Of a stretch of 64,000 nucleotides of DNA, positions 1 to 64,000 are shown piece by piece. The stretch lies in the NCBI GenBank assembly GCA_964016885.1, contig OZ024759.1:15438001-15502000 (forward strand), read 5' to 3'. Within the stretch, counting starts at the first letter, position 1, and each line of letters starts with the position of its first letter. Made by a program: the position numbers and the translations under genes. The stretch comes from Eledone cirrhosa (lineage: Eukaryota). Under the pieces are notes generated by a model. The model had not been told where the DNA came from. It ran no database searches and saw only the letters and a program-made list of their open reading frames with translations.

Positions 1-478
1 TTATTGTGTATAGAAGATTATCCTTTTATTAATATATATATATATATATGCGTGTGTGTGTGAGTGTTTGTCAATGTACAATGTATACGTTTGTGTTTGT
101 GGCTCTCTTTATTCTTTATGTTACGTAATTTAGCTGTTGTCGTGGAAACGAGAACAATATAGTATCAACCAGATTCGAAAAATAACTAAAAATATCTAAA
201 CCAATATATTCGATAGTATAGACAAAACTAAAATGCTGCCCCAGCATGGCTATATTTTAATGCTTTAAACCAGTAAAATAATAAGGAATAAATGAATAGG
301 CATAATAAATATTAATTCAAGGAAATACCGCGCATTATGTTTCCTTGAATATTCAGTTTCATTAGAATGGAGATAACATTATCACGGCGATATCAATTAC
401 CCGACTTCACCACAAGATAAACAATAAAATATAAGACGTCGAAAATGTTAACGATGTTTGCTTTTGCCTTCTTATCAT

Positions 479-480
<2 letters not shown>

Positions 481-516
<36 letters not shown>

Positions 517-609
517 TATAGATATATATATGTGTGTGTATGTGTGTGTATGTGTGTGTATATATATGTATATATGTTTATATATGTACATTATATATAC
601 AAATATGTG

Positions 610-701
<92 letters not shown>

Positions 702-940
702 GTATGTTTATGTAAATATTTATATATATATATATGTATATGTATATATATGTGTGTGTGTATATCTATATATGCATATGTATGTGTATATATGTGTATA
801 TATATGCATATGTATATATATATATGTAAATGTGTATATACATATATGTATATTATATATATGTGTGTGTATATATATATATATATGTGTGTGTATGCGT
901 ATATATTTATACGTGTGTTGGTGTGTGTGTGTGTGTGTAT
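481..940. repeat. (TA)n/(TG)n compound microsatellite
   Basis: Dinucleotide runs; ORFs here are Y/I/C/V artefacts. Confidence 0.95.
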
Positions 941-1214
941 TTTCTTTCTTATTGTAAACCCATTATAAATTTTTTTTTTAATTGGCTTCTTTTTTTTTGT
1001 TATTGTTGATGATGTTGCTATTCTGGGTTACTGCTTCTAGCATTGCTGCCATTGCTGATGTTGTTGTTGTTGTTGCTGCTGTTATTGAAGATGGTGGTGT
1101 TGTTATTGTGGGAGATGGTGGTGTTGTTGTTGTTGTGGCTGTTTTAACTGTTGTTGGTATTGCCTCCGTTACCATCACTACCGTCGGTGCCATTTTTCCC
1201 TGGTGGTCTTCTCG

Positions 1215-1587
1215 CTGAATAGGCAATATCGGTACTTCGTCAGACGTCATACTTTGCAGCATAGAGTTATGGCCCTTTGCGTTTTAGTTCAAATCCATCC
1301 AAGGTTAACTTTGCCATTTATCCTTACAGGGTCGATAAAATAAAGTACCAGTAATGCACTAGGGTTATTGCTGGCCTTGTGCCAAAATAGAAACAATTAT
1401 ATATATGGTGGATTTGTACTATCGGTAGAGCATCAGACAATATGCTTTTCAGCATAGAGTCATGTCCCTTTACAGTCTGAGTTCAAATCCCGCAGGGATT
1501 AACTTTCCTTTCTTCCTTACAGGTTCGGTAATATAAAGTACCAGTAATGTACTGGATTACTGCTGGCCTTGTGCCAAAAGTATTATT
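1215..1587 (+). mobile_element. Two tandem copies of an Octopus-type tRNA-derived SINE (SINE-A)
   Basis: B-box-like GTTCAAATCC followed by the central domain AACTTTGCCTTTCATCCTTACGGGGTCGATAAAATAAAGTACCAG and tail GCTGGCCTTGTGCCAAAA(G)TAGAAAC, recurring more than 20 times in the window. Confidence 0.85.
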
Positions 1588-1627
1588 GAACATGTTGCTG
1601 CTGTTATTGTTGTAGTTGTTGCTTGTA

Positions 1628-1805
1628 CAGTGAAATTCCGTTATAACGAAATTCATGGGGTATAAAAAAAAATCGTTGTAATGAAAACGAAAAATTCTTT
1701 ATACGAGGTCGACTTAACACATCGAGCGTCTGGCGAGGGATTGAAATAAATTCCTTGTACTGAAAAATTCGTTATAATGGTATTCGTTATAAGGGTTTTT
1801 AAATG
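1628..1805. mobile_element. Tc1/mariner-pogo (Tigger-like) MITE
   Basis: TA|CAGTGAAATTCCGTTATAACGAA left TIR, degenerate right TIR, TA flanks; sister copies at 4116, 18879 and 30734. Confidence 0.75.
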
Positions 1806-1849
1806 TAGTGTTGACGTTACCATTGATATTGTCACTGTTATTTATCCTG

Positions 1850-2575
1850 AAGTTGTTGTTGTTGTGGATGTTGTAGTGGATGTTGTTGCTGCTGTAGTTA
1901 TAGTGTTGTTGTTGATGTTGTAGTTATAGTGTTGTTGGTGTTATAGTTGTAGTTGTTGATGCTGTTGTAGATATAGTGTTGGTATTGCTGTTGTAGTTAT
2001 AGTGTTGTTGTTGTTGGTGTTGTAGTTATAGTGTCGTTGTTGATGTTGTAGTTGTTGTTGGTGTTGTCATTTTTGTTGTTATTCTTGAAGATGGCGGTGT
2101 TGTTATTGTTGTTGGTGTTGTCATTGTTGTTGTTATTCTTGAAGATGGCGGTGTTGTTATTCTTGAATATGGCGGTGTTGTTATTCTTGAATATGGCGGT
2201 GTTGTTATTGCTGTTGTTGGTGTTGTAATTGTTGCTGTTATTCTTAAAGATGGGGGTGTTGTTATTGCTGTTGTTAGTGCTGTTATTGTTGTTGTTGTGG
2301 CTGTTTTACTTGTTGTTATTATCATTAATTTCACCAACAATATATATGCCCTTATTTTCCCTGATAGTGTTGTTGGTGCTGTTATTGTTGTTGTTGTGGC
2401 TGTTTTACCTGTTGTTATTATCATTAATTTCACCAACAATATATATGCCCTTATTTTCCCTGAGTGTTGTTGGTGCTGTTATTGTTGTTGTTGTGGCTGT
2501 TTTACTTGTTGTTATTATCATTAATTTCACCAACAATATATTTGCCCTTATTTTCCCTGATAGTGTTGTTGGCGT
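1850..2575. repeat. (GTT)-rich low complexity with ~27-bp and ~99-bp minisatellite units
   Basis: Repeated GTTGTTATTCTTGAA(G/T)ATGGCGGT and three copies of a ...TTCACCAACAATATATATGCCCTTATTTTCCCTGA... unit. Confidence 0.85.
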
Positions 2576-3179
2576 TGATATTTTTTCTGTGACTCTTTTA
2601 CCTGTTGTTGTTATTACACTCGTCGTCATCATTGTTATTGTTGTATCTATAGTATTACATGTGTTATATTTATATAGAATTGTATTAACAGAATATATCT
2701 TTAGATCAAATTGTGTAAATTTGTTAAAATTTTCTTGTATTAAGTTGCCTACATAACGAATGTTAATTTTACCCAATATAAAATTTATAAAACTAACCGA
2801 AAGGCGATGAAATTAATGATCTACTGACGTACAATATTATAGATTACTTGAGCGATACTACATCATCTATTTAAAAATTTACGTTGGAATTTTTATATAT
2901 ATTATGTTGTTGTTGCATTTTTTCTTTTTCTTTCTCTTTCTCTGTGTATGTTTTTGTTTGGTTCTTTGTTTTTTTGTTTGTGACAAAGTTTGTTTGTGTC
3001 TGTGTGTGTATTTATGTGTGTGTGTGTGTGTTTGTGTATGTGTGTGTGTATTTGTGTGTGTGTATATATGTGTGTGCGTGTGTGCGTGTGTTTATTTGTT
3101 CTTGCTAAATTCAACGAATCAGTCAGATTAACCTTGACAGATGTAAAGAAGAATTATATAGTGATGTGTTAACAAAGAA

Positions 3180-3380
3180 GAGGGGGGTGGAGGAGCAGAA
3201 GAAGATGGAGGAGGTGGAGGGGTAGAACAAGAGGCGGAGAAGAAGAAGAAGAAGAAGAAGAAGAAGAAGAAGAAGAAGAAGAAGAAGAAGAAGAAGAAGA
3301 AGACGAAGAAGGATGAGGAGAAGAAAAAGACAAAGAACGCAAAGAAGAAGAAGAAGATGATGATGATGATGATGATGAAT
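3180..3380. repeat. (GAA)n/(GAT)n microsatellite
   Basis: Direct trinucleotide runs. Confidence 0.95.
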
Positions 3381-3684
3381 AGAAAAGCTAGATCAGGGGT
3401 AAAGAAAACAGAAATGAACTGAAATGAGATTTATAACACATACATATACAGGTTTAGTTGGCCTCGTCACACGGCGTGGCATTTCATCGGAGGTTTCTAA
3501 GGTCTTTTAAAGATAAGCAACCCAATCATATAACAGATCGAATCTGGTTTAAAAATGACCAATACATTGATCTCCTACGTCTGAGAGACTGGTTTAAATT
3601 TCCGCGACAGAAGATTAAACAAAATTTACGATGCTCTCATAGATCAGAGTATGATATCACAGAAATTCTGCTTCGTAGAATCAA

Positions 3685-3780
3685 GACGTATCTGAGAACA
3701 TTGCGATTTTCAGAGTCAGGTTCGATCATCACATCGATCGTGCCTCGAACTGGTCGCCAGAGAAACGATTGTAATATGTC
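3685..3780 (+). ncRNA. Degenerate hammerhead-like motif with long stem II (PLE pLTR-type)
   Basis: GACGUAU-CUGAGAA-(~63 nt hairpin)-GAAAC-GAUU-GUA-AUAUGUC; 7-bp stem I; core deviates from CUGANGA. Confidence 0.45.
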
Positions 3781-3825
3781 CAATAAATTCCATTCGTCGC
3801 AACACTGATTCTCTTTTTTTCTGTG

Positions 3826-3876
<51 letters not shown>

Positions 3877-4062
3877 GTAATCTGAGTTTTTCTAATATTA
3901 ATAATAATATTCAATTTTGGAATTACGTAAACAGCCTCTTTAAAGCCTTGTCAGTAAAATGGACCCGTAATATTACAGTCAATGTATTCGGCCATGTACA
4001 GTGATAAACTATTTGTTTTAGATATATATTATATAAACTATTAAATAGGGACAAACTATTTT

Positions 4063-4115
<53 letters not shown>

Positions 4116-4118
<3 letters not shown>

Positions 4119-4269
4119 CGAAATTCCGTCATAGCATAATTCACAGGGTTTTTAAATATTCATTGTAGTTAAAAATCCTTTGTAATGAGACCGAACAAAC
4201 ACATCGATCGTGTGGCCAGTGATTGAAACAAATTTGGTTATAATGGAATTCGGTATAACGGAATTCTAC

Positions 4270-4272
<3 letters not shown>
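4116..4272. mobile_element. Tigger-like MITE in (TA)n
   Basis: GAAATTCCGTCATA ... TATAACGGAATT terminal inverted repeats; homologous to 1628-1805. Confidence 0.75.
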
Positions 4273-4322
<50 letters not shown>

Positions 4323-4429
4323 AAGAGAGGGAGAGAAGGGGCTGGAGAGAGACAGAAAAAGAGGAATGAGAGATGATGATGTAATAAAGGCTTCTAAAAG
4401 ACTAAAACTATTTCATTCGTATGAAATCA

Positions 4430-4620
4430 TAATTGTTTCTACTTTAGGCACAAGGCCAGCAATTACCCAGTGCATTACTGGTACTTTATTTCATCGACCC
4501 CGTGAGGTTGAAAGGCAAAGTCAACCTCGGCGGGATTTGAACTCAGATCGTAAAGGGACGTAACTCTATGCTTCAAAGCATGGCGTCGGACACTCTACCG
4601 ATACTGCCAATCCACCGCCC
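4430..4620 (-). mobile_element. SINE-A, full length
   Basis: Reverse complement of GGCGGTGGATTGGCAGTATCGGTAGAG...GAGTTCAAATCCCGCCGAGG...GAAACAATT. Confidence 0.9.
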
Positions 4621-4919
4621 TTCGTATGAAATCATAATGAAACAGTTATAGACCTGTAGAAGGTTTTTCTATGTAAAATTATTTTGTCTCTCTAAATATG
4701 TATTGAGTACCTTATTTACTGTGGTTACCTCCGACTCAACTCGACACCAAACTATACATATATACATGGTGGCTGCCAACTCGTTTTCGAGTACGGCCAC
4801 TACTTTATATCCATGTAGGAGAACCCCTATCGATGCGCTGAACGAGTGTGACTTTTTAGTCCAGCCAGCGACTTGAAAACTCTGGTTCAAACACTACACT
4901 TGTGACAATTATTGACACA

Positions 4920-5365
4920 TAGTGCTGGGCCCTTGGTACCATGTGACGACAAGTGCAGAGAGATCTCCAGATATAAAGCAATGCCTGTGCCGTGATGCTT
5001 TTATAGTGAGCAAAGGCACTGTACAAAGCCAGTCCCACTCTCTTAACCAAGATGATATTTACCAAAATGAAGAACAAGTCAACATCATTGGATACCATCA
5101 GAGTTGCAGGTGTTATATCAGAGTTTTCCTTCTCCTAGAATTCTGCCTTGACAAAGGCTAAGGGGTCATCTCTCCTGGTGATTTTGGATGACCATTGACC
5201 CTTAAGAGCTCCTTTGCCCTTTGACAGGTTTTGTTTTTAGTCCTGCAGGATGTCCAAAGTCACCCTCCTCACCAAGAAACCTGGTGGGGTGCCAGTTTAG
5301 TCGCCAACGACCCGACAATGAGACAGGTTGGACTGGGATACATGTTACCAGTAGCACCAACTGGT
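4920..5365 (-). mobile_element. Probable RTE-clade LINE 5' UTR fragment
   Basis: Minus strand has GTCGTTGGCGACTAAACTGGCACCCC and GGAGAAGGAAAACTCTGAT, motifs I recognise from RTE 5' UTRs; starts at a TA tract. Confidence 0.4.
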
Positions 5366-5418
5366 GACCTGACATATATACATACATATATGCATACATA
5401 CATACATATATATATATA

Positions 5419-5611
5419 TAACGAAGGAATTGTGGTAAGGAACCAGATGAACCATAATGCACCAGAGTACTCCATACTAGTAGTAGAGTGGGTAATAGGA
5501 AAAAGTATGACCCCGACGGCAGAGCTCAAGCCGTTTCGACATCTATTTCTGGTCTGAAATAGTCGTCGAAACGGCCTGAGCTCTGCCGTCGGGTTCATAC
5601 TTTTTTCCTAT
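5419..5611 (-). mobile_element. PLE pLTR-like element family A with fold-back palindrome (HHR 3' half)
   Basis: ~55-bp inverted arms 5495-5549/5556-5611; GAAACGGC-UUGAGCUCU-GCCGUC-GGGG = HHR stem III + GUC; TA flanks; sisters at 7425, 8219, 9893, 20636 and 24857. Confidence 0.75.
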
Positions 5612-5954
5612 ATATATAAACAATTTTGTTCTGTGTGAAAAAACACAACTACCACCACTATTGCTGCAACTACTACCATGACTATCTCTCTCTATATATA
5701 CCCAAGATTTCATTTTTCCAGTCTCCTTCTCAACATGGAGGATGAAAAAAAACTGCCCTCAACACTTAATTTTGAATCTATAATTTTTAATTTTAAAACT
5801 TACTAATTCTTTTTAAGTGTAATACTAAACATTTGTTAAGATAGATTTTACTAATATCGAAACTGGTTATACTGTATATACTCAATATACATTATAAAAC
5901 ACTGTTTTTTTAAAGAATTGTCCCTCTCATTTTTTCAATAATGTCACCTTTTCA

Positions 5955-6142
5955 ATAATTGTTTCTACTTTAGGCACAAGGCCAGCAATTACCCAGTGCA
6001 TTACTGGTACTTTATTTTATCGACCCCGTAAGGATGAAAGGCAAAGTCAACCTCGGCGGGATTTGAACTCAGATCGTAAAGGGACGTAACTATGCTGGAA
6101 AGCATGTCGTCCGACCCTCTACCGATGATGCCAATCCGCGCC
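5955..6142 (-). mobile_element. SINE-A, full length
   Basis: Near-identical to 4430-4620. Confidence 0.9.
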
Positions 6143-6230
6143 TATTCAATAATGACACTTTGACAAAGAAAAACAAATCCTTAATATATTTACCGTGCTA
6201 TTTCCATTTTCTCCTTTTCTCTCTCTCTCC

Positions 6231-6263
<33 letters not shown>

Positions 6264-6268
<5 letters not shown>

Positions 6269-6390
6269 GTTTAAGCAAAGAATCGTTGCTTTCACCCTTA
6301 ACGGGATCTTCTACGGTTCTTATATATTTGATATATATTAATCCTTATCGAGCCCACTTTGGATGTCAGTCTTCAAATTTATTATTATTA
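6264..6390. mobile_element. PLE pLTR-like family D copy with 5' inversion
   Basis: 6264-6312 matches 40091-40140 directly; 6316-6390 is the reverse complement of 39985-40062. Confidence 0.7.
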
Positions 6391-6397
6391 TTATATA

Positions 6398-6514
6398 TTG
6401 AGTTCAAATCCCGCCGAGGTTGACTTTGCCTTTCATCCTTACGGGGTCGATAAAATAAAGTACCAGTAATGCACTGGTGCTTGGTGGCCTTGTGCCTAAA
6501 GTAGAAACAATTAT

Positions 6515-6515
<1 letters not shown>
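6398..6515 (+). mobile_element. SINE-A, 5'-truncated
   Basis: GAGTTCAAATCCCGCCGAGG...GAAACAATT. Confidence 0.9.
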
Positions 6516-6556
<41 letters not shown>

Positions 6557-6558
<2 letters not shown>

Positions 6559-6772
6559 TGTTATAATTTGAAAGGGTCATGCTGCCAATAAAAACACACG
6601 CACCAGTGGTTTCACTTCAATTTATTATAAATTTCCAGTTAGTTGGTTGGTCCTATAACCGGATAGTTGTTTATATATTGTCAAAATTCTTTTGTCACAC
6701 ATTTTGTGACCCCCGACCCCCTTAAATGACTAGGTTATTATCTTGTGTATCTCCTTTGTTCTTCACTACACC
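6557..6772. repeat. Unclassified interspersed repeat, possibly LTR-like
   Basis: Starts TGTTATA after (TA)n and is homologous to 46776-46880; ends near TCACTACA. Confidence 0.35.
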
Positions 6773-7003
6773 ATCTTGTGTCTGTGTATTGTGTGATATG
6801 TGCTTAGTTTGCGCATGCGTTACATCCGGGTGTGTGTGTGTTTATTTATTTATATATTTACTGCAAAACAAATTCAAAAGCGAAATATATATTTATGTAT
6901 GTTTGTATGTATATTCTTCTGCTTTTATGTATGTATGTGAGTAAATATATATATATTTATGTATGTGTGTGTGTGGGGGGTCTGTGTGTGTGTGTGTGAG
7001 TGT

Positions 7004-7071
<68 letters not shown>

Positions 7072-7359
7072 AACCGATCACGTGACATACTCACTACAAC
7101 AGGTCCATCGAAAGCAGTAAATAACAGAAATATAATCGATATGTGTTTAGAGATATCACTACGTTAAAAATAATAATTGGTGACGTTAATAAGCTATAAA
7201 TCTGTCTAGCAAGATCGAAGTCTGTTTGTAAAAGTTTGGGCAATTTATATATATATGTATAGAGATATGTGTGTGTGTGTGTAAGTATACATGTATACAT
7301 ATGTTCATATATATATATATATGTTCATATATATATATGTGTGCTCATGCACACACACG

Positions 7360-7424
<65 letters not shown>

Positions 7425-7426
<2 letters not shown>

Positions 7427-7549
7427 GAAGGAGTCGGTAATAGGAAAAGGTTCAACCCCGACGTCAGAGCTCAAGCCGTTTCGACGGCTATTTCTGGAAA
7501 TAGCCGTCGAAACAGCTTGAGCTCTGCCGTCGGGGTTAAACATATTCAT

Positions 7550-7550
<1 letters not shown>
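7425..7550 (-). mobile_element. Family A fold-back element
   Basis: GTTTC-GACGGCTATTTC-TG-GAAATAGCCGTC-GAAAC palindrome; tail internally deleted. Confidence 0.75.
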
Positions 7551-9650
<2,100 letters not shown>

Positions 9651-9830
9651 GCCTTTCAAAATATGTACGGAGACGTACGTCTTCATTATTTTGTGAGGTC
9701 TATCAGCAGTAAAATGTCCGAGGATGGTATACAGGCAATAAACGTACATTCCATTGTAACCAACCAATAAAACCTCTCACTTGCCGTAACCAAATATTTC
9801 TATTATAATCACTTTTCTTCTCTTACGTAA

Positions 9831-9892
<62 letters not shown>

Positions 9893-9893
<1 letters not shown>

Positions 9894-9958
9894 ACGAAGG
9901 AGTGGGAAATAGCCGTCGAAACGGCTTGAGCACTGACGTCGGGGTTAGACATTTTCAT
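9893..9958. mobile_element. Collapsed family A element
   Basis: ACGAAGGAGT tail end joined directly to GAAATAGCCGTCGAAACGGC. Confidence 0.65.
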
Positions 9959-9966
9959 ATATATAT

Positions 9967-10225
9967 AGTCAGCTCAAAAGTGACACAGAGGAGACTGAGG
10001 TTGGCTGGACATGCTCACCGACATCCAGAGTCGACATTACACTCAGTGCTCCTTTGCGAGCCCCTACATGGACACACTAGAAGAGGAAGACCAAGGTTAA
10101 CGTATGTTGATGCCCTAAGGACAGACACTGGTCTGTTGGAGATGCAGGATATGGCAGCGATAATGAGGGACAGAGGCCGCTGGAGAGAACTCGTCCATGG
10201 ATCTCGGGAATTTTACCCGCCTTAG
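9967..10225 (+). mobile_element. RTE/RTEX-clade LINE 3' end
   Basis: Translates ...QRRLRLAGHAHRHPE...[21 protein letters not shown]...MRDRGRWR..., a typical RTE C-terminus; flanked by (TA)n. Confidence 0.85.
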
Positions 10226-10234
10226 ATATATATA

Positions 10235-10281
<47 letters not shown>

Positions 10282-10325
10282 GTATATATATATATTACAT
10301 ATCTATCTATCTGTATACATATATC

Positions 10326-10567
10326 AGCCTGTAGATTGAGCAAAAGGAGGAGGAGAGGAAAGGAGTACAAACTCTTCGTACTCCTGGAGATGAGGGTTGC
10401 ACATTTTTTCGCGGGTATGTGTTACCCATATAAACTGTCTCCCCCTATTGGGGAAAATCGACATTTTTTTAATTGCATTTGTGATAACATTTTACACGTT
10501 TTTATTGTATGTAAACCTCCCCCTTTGTATTTGTCCCCTTCTTTTGTGCCCCTGAAACATATCTATC

Positions 10568-10570
<3 letters not shown>
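10326..10570 (+). mobile_element. L1/Tx1-like LINE 3' UTR with (TATC)n tail
   Basis: Homologous to 16345-17280 (CCCCTATTGGGGA...TGTCCCCTTCTTTTGTGCCCCTG). Confidence 0.6.
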
Positions 10571-10604
<34 letters not shown>

Positions 10605-10623
10605 GATATCTATCTGTCTATCC

Positions 10624-10654
<31 letters not shown>

Positions 10655-11030
10655 CCTATCTATCTATCTATATATATATATATTATATACCCATCTATCT
10701 ATATATATATTATATACACATCTATCTATATATCTATATATATTATATACACATCTCTCCATCTATCTATATATATATATATATATTATATATACATCTA
10801 TCTATATATATATATTATATACACATCTATCTATATATATATATTATATACACATCTATCTATCTATCTATATATATATATTATATACACATCTATCAAT
10901 ATATATATTATATACACATCTATCTATATATATATTATATACACATCTATCTATTATATACACATCTATCTAAATCTCTCTATATATATATTATATACAT
11001 ATCTATCTATATATATATATGTATATATAT

Positions 11031-11132
<102 letters not shown>

Positions 11133-11394
11133 TATATACATATATATATATATATTACATACATATCTATCTATATATAATATAATATATATATATATTA
11201 TTTACAATGGGAAGAGTGACCTTACAAATCTTTATAACATTGAGATGGGTATAACGCACACACATTTTATTCGATTATTTTATTTTACTTTGTTCCTTTA
11301 CCATCATATTCCTTCTACCACTTTATCATTTTTTTTAGCTGACTCCAACAACAACAACACTACCAACATAAGAATAGAGGCCAGATGTACCTAA

Positions 11395-11846
11395 CAATAA
11401 CAAGAACAACCACTACTGATTGGCTTGCCTCAGAACGAATCTCTATAGACTTTTGACTGAGGAATGTTCTAACAACTGACCTAGGAGAGGAGAAGAGGTC
11501 CTTTGACGCTGAAATTAGTTTGTTTAAATTCATATGATTCCAGTTCTTCAGTGAAATAACAACCCAACCAGGAACTGGGCATATCAGATTATTGACAAAG
11601 TTAAACACCTGAACAACATGTGTACTCGTCTCTACCACACCCATTCGGACTTTCTGAAGATGTCACAGACAAAGATGGCTGTGACCGAAATATATATAGC
11701 AGTAATAAACGAAGGCAAATTTTAAACATTTGATTTATTTATTTTATTTTATTTTACATTACTCCGGAGTAACCAAACCAACCAGCGCACTTCGTCGAGT
11801 GCTCCAATCTGCATAATGAGGTGAGGGTATACAACCAACATATACT

Positions 11847-11850
<4 letters not shown>
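11395..11850 (+). mobile_element. PLE pLTR-like family F with HHR at 11649-11703
   Basis: CUGAAGA-U-GUCACAG/CUGUGAC-C-GAAAU-AUAU-AUA-GCAGU; tail homologous to 47803-48000; ends in (TA)n. Confidence 0.7.
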
Positions 11851-11890
<40 letters not shown>

Positions 11891-12058
11891 GTACATATAT
11901 ATACATATATACCTACGTACATATATATATACATACATATACATACATGCATATATACATACTTACATATACATACATATAAATACATATACATACATAT
12001 ATATGTACATATACATACATATATATGTACATATACATACATATATATGTACACATAC

Positions 12059-12118
<60 letters not shown>

Positions 12119-12349
12119 GATGGTTGGATTAAAAGAGATTAATTCTTAATTTCTCGAGATAGTTAGGTCCTATCTGCTCTTTATTTGAGCATCCTACCAG
12201 TTACCGCTTAAGCATTTCATATCATCAAAGTTTTATATATGTAGTGAACACTGTCACTTGATATGACAGGCATCAATAAATCATATTCTGATAAATAATT
12301 AAAAGCCGAAACATTTGTCCAACCAATTATTAGACTTTCTTTAAACATA

Positions 12350-13110
12350 TAAATCTTCTTCTTCGTCTCCTTATTCCCGAGGGATTCGTGGGGCATAGTC
12401 CTTGGAAAATGGAATCCAGAGTATTTTATCAGAAGCAACCATCCGACAATGATTTGGCTTGATCCCTAAGTGAGACCAACTGAGATCATGGATATTATCT
12501 AAGGAGCATAGTCCTTAAAAATGGAATTCAGAGTGTCTTATCAGAAGCATCCATCCCTAAATGTACCGACTGATCCCTAAGTGAGGCCTACCGAGATCAT
12601 GGATGTTATCTAAGGGGCATAGTCCTTAAAAATGGAATTCAGAGTGTCTTATCAGAAGCATCCATCCCTAAATGATCCGACTGATCCCTAAGTGAGGCCT
12701 ACCGAGATCATGGATGTTATCTAAGGGGCATAGTCCTTAAACATGGAATTCAGAGCGTCTTATCAGAAGCATCCATCCCTAAATGATCCGACTGATCCCT
12801 AAGTGAGGCCTACCGAGATCATGGATGTTATCTAAAGGCCATAACACTTAGACATGGACTTCAGTGTGTCTTATCAGAAGCATCCATTCCCAAATGATCC
12901 CACCTGATCCCTAAGTGAGACCAACCAAGCTCATAGATGTTATCTAACCATCTCGCTTGTAGTCTACCTCTTAGTCTCCCGAGCGTCAGCGTTGCGCGTA
13001 AAATCTACTCTGGGATTCAGTCTTGCCTTACATATTCTTAAAATATATCTATAGTACTGGCTCTGTAATGTTTTGATGTGGAGAAGAAGTGTTTCTACCA
13101 AGAAAAACAT
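12350..13110 (-). mobile_element. RTE LINE 3' end with five tandem 111-bp terminal units
   Basis: RGRLQARWLDNI...ASDK.LW...GLCP then (AAG)n tail; GATCCCTAAG recurs at 12461, 12572, 12683, 12794 and 12906. Confidence 0.75.
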
Positions 13111-13837
13111 CATAATCTGGAAATTACACGTTCCATCGATTAACGCTACCTTAAAGAAACTTCTAGAAGCAGTACTGGAGTAGCACCGCACCATCTCCTT
13201 CCAGCTGTCACATTCTAGATGTTCTGCTGATTTAATGACGGGAAGGGTGGTCGAGCGTGTGTCTGTCTCTAATCACGACTGCATGGGTATATAAAATAGT
13301 TAGTGAAAATATGATACATACTACCAAATCATACTCGATAGCGACTGACCATGACTGTAGATTTAGATTTTCGTTATGATTTTATTTCAAAAATATTTAG
13401 TATTTATGCTTTTTATTATTTTCTAGAACGGTCAGCGACCGCGCAAAAGTACACACGTTCGTTTAAGGTCATCACTTCTCCTGTATATGCGATGTATATA
13501 TATAGGTCATAGATATATCAACGATTATTCTATATTGAAATAATAGAAGTCTATAGGAAAAAAAATGCCAAGTAAATACTGCAACACGACAGGAGGATGT
13601 ATGTGCATGATGGCGGTGTGGGCACATAAGCCTAGATTTCTATGACTGACTTCGTGTGGATGAGACATGCTCACGTGACACGAGAAACCTCGATCTAATT
13701 GAATTATTTATAAATCGTGTTTAACCAATTTTTTATGTTAGACAGACAATATATGCTTATATAAACACGCATACATGTATTGATACAGAAATACTTTTCT
13801 GTTAACTCTCGCCTGCCATAAAGAATGAACGTGTATG

Positions 13838-13902
<65 letters not shown>

Positions 13903-13915
13903 GTATGTATATATG

Positions 13916-13968
<53 letters not shown>

Positions 13969-14005
13969 GTATATATATATGTATATATATATGTATGTAT
14001 ATATG

Positions 14006-14104
<99 letters not shown>

Positions 14105-14156
14105 ATATATATATATATATATGTATGTATGCATGTATGTTTGTATGTATGTATAT

Positions 14157-14210
<54 letters not shown>

Positions 14211-14356
14211 AAAGTATATATTGAGTTAGAAGCTCAGAATACTCCCTTAGAATTAAAATAGATCAAGGAAAAAAATTTCCGAGCCGTATATTATAACTAG
14301 TTAATATCTTATTAACCCGTGCGAATCTGTGTTTCTCTCTCTTTATTATATTAAAT

Positions 14357-14393
<37 letters not shown>

Positions 14394-14396
14394 CTC

Positions 14397-14432
<36 letters not shown>

Positions 14433-14435
<3 letters not shown>

Positions 14436-14900
14436 TTTATAAATCAAAGACTGTTTAATAACATTTAATTCTAACAGATCGTTTTCTCCAAGGGCAATGC
14501 CGGATTATCGGAGTATAAATCAAAAGTTAAAAACAAGATGGTATAAAGAAGCTTTTTTTCCTTTCTTTATACCATTTTGTTTTTAAATTTTTTTTAATGC
14601 CTCTAGCTGTTGATTCTTAATCATAATCATATGTTCATGCTTTTCATGTGCTTCTTGCTTTCTTCCCATATGTGGTATCCCTTGAATGCTGTTTGATAAA
14701 GTTATCTATGTTCTAACTTTTGATTTATCCTCCGATGAATCCGGCCTTGCGCTAGGATGAAACGATCGTTAGTAATTAAATGTTATTAAACACTCCTTGA
14801 TTGTTATTTATAAAGTATTCCAGCTCTGTATTATAATTGTTATTTTACATCGAGCTACGCTACTCTCATATTAGTAATTGGATAATATTGATTATTTAAT
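14433..14900 (+). mobile_element. PLE pLTR-like family E with inverted arms and HHR (14729-14773)
   Basis: Arms ~14433-14533/14710-14817; CCGAUGA-AUCC...GGAU-GAAAC-GAUC-GUU. Confidence 0.65.
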
Positions 14901-15202
14901 ATTACCCACATTATAGATATTAATATAGATATTAATACAACTATATAGATATTAATACAACATATAGATATTAATACAACTATATACATATATATTCGTT
15001 TCTTGACAGTAGTACTAAGCCACCATCTAATCACAATAGGGGTGTATATGAAAACATATATAAATATATACTACACGTTTATATACAATAAACATATAGA
15101 AAGACTTGCTAACAAAGAAGAATATTTTTCGTGACAAAAAATCTCATCTTTCTCTATTTTCCTTTAAGAATATATCACCACCTTTTCAGTTCTGTCGAGA
15201 AT

Positions 15203-15247
15203 GCCAGACAGCGGTGTTTCCGGATTTGTTAAGCCTTCATCTGTCAC
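15203..15247 (-). ncRNA. Degenerate hammerhead-like motif
   Basis: CAGAUGA-AGG...CC-G-GAAAC-ACCGCU-GUC; weak stem I. Confidence 0.35.
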
Positions 15248-15364
15248 ATTCATACAATCCGTACTGACATGGAAATAAGTCTATACACAATTCTCTGTGA
15301 TGAATATATATATATAACATATATATATATATATAAAGAGAGAGAGAGAGAGAAAAATAATTTT

Positions 15365-15540
15365 TCCAATTCCAACCCACCCATCCCTTCAGTCTATATT
15401 ATTCCTCATTCTTTCTTCTGATGAAGCACTAGCGTCCGAAACGCTAAGACCGTCTTCCTGTTATTTCAAGCGTTAACCTAATATATTCCTTCCATATACT
15501 GTATCGGTCGAGTTGTTATTTCTGTTTACGTTTTACATCC
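15365..15540 (+). mobile_element. PLE pLTR-like family B with minimal HHR (15414-15449)
   Basis: UCUU-CUGAUGA-A-G(C)AC-UAGC-GUCC-GAAAC-GCU-AAGA; sisters at 16270, 20440, 24970, 25262 and 39400. Confidence 0.7.
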
Positions 15541-16344
15541 TTATTTGAGTGGTTTGGGGCTGCAATTTCTAGCCGCTCATCCCACCGAAGTCACTGGTTT
15601 ACTGTCTCATGCACACATTTCCTTCTCTCTACCATGTGCTGCAAGGCAGTTATCTTACATTTACCATACGCTGAGGAACCTGGGCGTTTCATTCCATACA
15701 CTAATCTTTTGCTGAAACAAATCTCTTTGGGTTTATACGTAAGTGATATATAGTTATAAAGGTTGGTAAATTCATTCTGATTTATATTTTTAATTATTAT
15801 GCGTCTACCTTACCTCACCTTTCTAAGTTTATAGATTCCATACACTAGTGGTTTTCCCTGTACATTGATAAACACACACACTCTCTCTCTCTCTATCTCT
15901 CTCGTGTGTTATCTTTTCTACATATTATATATATATATATCCTTTCTCTTTCAATATAAAGCCTGAAACTGATAAAACATTTATTACCTCCGTATGTTGT
16001 GCATCCCCCCTCTCTCTCATATATATATATACATATATATATAAGAGAGAGAGAGAGAAAGAGAGCGGGAGAGAGAGAGAGAGAGTGTGTGAGAGCGAGA
16101 GAGTGAGAGAGAGAGAGTGAGAGAGAGAGAGTGAGAGCGAGAGAGTGAGAGCGAGAGAGTGAGAGCGAAAGAGTGAGAGAGAGAGATTGAGAGCGAGAGA
16201 GTGAGAGTGAGAGAAAGAGAAGGAAAACGATACATTGAAATGAAAATATATATTTGTCTACCGCTTGGTATAGGAAAAAAGGTACCTTAACGTTTTGGAC
16301 ACTAGTCCATCATCAGAAATAGAATGGAAAATGAAAGAATAAAT

Positions 16345-16885
16345 AGACAGACAGATAGATAGATAGATAGATAGATAAATAGATAGGTTCCTTTATTTGC
16401 CACAAGGGCGCACAAAAAAGGGGACAATACAAAGACATATGGCGGGGATTTTACAAACAGTCGTGTAAAATGAAGTATTAACATGAAAATATAACAATCG
16501 AAATCCCCAATAGGCCGTAGGCATTACAAATGGGTTGTTTTATACGCCGTAGATAGGACAAGCCTCAACTCCAGGAGATAGATAGTTAGATATGTTTCTT
16601 TATTAGCCACAGGGGCACAAAAGAAGGGGACGAATACATAGATAGATAGATATGTTTCTTTTATTTGCCACCAGGGCATCAAAAGTGGGACAAGTACAAT
16701 GGGGGGGAGTTTACAAAACAAGGCGTCCTCAATAAGGAGGAGGCAATAACAATATATAAAAATAAAATAAAATATAACAAAAAATAAAATTTATAAACAT
16801 AGATAGATAGATAGATAGATATATATATATTTTTTTTTAATATTTCTTTATTAGCCACAGGGGCACAAAAGAAGGGGACACATAC

Positions 16886-16939
<54 letters not shown>

Positions 16940-17280
16940 TTCTTTATTAGCCACAAGGGCGCAACAAGAAAGGGGACAATACAAAGACATGCCGGGGATT
17001 TTACATACAGTCGTGTAAAAAATATAAAAACAAACAATTTCAACAATCGAAATCCCCAATAGGGGGGAGGCGCCACAAATGGGTTGTTTAATACCCCGTC
17101 GATAGAACAACCCTCAACTCAAGGAGCGTGTTGTGCAAGTGCTCCTTTCTTCCTTTTGCTCTCTTCCTCAACCTACAGGCATATAAACAGAGAAGGCCCA
17201 ATCACTCGGGCCATTTTCGCTTCATTCACCCACCTTTCAGTAAATTTACTGGGGTGCAAGATAGATAGATAGATACACAG
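16345..17280 (-). mobile_element. Cluster of 4-5 L1/Tx1-like LINE 3' ends separated by (GATA)n
   Basis: Repeated 3' UTR ending GTGCCCCTGTGGCTAATAAAGAAA(TATC)n; longest copy encodes LHPSKFTERWVNEAKMARV..., with the F..RW motif typical of L1/Tx1 ORF2 ends. Confidence 0.65.
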
Positions 17281-17738
17281 ATAGATAGAGTGTGAGAAGA
17301 GGAAGAAACAGAGAAAAAGTAGTGTCTTCCAAACTTGTACGTATTTTATCGATTTATATTTATGTCTAAACCGCTACGTTACGAAAAACAAACACAGATA
17401 CAGACATAATTTAGATGTAAGGTTTACTCTTCACTGGCAATTGAGTTACCATTGCAATAAGTAAACCGCAAAAAATATGTAACCAATTTAAAATGAATAT
17501 ATTGTAAGGAATAGCACGGACGTGACATATTTTGAAAACCTCTTATAAATAGAGAATTTACTTTCAGAACAGTTATACCAATTATAAACTGGTTATATTG
17601 TAAGTTCACGAAAGGTTATTAGATGTCTTATTGCTGATTGTGGTCTAGCATAATTCATATTTCATAAGTTAGATCAATAAATGACTTAGTCTACAACAGG
17701 AAATTATATAAATTATATATTGATATTTTAACACATGG

Positions 17739-17795
<57 letters not shown>

Positions 17796-17960
17796 ATGCT
17801 ATGGTGATACGAAACATAGAAAAGCAAAAGAAAATAGCACTTATGTAAAAGTTCTATTCTTGTGGCGTGTTCCTACAAAACCACACGAAAGCAAAATAGA
17901 GTAGAAAAGTAAAAGCCCTTGCTCAAGCTCCAGTATTCATATATATATATTACTACCACA

Positions 17961-18357
17961 GAGGTCCGACGCGCTTTTGATTCCAGAGTCGGGCTAGATC
18001 GATAAAGATCGAACCTTGAACATATCATTTGCGAAAAGCGCGTCTCCAACCGACAAAAGTAATGAAGGAGTAACCATTCGTTCTTGTCGGTAGAGAGTTG
18101 GACGCCATGCTTTCTAGCATAGTTACGTCCGTTTACGGTCTGTGTTCAAATCCCGTTGAGGTTAACTTTGCCTTTCATCCTTACGTGGTGGATAAAATAA
18201 AGTACCAGTAATACACTGGGATAATTGCTGGCCTTGTGCTAAAAGTAGAAACAATTATTATACTACACTGTCTAGATCTACACATCGATACTGACGCGAA
18301 CTTAAACAACGAGTGCTCACCCTGATGAATCTACAGTAACTCCGCGTTACACTCCCC
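17961..18357 (+). mobile_element. PLE pLTR-like family C (long-stem-II HHR) interrupted by a SINE
   Basis: Colinear with the reverse complement of 40436-40676 once 18087-18260 is removed. Confidence 0.7.
18087..18260 (+). mobile_element. SINE-A nested in family C element
   Basis: SINE-A consensus match. Confidence 0.9.
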
Positions 18358-18378
18358 TATATATGTGTGTGTGTGTGT

Positions 18379-18412
<34 letters not shown>

Positions 18413-18436
18413 CTGTGTGTGTGTGTGTGTGTCTGT

Positions 18437-18531
<95 letters not shown>

Positions 18532-18813
18532 AAATGACCGTTCAGTTGTTTTTTTTAAACCTGATACAATGTGGTAAAAACTACGAAGGGCAAATAATGG
18601 TAAATGAAATAAAACAAAACAAAGTAACGCAACGTTTTACGTAGTATATTATGGCATGATATTTCGGGGGTAAAACCCACTTTTCAGATACGGTGCTGAA
18701 ACATTCCAAGATAAAACAAACAATTGATTTGATCTTTCTTCTGCCACTCTTATCATCCATTTACTACACATCTCACAATTCTTCATATTAACTACACTAG
18801 TCCCCCCCCCCTT

Positions 18814-18844
<31 letters not shown>

Positions 18845-18878
18845 CTATCTATCTACATATTATATATATATATATATA

Positions 18879-19052
18879 TAGTGAAATTCCGTTATAACGA
18901 AATTCATGGAGTATTAAAAGAAAATGTACGTAATGAAAATTCTTTATAAGTAGATCGACCTAACACATCGAGCGTGTAGATGGGGATTAAAAAAAATTCT
19001 TTATACTGAAAATTTCGTTATAATGGTATTTGTTATAACGGAATTTTACCAG
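18879..19052. mobile_element. Tigger-like MITE in (TA)n
   Basis: GTGAAATTCCGTTATAAC/GTTATAACGGAATTTTAC TIRs. Confidence 0.8.
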
Positions 19053-19084
<32 letters not shown>

Positions 19085-19130
19085 CGGTGTCTGTGTCTGT
19101 GTGTGTATAATAAAAAGGACGATGTATTGA

Positions 19131-19375
19131 GAAGTCCGACAAGCTTTTGATTTGAGAGTCGGGACAGATCGATACGGATCGAACCTTGAACTGATCAATC
19201 GCGAAACGCGCGTCACACCTCAATAAATGTAATGAAAAGTATAACTCTTCGTCCTTGGTATTATTAGTATTATTAGTATTACCCTCTGCTTAGTACAACA
19301 ACAATACACCCAATGGAAACTATGCATCGAATGGTCATTAAGGTGAACCTACATTAACTGGACCTTACAATCCCT
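19131..19375 (+). mobile_element. Family C element
   Basis: GU-CCGACAA-GC...GC-GAAAC-GCGC-GUC-AC; homologous to 17961 and 40436. Confidence 0.6.
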
Positions 19376-19385
19376 AAATATATAT

Positions 19386-19414
<29 letters not shown>

Positions 19415-19421
<7 letters not shown>

Positions 19422-19988
19422 ATATGATGGCTGCCTTATGTCTCGATAGAAAATGGATTGCGCCAAGGGCGGGGCGGGGAGAGGGGCTAGTTTGATGATA
19501 AGCAGCGTCTGCTGTGATGAACAGCCCAATTCTGGAGTGGCAGTCTTTAGCACAGTTGCTGCACGTGAAGGTCGATGGGTACGCCTGGGTTGTTGCTGCA
19601 GGTGAAGGTCGATGGGGACGCCTGTGTTGTTGCTGCAGTGGTTTTCCTCTCGTCTCGCCTGTCTGACCACAGCCGCGTCCTCCTTTCCTCAGCCGTGGAA
19701 ACGCCTTTCCTCACTGTCCGACGCCAGGCAGAGCGGTCAACAGCTGTCTCGTCCCAGGTGTCCACACCGATGTCCGTAGTCCTCTGGTCGCGCTTGCACA
19801 CATCCCTGTATCGCAGGTGTGGTCGTCCTATGGATCGGGATCCTGTGGTGAGCTCACCGTACGATATGTCTTTAGGAATGCGACCGTCCTGCATGCGGCG
19901 GATGTGCCCGAGCCAGCGCAGTCGCCTCTGCGTTAGGAGGCCGTACATGCTTGGCATAAGTGTCTGGTTTAAGATGGCTCTGTTTGGT

Positions 19989-19992
<4 letters not shown>
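19415..19992 (-). mobile_element. RTE (BovB-like) LINE 3' fragment
   Basis: QRRLRWLGHIRRMQDGRIPKDISYGEL...RSIGRPHLRYRDVCKRD...DRSAWR; C-terminal FTCSNCAKDCHSRIGLF zinc-finger remnant after a small duplication; embedded in (TA)n. Confidence 0.9.
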
Positions 19993-20038
<46 letters not shown>

Positions 20039-20092
20039 GCTGCCTTGGGTATCTGCAGTATAACTACTTCGGAATACGATGCATTACACACA

Positions 20093-20171
<79 letters not shown>

Positions 20172-20176
<5 letters not shown>

Positions 20177-20420
20177 TGACACAACAGTTAGTAGTTGGCC
20201 ATACCGAAAACAATTGTTTCACCTTAAGTGACTGTTTCTGCGCATGCGCGTTTACACGGTTGTTTCTCCTTTTCTTGTTCCGCATAACCATTATCAGTCC
20301 GAGCTGAAGATCCGGATAAGGTGAAACAATTGTTCTCGGTATGGTGAACTAACTATTGTGTTAATACTTCTACCAAACTCATCCCATGGAGTGAGTGCTC
20401 TACCACTCTGGATATTACCT
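20172..20420 (+). mobile_element. PLE pLTR-like family G with inverted 5' arm
   Basis: Arms 20172-20226/20317-20368; HHR at 20300-20338; GAGTGCTC at 20393. Confidence 0.7.
20300..20338 (+). ncRNA. Minimal type I hammerhead ribozyme
   Basis: CGAG-CUGAAGA-UCC-GGAUAA-GGU-GAAAC-AAUU-GUU-CUCG: 4-bp stem I, intact core, palindromic stem III. Confidence 0.75.
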
Positions 20421-20439
20421 TCCAGTGTTCTACCTTTAT

Positions 20440-20610
20440 TCCAATTCCATCCCGCCCGTCCCCTTAATCTATTTTATTTCTCATTCTTTCTCCTGATGAA
20501 GGACTAGTGTCCGAAACGTTAAGACCCTCTTCCTGCTATATCAAGCATCAACCTGATATATACCTTCCATATGTACCGATTGTGTTGTTATTTCTTTTTA
20601 CATTTTACAT
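20440..20610 (+). mobile_element. Family B element (HHR 20489-20524)
   Basis: CUGAUGA-A-GGAC-UAGU-GUCC-GAAAC-GUU-AAGA. Confidence 0.7.
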
Positions 20611-20635
20611 ACACACATATAGATATAGATATTTG

Positions 20636-20827
20636 GGAAATTGTATGACCCCGACGGCAGAGCTCAAGCCGTTTCGGCTATTTCTGAGTCCAGAAATAGC
20701 CGTCGAAATGGCTTGAGCTCCGCCGTCGGGGTCATACATTTTCCTATTACCCACTCTACTACCCTAATTATTGAGTACTCTGGTGCATTATGGTCCATCT
20801 GGTTCCTTACCACAACTCCTTCGTTAT
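20636..20827 (+). mobile_element. Family A fold-back element
   Basis: Palindrome 20636-20745 plus full tail to (TA)n; opposite orientation to 5419. Confidence 0.75.
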
Positions 20828-20832
20828 TTATT

Positions 20833-20880
<48 letters not shown>

Positions 20881-22229
20881 CGTTAGAGTATACACTTTTG
20901 TCGTCAATAATTTCATTTCCTTTCCCAACAGAAGAAAGAATTCCAACACAATATTTTGGTTTTCTGTTATATTTTTTTGTGACAGCATTTTAATTTTCGT
21001 TGTAATCTCATTACACTTTAGGTATAATGATAATTCCATTTCAAAACCCATACATGTGTCAACAGCTCATTTTATCTTTATAATCTGTATTGCGCCTACG
21101 TATATAACGAAAAAAATTGACACTAACCCATTTTTTTCATTTACTTATGCAAACTTTAAATATAACACTTACGTAATAGTGATCCATGCATATATATATA
21201 TATATACAATATATATATATATATATGTATATATAAAATCACATTATCTAATATGTTTTAGATACATTTTTTTAAGAGATACAGACTAACTTGAATTCCT
21301 TTGCAAATGTTGATTTACTGAAATATTCTCTGGAAATGTGAAGGATAAGGGATCCTTCGGGAAATGGGATGTAGGCAGAACAATTGTTGGGTAGAATAGT
21401 CGAGCGTAAAATAGGAGCGCCAGTGACCTTCCTTGTAGGTCTAACAAAAGAATAAGATTAAACCACTGATTGGTTTCGTCGGAGCCCAGTCTTGTTTAGA
21501 ATCCTTGCATCAGCACGGACTCTTCGAACAGAACCCAACGTCTAACTGGCCCATGTTAAAACACCAACAACCACACCAACAACATCAAACGGCACAACTT
21601 TTCTTTATGTGGCATATGTAATACGAACAGTTGTGAAGAAAACTCCTTCGTGTAGAGTAAGTATGTAGTTACTTCTATGAAGATAGTATATGCGAAAGAA
21701 AAACTCATTTATATACATGGTTGGAGGAAAGAAACGCCCTATTGAAAATTACTGATGGGTTAAAATTAATGATCTCATATTCAAGCAAGATAGGGCCTGT
21801 CCTCATGTGGCACGCACTGCCCGTCAATGGCTTGGTATCCAATTTCCAGGTCGTTGGCTGGCTTCTCCGGGTCGACACTAAACACCAGCAAGGGACCCTT
21901 ATTTATCGCCTGCGATTTTTTCCAGTGTGGTGGGTGAAGGAAAACGTTTATAATTCAAAACCCAAAACTCTGATTTAATTGGAACAACGCATTCGGCATG
22001 TACTGTCAAATATACCGCCCGAGATCCTGGTGAAATCAGTCGAGGATAAACCCAGATGATTATAAATATAGGTGGATAGCGTATGTGAAATTTTAACACT
22101 GTACTGTACGTTTACCATTATACTGTTCAAAATAAAATATATTTTACGAAAATCGACCAATAATTAATAAAGTTGTTAACAATTTTAAATGGGGACTTTC
22201 CTTCCACCAACCCATTAGAACAATTATTT

Positions 22230-22830
22230 TCTCCTGGAGTTAGCATTTGAGAAATACAAGCTAATTTATGTAGAGTAAGTACTTGCTTCTATGAAGACGG
22301 TATTTGAGAAAAGAACCTCATTTATATAGGATGTTTATTTGATACTATGGAGTTAGTATTTGCGAAATACAAACCACCATATTTCCCGGCGTCAAAGACA
22401 CTACTCTTTTCCTAAAATAAGTTTCAAAAATCTGCCAAGCGTCCTGGAGGCCGAAGATTATTTAGTATGTTTTTTTTCAAATTTTTGGTTGACAAATTAG
22501 GGTGCGTGCTCGAGGACGGCGCGTCATCGCCACCGGGAAATTCGGTAATTTATATAAAGTATGTACTTGCTTTTATGAAGTCAGTATTTGGGAAGAGAAT
22601 GTCATTTATATACAATTATTTGCTTCTCTGGAATTAGTATTTGCGAAATGCAAGCTAATTTATGTAGAGTAAGTATTTCCTTCTAGAAGTTACTATTTGG
22701 AAAAAAAGAAGCTCAGTTATATAGAATAATTATTTCCCTCTCCAGAATTAGTATTGGGGAAGAAAAGAAGAAAAGCTCAAATATGTAGAGTGCTTGCTTT
22801 CATGGAATTTGCATTTGTGAAAACCCCATG
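22230..22830. repeat. Degenerate ~110-bp tandem repeat carrying a MITE; duplicated at 37988-38405
   Basis: Recurrent TTAGTATTTGCGAAATACAAGCTAATTTATGTAGAGTAAGTACTTGC. Confidence 0.7.
22377..22545. mobile_element. Tc1/mariner-pogo MITE (CCGTATTT TIR)
   Basis: CCATATTTCCCGGCG...CCGGGAAATTCGG; sisters at 37920, 38116 and 57265. Confidence 0.7.
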
Positions 22831-23211
22831 TAGGTCTTCAGATGCATGTGTTTTCAATATTCTCAGTAGAAACGAAACCATGATTTATCTATGTGACCAG
22901 ATAGGTTTCAAAAGCTTTCATCAGTACTCAAAGAATTCCTTAGTGAATAATATATGTATGTTCTCACAGAAAATTTAGCAACGTTAACACCTCGAAATAT
23001 TATGCATGCTCTATATCGTTTACTCTCTCACTCTCTTGTTATGTCGACATCTTCCTTTCTCTATACATTCTATGTGTATTATGTATACACTTCGAATATT
23101 TCTTTTTGTCTCTCTCTTTCTCGTTCAGTCGCGTTCTTTCTAACTTTGTTTACGCCATTTTTGTGTCTTCTCTCTCTCTCTCTCTCTCCATATATATATA
23201 TATATATATAC

Positions 23212-23245
<34 letters not shown>

Positions 23246-23291
23246 GTATATAAATATATATATATATAAATATATATATATATGTATATAA

Positions 23292-23323
<32 letters not shown>

Positions 23324-23351
23324 ATATATATAGATATATATACACACACAC

Positions 23352-23410
<59 letters not shown>

Positions 23411-24856
23411 AACATATATATATACATCTCAAATTCTCTGATATTTTTCGTATCTCTTTCTCCCTATTTTCATTTATTTGCTCCTTGTCTTTTTATTTGC
23501 CCCTTTCTATCTCTGTCCTTTTCTCCCTTGTTCCCTTATTTTCCCATAATTCACCTTCACCTGTCCCTATATTTGCCCTCTTCATCATTTCCTTTCCATT
23601 TGCCATTTCCCTCTATCTATCACCATTTTTATTCTTATATCCTTCACTCTTTCTTTCCTACTCTCTCTCTCTCTCAGATTCCTACACTTTCTACCTCTCT
23701 TGATTTCTGTCGTTGCGGCATATTTTCTATTCTTCTCTCTCTCACACACACACACACTCTGTCTCTCTCTCTCTCAGACACACAGATTCACTCACTCTCT
23801 CTCGCTCTCTCTCACACATACACACACTCATTCTCTCACTCACACACTCTCACACATACACATTCTTTCGCATTCTCTCACTCACACACACTCTTTTTCT
23901 CTCCCTCACAGACACACACTCTTTCTCTCACTCTCCGCCATACACACAATCTCTCTTTTTTCTTTCCTTTCTCTCCCTCTCTCTCACTCACACACTCACC
24001 CACACACACACACTCACTCTCTCTCCCTCTCTCGTTTTAATCTTCCAATCTCTCCCTCATTCTTTCCATTTACCTCTCTGTTGTTCACAATCTATATCTA
24101 GCCATATCAGCCTCCCTCTCCAATCTATCCCACTATCTTATCACTTCCACCCTCTCATTACCCCTATCCATCTTTATTCTATCTATCACTAAGACACGTC
24201 TTGACACGTCTTTATTTACGGCAGTAGTTTTACAATGTTACCAGAAAGACTGATGAAACTTTTAAATTTCTTCCAGCAGAGATAACATGCTGCAATCCCT
24301 GGTCTCTTAAATAATTTATCACCCAACACTCTTACTAATCATACAATATAGTAAATAGAGAAAGTGAGAAAGAACGAGGGCGACAGACAGAGAGAGAAAA
24401 GAGGTTGGAAGTGAAAAGTAGAGAAAAAGCTAGTATGGGAGAATGAGGATGTTAATGCGACTAAAGGTAATAAACAAAATTCTGAGGTATATAGAAGTTT
24501 GTCAAAGCTGGACTTCTACAGATGTGAGACCCCACTCTATCGCATGTCAATTTAGAATTCAGGATATTCTCCCGCGGTGTTTTCAGACATATTGTTAAGA
24601 CAAATATAGTATACACAACAGTTCCTCTCTCAAACTCCCCATATATATATATATATATATATACATTGCCAATACGGGAATTGAATAATCAAGACCGTAG
24701 CGGTATGTCATATATCAAATCATATATTTTGTCTGTTGAGAACGTACTGAAAAAAAACAGCACAGTACCTTTGAAATACATATAATAAAGTATATGTTTT
24801 CTTTATGCGAATATTTTTCAATTGTTAACATTTTGAATAATATTATATATATATAT

Positions 24857-24933
24857 AACACAGGATGTGTGGTAAGGAACCAGATGGACCATAACGCAGC
24901 AGAGTACTCCATACTTAGGGTAGTAGAGTGGGT
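24857..24933 (-). mobile_element. Family A 3' tail only
   Basis: Matches 5421-5494. Confidence 0.7.
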
Positions 24934-25042
24934 ATATATAAATATATATATGTGTGTGTGTGTGTGTGTAAAAGGTAAACAGAATCGGTACAGTATATGG
25001 AAGGAATATATTAGGTTAGCGCCTGGAATAGCAGGAAAAGGG

Positions 25043-25078
25043 TCTTAACGTTTCGGACGCTAATCCTTCATCAGAAGA
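25043..25078 (-). ncRNA. Minimal type I hammerhead (family B, best-preserved copy)
   Basis: UCUU-CUGAUGA-A-GGAU-UAGC-GUCC-GAAAC-GUU-AAGA; stem III is the loopless palindrome AACGUU. Confidence 0.7.
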
Positions 25079-26152
25079 AGGAATGAGAAATAAGAAGGAA
25101 TGAAGGGACGAAAGGAGTGGAATTGAAGGGTTAGATAATTTTAACTATGTTTCCATTCAGACTTTCTGGCTATCAGTGACAAATAAGCTTCTGCATATGT
25201 AAATGGCAAAGCAAAGGACACAGTACAATGAAGAAATATATTTTAGTTTTACACTTGATATAGTAGGAAAGGTGTCTTAATGTTTCGGACGCTAATCGTT
25301 CATCGAAAAATAGTATGAGAAAGTTAAGACGAAATAAAAAGATTGAGACGGGGTGTGGCGGAGACCAAAAAATATTTGGGAGATAAATAACAGGTCAATT
25401 CATAGAGATGGCTCTATGAAAATACACATCAGGTGTCTCATACACGCAGCTCATAAACTATTTATCCCACGATCGATCAATTTTCGTGAGTAGTATTTCC
25501 TAAAATTGATAATTTGTCCGTGTTTTGATAATATTTCTATTACAATTTACTGCAATTATTTCTATTAAAATTTAATACAATAAAATGGGAAAAATAAATT
25601 AAATTTATCAAATGTTAAAAAGGAAAAAGGAAAAAGGTAAAAGGAAATTTAGTAAAAGTAAAAACGGAATTTGTCCACAATATTTTATATCCCACTTACC
25701 CACTTACTAACATATGTGTATTTATATATATATATGTGTGTGTGTGTGTGTGAGTGAGTGTGTGCGTGTGCGTGTATGTGCGTGTGCGTGTGTGCCTATA
25801 TAAGGCTACAGGTATACATACATACATACACATATATATACATACACACACAATGTATATACACCCACACACACATATATACACACACACAACACACACA
25901 CATATATATATATATATATAGTTATTCATATTCAATTTCTTTTGTGTGAATGAAAATTGTTCCGTTCAAAATTTAAGTGAGGTAATTTAGTGAAATAAGT
26001 GTGGCTAATACAAGACAAATCCTCCAGCAGAAATAAATAAAGGGCTGGAAGACAAATAGTCTTCAGAGTATCCACAAACGTGTGATACTCATGCACACAT
26101 GTACGGTAGACACTAATATACTTATCTCTCTCTGTGTCTCTGTGTATATAGT

Positions 26153-26189
<37 letters not shown>

Positions 26190-26437
26190 ATGGGTGTGTG
26201 TATAAATGTATATATATATATTTATATATATATATATGTGTTTGTGTGTGTGGGTAGATACTATATATATATATATTTATATATATTTATATATATATAT
26301 ATGTGTGTTTGTGTGTGTGTAGATAGTATATATATATATATATGTATGTATATCTGTACATGTATATATATATATATGTGTGGGTGTGTGTCAGTGTGTG
26401 TGTGTGTGTTTGTGTGTCTCTGTGTGTGTACAGATAC

Positions 26438-26469
<32 letters not shown>

Positions 26470-26522
26470 CATATAGATATATATACACACATATATATAC
26501 ATATATATATGTATATACATAC

Positions 26523-26575
<53 letters not shown>

Positions 26576-27068
26576 TAGATATATATACACACATATATAT
26601 ATGTATATACATACATATACATACATATATATATATATATGTATGTATATATATACATACATATATGTATATATATATATACATACATATAGATATATAG
26701 ATATATATTGGTGAATATGGCTGTCGATTCTTGCATAAACGGGTAACTATAAAAGTATAAATGTGTTTGTTATCAAGTTGTTACCAAGATATATATATTT
26801 CACGCCTGGCTTTCCTTTCAAATCTACATTACTGGCTTCAGTTAACAAAGTACTTAAGTGGCTTAAAAAACAAACAGTTAATATTGTAGATATTAAACGT
26901 ATTAAGTATATATTTTATGAAAATTTGATTAGCAAAATGATTAAATGTGTTGCCAAATTTCAATCGCTTCAGAGATTATAAATACAAAGAAACACACACA
27001 GCAATACACACACATGCACACACGATGTATGTATATATGTGTGTGTGCCTGTTTGTGTGTGTGTATGC

Positions 27069-27114
<46 letters not shown>

Positions 27115-27544
27115 TGCGTGCGTGTGTGTGTGTGTGTGTATATCTGTGTGTATATGAGTGTGTATATATATATGGGTGTGTGTGTGTGTGGCCTTTAGAA
27201 TTTTTTATCTAAATACATCAAAGTAGGTATAATCGGTTTATATAGTTATATATATATATATATATATACATATATACAAATATATATATAGATACATATA
27301 TACATATATACAAATATATATATAGATACATATATACATATATACAAATATATATATATATATATATACACGTATATACAAATATATATATACATATATG
27401 TATACGTATATATAAATATAGATATATATATATAATTATGTATATATAAATATAGTTATATACAAATATATATACACATATATATACATTTAGATATATA
27501 CAAATATATATACACATATATATATATGCATATATATATATATA

Positions 27545-27604
<60 letters not shown>

Positions 27605-27747
27605 CATATGTATGCGCGTGTGTTGTATTTGAATCGGATCAACATGAAAGAACATCTTATTTTGTCTAAATGAAGTGGCTTTTGCTCAAAGTGTACTACA
27701 AGTAATTACTCTTTAATTATAGCTTACACTTTGTTTCGCATACACTA

Positions 27748-28476
27748 GGGCGGTGGATTGGAAGTATCGGTAGAGGGTCGGACGCCATGCTTTCCAGCAT
27801 AGTTACGTCCCTTTACGATCTGAGTTCAAATCCCGTTGTGGTTAACTTTGCCTTTCATCCTTACGGGGTCGATAAAATAAAGTACCAGTAATGCACTGGG
27901 TAATTGCTGGCCTTGTGCCAAATATAGAAACAATTATATCTCTCATACACACTAGGGCGGTGGATTGGCAGTATCGGTAGAGGGTCGGACGCAATGCTTT
28001 CCAGCATAGTTATGTCGCTTTACGGTCGGAGTTCAAATCCCGTCGTGGAATCGGCATGAGCTCTAACGTCGTGTTTTGACCATTTTCCTATATGTATTCG
28101 TTAGCCTCATATCAAGATGGTAATAAGTTACCGGCGGCATATTTGTATACTTGCTTAAAAAGACCGTACTTTTGCATGGAGATCTGATGATGTTACTTGG
28201 AGACTTTAAGGATATAACCATTACATAACTCTGCCATCGAAATATATATAATGCAATAAAACAATTATGTATAAGTAATCCAGTCTTAAGAACATTTGGC
28301 AGAATCTGTAGAGGGTCGGACGCCATGCTTTGAAGCATAGGGTTACGGCTCTTTACGATCTGAATTAAAATCCCGTTGTGGTTAACTTTGCCTTTCATCC
28401 TTACGGGGTCGATAAAATAAAGTACCAGTAATGCACTGTGTAATTGCTGGCCTTGTGCCAAATATAGAAACAATTA
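27748..28476 (+). mobile_element. Three SINE-A copies (27748-27936, 27955-28050, 28297-28476)
   Basis: SINE-A consensus; two copies share the 3' flank TATATCTCT(C/A)ATACACACT. Confidence 0.85.
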
Positions 28477-28934
28477 TATCTCTAATACACACTGTCTATC
28501 TATCTGTGTATGTATGTCTGTAGAAAATAACCTTTCTTTAATACAACGTAGGAAACCAATGTATTAGTTTGTTTAATGTAATTTATGTACTTAAAGAATT
28601 TAAGAATTTCCACATTTCGCTATTTATTTTGTTTATGCTGTGGCATTTCTTTCTCGTGTTTAGTTTAGAATAACAACGTTCCTGTATCCGTTATCTTATA
28701 TATATTATATAGGAAATGCTTGGTCTCATCTTCCGAATACAGTGAAAGTAGCGGTGGTGTATTTTACACTTGATTTGTTTCTGTAAACATGAATTTTTTG
28801 TTTAAATATTTTGCCTATTAATTCAAAGTTCCGTCAAAGTTCGTGTCAAGGTCACTTTTCAAAGTACCCTTGAGACACAGAGCACAATACTCTCGACGTC
28901 TGAACACAGCCGAGATTTTTTTTATAAAGAAACA

Positions 28935-29062
28935 ATCGACCCTAGTATTGGACTGGTACTTTTTTAATTGACCTCAAAATGATGAAAGGCAAGGTTGACC
29001 ACGGCGGGATTTGAACTCAGAGCGTGCAATGAGGTGAGACGAATACCGTAAAGCATTCTATC
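28935..29062 (-). mobile_element. Diverged SINE of related family
   Basis: GATGAAAGGCAAGGTTGACCACGGCGGGATTTGAACTCAG. Confidence 0.75.
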
Positions 29063-29351
29063 CTATGTTTATATATATCTACATTTATGACCTGCAATCA
29101 GAAATTTTAAACTGTGTACATATATAAATATAGGCATTTTAAATATGTGTACATGCAAAGGTGCCAGAAAATAAGAATTTCACTGTAAATTCAAAAAGCT
29201 ATAAACATATTTAATTGATTTTCAGACCCTAGATTGATCCTTGAGTGTGGGCGAATATATCATAGTACAACCATAATGAAACACGTGCATAATTGGCGTA
29301 TATACTCATTCACTCTTATATATATATATATATATAATGATAATAATAATA

Positions 29352-29398
29352 TGCTCCGATGATTCGAGACATGTGTCGGGAAGAAACGATCGTCAGCA
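29352..29398 (+). ncRNA. Type I hammerhead, U4C variant (family E)
   Basis: UGCU-CCGAUGA-UUC...GAA-GAAAC-GAUC-GUC-AGCA; 4-bp stem I, GUC triplet. Confidence 0.7.
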
Positions 29399-29672
29399 AT
29401 TAAATGCATTAAACAAAAGTTTGATTGTGTTATATGTGTTGTGTATGTATATGTGTATATATATATATATATATGTGTGTATGTGTGTGGGGGGGGGTGT
29501 AAGAAAACAGACGTCAGAGGTAAGTAGTTAATTAGTTAATTGCTTATCTCTTATTTTCATTGCTCTATACACAATCACACAAACACACACACTCTCACAC
29601 ATATGTAAGAGCGAATGGTTATACATGTAAATGTGTATACACACACGCATTATATATATATATATATATATA

Positions 29673-29858
29673 AATAATTGTTTCTACTTTTGGCACAAGG
29701 CCAGCAAATAATCAGTGTATTACTGGTACTTTATTTTATCGACCCCGTAAGGATGAAAGGGAAAATTAACCTCGGCGAGATTTGAACTCAGACAGTAAAG
29801 GGACGTAACGCTATGCTTCAAGCATGGTGTCCGACTCTCTACCCATACTGCCAATCCA
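29673..29858 (-). mobile_element. SINE-A
   Basis: Consensus match. Confidence 0.9.
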
Positions 29859-30157
29859 TGGTGAATAACAAGAGACGTTGACTTGAGTCATCGTTTTTCA
29901 GTATCATGACAATCATCATCACCATCATTATAATCACATTCAACACTCATTAACCTCATTACCAGCATCATAATTATTACAATCATCATCACCATCATCA
30001 ACACCATCTTAATCAAAATCATCATCAGCACCATCATTATCACCATCACCAGCATCACTACCTCTACTATTGAGGCCACCTTCACCATCATCAGCACTGC
30101 CTCTACTAATGCGGCCCCCATCACCATCGTCATCATCATCATCAATACGGCCAGCAA

Positions 30158-31280
30158 TGAGTTCAAATCCAGCCGAGGTAAACTTTGCCTTTCATCCTTA
30201 CGGGGTGGATAAAGTAAAGTACCAGTCACGCACTTGGGTCGATTTAATCAAATTCCCCCCACCCCACCCACCCAAAAAATTGCTGGTCTTGTGCCTATAT
30301 AAGAAACCATTATTATTCGGTAGAGTGGTGGATTGGCAGTATCGATAGAGGGTCTGACGCCATGCTTCGCAGCAAAGAGTTACGGCCCTTTATGATCTGA
30401 GTTCAAATCCCGCCGAGGTTAACTTTGACTTTCATCCTTACGGGGTCGATAAAATAAAGTACCAGTAATACACTGGAATAATTGCTGGCCTTGTGCCAAA
30501 AGTAGAAACAATTATTCGGTAGAGTCGGACACCATGCTTTGCAGCATAGAGTTACGGCGCTTTACGGTCTAAGTTCGAATCCCGCCTAGGTTAGCTTAGC
30601 CTTTCAACCTTGTGGGGTCGATAAAATAAAGTACCAGTAATGCACTGGTGTTATTGCTGGCCTTGTGCCGAAAGTAGAAAGAATTATTGAAGATGTTGCT
30701 GCTATTATTGTGGTTGTTATAGTTGTTGCTTATACAGTGAAATTCCGTTATAACCAAATTCACGGGGTATAACAAAATTCGTTATAAGGAGATCGACCTA
30801 ACGCATCAAGCTGGCCTTGTGCCAAAAGTAGAAATAATTATTATCAAGAGATAATTGCTGGCCTTGTGCCTATATAAGAAACTATTATTATTATCAACAC
30901 TATTATCAATATTATTATTATGAGGCGGTGGATTGCCAGTATCGGTAGAGAGTCAGGCACCATGCTTTCTAGTATAAAGTAACGTCCCTTTACGGTTTGA
31001 GTTCAAATCCCGCCGAAGTTAACTTTGCCTTTCACCCTTACGAGGTCGATAAAATAAAGTAACAATAATACACTGGTTATTTGCTGGCCTTGTGCCAAAG
31101 GTAGAAACAATTATTATCAATATTAGGGTCTGACGCCATGCTTTGCAGCAAAGAGTTACGGTCCTTTATCGTCTGAGTTCAAATCGCGTCGAGGTTAACT
31201 TTGCTTTTCATGAAATAAAGGACCAGTAATGCACTGGGAAAATTGGTGGCCTTGTACCAAAATTAGAAATAATTATTATT
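30158..31280 (+). mobile_element. Head-to-tail array of ~5-6 SINE copies with a partial MITE at 30734-30810
   Basis: Repeated GAGTTCAAATC...AAATAAAGTACCAG...GGCCTTGTGCC units. Confidence 0.9.
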
Positions 31281-31516
31281 ATTATTTGACAAGTTTCTTA
31301 GAGTAACATTATAGAAATAACATTATAGAGTAACATTATAGAAATAACACGTTAAACAATACATTTTAAACGTTTTGGTTCTATTTTTCTTTTTATTTAT
31401 ACTTGCTATTATCTGTCTGATATACATCGTTCTTTTCTTAATCAAGATATATTTTTTACATTAAATTATAAGTTGTTTACAACGCTATCGTACACTAGAT
31501 ATTATAACAGTATATA

Positions 31517-34355
<2,839 letters not shown>

Positions 34356-34589
34356 TTTATTTAATCCTTAATAATTATTCATCAATATTTATTGTTGTCT
34401 GTTGTTTGTTCGTCTGTTTGTTTTTCATAAATTCCAGCCAGAAAAATGTTAACATTATACAATATACACGATTTGTACCTTTGTTAAGTAAACAAAATAA
34501 TTATTTCTCATTAATATCGATCCCTACCACTTCATCCCCTCCACGTTTGTTGATTAGATTATTTTTTTTCTTGCCATATTGAGACGGTA

Positions 34590-35080
34590 GTCCCGGTGTT
34601 GACAGATTCGTTAAAATATCGGATAGAATACTTTGTAGCATTCGTTCTGGCTTTCTGATGTACGAGTTCAAATCTCACCGGGATCAACTTTGCCTTTGAT
34701 TTCGAGATCGATAAAAAAGCCCAGTTTAGTAATAGGGTCGATTCTTCCTCTATATCTCTTTCACAATTCGTCTCTCTAACTTTCTATCCTTATCTGCAAG
34801 AAACCTGCTGCATTAATACCTGAAGAGAGATGGGTTCCACCAGACTTAAAATCACCAAGAAACGCCGTAGGTCACTACAAAGGAGTTATGTGATAAACAA
34901 TATAAGTTCAAATCTCACCGAGGTCAACCCAGTCTAGTAATGGGGTCGATTCTTCCTCTATATCTCTTTCACAATTCATCTCTCTAACTCTCTATCCTTC
35001 CTCGGAAGAAATCTGCTGCATTAAGACCTGTTCACTAGGAAGCCCCTACGACTCCATCAGGAGTTATGAGGTTAAAAAAA
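34590..35080 (+). repeat. Degenerate SINE plus flank, tandemly duplicated (~200-240 bp)
   Basis: AGTTCAAATCTCACCG and GGTCGATTCTTCCTCTATATCTCTTTCACAATTC each occur twice. Confidence 0.7.
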
Positions 35081-35659
35081 TATTCTATAATAAAAATATT
35101 CAGAGAGGGAGGCGTTGAAATGACAAAAATAGTTAGAATATTGGATAGAATCTTTTGTGATATTCGATCCTGTCATATGTGGTGTCTCAGTTCGAATCCC
35201 GCCGATGAGGTCAATTTGATATTCATAATATAATTTCCAGTCCATTTCTGAGGCCCTGATTCACTTACCATCCATCTATCTATCTATCTTTATCACTCTG
35301 TCTAGAAGAAATCGGTTGTGTTCAGCCTTGGATAGATCGCCTGTACGAATACACCGGAAGTTACAGCTCCATAAACACATACAAGGAACCGCCATTTGTA
35401 AGTTTAAACGTTATGCAGAAATCTCCCACCAGACATATTCGCCTATATATGCATATGGCATTTTACTTATATGAAAGAGTTAACAATTTATTACTGCACC
35501 GGTCAATATTATATGTTATTTTTTATAGATAGATAGTTGTAGTTGAAAATATATTATAAAACTAGATATTCAATTACTACAAAGCTAAAGAATACTGACA
35601 CATTCGAATGATGAAGTGACTAAATTTACACTGTTTTCTTCTTCTTCTCTCTATATGTA

Positions 35660-35749
<90 letters not shown>

Positions 35750-36463
35750 GTGTGTATGTATGTGTGTGTATGTATGTGTGTATTATATTATATATGCATT
35801 TACACACAAGTGTATTTACACACACGCATATATATACATTTACACACATAAGTGTATTTACACACACGCAAATATATATATATATATACATTTACTCACA
35901 TAAGTGTATATATATACTCACACACAAGCACTGAGATATATCAAACTATTTCAGAGCAATACATTTCGATTCGAAAATTGAAACCAGTACAAATAATCCT
36001 ATTGACAAGATTGTATTTGGAAATACTTCATGCGTGGTCTGAAAAAACATAAAAAATAGGAAATTGCTTCATGTAATTAATTTCAAAATATTGTTTTAAG
36101 TTCGAATTTTCCTTTTTGATTAACAAAAATTACCTCTTTAAACTTAATAACTTTGTTTCGACAGCACTCTAAAATACAAGTTGTTTCCGCCACAAAAAAA
36201 TATTTTAGAAGCTAAATTGGAAATTTAACGAGTGTTTCTGTTAGATTTGTTACTTATTTCGTTTTTTCACAGTAAGTATGGCTTGTGACGTGTCTTACTT
36301 ATAGTACATTGTATGTATAATGTTTAAAATTGACAGGAAAGAGGTGTATAGATTTATGTCAACATATTATTTTTACGGTAAATAGATTTGAAATTGTGAA
36401 ACAAACAATATACAGAAAGAAAGAAACAAACAAACCTACCTAACTTGTTCAAATTTGTTATAC

Positions 36464-36514
<51 letters not shown>

Positions 36515-36620
36515 TATAGGTACCTATGTATGTTTATATATATAGGTACCTATGTATGTTTACATATATATATATGAACCTATGTATATTTACATATATA
36601 TATATGAACCTATGTATATT

Positions 36621-36655
<35 letters not shown>

Positions 36656-36776
36656 GCAGACATGTATATAAATACATATGTGTATGTGTGTGTAGCGTCA
36701 GTGTTTATATAAGATTTGTCCGAATTTATTTTGTTTCTTATACATATGTGGACTTTGTGTATGTATGTGTATATAT

Positions 36777-36807
<31 letters not shown>

Positions 36808-36856
36808 CACATATATACATACTCACTCACACACACACACATATATATACACACAC

Positions 36857-36892
<36 letters not shown>

Positions 36893-38115
36893 TATGCATA
36901 CATATATATATACATGTATATATATACATATGCATACATATATATACATATGCATATATATATATATATATACATATGTACAAATATATATGGTACATTT
37001 ATATGAGTGTATTTATGTGGTCTGTGTTTTGCTTTTTATAAATCATATATATTTATGCCTCTAATAGATTTGTATTCATAGTTTATGAGGGAAGCAAACA
37101 AGAGAAATAATACTATTAATGATGGTCTTTATGTAAAGGAAATGAAATATAAATAACATGTATGTGTATATATTTGTATTATTGTATGTATATATATATA
37201 ATCATATATATACACATATATATATGTTTATATACATACATATATAATGATATATATATACACATATATGTGTATAAATATATATATATATATACATGTA
37301 TACATAATATGTATATTCATACAAACATACACATATATACACACAAATAAAAGCATATACACACACACATAAAAGCATATACACACACACACACATATAT
37401 ATATATATGTGTGTGTGTATACAGAGAGGGGGATAGAGGTATAATGTATTCATGTCTGTGGAGTTGGTGTACGTGTGTGCGTGTGTGTGTGTGTGTGTGT
37501 TTGAATTTATATTCATATTTCCACCTCGTATCATATACAGAGTAGTGTAACGTTGAAATCAAACCATTCTATGTTGAATATTTTATAATACAGTTAAAGA
37601 TTATGGCATTGTCTCCGCTTCTAGTTTTATTGCTGAACAACAGAACATTTTTAGATAATGTATAACGAATAAAGAAAGATAATTTTATATTCCGAACATT
37701 ACAGACGCCCAGCTTCTATAGTATTTTTTCCTGGAGGAAATTCCCTATTGAAATATTTCCGACAACAAAGATATCCCTATCAGTTTCTTCCGTCTATTTT
37801 CATTTGGATCCGATCTATTTTCAAATGAAGAGCGATGTTCGATAATTTAATGTTAAAATTGTCAAAACATTTTTGGTTTTCAATTTTATTTTTTTTTATT
37901 TTGCAATGGTAAATGTTTACCATATTTCCCGGCGTCGGAGATGCTACTTTTTTTTCTAAAATACGTTCAAAAATCTAGTATACGTCCTATACAAGCTAAA
38001 TTATGTAGAGTAAGTACTTTCTTCTGTGAAGTCGGTTTTTTTTTTAGAAAAGAAGCTCATTTATATGGGATTTTCATTTGATTCTATGGAGTTAGTATTT
38101 GCAAAATACAAACTA

Positions 38116-38285
38116 CCGTATTTCTCGGCGCCGAAGATGCTACATTTTTCATAGAATAAGTCTCAAAAACTTGCCATGGAGGCTAAAGGTTGTTTATTAT
38201 TATTATTATTTTTTTTTTTTTTTTTGGTCGTCAAATTTATCGTGGATCCTCGAGGACAAAGCGTCTTCAGCGCTGGGAAATACGG
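38116..38285. mobile_element. Tc1/mariner-pogo MITE
   Basis: TA|CCGTATTTCTCGGCG...CGCTGGGAAATACGG TIRs. Confidence 0.75.
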
Positions 38286-38404
38286 TTAATTGTGTAAAGT
38301 AAGTACTTGCTACTATGAAGTCAGTATTTGGGAAAAGAAGGGCATTTATATATAATTATTTGCTTCTCTGGATTTAATATTTGCGAAATGCAAGCTAATT
38401 TATG

Positions 38405-38970
38405 TCGGTTCTTAACCCGGTTTTCCTAGCGTTAAGCTACTGAGTGTTCAACACTCTCTCCACTGGATAGGATGCCAGTCCATTGCAAGGCTAAATCCCA
38501 ATCATTTGTGATACTCATTTTCAGCTGAATATACGAGGGCAGGAGTGTGCAACATATTCCATTGACGGGCCATTAATATTTATTAAGCACTATTCTAATT
38601 ATTATTAGGGCCTTTAATATCTATTAAGCACTATTCCAAATATTCACCACAACTTCTTTCCATTACATGCAACTGGGAAATTATAACACACATAACCCTT
38701 TAGTATGGGTCAACTAACAGAAAATTGTATTACGGTTACGAAAAAAATTCTAAATAAGTCTACAAGGTAAAAAATAAAAACGGTCATCGTGTGCCACTGG
38801 GACAGGTCTGGCGGGCCGGATTGTAGCCCGCGGGCCGCCTGTTGCTTGTACTAGAACAACGTCAAATGAATTGTTTAGCTCAAGAACATAAGACACAAAC
38901 TAGCCTAGGAATCGAACCCACAACATTATAATCGCAAGTCTAAAACACTTACCACTAGGCTACACATCTC
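38405..38970 (-). mobile_element. CORE-type SINE interrupted by a hAT-like MITE (38540-38848)
   Basis: Minus strand GGTTCGATTCC B-box and TTCTTGAGCTAAACAATTCATTTGACGTTG core; insert starts CAGGAGTGTGCAAC and carries GCCCGCGGGCCG. Confidence 0.6.
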
Positions 38971-39394
38971 CATATCCGCATAGAAGAAAACACATTATTC
39001 ATTCTCGTCCATCTCACACTGTCTCTCATTCCCTCTCTTCCTCTCTATCAACGTTTGTCTGTGAGTGTATGCGACCAGGTATCAAACCTGCGACGTTATG
39101 ATCGTAATCTAACACACTTACCATTAGGACCAATGTAAGATTTTTTTTCTAGTACCACCAACACCATTCTCAGAGTTATATATCGCTTCGTAGCTAACAG
39201 AATTACAAGATGTCTCATGGATGATATATAAACTAATGAACCGATATTTATACACTGTATTATTTACGTAATAGAGACCAACTGATTGTGTTAACTGCTA
39301 GAGTGCTCATCCTTGAAACTGACTGAGGCCCCATTTATATATATATAATCATAAAAACTTGTCAACAAATCTACTTCCACTCATACCCGCTTTC

Positions 39395-39532
39395 TCTCTC
39401 TCTCATTTCTGTTGATAGAAGGACTAGCGTTGAAACGTTAATACCCTCTTCCTGCTATTTGAAGCGTTTACCTAATATATTCCTTCCATATACTGTACCG
39501 ATTGTGTTGTTATTTCTGTTTACCTTTTACAT
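39395..39532 (+). mobile_element. Degenerate family B element
   Basis: GGACTAGCGTTGAAACGTTAA...CCTAATATATTCCTTCCATATACTGTACCG. Confidence 0.65.
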
Positions 39533-39576
39533 GTATATCAAATTAAAAATGTGAGGAAATAGATATGTATATATTG

Positions 39577-39631
<55 letters not shown>

Positions 39632-39944
39632 ACATATATATATATATATGTGTGTGTTTATGTATATAAATATGTATGTACTACATATCTGTACATGAAT
39701 GTTTACGTACTATCGGAAACCTTAGATCTGCTTACATCTGGATTAGAATATAAAAGCTATTAGCTGCAGGTAAAATAAATGAACTTTATATCAGGAAATA
39801 TCTAAGCGAGAAAAAAGATTTTTTTTCAAACTGTTTCCATTCAAATTCAAAAGACGTAAACGAATGTTAATGCAGACGTATTTAATAATATGATGATGAT
39901 GACGATGTGATGATTGTGGTGTCGTTTATGTTCATTGAATAAAT

Positions 39945-39977
<33 letters not shown>

Positions 39978-39980
<3 letters not shown>

Positions 39981-40296
39981 ATAATAATAAATTTGAAGAC
40001 TAATAATAATAAATCCAAAGAGGGCTCGATAAGGATAAATATATATCAAATATATAAGAACCTTAGAGCAAATATTTATTAAAGTAATAGATTAAAGTTT
40101 AAGCAAAGAATCGCTGCTTTCACCCTTAACGGGATCTTCTGAAACTAACAAAGTCAATCTGTGAACGCAGAAGTGGTTACAACGTTTTTTTATATATTTA
40201 CTTCTGTGTTCACAGATTGACTTTGTTAGTCTCAGAAGATCCCGTTAAGGGTGAAAGCAGCGATTCTTTGCTTAAACTTTAATCTGTTATTTTAAT
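39978..40296 (-). mobile_element. PLE pLTR-like family D with ~97-bp inverted duplication
   Basis: Arms 40078-40174/40200-40296; HHR-like motif on both strands. Confidence 0.75.
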
Positions 40297-40435
40297 ATAT
40301 ATATATATATATATACACACATTATATTTTATATATATACACATTATATTATATATATATATACACATTGTATGTATGTATGTATGTATGTATGTATGTA
40401 TGTATGTGTATATGTGTGTATGTGTGTGTGTGTGT

Positions 40436-40676
40436 CCAGGGAGTGTAACTTGGAGTTACTGTAGGTTCACCCGGTTGAGCACTCGATGTTTAGGTTCACT
40501 TCTGTGTCGAGGTATAGAGCTGCACAGAGTGTATTATAGTAAAATAAAACAATGACGATTGGTTACTCCTTCATTATGTTTATTGGTTGGTGACGCGCGT
40601 TTCACCACTGATCAGCTCAAGGTTCGATCTGTATCGATCTAGCCCGACTCTGTAATCCGCGACTCGCCAGACCTCT
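40436..40676 (-). mobile_element. Family C element, uninterrupted
   Basis: GGU-CUGGCGA...GAAAC-GCGC-GUC-ACC; GAGTGCTC in tail. Confidence 0.7.
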
Positions 40677-41231
40677 TACAATGTATTTATATATGTGTGT
40701 ATGTATGTATGTATACATGTGTGTGTGTAAGTACTTGCATGTATGTATATATATATATAAATATATTGTTACCAACCCCGTTTCATAAAGACTTGTTCCA
40801 GCGTGAGATTTAAAAGAAATATTTGCATGAACTATGCAACAGTTTTAACTTAGATTGTTCCCTGCGTATGCTTCGTGTGACTAACTATTGTATCTGGTGT
40901 CGACTTTAATTTTTCTCTCTCTACCAGTTGCTCACACACGTGCTTCGGGTTTTCCCCTTCGGTTTGTTGCTTCCTGTTTTTTTTTCGCCTTTTTCGCTTC
41001 GCTGTTTTTTCCTTTTTCTTCCCTCTTACCTTCTGTTACTATTTTTTCTCTCTTTCCCTTTTTTTTTCCCAATAACTTCCTTGAGTTATTGACGCCCTGG
41101 AGATAGACATATTGTCTTTGATGCGTTTAAATGTCCAATAACCCAGCAGACAACTGCAAAATTTTCTCCCGTTCTTGCTTTCCTCTTTTATAAGTACTCC
41201 TTATCCAGCAAATACACAACCTGTTTTTACT

Positions 41232-41313
<82 letters not shown>

Positions 41314-42282
41314 TGACTATTGGACGAGCTGGGCCCCATTTCCCCTGCCCTCAATAGCAGTGTTCTGTTAAGCTAGCCATAGTATAACATAGATAAATTT
41401 CTGAAGATACAAATTCTCGACAATGAGAGATAACAATAAAATGACCCTTAGCATTTCAGGTCTGTTTTTTTCTCGAAACCTATTTAATGTAAACTACCAT
41501 CTTTTGTGTTAGTGTAAGATATATAGTATTCTATTTTTTATGTTGCAAAACTGTCGTGGGTTGACATGACCTGTAATTTAACAGTGGTCGATACATGAAG
41601 TGACAGCCAAGTACTGACATCTATTAACTTCCAAGGTTTACTCGTCACTTAAATCCCTGTTGTCCTCTTCTTTCTTCGGTATTCTACTTTTTCTTCTTCT
41701 TTCTTCGTACTTTTCCTCAGGTGCTTTTTCATTTTCTTTTCTATTTCTCTCCTCATTCTTTTTCTCCGTCTTCATTTTCATATCATTATTATTATTATTA
41801 TTATTATCATTATAAAGAAACCATTATTAGTAGTATTATTTATTATTAAGAGTATTTATATATTTATTCTAGTGAGTGTTTTTGATTTCATACACAAACA
41901 CACGCACAGACACATTCCCGCGTAGACACATACACACGCACACACATATGTATCCATATACACACACATACACAGAAGCGAACAGATCAGACAAGGAAAT
42001 GGTTTAGCGTTTGCTCTTAAATGACATAAGAATTTGACATATCATAGAAAACTGCCAATCAACTGCCCGCACAAGACCCGGCTTAAAAGGATATTTATTT
42101 ATTTATTTATTTACTAAATTATTTTATTTGTTTTATTTATATGCAAATATATATATATATATATTTATTTATTTAAATTATTTATTTATTTGGAAATAAA
42201 GATGTGCGGATCACTCCAGTTAACCTGCTTCATGGCACTAAAATGGAGAAAGGTAATAATATAAAGCAATATATAAGTTAAA

Positions 42283-42410
42283 ACTGGCACTCCGTCGGTT
42301 GCAACGTCGTGTGTTCCAGTTGATATGATCAACAGAAGTGCCTGCTCATAAAATTAACATCCATGCGACTGAACATTCCACAGACACGCGTGCTCTTTAA
42401 TGTAGTTGCC
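42283..42410 (-). mobile_element. 3' fragment of an Octopus-type SINE
   Basis: TGGCACTCCGTCGGTT...CCAGTTGAT..GATCAAC...CCACAGACACG recognised from octopus repeats. Confidence 0.6.
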
Positions 42411-42544
42411 AAAGCTCTTTCGCCATACATTCTGTGACCTCATCAGTGACTAGGTTTTTATTGGCAACACAACTCGCCCAAAGTATAACAATATATGAAT
42501 GATACAAAGAAGCAAAAGCAGCGATACATATATATATATATATA

Positions 42545-42918
42545 AACATGAGAAGAAAGAAGAATACTGCGTGGTTTGCACATGGGTTACATATGATAAA
42601 AATAGTCCTTCGTCAGTGATTTTCCAACCATCATTGGTATTTCATCGCATTAAAAATCTGATACCTCAGGTTGGTGCGAGCAATAACTATAAAAAGTTAT
42701 TGGGACCAGAATTCGCGTAACGCGAGGGGGACAAGTAAACAACATAGAAGTATAAACGCAAACCGAAGATAGGAAAATAAACAAGCAACATGGTTGTCCG
42801 GTCAGCATAAGCTGGGTGGATTTCATGAGGGAGAGTGGTACAGACTGTGTTGATGTGTGTGAGATTTGAGCAAGAAGAGACCCACACAAGCCAAACGGGA
42901 GGAAGTGAGAAGGGGAAT
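42545..42918 (-). mobile_element. Family K element in (TA)n
   Basis: Homologous to 47275-47526 and 55222-55700. Confidence 0.65.
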
Positions 42919-42924
42919 ATATAT

Positions 42925-43046
42925 ATAGTAATAAATGTGACGACTAAAATCCGAAGAGGGCTCAATAAGGATTATATATACATATATAATATATATATAT
43001 ATATATAAAGCACCGATTCGTTGCTTAAACTTTAATCTGTTCTTTA
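42925..43046. mobile_element. Family D remnant with inversion
   Basis: Tail (GAGGGCTC) in one orientation and AAAGCACCGATTCGTTGCTTAAACTTTAATC in the other. Confidence 0.6.
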
Positions 43047-43223
43047 TATATATATAATATACATATACATAAACTAGACAAAGTCATAGATTATCTATTA
43101 TTTCTTCATAGGTGCCTTTTAATCTCATAGCCTTGTTTAATTGGTTTTTTGTGTGGTTGATTATGCTGATTGGGAGAGGAAATAATGTATATATTTTATC
43201 AAATGATTCTATGGACATACTTT

Positions 43224-43260
<37 letters not shown>

Positions 43261-43264
43261 GATA

Positions 43265-43530
43265 CGAAGAAGGCTAAATAGTCATTGCCTTCGCCAGAGA
43301 TGATCATGGGAAAGTCCATACTAGGAATGTAATCGCGTGCGTATATACGAAACGTGCTCATTGGAAAACGGATCAGAGTGAACGATGCAATCACTACATA
43401 CGGAGAGGACGTTTGGCTGGGCAGGACATGTTTCAAATGTTAGAGATAACAGGTGAACCCATGCAGTTGTCGAGTGACATCCAAGAGATAAGAGAATAAT
43501 CGGCAGGACATGCTTCAAGATTTACAGACA
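43265..43530 (+). mobile_element. Degraded RTE LINE fragment
   Basis: Frameshifted ...VNDAIT...WAGHVSNVRDNR*THAVVE*HPR. Confidence 0.7.
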
Positions 43531-43673
43531 ACAAGTGAAATGGCTGTTATGTAGCTAGCTCGCCAACATATTCCCATTCTAGAAGAAGTTTTATTTATTT
43601 CATTCCACGCGTGATCATCCCGTCTTTTTTTAATGGCTCCCTAAACTACATCATCCAAGTTTTACTTCATTAT

Positions 43674-44110
43674 TTCAAATCCCGCCGAGGTTAACTTTAA
43701 CTTTCATCCTTACGGTGTCGATAACATAAAGTACAAGTAATACACTGGGATAATTGCTGACATTGTGCCAAAAGTAGAAACAATTATTTCATTGGTCAGA
43801 GGGGATTGGCTGCTATATCTAGTAGTTAGAGCAGACCTGTGAATGCGCGTGGCTTAGAAGGTAGAGACTTTGATTTATAATCGTGAGAATTTGAGTTCGA
43901 TGCATTGTGTCCTTGAGCAAGACACTTTATTTCGCGTTACTTCAGTTCACTCAGCTGTAGAAATGAGTTGCGACGTCAATGGTGCCAAGATGTATCGGCC
44001 TTAGCCTTTCCCTTGGACGACATCGCTGGCGTTAGTCGTGATAAGCCAAGCAAGCCTCGTTCTGGAGGAACATCTGGACTGAGGGTTCATAGGCCTACCT
44101 GGTTCTACAT
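43674..44110 (+). mobile_element. SINE-A fragment (43674-43788) and CORE-type SINE (43840-44110)
   Basis: GTGTCCTTGAGCAAGACACTTTATTTC...TCACTCAGCTGTAGAAATGAG CORE-like domain. Confidence 0.75.
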
Positions 44111-44664
44111 AAAAAAAACAGATACAGAAGAGCAGACCTATGATTTATAGTATTGCCGCCGTCAGTATCTAATCCCTTTTTAATGATATCATAAACCACA
44201 TCATCCAACATTTCTATCCAAATCTAAGACATCAGAGTTTGATTTGAGGAAGATTTGTCTGCTATTTCTAGCAAGCTGAGTGACCACAAAATGTCTTCTC
44301 TATTTGGCAATTCTTATAGAATTTTAATATATTGGATATATTAAGGGGTTTATAAAAGACTAGTGTTTCATTGATTTATGATGATAAATATGATATAATC
44401 TTACAATTGCGAGAGATTGCGCTTTTCATTTATCAAGTTTATTTCCTGAGAAACTCGTTTATATTCTATTTATGGATTTCAAACAAATAATATGATAATG
44501 TCATGACTGGGGGTGTAATAGATTGTTTAGGATCTACCGACAATAAACACAATGACACGATACAGAGAGGCTACTAAAGGATTTAACTGTCAAAATATCT
44601 AAAAGCTTTATAGCATATATATATATACATATATACATACATATATAGAGAGAGAGATATTAGT

Positions 44665-44960
44665 GGGGGAGATGGGAGAGAGAGAGAAGTGGTGGGAGAG
44701 AGAGAAGTGGTGGGAGAGAGACAAGTGAGGAGAGAGAGAGAGAAGGGAGGGGAGTTAGAGAAGCGAGAAGAGAGAGAGAAGCGAGGAGAGAAAGCGAGAG
44801 AGAAGCGAGGAGAGAAAGCGAGAGAGAAGCGAGGAGAGAAAGCGAGAGAGAAGCGAGGAGAGAAAGCGAGAGAGAAGCGAGGAGAGAAAGCGAGAGAGAA
44901 GCCGGGAGAGAAAGCGAGAGAGAAGCGAGGGGTGAGAGAGAGAGAGAGATAGAGAGAGAG
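44665..44960. repeat. 24-bp GA-rich minisatellite
   Basis: (GAGAAGCGAGGAGAGAAAGCGAGA)n. Confidence 0.9.
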
Positions 44961-45183
44961 AAATATGGATGCATAGATAGAATGGGAACTACCAGATTAG
45001 ACTAGTAAGAAAATTGTTCATATATATATATATATATATACTTGTATATATATATATACTTGTATATATATATATATATATATATATATGATACAAGTGG
45101 AAGCTTAGTAAAATCGAAGCTCTGGCTGTGGCCAAGCAAAGACGACCTATAATAGGAATGAGTCAGCAAAGCACTTAGAGTAA

Positions 45184-45314
45184 TAACTGTTTCTACTTTA
45201 GGCACAAGGCCAGCAATTACCCACTGCATTACTGGTACTTTATTTTATCGACCCCGTAAGGATGAAAGGCAAAGTCAACCTCGGCGGGATTTGAACTCAG
45301 ATCGGGATTTGAAC
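45184..45314 (-). mobile_element. SINE-A, truncated
   Basis: Consensus match. Confidence 0.85.
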
Positions 45315-45414
45315 ACTTAGAGTAATAACATACGTTTAAATAGCTTGACAAATTGAACATTGCGGTAGGCAAAACCCAACCATACAATACTAAAGTAACG
45401 AAAGAACTATCAGA

Positions 45415-45700
45415 TTCTATGACGCCTGTGGTATGCTGCATGGCAGTGAGACATGGACTGTGACTGCAGAGGACATTGCCTAGACTGGAGAGAAATAAAG
45501 AACTATGCTTCGTTGGATGGGTAATGTAAGAATTACCTTTGTCTCAATAAAGGTAGCTCTTGGAAGAACTGAGGGAGAAACTGGATTAAAGAGGAATCCG
45601 AAGTGGTGTGCAAGACAGAAGACTGCATTGGTACGGACATGTGATGCGCATGAAGAATGATCGCTAGGTGAAGAATTGCAAAGAAATCCCAGAGGAAGGA
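45415..45700 (+). mobile_element. Degraded RTE LINE RT C-terminal fragment
   Basis: MLHGSETWTVTAED...MLRWM...EELREKL...VQDRRLHWYGHVMRM with frameshifts and stops. Confidence 0.85.
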
Positions 45701-46299
45701 AGCCGTATTAGAAGTAAATCAATCTACTCTCTCAAAACCACTATCTCTTTCTGTTTATCTTTCTCTCTCTTTGTTTATGAAGGTACCCGGAAAAACCCCA
45801 TATCTCAGGAACACGTGGTCCGATTTACGCGAAGCTTGTTTTATTCCATTTGTGTTCCCATTTCTGGGTCAACTTACTTTCAAAGTATTTTCCCATTATG
45901 CCCCCTTTTGGCTGTATTACAGACAAGCAAGCAATCACAGAATTTTAGTATTATATATATATATAACGTGTACTGTTTACTGCACTACAACTGGAGTAGA
46001 ATGTTAATTAGTTATGTTCAATGAAATAATCAATTTAATATATTTGTCTCTTGTTTAATTTCCTTTGAAAAATTGCTCCAGGTGATTCTTTTGATCAGCT
46101 TTTTTTAAATTATTATTTTACTTTTATCATTATTTCGTCATTATTATTGATTTCCTAATATTTGTTGAACTTATATATTTATTTTATGTTGAATTTCTTG
46201 TATTGTTTCATATTTTAGTAAATTTCATATATTATATTTTAGTCCCTTTCAACATAATTCTGTCCTTACGAAATATTTGTTTCGTTAGTACTATTATTG

Positions 46300-46710
46300 C
46301 TTTCATTTCATTTCATTTCATTTGAGTTTGAGTCCATGCTCAGGCCAAGTCGAAGACTCCACCCTCAGAGTCTGGTGTGGTTGCCAGGTTGGATTCTCTG
46401 TTTAATTTTGACATGTCTAGGAGCGAGTTTGAGTCAGTTTGTGCTCGTTGTGTATATCCTGGGAGATGGGGTTCATCTCTAACGGTGCTTAAGTATCTAT
46501 CCAGCTGCAATTTGAATGATTCCACACTGCATCCTGATAGATTTCTGACATGTACCGGAATGGAGTTGAATAGTTGTGCCCCTCGAACCAACAGACTTGA
46601 CTCTCGCAGGGTTTTTGCTGCCTGGCCAGCCTTTTTGTTGATTGGTGGTAGCTGGCAGCCTCTTCCGTGGCGCAGTGAGTGGTAGGTTTTGATACCAAAG
46701 TTTGGCACCT
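46300..46710 (-). mobile_element. CR1-like LINE 3' end with (TGAAA)n tail
   Basis: RGAQLFNSIPVHVRN...FKLQLDRYLSTVRDEP...SNSLLD; pentanucleotide tail at 46300-46322. Confidence 0.8.
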
Positions 46711-46722
46711 TTATATTATAAA

Positions 46723-46779
<57 letters not shown>

Positions 46780-47274
46780 ATACTCGGCGAGGGTCATATT
46801 ATAACATAACACACTCACTGTTTGGTTGGTTTTCGCTTCTGTATCTTTTATATCTCCACAGTTAATTCATTCGGTCCTCAATGTTTACCATTGACTGACC
46901 AACGGTCAAAAATACAGATATAATATAGATATAAACACATATATATAGTCCAACAAAGTTCTTTTGTTGCATCATAATGATCTAGAAGCCATTTCCACTT
47001 TGAATATTTATACTCTGCTATGTATTGAGTACCTTACTTACTCTGGTTACCCTCGATTGAACCCACATGAGAGACTATATATATATATATATATTTGGCT
47101 TCTTAACCATCGTCTTAGTTTTGTATGACCCTTTTCACTTATGTTTATAGCTCTGGTATCTTCATATCCATAGAGCGCTTGTCAACACAATCCAGAGGTT
47201 GCGTTTCGCTAATTTCTACACGCCGAAATGCGATTCTCGCCAAATTTATATATATATATATATATATATATGAT

Positions 47275-47685
47275 AATAATGGAGCTGCGGCGTTGCAATT
47301 GGGTTACATATGAAAAAGTGTGTCCTTCATCAGTGATCTTCCAACCATCATAGGCATTTCATCGCTTTTAAGACCATATACCTCCGGTTGGTGCGAGCAG
47401 CGGCTAAAAAAAGTCGTTGGGGCACGTAAATAAAGGGGACGCGAGGGTAAACAAACAAAATGGTTTAAGCAACAGAAAGTGATGAAGAAAGAAACAAGTC
47501 CCAGATTTCTATGAATTTAAATTCGGTGTTGCTTAAACCATTTTGTTTCTTTACCCTCGCGTCCCCTTTATTTACGTGTCCCAACGACTTTTTTTAGCCG
47601 TTGCTCGCACCAACCGGAGGTATATGGTCTTTAAAGCGATGAAATGCCTATGATGGTTGGAAGATCACTGATGAAGGACAAACTT

Positions 47686-47693
<8 letters not shown>
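47275..47693 (-). mobile_element. Family K element with ~167-bp inverted duplication
   Basis: Arms 47308-47474/47527-47693, few mismatches; TA flanks. Confidence 0.8.
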
Positions 47694-47727
<34 letters not shown>

Positions 47728-47729
47728 GA

Positions 47730-48000
47730 ATTAACAAGGTAAAATCTATTACAACATTATATTTTCCTGTTTTTTTCCTGGTCAAGTTCTTACTCACTAA
47801 TTAGGTCATAGCTGATGAATAATGGCTATCACAGAAATATATATATAGCAGCGAATATGAATAAACGAATCTAGTTTTACCCTGTTGACTTACACCTTTT
47901 GTTTTTACATTACTCCGGAGTAAACAGACCAGCCTGCGTACTTCGTTGAGTGCTCCAGCCTGCATACTGAGATGTCGGTAAACAACCAACACATACTCAA
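47730..48000 (+). mobile_element. Family F element, 5'-truncated at HHR stem II, short inverted piece upstream
   Basis: Tail matches 11755-11850. Confidence 0.65.
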
Positions 48001-48039
48001 AATTATACATATATATATATATATGCAAGCGTGGGCGGG

Positions 48040-48083
48040 ACCGTCCTGATGAAGACTAGTCAAGCCTGAAATGCATATACGGT
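48040..48083 (+). ncRNA. Minimal type I hammerhead, slightly decayed
   Basis: ACCGUC-CUGAUGA-AGAC...GCCU-GAAAU-GC-AUA-UACGGU. Confidence 0.6.
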
Positions 48084-48230
48084 TGTCCCCCTGCTTCTAC
48101 GGGGCACCACCAGATGGCTTTAGCCACCGGTGTTTGCATAGCTAGGGCTTCCTGTAAACATACCGTGTTTCTTTAGAAATACGAAATTTCTATACTTATA
48201 TACATATATATATATATATATATACATATG

Positions 48231-48266
<36 letters not shown>

Positions 48267-48449
48267 ATATATCCCCGTATGTGGTTGGTGGCAGAGAGGA
48301 AGGAGTACTCAATACCTGTGATAAACAGGTGAACCTCCAAAGTAACTTAACTCACTGTTTAGTATTCACAAAATAAATAAATCAGAAACCATTATTATTA
48401 TTATTCTTGTGCCTAAAGTAGAAACAATTGTTATTATTATTATTACATT

Positions 48450-48597
48450 TTGAGTTCAAATCCCACTGGAGTCAGCGTTGTCTTTTACTATTACGGGGTT
48501 GATAAAATAAAGTACCAGTAACGCACTTGAGTCGGTTCGATCGACTTTCTCTTTCTCTTCAAAGTGCTAGCTTTATGCCGAATGTAGAAACAATTAC
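48450..48597 (+). mobile_element. SINE fragment followed by (CTA)n
   Basis: GAGTTCAAATCCC...GATAAAATAAAGTACCAG. Confidence 0.75.
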
Positions 48598-50599
48598 TAC
48601 CACCACCACTACTACTACTACTCCTACTAACACTACTACTACTACTAAGACTACTACTAACACTACTACTACTAACACTACTACTAACACGACTACTACT
48701 CATTGAAAGTATACATTTTGTGGTTTGATTCCTATCGTTTTCGATTAGCGCAACAACCAGAACGCAGAGAGTTCCAATGTAAATATTTTAGTCAAGGATC
48801 ACAGTAATAAAAGAACAAGTAAACCTAATTTGATTTGGCGAAGATGGAAATCTCTGAAGAATTGGTAATTAAGACTGATTCTTTCCACGCTGTTTGTATA
48901 GATAGCGGCAAATCTAAGATAACTACGCACTCTATCTTCTATGTCTGAAATACTGGCATCAAGCAGTGATAGGTTGTCAAATGATATCCCACGTAAGCAT
49001 GAGTTTTAAAAGGTATCACCAATATAAATTCCAAAACAAAACAAATATCTCCAATATACATCCCCCAAAAAATACAAACACCCACACCAGTGATGGCCAA
49101 AGTTTACAACACAAAAACCTCCATTTAATTTTAAAGAATTTTCTAATATAAACCTTACTTTTTAAAGTATGTCTACTCAACGAATTTCGTAAAGCTACAG
49201 GGCCTGCTGACCACAGTTTAAGAACAATTTACTTAAACTATGTATGGTAACAAGTGACATCTGATATCATATATAGTAGGGTAAAATTCGAGTGAGATTT
49301 GGCTGCTATTTTGAACAGATTGTGTGACCAGGAGAGGAATCTGCATTAGCCTCTATATTCATCCTACTAACGTTGTAGCCTTTTGCGTGAATTGTGATCC
49401 AGCTTACTGTTGTTATTGTTTTTATTGTTGCTGCTGTTGTTGAAAAGCCTACCTTGATCGAATAGGTATATGTTCAAATTTAACCCAGCAATTACCATGC
49501 CCTCATTCTAGTGCTGTCTACACCTGCACGCATCGAAAGACTGGTGTAGTGTTTCTGAGAACAATGCGGCTTTGCAGATGATTAATGCAAATTGACAATG
49601 GAAAGGCGCTCCGGCTCGAGTAAGATGAGAACTAGTGACCTTCAGGAGAAGCAGCGACAGCTGATTGTATTCAGCAACCGAAACAAATATGACATACACC
49701 AAATCCAATGCTCCTAGTGGCGGCCCTGTTTCTTTTTACTTTCGAGTATAAACTTGGCCAGATTAGATTAGATACATCTACACTATTGAATGTGTATGTT
49801 TGTTTTTTTCTATCGACTATCATAATGCTTTACTTTATAGAATAACAAACTGCTTCTGCTAGCAAGTCAAGCAATTGCCTAGATCATCTTTCCTTGTGTT
49901 GCAGTGTGCAGTATTATTTTGTGTGCCACGTATACCTCTTGATTGTATTAATGTCTACTAAAAGGAAATGTTGGTATTTCATAGAAATTTCCTCAAATTT
50001 TGTGAACAAGGAAAAGTGACATCTTCCGCGAATGTTCTATAAAGGCGGGTTCCAACATATGGAAATATAAATTGTTTACATTCCTAATTAAACTTGCTCT
50101 GTACTCATTCATAGTAGGCTTTTCTAGCTGAATAGCTCAAAACCTCGGCAAGATTGCAGTCTTGTGGTATCCATTTATTCTAGGTTTCTTTCAGATAATA
50201 GTTTCTTTTGATATGGAAGAATTATAATTTTCAGAAGAGAAATATAGATAATTGAATCTTCTCGATACTGGTTCTATCGGCTCTACAAGGATGAAAGCAT
50301 TAACTTTAAAATGGCGTGATTTTAGATCATAACAGCAGGACATCAATCGGCGTACGATAAACCAACAAGAATGTATTGTATCAGAAGCTACATTCAGCAG
50401 TAAGCTTCAAAAATAGTGCCACATCTCGAAATACCTTATCTACACCTGCGAAACAGAGAACTACACTACTAATAATGAAAAGATTCAGTATTTTACCTTT
50501 TCTTTGTCGTATTACTTATGAAAGATAACGCCTGTAACTTTGAGATCAGATTGAATATAATAAAGAATTGAAGGGATTTTAAAATATAACTAATCTTTA

Positions 50600-51256
50600 T
50601 ATTAATCAGATAGAGTGTAGAATATAATATAATTATGAGGAAAGATTTTTAGCCAATTCCAGATGGAGTCTGAAATATGATGGGAGGATTTTGCTAAATT
50701 CAGATGCTATGTGGAACATAACTTAATAAAGGTCCTTATATAAAATTGTGATGAAAGGTTTTATCTAAATTCAGCTAGCGTGTGGAACTTAACTTAATAA
50801 AGGTTTCATCTAAACTCAGATAGAGTGTGGAACATAACTTAATATAGGTCCTTACATGAAATTACGATGAAAGGTTTTATCTAAATTCAGATAGCGGGTG
50901 GAACATAACTTAATAAAGGTCCTTACATGAAATTATGATGAAAGGTTTTATCTAAATTCAGATAGCGGGTGGAACATAACTTAAGAAAGGTCCTTACAGG
51001 AAATTATGATCAAATATTTTTATCTAAATACAGATAGTCCTTGAAAAATAATACTGGTCTTTACACTGAAATGTAATGAAAGGTTTTTAACCAAATTCAG
51101 ATGGTGTCTGGAACTTAACTTAATATAGGCCCTTAATTAAATTAGGATGGAAGGCTTTTAGTTAAATTAAGATATTCCTTGGAAAATAATTTATCATAGA
51201 TCCTTACATGAAATTATCATGGGAGGTTTCCATCTAAATTCAGCTAATCCTTAGAA
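50600..51256. repeat. ~71-bp tandem repeat
   Basis: AATTCAGATAGCGGGTGGAACATAACTTAATAAAGGTCCTTACATGAAATTATGATGAAAGGTTTTATCTA units; resumes after 52439. Confidence 0.85.
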
Positions 51257-52438
<1,182 letters not shown>

Positions 52439-52809
52439 CCTTAGAACATAACTTAACCTAGACGGAAGGTTTTTTATAAACATTTTAAAACAAATTTTTG
52501 TATGAAAACCATGGGGGTTTCAGATGAGTTGATAAATCAAATAGATTATAGATATATTGCCGTGTGTGTGCATGTAAGTGTTTGTGCAGGTGTATGTGTG
52601 TGAATGTGCGTATGAATTTGTGTATGTGTGTGTCTGCCTATGTGTGTGAATATGTGCGCGTGTGTGTGTTTGTATCAATCTATATGCGTGTGTTTATGTT
52701 TACAGATATAAGACATGAGTTGGGCCATAAAGAAGTAAGCATAAGTTAATTTGGTAAAGATGTATCGATCAATTAATTACAGAGCTCGTTGACGTAATTG
52801 AATAAAACC

Positions 52810-53240
52810 GCTGAAACATGTTGCCCCAGTATAGCCACATTCCATTGAGTGAAAGGTTGAGTGGAAATGTTGAAACATGGTGCCCCATACTGGCCTCAGT
52901 CCACTGATCGAAAACTTTTTAAAATGATGCCCAAGCATGACCATAGTCCACTGAGTCAAAACTTTGAAAATGGTGCCCCAGCATGGCCACAATATATAGA
53001 GAAAACAGTACCCCAGCATGGCCACAGTCAATTGAGTAAAACATTGAGTAGATACCTAAAACACTGGTGCCCAGCATGGCCACAGTCTATTGAGAGAATC
53101 ATTGAGTACATTCCTAAAAATATGGTGCCCCAGCATGGCCACAGTCTATGAGAATCATTGAGTGCATTCCTAGAAATATGTTGCCCCAGCATGGCCACAA
53201 TCCATTGAGTGAAACATATACAAAAAGAATAAAAGAATGC
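52810..53240 (+). repeat. Tandem array of SINE 3'-tail unit
   Basis: ~8 copies of TGCCCCAGCATGGCCACAGTC; a similar solitary tail lies at 235-290. Confidence 0.75.
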
Positions 53241-54466
53241 CATATGAACGTGCACGACTGTAACAGCTCCAGCAACGGCAGCAATAACAGCAACAGAAGA
53301 AGAATGAACGAGAATAAAAATATGAACGGCTTCTACCTCATGACTAACCAATCAATAGCTTCGTATTAAATGTAATGAAAGTCTCATAATTTGAAACTTC
53401 CAATTTTTTCTCTCCTTTTGTTGTTGTTTAAAATGCCTATATACTAGCATAATTGGACACCGCATCAGATTTCCGATCATGTTAGTTCCAAGCCACGAAA
53501 TCAATACTAAGGGAAGCATATTTCACGGCTGATTGTTAAAGGCGGTGCTATTGTCAGCAATAAGTTTAATTGTATTCTGACGAACATTCTAATTACAACC
53601 GGATATGTATGCAGACTTACAAGAGGAAAGAACACTTATCGCTTTCCCATAATGTGAACGGTATCAAATCTTATCGAATAGAAAGGAAATGAAACAAAAA
53701 AAAAATGATATATTATTAATTCATTCATGAATATAGTTATAAAATTTAATTGTGATAGATTTCATGGTAGTTTCAATAGATCTACAACAAGCTAAAATTG
53801 ACTGTGAAAACTAAAAGGAAAAGTTTAAGATACATTGGTCAGATGTTAAGTGGAATTGTTAAAGATTCAAGAAGCAAGAATTGAAATTAGTAATCAATAA
53901 TGCAACGTTAGAATCGAATATAAGTTAGAAAATTGTGAGGTCGGGTTGTGGGTCAATAGGCTACAGATAATAAAATCCTATTGGTTGACTGGATAAAGTG
54001 TTGGTCATTTACATTATGTATAACGGGTTGGTGGTTAGTTAATTTGTTTCATACAGTGGTGATATGGTTAAATAGACTGACAAAAGAAAATTTAACTCTG
54101 TCGATCATTTTATTTTATTAAAGCTTCAGCTTGTCTGTCTTATTATTAGAACGTATGGACGATATTAATATAATCATATCTGTAGGTGGACACAGCAGAT
54201 AATAATGTAATAGAGAATAAGCTAACATATGCTACAGAGAACGTCGGGTACATAAAAAGTCTGAAGGATCAGACGTGCTTTTACGTCAGTGAAACTACTT
54301 TGTGCAATGAGGTTTTAAAAACCAGAATTTATATATGTATATATATAACATATATGTATGTGTATATATATATAATATATATGTATATATATATATATAT
54401 ATTGCATTGTTTGGTTTTCAAAATTATTTAAATTTGTTTCCTATTTAACAATGCTTCAAGCAAGCT

Positions 54467-54577
<111 letters not shown>

Positions 54578-54604
54578 CACACACATACATAATGGTTTTG
54601 GAAC

Positions 54605-54714
54605 CTTTAAGAAGATTAATTTACAATAACTTTACTGGTTTCGTGGACTTTGAATATCATTAGATTATAAAATTGTGAAACCGATAAACTTATTGTAAAT
54701 AAATCTTCTTAAAG
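54605..54714. repeat. Fold-back palindrome with GTTTC...GAAAC centre
   Basis: Arms 54605-54643/54676-54714. Confidence 0.65.
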
Positions 54715-54765
54715 ACTCCAATTGCAATATATCTTTTATATGTATTTTTACGCGTGTGATATATA

Positions 54766-54948
54766 TGGAGCCCGCAGGGAAGCAGACGGAGAAGGCGACC
54801 CAATATGAACTGGCGCCAGACAGTTGAGAGGGACCTGCGAGCGACAAACAGACAATGGCGGGACAGTGTGCAACTGGCTGCTTACTGAACGCGATGGAAC
54901 ACTATGATTCCTCATGCGTCGCAAGACGCGGGAGCTTCTGAGTCTGAG
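54766..54948 (+). mobile_element. RTE LINE extreme 3' end
   Basis: WSPQGSRRRRRPNMNWRQTVERDL...AAY*TRW; (CTGAGT) tail; TA flanks. Confidence 0.8.
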
Positions 54949-55221
54949 ATATATATATAAAAAGTGGAAAGAATTGGCGGAGAAGTTAAAACAGTTCAAA
55001 ATACAGTAAAGTATTATAATAAACAGTACAAAAAGCTATCTTTCAAACTTCCTTTAAAAACATTTCAAGCAAGCTTGTGTACAAAATCCTATTTTGCTAA
55101 GAATAATAATATTTAAAATAAAACCGAATTTGGTAATTACTTTAAAGAACATATATATATATATATATATATATATAACTATTTATATAAAACCTTACTT
55201 TTTTATATGTATATATATATA

Positions 55222-55700
55222 TATGAATAAAGTTAGTCCTTCATCAGTGATATTCCAACCATCATTGCTATTTCATCGCTTTAAAGACCATACACCTCCG
55301 GTTGGTGCGAGCAACGGCTAAAAAAAGTCGTTGGGACACGTAAATAAAGGGGACACGAGAGTGTAAACAAACAAAGATGGTGAAGCAACGAAAAGTGAGG
55401 AAGAAGGAATCAAGTCCCAAATTTCCATGAATATAAGTTCGGTGAAATCGTGAACGAGAGAGAATAAAGACCATCAAACCTGGTTGGAATGTGAGCAAGG
55501 AAGGAATTCCGTACAGGTCTAACGGGAGGAAGAAGGAATCTAGTCTGTGAATTCGGTAAACATAAGTTCTGTGAAATCGTAGACGAGAGAGAGAAAAAAA
55601 AGGGGAGACCTGCCTGACCAAGGGTGCGAAAGAAAGAATTACGCACAGGTCAAACGGGAAGAAGGAGGAGAGGTAGTAACAGATAGTGAGTGAGTGAGTG
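55222..55700 (-). mobile_element. Family K element, longest copy
   Basis: Matches 47310-47526 and extends further. Confidence 0.7.
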
Positions 55701-56035
55701 AAGGGTGAGGAATAGGCTAACAGAGAGAGTGACTGCTAGAAAGGGTAAAGATACAGAGAAAGAGGAAGCAGTAAGACCGAAATAGACGGGTCACGGCGAG
55801 GGAAAAAGTATGTGTAAATATGAGAATAAACGTGCTGCGTGGTTGCTGTACGTGTACATACTTATATTTAAGTAACAGCCGTACTAAGAGTGGGAAATGA
55901 AATTTCGTTTCATTTTTTCCGTTTATCGTTTTCGGTGCACCCGGCCGATTAACCCACTCGATATGCAAATTGGGCTACTCAGCCGTTAATATGCATAAGG
56001 TAAGTATATACGTTCAACAATCTGGCAGGAAGGTA

Positions 56036-56080
56036 TACGTTGCTGACGATAGCTAATAAGCTTGAAACTAGTCCAGCGTA
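56036..56080 (+). ncRNA. Minimal type I hammerhead ribozyme, canonical core
   Basis: UACGUUG-CUGACGA-U-AGC-UAAUAA-GCU-U-GAAAC-UA-GUC-CAGCGUA; 7-bp stem I, GUC triplet. Confidence 0.8.
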
Positions 56081-56220
56081 CCTTTGTCAGTGTTGAACAA
56101 ACGAGCAACGATGGTTGCTAGACACTACGGCTTAATACGGGATGTTTGTTTACAAACACACCGAGCATTATAATAAATGTTCGGTGAATCCATATGTACA
56201 TATATATATATATGTGCATG

Positions 56221-56266
<46 letters not shown>

Positions 56267-56371
56267 CTACTGTACGTCTGTATATACTTATATTTAAGTA
56301 GCAGCCGTACTAAGAGTAGGAAATGAAATTTCGTTTCATTTTTCCGTTTATATATCTATATAATTATAGTA

Positions 56372-56673
56372 GAATATAAAAGAAAAACGAACACAGACAT
56401 ACAGATATGTGTTCAAATCGTAAGGGACCAGATTCGCTAAGGTGAAAAGAATACTAAGTATAGACAATTGGATTAGCTTGTCGCAATTTAATTTTTAAAA
56501 AAATTAAGAAAATAAATACAGGTCCCTTACGATTTGGACACATATATCTGTATGTCTATGTTCGTTTTTCTTTTATATTCCATTATAATATACTTCTCAG
56601 AAATATCTCTTTCTTAGAGCTGTTTTGTTGTAAGAGACTATTTTGAGTTCCTAACTCAATATATACCTTTGAT

Positions 56674-56677
<4 letters not shown>
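56372..56677. mobile_element. Inverted-arm element in (TA)n
   Basis: Arms ~56372-56428/56521-56579; tail 56580-56675 is the reverse complement of 14207-14297. Confidence 0.6.
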
Positions 56678-56741
<64 letters not shown>

Positions 56742-57010
56742 CTGTGTATGTATATGTATACGCGTGTGTGTGTATGTATGTTTTATATAGATAAATGTCA
56801 AAATTGTGCTTTAGAACCTTAGGTTCCACTTTTATTCGTGTACATACAATAATAAATAATATAATATATATATATATAAGACTGTTAGTACTCCAACCAA
56901 ACTACTCACCAACAATAATTAACGTATATCTATATACACATACGTTACACATAAATACACTGTATAACACACACACACTCACACACATACATACATCCAT
57001 ATATACATAT

Positions 57011-57049
<39 letters not shown>

Positions 57050-57054
<5 letters not shown>

Positions 57055-57248
57055 ATTGATGCAGTAAATACTAGTTAGGACATTACTCACCAGAGAACTC
57101 GATACTTGGGTTAGTAGAGTGAGTAATATGAAGGATATGGGACCCCAACGGATGAGCTCCTGCCGTTTCAACAGCTAGATTCGAACAGTTCGGATCTAGC
57201 AGTTAAAACGGCAGAAGATCAGTCGTCGGTGTCCCACATCCTTCTTAT
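57050..57248 (-). mobile_element. Family A-related fold-back element
   Basis: GTTTC-AACAGCTAGATTCGAAC-A-GTTCGGATCTAGCAGTT-AAAAC; tail homologous to family A. Confidence 0.7.
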
Positions 57249-57264
57249 ATATATATTATATATA

Positions 57265-57422
57265 CCGTATTCCTCGAGTTTGACCACCCAACATTTGACC
57301 CAAAGTTTGACAACCCAAAATTTGAAAAAGATAATAAACAACCTGCTGCCTCCAGGACACTTGGTAGATTTTTTAGACTTATTTTAGGAAAAAAGTAGGG
57401 TCTTCGACGCCTAGAAATGCGG
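57265..57422. mobile_element. Tc1/mariner-pogo MITE
   Basis: TA|CCGTATT...AAATGCGG|TA; internal match to 22377 copy (reverse). Confidence 0.7.
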
Positions 57423-57431
57423 TATGTATAT

Positions 57432-57522
57432 AAGTGGAATGATTACAAAGGAGCAAATACCGTTAAAACATGTTTATATAAACATGTTTTAACGGTATTT
57501 TCTCCTTTGTAACATTCCACTT
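57432..57522. repeat. Near-perfect 91-bp palindrome
   Basis: AAGTGGAATG...AAAACATGTTTA|TA|TAAACATGTTTT...CATTCCACTT. Confidence 0.8.
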
Positions 57523-57902
57523 GTAACCGCTCTGCTTATATTCTCGCCCACTAGATATTAACGCTTCTAATATTTAACCCTGTAGGCACAAGTATTGGCA
57601 ACTAAATATATGTATCGCTTATCTCTTCTTCTCTCTCTAGATACTTAAATAGTCTATATATATACACCGTATTGTGTGTGTGTGTGTTATCTTTTTATGT
57701 GTCTACGATTTAGTAAGCAATCAAAATTCAGCTTGCCCCAAAGCTGTCGTCTGCTTGTGCGTATGTGTGTGTGTGTGTGTTATCTTGTCTGTGTCTAGTA
57801 AGCAGCCAAAATTCTACTTGCTTCAACCGACGCAATTGATCAACTCAAGATTCTAAAACGCATGTACTGCATGCGTTGCATACTCGGACCCTTCGCCCCT
57901 GA

Positions 57903-57964
<62 letters not shown>

Positions 57965-58284
57965 AACATCCAAGTAGGACCGTCAAGCACAGATCCGAAC
58001 GCAGACACCCAGAAAAATCACAAAGCAATCACCGAATGCCCTATAGGTAAATAATACATTCAGAAAAAGCAAATCATCTAATGGATAAAACCATCGGATT
58101 CCAAACTCGTAAACAATACATTTGTAAAAACAAAGCCGACCATGAGCTAGATATTTATATAAGGATCAAGACATCCCCCACATCCCTGCCTCAGACATAA
58201 TCCCTATTTACCAACCCCTAGCCTGCTCTGAGTATAAGGGTGACGGTCCTTTTCAAGCTGCAGCCGTCAAACTACGCAGTTTCA

Positions 58285-58816
58285 GAGAGAGGGAGACAGA
58301 GTGAGAGAGAGGGAAACAGAGTGAGAGAGAGTGGTGGAGTGATGCGAGAGTGGTGGAGTGATGAGAGAGGGGTAGAGTGATGAGAGAAGGGTGGAGTGAT
58401 GAGAGAGAGGGAGACAGAGTGAGAGAGAGGGGTGAGTGAGAGAGAGGGGTGGAGTGAGAGAGAGGGGTGGAGTGAGAGAGAGGGGTGGAGTGATGAGAGA
58501 GAGGGGTGGAGTGATGAGAGAGAGGGGGGAAGTGATGAGTGAGAGGGGGGAGTGATGAGAGAGGGGGGGAGTGATGAGAGAGAGGGTGGAGTGATGAGTG
58601 AGAGGGGGGAGTGATGCGAGAGAGGGGGAGTGATGAGAGAGAGGGGGGAGTGATGAGTGAGAGGGGGGAGTGATGAGAGAGAGGGGGGAGTGATGAGAGA
58701 GAGAGGGAGTGATGAGTGAGGGGGGAGTGATGAGAGAGAGAGGGAGTGATGAGAGAGAGGGGGAGTGATGAGAGAGAGGGGGAGTGATGAGAGAGAGGGG
58801 GAGTGATGAGAGAGAG
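58285..58816. repeat. GA-rich ~20-bp minisatellite
   Basis: (GGAGTGATGAGAGAGAGGG)n. Confidence 0.9.
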
Positions 58817-59260
58817 ATACAAGCACACACACACACACATACATACCGATACCAATACATACATGCGTATACTATATGTATGCGAGTGTGTGTCTATAGG
58901 TGGACTTGTTAGTATTCCTGTTTACACTTCTTTTCAATCAGTAATGAATTTATATTTCCATATCTCGACATAGCACAATATATGATCGATCAAAAATCTA
59001 CTAAAGCGCATTTTTTATCTCTCTCTTCCTTTAATAAGCACTAGGATCGATATGATTGGCTAACTACTTGAAACTTGGTCCCAGTGAATAATAGCAGTGC
59101 TAATGTTGAAACTAGGAAAAGAGTAAATAGCAATGTGACACTAAAGACAAGGACGATAATGATGCTAATATCATTGGAAATCGGTTTAGTCAATCGCCCA
59201 TGATCTTAGGTGAAACAACAACAAAAATAACCTGAACTTATAAATCTCAGAATGAGTTCT

Positions 59261-59296
<36 letters not shown>

Positions 59297-59419
59297 GGAG
59301 GTGAGTTTTATTGTAGTACAATAAAGCAATGCAGATATCGGATAAGAAGCACTCTACAGTTTGTAGGACTGGAGTATACATAATATAAGATCAAAAGATG
59401 GTTAAAGGAGTTCCATGTA

Positions 59420-59486
59420 TTTTATTATGCGCATTTCAAAAACAAACATCATCATGCAATAATATTTGTGTTTTCATCAGATAAAA
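59420..59486 (-). ncRNA. Type I hammerhead ribozyme (mirror of 59593-59659)
   Basis: Exact reverse complement of the + copy. Confidence 0.75.
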
Positions 59487-59592
59487 CAGGAGAACATGAT
59501 ATGAAGGCTAAAAAACACTTGTGGATAGTGCAGTTTTAAATCAACATGCACTATCCACAAGTGTTTTTTAGCCTTCATATCATGTTCTCCTG

Positions 59593-59659
59593 TTTTATCT
59601 GATGAAAACACAAATATTATTGCATGATGATGTTTGTTTTTGAAATGCGCATAATAAAA
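59593..59659 (+). ncRNA. Type I hammerhead ribozyme
   Basis: UUUUAU-CUGAUGA-AAAC...(long stem II)...UUU-GAAAU-GCGC-AUA-AUAAAA. Confidence 0.75.
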
Positions 59660-59691
59660 TACATGGAACTCCTTTAACCATCTTTTGATCT

Positions 59692-59749
<58 letters not shown>

Positions 59750-59774
59750 GTCTGTGTGTATATATATATATATA

Positions 59775-59952
59775 TAATATAAGATCGATAGATGGTTAAA
59801 AGAGTTCCAAGTATTTTATTATGCGCATTTCAAAAACAATTATCATCTTGGGATGATATTCGTGTTTCCATCAGATAAAATAGGGATACATGATATCAAG
59901 CTTAAAAAAGACTTGTGAATAGTGAAGTTTTAAATCAACATATCCCTATTTC
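59775..59952 (-). mobile_element. Diverged family H copy
   Basis: Colinear with 59380-59546; HHR with A9G. Confidence 0.8.
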
Positions 59953-60004
<52 letters not shown>

Positions 60005-60199
60005 GTGTGTGTGTGTATATATATGTATGTATATATGTGTGTGTGTATATATATATATGTATATGTGTGTGTGTATATATATATATATGTATATGTGTGT
60101 GTGTATATATATATATGTATATATATATATATGTATATATATGTGTGTATATATATATATGTATATATATATGTATATATATATATGTATATATATATA

Positions 60200-60303
<104 letters not shown>

Positions 60304-60494
60304 AATATGTATATATGCATTTATATAAGTATAAATATATATATATACATATGTGTGTATATATATATACATATATAGAGATACACATATATGTATATAT
60401 ATATATAGATACATATATATACACATATATATATATATATATATACATATATATTAACATATGTGTGTATATATATATAGATATGTATATATGT

Positions 60495-60539
<45 letters not shown>

Positions 60540-61571
60540 TATATATATAGATATATAGATATATGTTTATATATATATATATATATATATGTTTATATAT
60601 ATATATATATATGTTTATATAGATATATAGATATATGTTTATATATATAGATATATATATGTTTATATATATATATATAGATATATAGATATATGTATAT
60701 ATAGATATATATATATGTATATATATATATATACGTTTATATATATAGATATATATATAGATATATATATGTGTATATATATAGATATATATATATAGAT
60801 ATATATATATGTTTATATATATATAGATATATATATATATCGTTTCTGAATTTGTTTAGCAAGATTCTTTATCTGAAATCGTGTGTTGAAACCCTTCCAA
60901 AGTATAACAATATATATATATATATATATATATATGTGTATATATGTATATATATATATGTATAGATATATATATATAGATATATTCATTAGTTTAAGCA
61001 AAACAAGACCACAAACTTCACACGGAAGACATTATTAAAATATTGTCAACGTATTATGTAACGAATGTAGAGAATAATAATAATAATAATGTCTGTTTAC
61101 AATTGTTTCGCTACTCCATATAATATTTCTGGATCAGATGACTATATATCATAATTGATCTGGTTGAGGTGAAAATAATTAACATATTTAAAAACAGAGT
61201 GGCTCATCGGAACTTCAAAGGAATATAAATTAAAATAATGGGATAACGTTACATATATTGGTTTATACTATGGATTCTTGGTTGCATCAGCTGTCATCCA
61301 TAATCAAGCAGTATTCATCTGTCGAGGCTGCTTTGTGTGAGATCTGCCTATGGGTAACAAGATGGCTGCCAAAGGGCATATTTACCTTACTAATTGGGGG
61401 GTGGTTTCAGGGGAAGTAACTTCTCGAGAGATTAGAGATTGTGAGTATTTATAGTTAAGTGCTAGTTTTTAATTTTTTTAATTGGGAGAATGTAGGGGAG
61501 GTAACTTATAATTATCGAGTTGTTCATAGCAATTTAACTTATTAGCTACAAGTAGAAATGGGCCTACATGA

Positions 61572-61943
61572 CTAAGTTGGATCAAACATTCTATTGGCGA
61601 AGGAATTAGCGCTTCGATATTGTCAGCTAATGGTTACCTCCGTTCTATCGTTAATCGGTAGAGGTCGTGATAGAGTTATGTAATATGATTCCGTAACACA
61701 GATATCACAAGATTTTCTTCGTCCATTGAACGGTTGGGCCCTAGCCACGATATCCCATTTTAGTGAGTGTTGAACGTTGTTTAATTTAAGGTCTTTAATG
61801 AGCCTAGCTAGCGATGTCGAACAATCTGTTGCTAGGGTCTCGGAAGGAAAAAGAGTGCGCGTTATAGCGTACCTTAAAAGGGTTAGAGGTAGACCCGATA
61901 TAAGAGCTGGTATTCGAAGCAGTCTCAACCGTGCACCTATATA
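61572..61943 (-). pseudogene. Penelope-like element GIY-YIG endonuclease fragment (5'-truncated, one frameshift)
   Basis: [35 protein letters not shown], then +1 shift to [12 protein letters not shown]...[29 protein letters not shown]...[13 protein letters not shown]; YIG, catalytic R, KW, CxxC, E and N motifs. Confidence 0.85.
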
Positions 61944-62062
61944 TACATATATATATATATAGTATATATACATATATATAAATATACTATATATAGATAT
62001 AGATATATATATATACATATATATAAATATACTATATATAGATATATGTATATATATATAGA

Positions 62063-62106
<44 letters not shown>

Positions 62107-62434
62107 TATAAATATACTATATATAAATATACTATATATAGATATATGTATATATATATATACATATATATAAATATACTATATATAGATATATGTATAT
62201 ATATATATATACATATATATAAATATACTATATATAGATATATGTATATATATATACATATATATAATTATACTATATATAGATATATGTATATATATAT
62301 ATACATATATATAAATATACTATATATAGATATATGTTTATATATATATATATATATATATAAATATACTATATATAGATATATGTTTATATATATATAT
62401 ACATATATATAAATATACTATATATAGATATATG

Positions 62435-62465
<31 letters not shown>

Positions 62466-62516
62466 GCATATATATATATACATATAAAAAAACCACAGAC
62501 CCTCCATCTCAACTCA

Positions 62517-62554
62517 CCTTTTGAAAAGCAGAAGAACTGCGAAACCGGTAAAGG
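62517..62554 (+). ncRNA. Minimal type I hammerhead, compensatory U3-A8 variant
   Basis: CCUU-UUGAAAA-GCAG-AAGAA-CUGC-GAAAC-CG-GUA-AAGG; in a short island between (TA)n tracts. Confidence 0.7.
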
Positions 62555-62624
62555 AACCAAATAAATATATATATTTAAAAAAAAAATAAGACTTCAGTTG
62601 CATTTTCGATTTCATCTCTTTTTC

Positions 62625-62632
62625 TTTATATA

Positions 62633-62664
<32 letters not shown>

Positions 62665-62665
62665 C

Positions 62666-62700
<35 letters not shown>

Positions 62701-62844
62701 CATATATATATACATACACATATATATATACATATATATACATATATATATATATATATATCCATATACATATATATATACATATATATACATATATGTA
62801 TATATATATATATATACATATACATATACATATATATACATATA

Positions 62845-62876
<32 letters not shown>

Positions 62877-62993
62877 CATATACATATATATATACATATA
62901 TATATACATATATATATACATATATATATACATATATATATACATATATGTATATACATATATATATACATATATGTATATACATATATATAC

Positions 62994-63025
<32 letters not shown>

Positions 63026-63031
63026 CACATG

Positions 63032-63072
<41 letters not shown>

Positions 63073-63270
63073 GTATATACATATATATACACATGCATAT
63101 ATATACACATATGCATATATACATATACATATATATATATATACATATATACATATATACATACATACATATATATACATACATACATATATATATATAT
63201 ACATATATATATACATATAGATATATATGTGTGTGTATCTATGCATATATATATATGTGTGTGTCTATAC

Positions 63271-63311
<41 letters not shown>

Positions 63312-63507
63312 TATACATATATATGTGTGTGTCTGTCTATACATATATATGTGTGTCTGTCTATACATATATGTATGTCTGTGTGTGTCTGCCATTCCCA
63401 CTTATATATGTGTATATACATATATATATACATATATATATGCATATATATATACATATATATATACATATATATGTATATACATATATATATGTATATA
63501 TGGACAT

Positions 63508-63554
<47 letters not shown>

Positions 63555-63590
63555 TGCGTGTGCGTGTGTGTGTGTGTGCCTGTGTGTGCC
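62625..63590. repeat. (TA)n/(CA)n/(TG)n microsatellite
   Basis: Dinucleotide runs. Confidence 0.95.
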
Positions 63591-64000
63591 TGTGCACACC
63601 ATTCTTTGAACTCCCATCACTGTCTTTTCAGACGGCGAGAAAACAGGAAACAGGAAAGATGAAGAGATGACGACAAGATTTATTTTTTTACGCTGCACTG
63701 CTTAATAAAAATGTCTGTCTGTCTGTTGATGAAATACAACTATATTGATACTGGGTGTTGAACACCTTACAACATATCAACAAATAATTCTCTTTAATCT
63801 AACTTAACATAACTTGTGTGTATGGTCACTAAATTCGTTTATCACATTTACAATTTCCTATACTATGAGGAGGTTCGCCAGTCTCTTTGATCGACTGCGA
63901 TAAAAAAAAAAGATGAAATAACATAAAATAAATGAAATAAAATAAAATGAAATTATATCATATGTAGGGTGTAATGGTAACAACAACATAACAGAATATA

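What the first reader, a model, noticed from the sequence alone, without database searches (positions are those of the whole stretch)
59293..59952. 153-bp perfect hairpin with a complete hammerhead in both polarities, and a neighbour that breaks at the same base
Seen: arms 59380-59532/59547-59699 appear identical and each carries a full HHR. The adjacent diverged copy (59775-59952) also stops at ...TTTTAAATCAACA and is followed by a short inverted piece (TATCCCTATTT vs AAATAGGGATA). Its stem II differs in sequence but still pairs (AUCAUC/GAUGAU). Inference: the family has a defined 5' end rather than random truncation. A transcript from either strand would be a rod-like RNA in which the ribozyme competes with a long duplex, superficially viroid- or retrozyme-like.
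Basis: partly seen in the sequence, partly recalled or inferred. Interest (0 to 1): 0.75.

Follow-up and report, generated by a model that had tools for sequence, protein, structure and literature searches.

The report
Mirror-image Penelope retrotransposon ends
This hairpin is one of a few thousand estimated back-to-back end pieces of a known kind of jumping gene, not a viroid-like RNA, and the shared break point likely marks where the element's RNA begins, which suggests that both ends of a cut in the host DNA copied the same RNA molecule.

Summary
The hairpin is real (153/153 bp). Each arm carries a minimal type I hammerhead from the terminal repeat (pLTR) of a Hydra-clade Penelope-like retroelement; intact 800-aa RT/GIY-YIG copies exist in this genome, with 18,107 matches to a 25-mer. 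Head-to-head pLTR pairs with hammerheads on both strands are published. It is not viroid- or retrozyme-like: each strand has one sense hammerhead, predicted to need a dimer, and read-through RNA would bury it in duplex.

The 'shared end' is not the element's end (45 of 99 copies run further upstream) but a sharp hotspot 124 nt before the cleavage site (33 of 99). It behaves like the capped start of the template RNA: Initiator-like context, excess G, and hotspot arms never paired with longer arms (0 of 49; 10.7 expected). A second family shows the same hard edge. 105 of 113 pairs join one long-tail to one short-tail arm, 15 without overlap, favouring twin priming on one sense RNA over the published antisense self-priming idea. 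The scan noted two-site twin priming elsewhere in this genome; my look-ups returned no note on the capped start. No RNA data were available.

The parts
59293..59547 (-). Long-tail arm: pLTR from -122 to about +136 relative to the predicted hammerhead cut; ends at the distal 3' end site (..CCTCCTACA) in (TA)n
59547..59699 (+). Short-tail arm: pLTR from -107 to about +45; ends at the proximal 3' end site (..GATCTTATATTAT) in (TA)n
59533..59546 (.). 14-nt loop: the part of the long arm (-121 to -108) with no partner; head-to-head junction with 1-nt microhomology at 59547; the same junction occurs at 13 loci
59591..59661 (+). Minimal type I hammerhead motif (stem I 59591-59598/59654-59661, core 59599-59605, stem II 59606-59641, GAAA plus palindromic stem III 59642-59653); predicted cut after 59653; activity untested
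59418..59488 (-). Identical hammerhead motif on the other arm; predicted cut after 59426
59293..59379 (-). 'Tail': the stretch between the two 3' end sites, present on one arm only; in full elements it leads into the ORF
59775..59943 (-). Neighbour: short-tail arm of another subfamily (145/167 identical), starting exactly at the hotspot A (59943); core mutated to CTGATGG
59941..59951 (+). 11-nt remnant of the neighbour's partner arm, joined through TATC; the C at 59944 is not the native upstream base (would be G) and fits a copied cap. Four other loci with this junction keep the full partner arm
59263..59292 (.). (TA)n target tract left of the insertion
59700..59774 (.). (TA)n tract between the hairpin insertion and the neighbour

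Best explanation
The hairpin is a short head-to-head insertion of two terminal-repeat (pLTR) copies of a Hydra-clade Penelope-like retroelement in a (TA)n tract, likely made when both ends of the cut target primed reverse transcription on one sense RNA at two fixed sites and the two cDNAs were then joined. Shown: family identity, the two 3' end sites (about +45 and +136), one of each per insertion, the 5' hotspot at -124. Inferred: the element's RNA starts, capped, at the A of TTC-A-TATG inside the upstream pLTR. When the RT engages the start sites in that 5' pLTR it runs off the RNA end after 170-260 nt, often adding a C opposite the cap, which gives short arms with a hard upstream limit. When it engages the 3' pLTR the arms run on into the 3' UTR and ORF. 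The cDNA ends are trimmed and joined by microhomology (1 nt here; TATC, including the extra C, in the neighbour). The hammerhead is a passenger: arms run through the uncut site, and in read-through RNA it would be locked in duplex.
For: Family: 18,107 exact 25-mer matches; pLTR-ORF-pLTR copy with 3,709-bp unit and 800-aa ORF with YRDD, DKT, CxCX5C, C-terminal GIY-YIG-like motif, CxxC, CxH, matching the Hydra definition (PMC8557442 section 11). Two-ended priming: 105 of 113 head-to-head pairs (43 of 49 in the unbiased set) are long+short; in 15 of 105 the long arm begins at or beyond +45 and shares nothing with the short arm, and in 34 the short arm reaches further upstream, which copying of one cDNA onto itself cannot give. 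PAc cuts and extends both strands and starts at two sites in vitro (PMC11167929). One template: arms agree at 1,340 of 1,395 subfamily-diagnostic sites against 841 expected; 0 of 49 unbiased pairs (0 of 113 overall) combine a hotspot arm with an arm running past -140, against 10.7 expected, p=6e-6. RNA 5' end: 33 of 99 arms start at the hotspot; junctions with repeated copies of the first 7-15 nt (L100, L105, L108, L151). Cap: base before ATATGTTGATTTAAAACT is G 2,557, A 783, T 2,037 in AT-rich DNA; untemplated in 13 of 30 G, 12 of 30 A, 10 of 30 T loci, about 1,100 vs 310 vs 680 when scaled; an extra G marks capped full-length L1 insertions (PMC11702581, passage). 6 of 8 match to the Drosophila LINE downstream element RGACGTGY at +28 (p about 0.006). 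Second family: 39 of 100 arms start at 0..+12 of CC-A-CTATCC, 1 at -30..-4. Penelope has a TATA-less internal promoter in its pLTR (PMC2377424, passages).
Against: No RNA evidence of any kind for start, cap, expression or cleavage. The G excess is moderate: of 30 G loci, 10 are also explained by the partner arm, 5 are ambiguous and 1 is a mutated continuation; the C class (8,976 by subtraction) was not sampled for untemplated bases. In the second family only 4 of about 12 arms starting at the edge have G, one of them partner-templated. 9 of 76 pairs differ at 3-4 diagnostic sites and only 7 of 76 are closer to each other than to the best outside copy, so two RNAs from one source are not excluded. 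This locus alone (short arm nested in long arm, 13 of 105 pairs are like it) also fits snap-back. The samples are the first-listed matches, on contig C1. The Initiator consensus BBCABW is recalled. Hydra membership rests on motifs, not a tree.
Confidence: 0.65

Rival explanations
1. Same element and twin priming, but the -124 edge is an uncapped RNA processing site, or a DNA-level hotspot at the palindrome CATATG (endonuclease cut or self-annealing), not a transcription start.
For: The site is a palindrome resembling the TA target; 795 loci join two arms through the shared ATAT; TTC|A fits the NUH rule; the G signal is partly ambiguous.
Against: A DNA-level hotspot should also cut one arm of long pairs, but mixed pairs are 0 of 49; the second family's edge is not palindromic; G exceeds A 3.3-fold. 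An uncapped RNA end is excluded only by the G excess and promoter-like context.
Confidence: 0.2
2. Self-priming or snap-back: one cDNA (or an antisense RNA, as proposed in PMC3846280) folds back and is copied, giving the second arm.
For: Perfect arm identity here; proposed for head-to-head PLE palindromes (PMC3846280, passage); cDNA snap-back occurs with R2 proteins (PMC11371274, passages); fits this locus and the 56 of 105 pairs in which the short arm lies within the long arm.
Against: 15 of 105 pairs have non-overlapping arms and 34 have a short arm longer upstream than the long arm; solo short-tail copies flanked by (TA)n exist, so +45 is a primary end; an antisense template does not explain a cap-like G at the sense 5' edge.
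Confidence: 0.11
3. A functional rod-like, viroid- or retrozyme-like RNA in which ribozyme and duplex compete.
For: Hammerheads on both strands; the RNA folds into a rod (-270.5 kcal/mol).
Against: One sense hammerhead per strand, minimal dimer-dependent type with no detectable monomer activity in published tests of that class (PMC4209133); no tandem units; junctions vary from locus to locus; arms age like other copies (mean 2.2% apart).
Confidence: 0.02
4. Assembly fold-back artefact or local duplication.
For: Perfect 153-bp palindrome in microsatellite-rich DNA; no read spanning this exact locus was seen.
Against: Symmetry stops at the family's short-tail end and flanks are not mirrored; same junction at 13 loci; most pairs carry mismatches (21 of 76 identical); contigs from public runs show joints at the hotspot; the neighbour belongs to another subfamily.
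Confidence: 0.02

Closest known systems
Hydra clade of C-terminal EN+ Penelope-like elements (Craig et al. 2021, PMC8557442; section 11, passages and supplement part 2 read)
   Same: Single ORF with RT and C-terminal GIY-YIG, DKT, CxCX5C linker, CxxC/CxH, hammerhead in the pLTR, (TA)n targets; Penelope-13_HM is listed with an inverted 5'-truncated copy and its hammerhead on both strands.
   Different: Unit 3.7 kb rather than under 3 kb; RWTA/RWIA for RWK; hammerhead sequence differs from the listed Hydra-1_oBim motif; tail about 90 nt rather than the 30-40 bp given for PLEs; a fixed 5' edge is not described in what I read.
Inverted pLTR / head-to-head PLE insertions (Arkhipova et al. 2013, PMC3846280, passages; Cervera and de la Pena 2014, PMC4209133, parts 1-2 of 4)
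   Same: Head-to-head inverted pLTRs with palindromic junctions, a tail on one arm only, dual minimal hammerheads 100-700 bp apart on opposite strands.
   Different: Those papers suggest antisense self-priming or give no mechanism; the counts here favour two-ended priming on one sense RNA bounded by its 5' end.
Poseidon_Ac in vitro (Frangieh et al. 2024, PMC11167929; parts 1-2 of 4)
   Same: Both strands cut and extended, two internal RT start sites bounding the tail, hammerhead cleavage not needed for insertion.
   Different: Different clade; inverted insertions and the RNA 5' end are not treated in the parts read.
LINE-1 twin priming and cap-derived extra G (PMC11702581, passages)
   Same: Second RT primed from the reciprocal DNA end; microhomology junction; extra G at full-length 5' ends.
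   Different: L1 arms copy adjacent, non-overlapping parts from a random internal site; here two fixed sites and often the same stretch copied twice.
Animal non-LTR retrozymes (bioRxiv 10.64898/2026.07.22.740005, part 1 of 5; PMC7229834 listing only)
   Same: Type I hammerhead, PLE-related, non-coding at this locus.
   Different: No tandem hammerhead units and no monomer that could be cut out and circularised; sequence is the pLTR of a coding element.

Membership tests
Hydra-clade PLE | Single ORF with RT and C-terminal GIY-YIG endonuclease linked to this pLTR | tested here: met
   800-aa ORF, YRDD at 357, LIY..YFG at 678, between two pLTRs in L041; Pfam gave no significant hit
Hydra-clade PLE | DKG modified to DKT; GxKF/Y absent | tested here: met
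   DKT at 123, no GxK[FY]
Hydra-clade PLE | RWK motif | tested here: inconclusive
   RWTA in L033, RWIA in other copies
Hydra-clade PLE | CxCX5C linker; CxxC and CxH around the endonuclease E and N; no CX2-5CxxC finger | tested here: met
   CNCRIKNKC 659, CNLC 759, CLH 787, no CX2-5CxxC
Hydra-clade PLE | Hammerhead in pLTR and insertion into (TA)n | tested here: met
Hydra-clade PLE | Generally under 3 kb | tested here: not met
   3,709-bp unit; the paper words this as 'generally', and lists one family at 3,045 bp
Hydra-clade PLE | RT phylogeny places it in the clade | not tested
   no tree with reference Hydra proteins was built
Minimal type I hammerhead of metazoan PLEs | CUGANGA and GAAA boxes, stems I and II, short palindromic stem III, NUH site | tested here: met
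   (97.6% of cells paired); 192 of 201 arms keep CTGA[TC]GA
Minimal type I hammerhead of metazoan PLEs | G10.1-C11.1 pair | tested here: not met
   A-U or G-U at the base of stem II; the pair is called highly conserved in PMC4209133
Minimal type I hammerhead of metazoan PLEs | Self-cleavage | not testable with these tools
   needs an in vitro assay
Non-LTR retrozyme | At least two tandem units each with a same-sense hammerhead | tested here: not met
   copies here are head-to-head and tail-to-tail; definition
Viroid-like RNA | Circular monomer released by hammerheads of each polarity; RNA replication | not testable with these tools
   no RNA data; one sense hammerhead per strand gives no excisable monomer
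Naiad clade | N-terminal endonuclease, no canonical hammerhead | tested here: not met
   C-terminal endonuclease and hammerhead present

The most novel reading that the evidence does not exclude
Thousands of short head-to-head PLE insertions are fossils of one reaction: both target ends prime at two fixed sites on a single capped sense transcript, run off its 5' end, copy the cap and are joined. The genome thereby maps the element's transcription start to the base, and the long-puzzling inverted pLTRs of Penelope-like elements need neither antisense templates nor circles nor hammerhead cleavage.
Probability: 0.55. Interest if true: 0.6.

Novelty: new member of a known kind. Interest (0 to 1): 0.4.

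Why it matters
How Penelope-like elements, the closest retroelement relatives of telomerase, make their inverted terminal repeats is called open in PMC8557442 and PMC3846280. This family offers thousands of young insertions, intact ORFs and base-level predictions (start at -124, priming at +45 and +136, extra G) that can be tested by 5' RACE and with purified protein. The locus itself is ordinary. A side consequence: about 3,000 short hairpin loci (extrapolated from 17 close pairs among the first 100 matches) could give double-stranded RNA against the family if transcribed through, as reported for Drosophila Penelope (PMC3681739, passages).

Tried and rejected
Rfam: no family at gathering score; only chance miRNA-like hits at E up to 10. 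DNA search of the genome returned nothing because the words are too common; patterns were used. Pfam: no significant hit for the ORFs or the window remnant. My first label, Naiad (from recall), was wrong. Single central base between two -124 arms (277 loci, 48 of the first 50 G/C) was dropped as evidence for a cap, because the native C at -125 of one arm gives the same sequence. Conservation of the GAAA box in my sample is uninformative, as 100 arms were selected by it. Stem covariation did not exceed shuffles. Apparent arm differences at -87/-85 were gap-placement artefacts and were excluded. No RNA holder listed; only contigs could be laid, none spanning this locus. In the second family about 7 alignments ran spuriously into repeats and are counted among the 33 'long' arms, though some start at the edge. 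Target-site duplications cannot be read in (TA)n. Literature searches listed no paper that applies twin priming or a cap-derived G to PLE inverted repeats; the library lacks most subscription papers and bioRxiv supplements were not read, so this is not proof of absence.

Full report
Coordinates written as -n/+n count from the predicted hammerhead cut of the family.

Observation. The arms 59380-59532 and 59547-59699 are exact reverse complements over 153 bp with a 14-nt loop. Each holds stem I, CTGATGA, a long stem II, GAAA and the palindrome ATGCGCAT. This is the minimal type I hammerhead of metazoan Penelope-like elements (PLEs), described as needing a dimer and weakly active (PMC4209133, parts 1-2 of 4). 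Rfam does not detect it. The neighbour is 145/167 identical, has CTGATGG in the core and stops 2-3 nt further upstream than the hairpin arm. Stem II variation over 15 copies is one-sided only and does not exceed shuffles. The left arm continues 87 nt beyond the mirrored part.

What it belongs to. The genome is 3.0 Gb. A 25-mer around the hammerhead has 18,107 exact matches, and 17 close head-to-head pairs occur among the first 100, about 3,000 by extrapolation. Fetched copies lead into an 800-aa ORF between two such repeats, unit 3,709 bp. Its motifs (DKT, CxCX5C, C-terminal GIY-YIG-like, CxxC, CxH) and (TA)n targeting match the Hydra clade (PMC8557442, section 11); RWK is altered, the unit is longer than usual and no tree was built. 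The hairpin is therefore two pLTR copies. Inverted 5'-truncated copies and one-sided tails are standard for PLEs (PMC8557442 passages; PMC3846280 passages); dual hammerheads on opposite strands 100-700 bp apart were reported in 2014, and Penelope-13_HM is a Hydra-clade example (supplement part 2).

Artefact and duplication. Symmetry ends at the family's short 3' end and the flanks are not mirrored. The same junction occurs at 13 loci and the neighbour's at 5; the 10 and 4 other loci fetched have unrelated flanks, and the four keep the full partner arm that the neighbour has lost to 11 nt. Contigs of public runs show joints and loose ends at 59546-59547; none spans this locus.

The 3' ends. Of 99 mapped arms from the 100 unbiased matches, 52 end near +45, 43 near +136 and 4 run into the ORF. 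Of 113 head-to-head pairs, 105 are long+short, 3 short+short, 2 long+long, 3 involve an ORF arm; in the 49 pairs holding an unbiased match, 43, 2, 1 and 3. The larger set includes loci picked by hotspot patterns. Among the 105, both arms start within 6 nt in 43, the short arm reaches further upstream in 34, the long arm reaches further in 13 (as in this locus), and in 15 the long arm starts at or beyond +45. The second and last classes cannot come from one cDNA copying itself, so both target ends are inferred to prime on RNA. The anole PLE protein extends both strands from two internal sites and does not need hammerhead cleavage (PMC11167929, parts 1-2 of 4). Arms agree at 1,340 of 1,395 diagnostic sites (841 expected) and differ by 2.2% against 8.0% to other copies (76 pairs); 9 pairs differ at 3-4 diagnostic sites, and near-identical outside copies are common, so one source is shown, one molecule only inferred.

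The 5' edge. 45 of 99 arms run past -140, 33 start in a 12-nt window at the A of TTC-A-TATG (-124), 1 is a palindromic overrun there, and 20 start between -112 and -21 (Poisson p about 5e-25). Genome-wide, 6,210 matches carry the native upstream bases. No pair combines a hotspot arm with a long arm: 0 of 49 against 10.7 expected (p=6e-6), 0 of 113 overall. That fits a template that ends at -124 and is shared by both arms, and not a pause or cut site acting on any arm. The base before the hotspot 18-mer is G 2,557, A 783, T 2,037, C 8,976 by subtraction. In 30 loci of each class the base was untemplated in 13 G, 12 A and 10 T, about 1,100, 310 and 680 when scaled; 10 G loci are also explained by the partner, 5 are ambiguous, and the C class was not sampled. 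An extra G marks capped full-length L1 insertions (PMC11702581, passage). The site fits the Initiator consensus BBCABW (recalled) and has 6 of 8 matches to RGACGTGY at +28; Penelope has a TATA-less internal promoter in its pLTR (PMC2377424, passages). Some junctions repeat the first few bases after the edge. A second family repeats the pattern with a non-palindromic edge: 39 of 100 arms start at 0..+12, 1 at -30..-4, 33 further up (about 7 of them misaligned), 27 further down; its G signal is weak (4 of about 12).

How it likely works. The transcript starts capped at -124 in the upstream pLTR and reads through the downstream pLTR and tail. The protein cuts both strands of (TA)n; one end primes at +136, the other at +45. 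On the 5' pLTR both cDNAs are limited by the RNA end; on the 3' pLTR they can run for kilobases. The cDNA ends are trimmed and joined head-to-head by microhomology. In this locus the arms stopped at -122 and -107; in the neighbour the arm reached -124 with an extra C and joined through TATC. Family, ends and counts are shown; cap, single molecule and joining are inferred.

The RNA question. Read-through RNA folds into one 153-bp duplex containing the whole hammerhead, and each strand has a single sense motif, so no monomer can be excised. The nearest precedent is siRNA from Penelope inverted repeats (PMC3681739, passages). The retrozyme definition (tandem hammerhead units; bioRxiv 10.64898/2026.07.22.740005, part 1 of 5) is not met. 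Expression and cleavage are untested.

Novelty. The structure is known and the family is a new member of a known clade. Notes of this scan on other DNA in this genome already propose two-site, two-ended priming (e1-8673709, e1-8804728); I had reached that reading before looking, and they are not independent support. Look-ups for a capped start returned no such note, and nine paper searches listed no paper applying twin priming or a cap-derived G to PLE inversions; PMC3846280 instead proposes antisense self-priming and calls the matter open. Verdict: ordinary locus, useful mechanistic lead; interest 0.4.

Noticed in passing
L206-L294 (G000:C1; 8,184 genomic matches): A second hammerhead family with two 3' ends, head-to-head pairs and a hard 5' edge at CC-A-CTATCC; one locus (L221) has an endonuclease C-terminus 55% identical to this family's ORF upstream on the same strand.
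   Followed up: partly
window 55800-56200 (+): Copy of another hammerhead family that forms tandem units of about 430-470 bp elsewhere (L045, L190), retrozyme-like.
   Followed up: partly
window 61623-61940 (-): Remnant of a GIY-YIG endonuclease C-terminus, 28% identical over 64 aa to the family ORF: another, older PLE copy.
   Followed up: partly
L033:3050-6850: A sense arm that starts at +137 and ends at +136, exactly one unit, with an intact 800-aa ORF, paired with a short-tail arm of about 830 bp; fits a circle or a block at the 5' start site. One example.
   Followed up: no
L100, L105, L108, L151: Junctions hold two to four tandem copies of the first 7-15 nt after the hotspot, as if the RT re-copied the template end repeatedly.
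   Followed up: partly
window 59641-59833: The right arm and the neighbour form a second, imperfect tail-to-tail inverted repeat around the (TA)n tract (seen as chance miRNA-like hits).
   Followed up: no
L031:5323-5940 (-): Tandem amplification of a repeat of about 120 bp in the 3' UTR of one copy.
   Followed up: no
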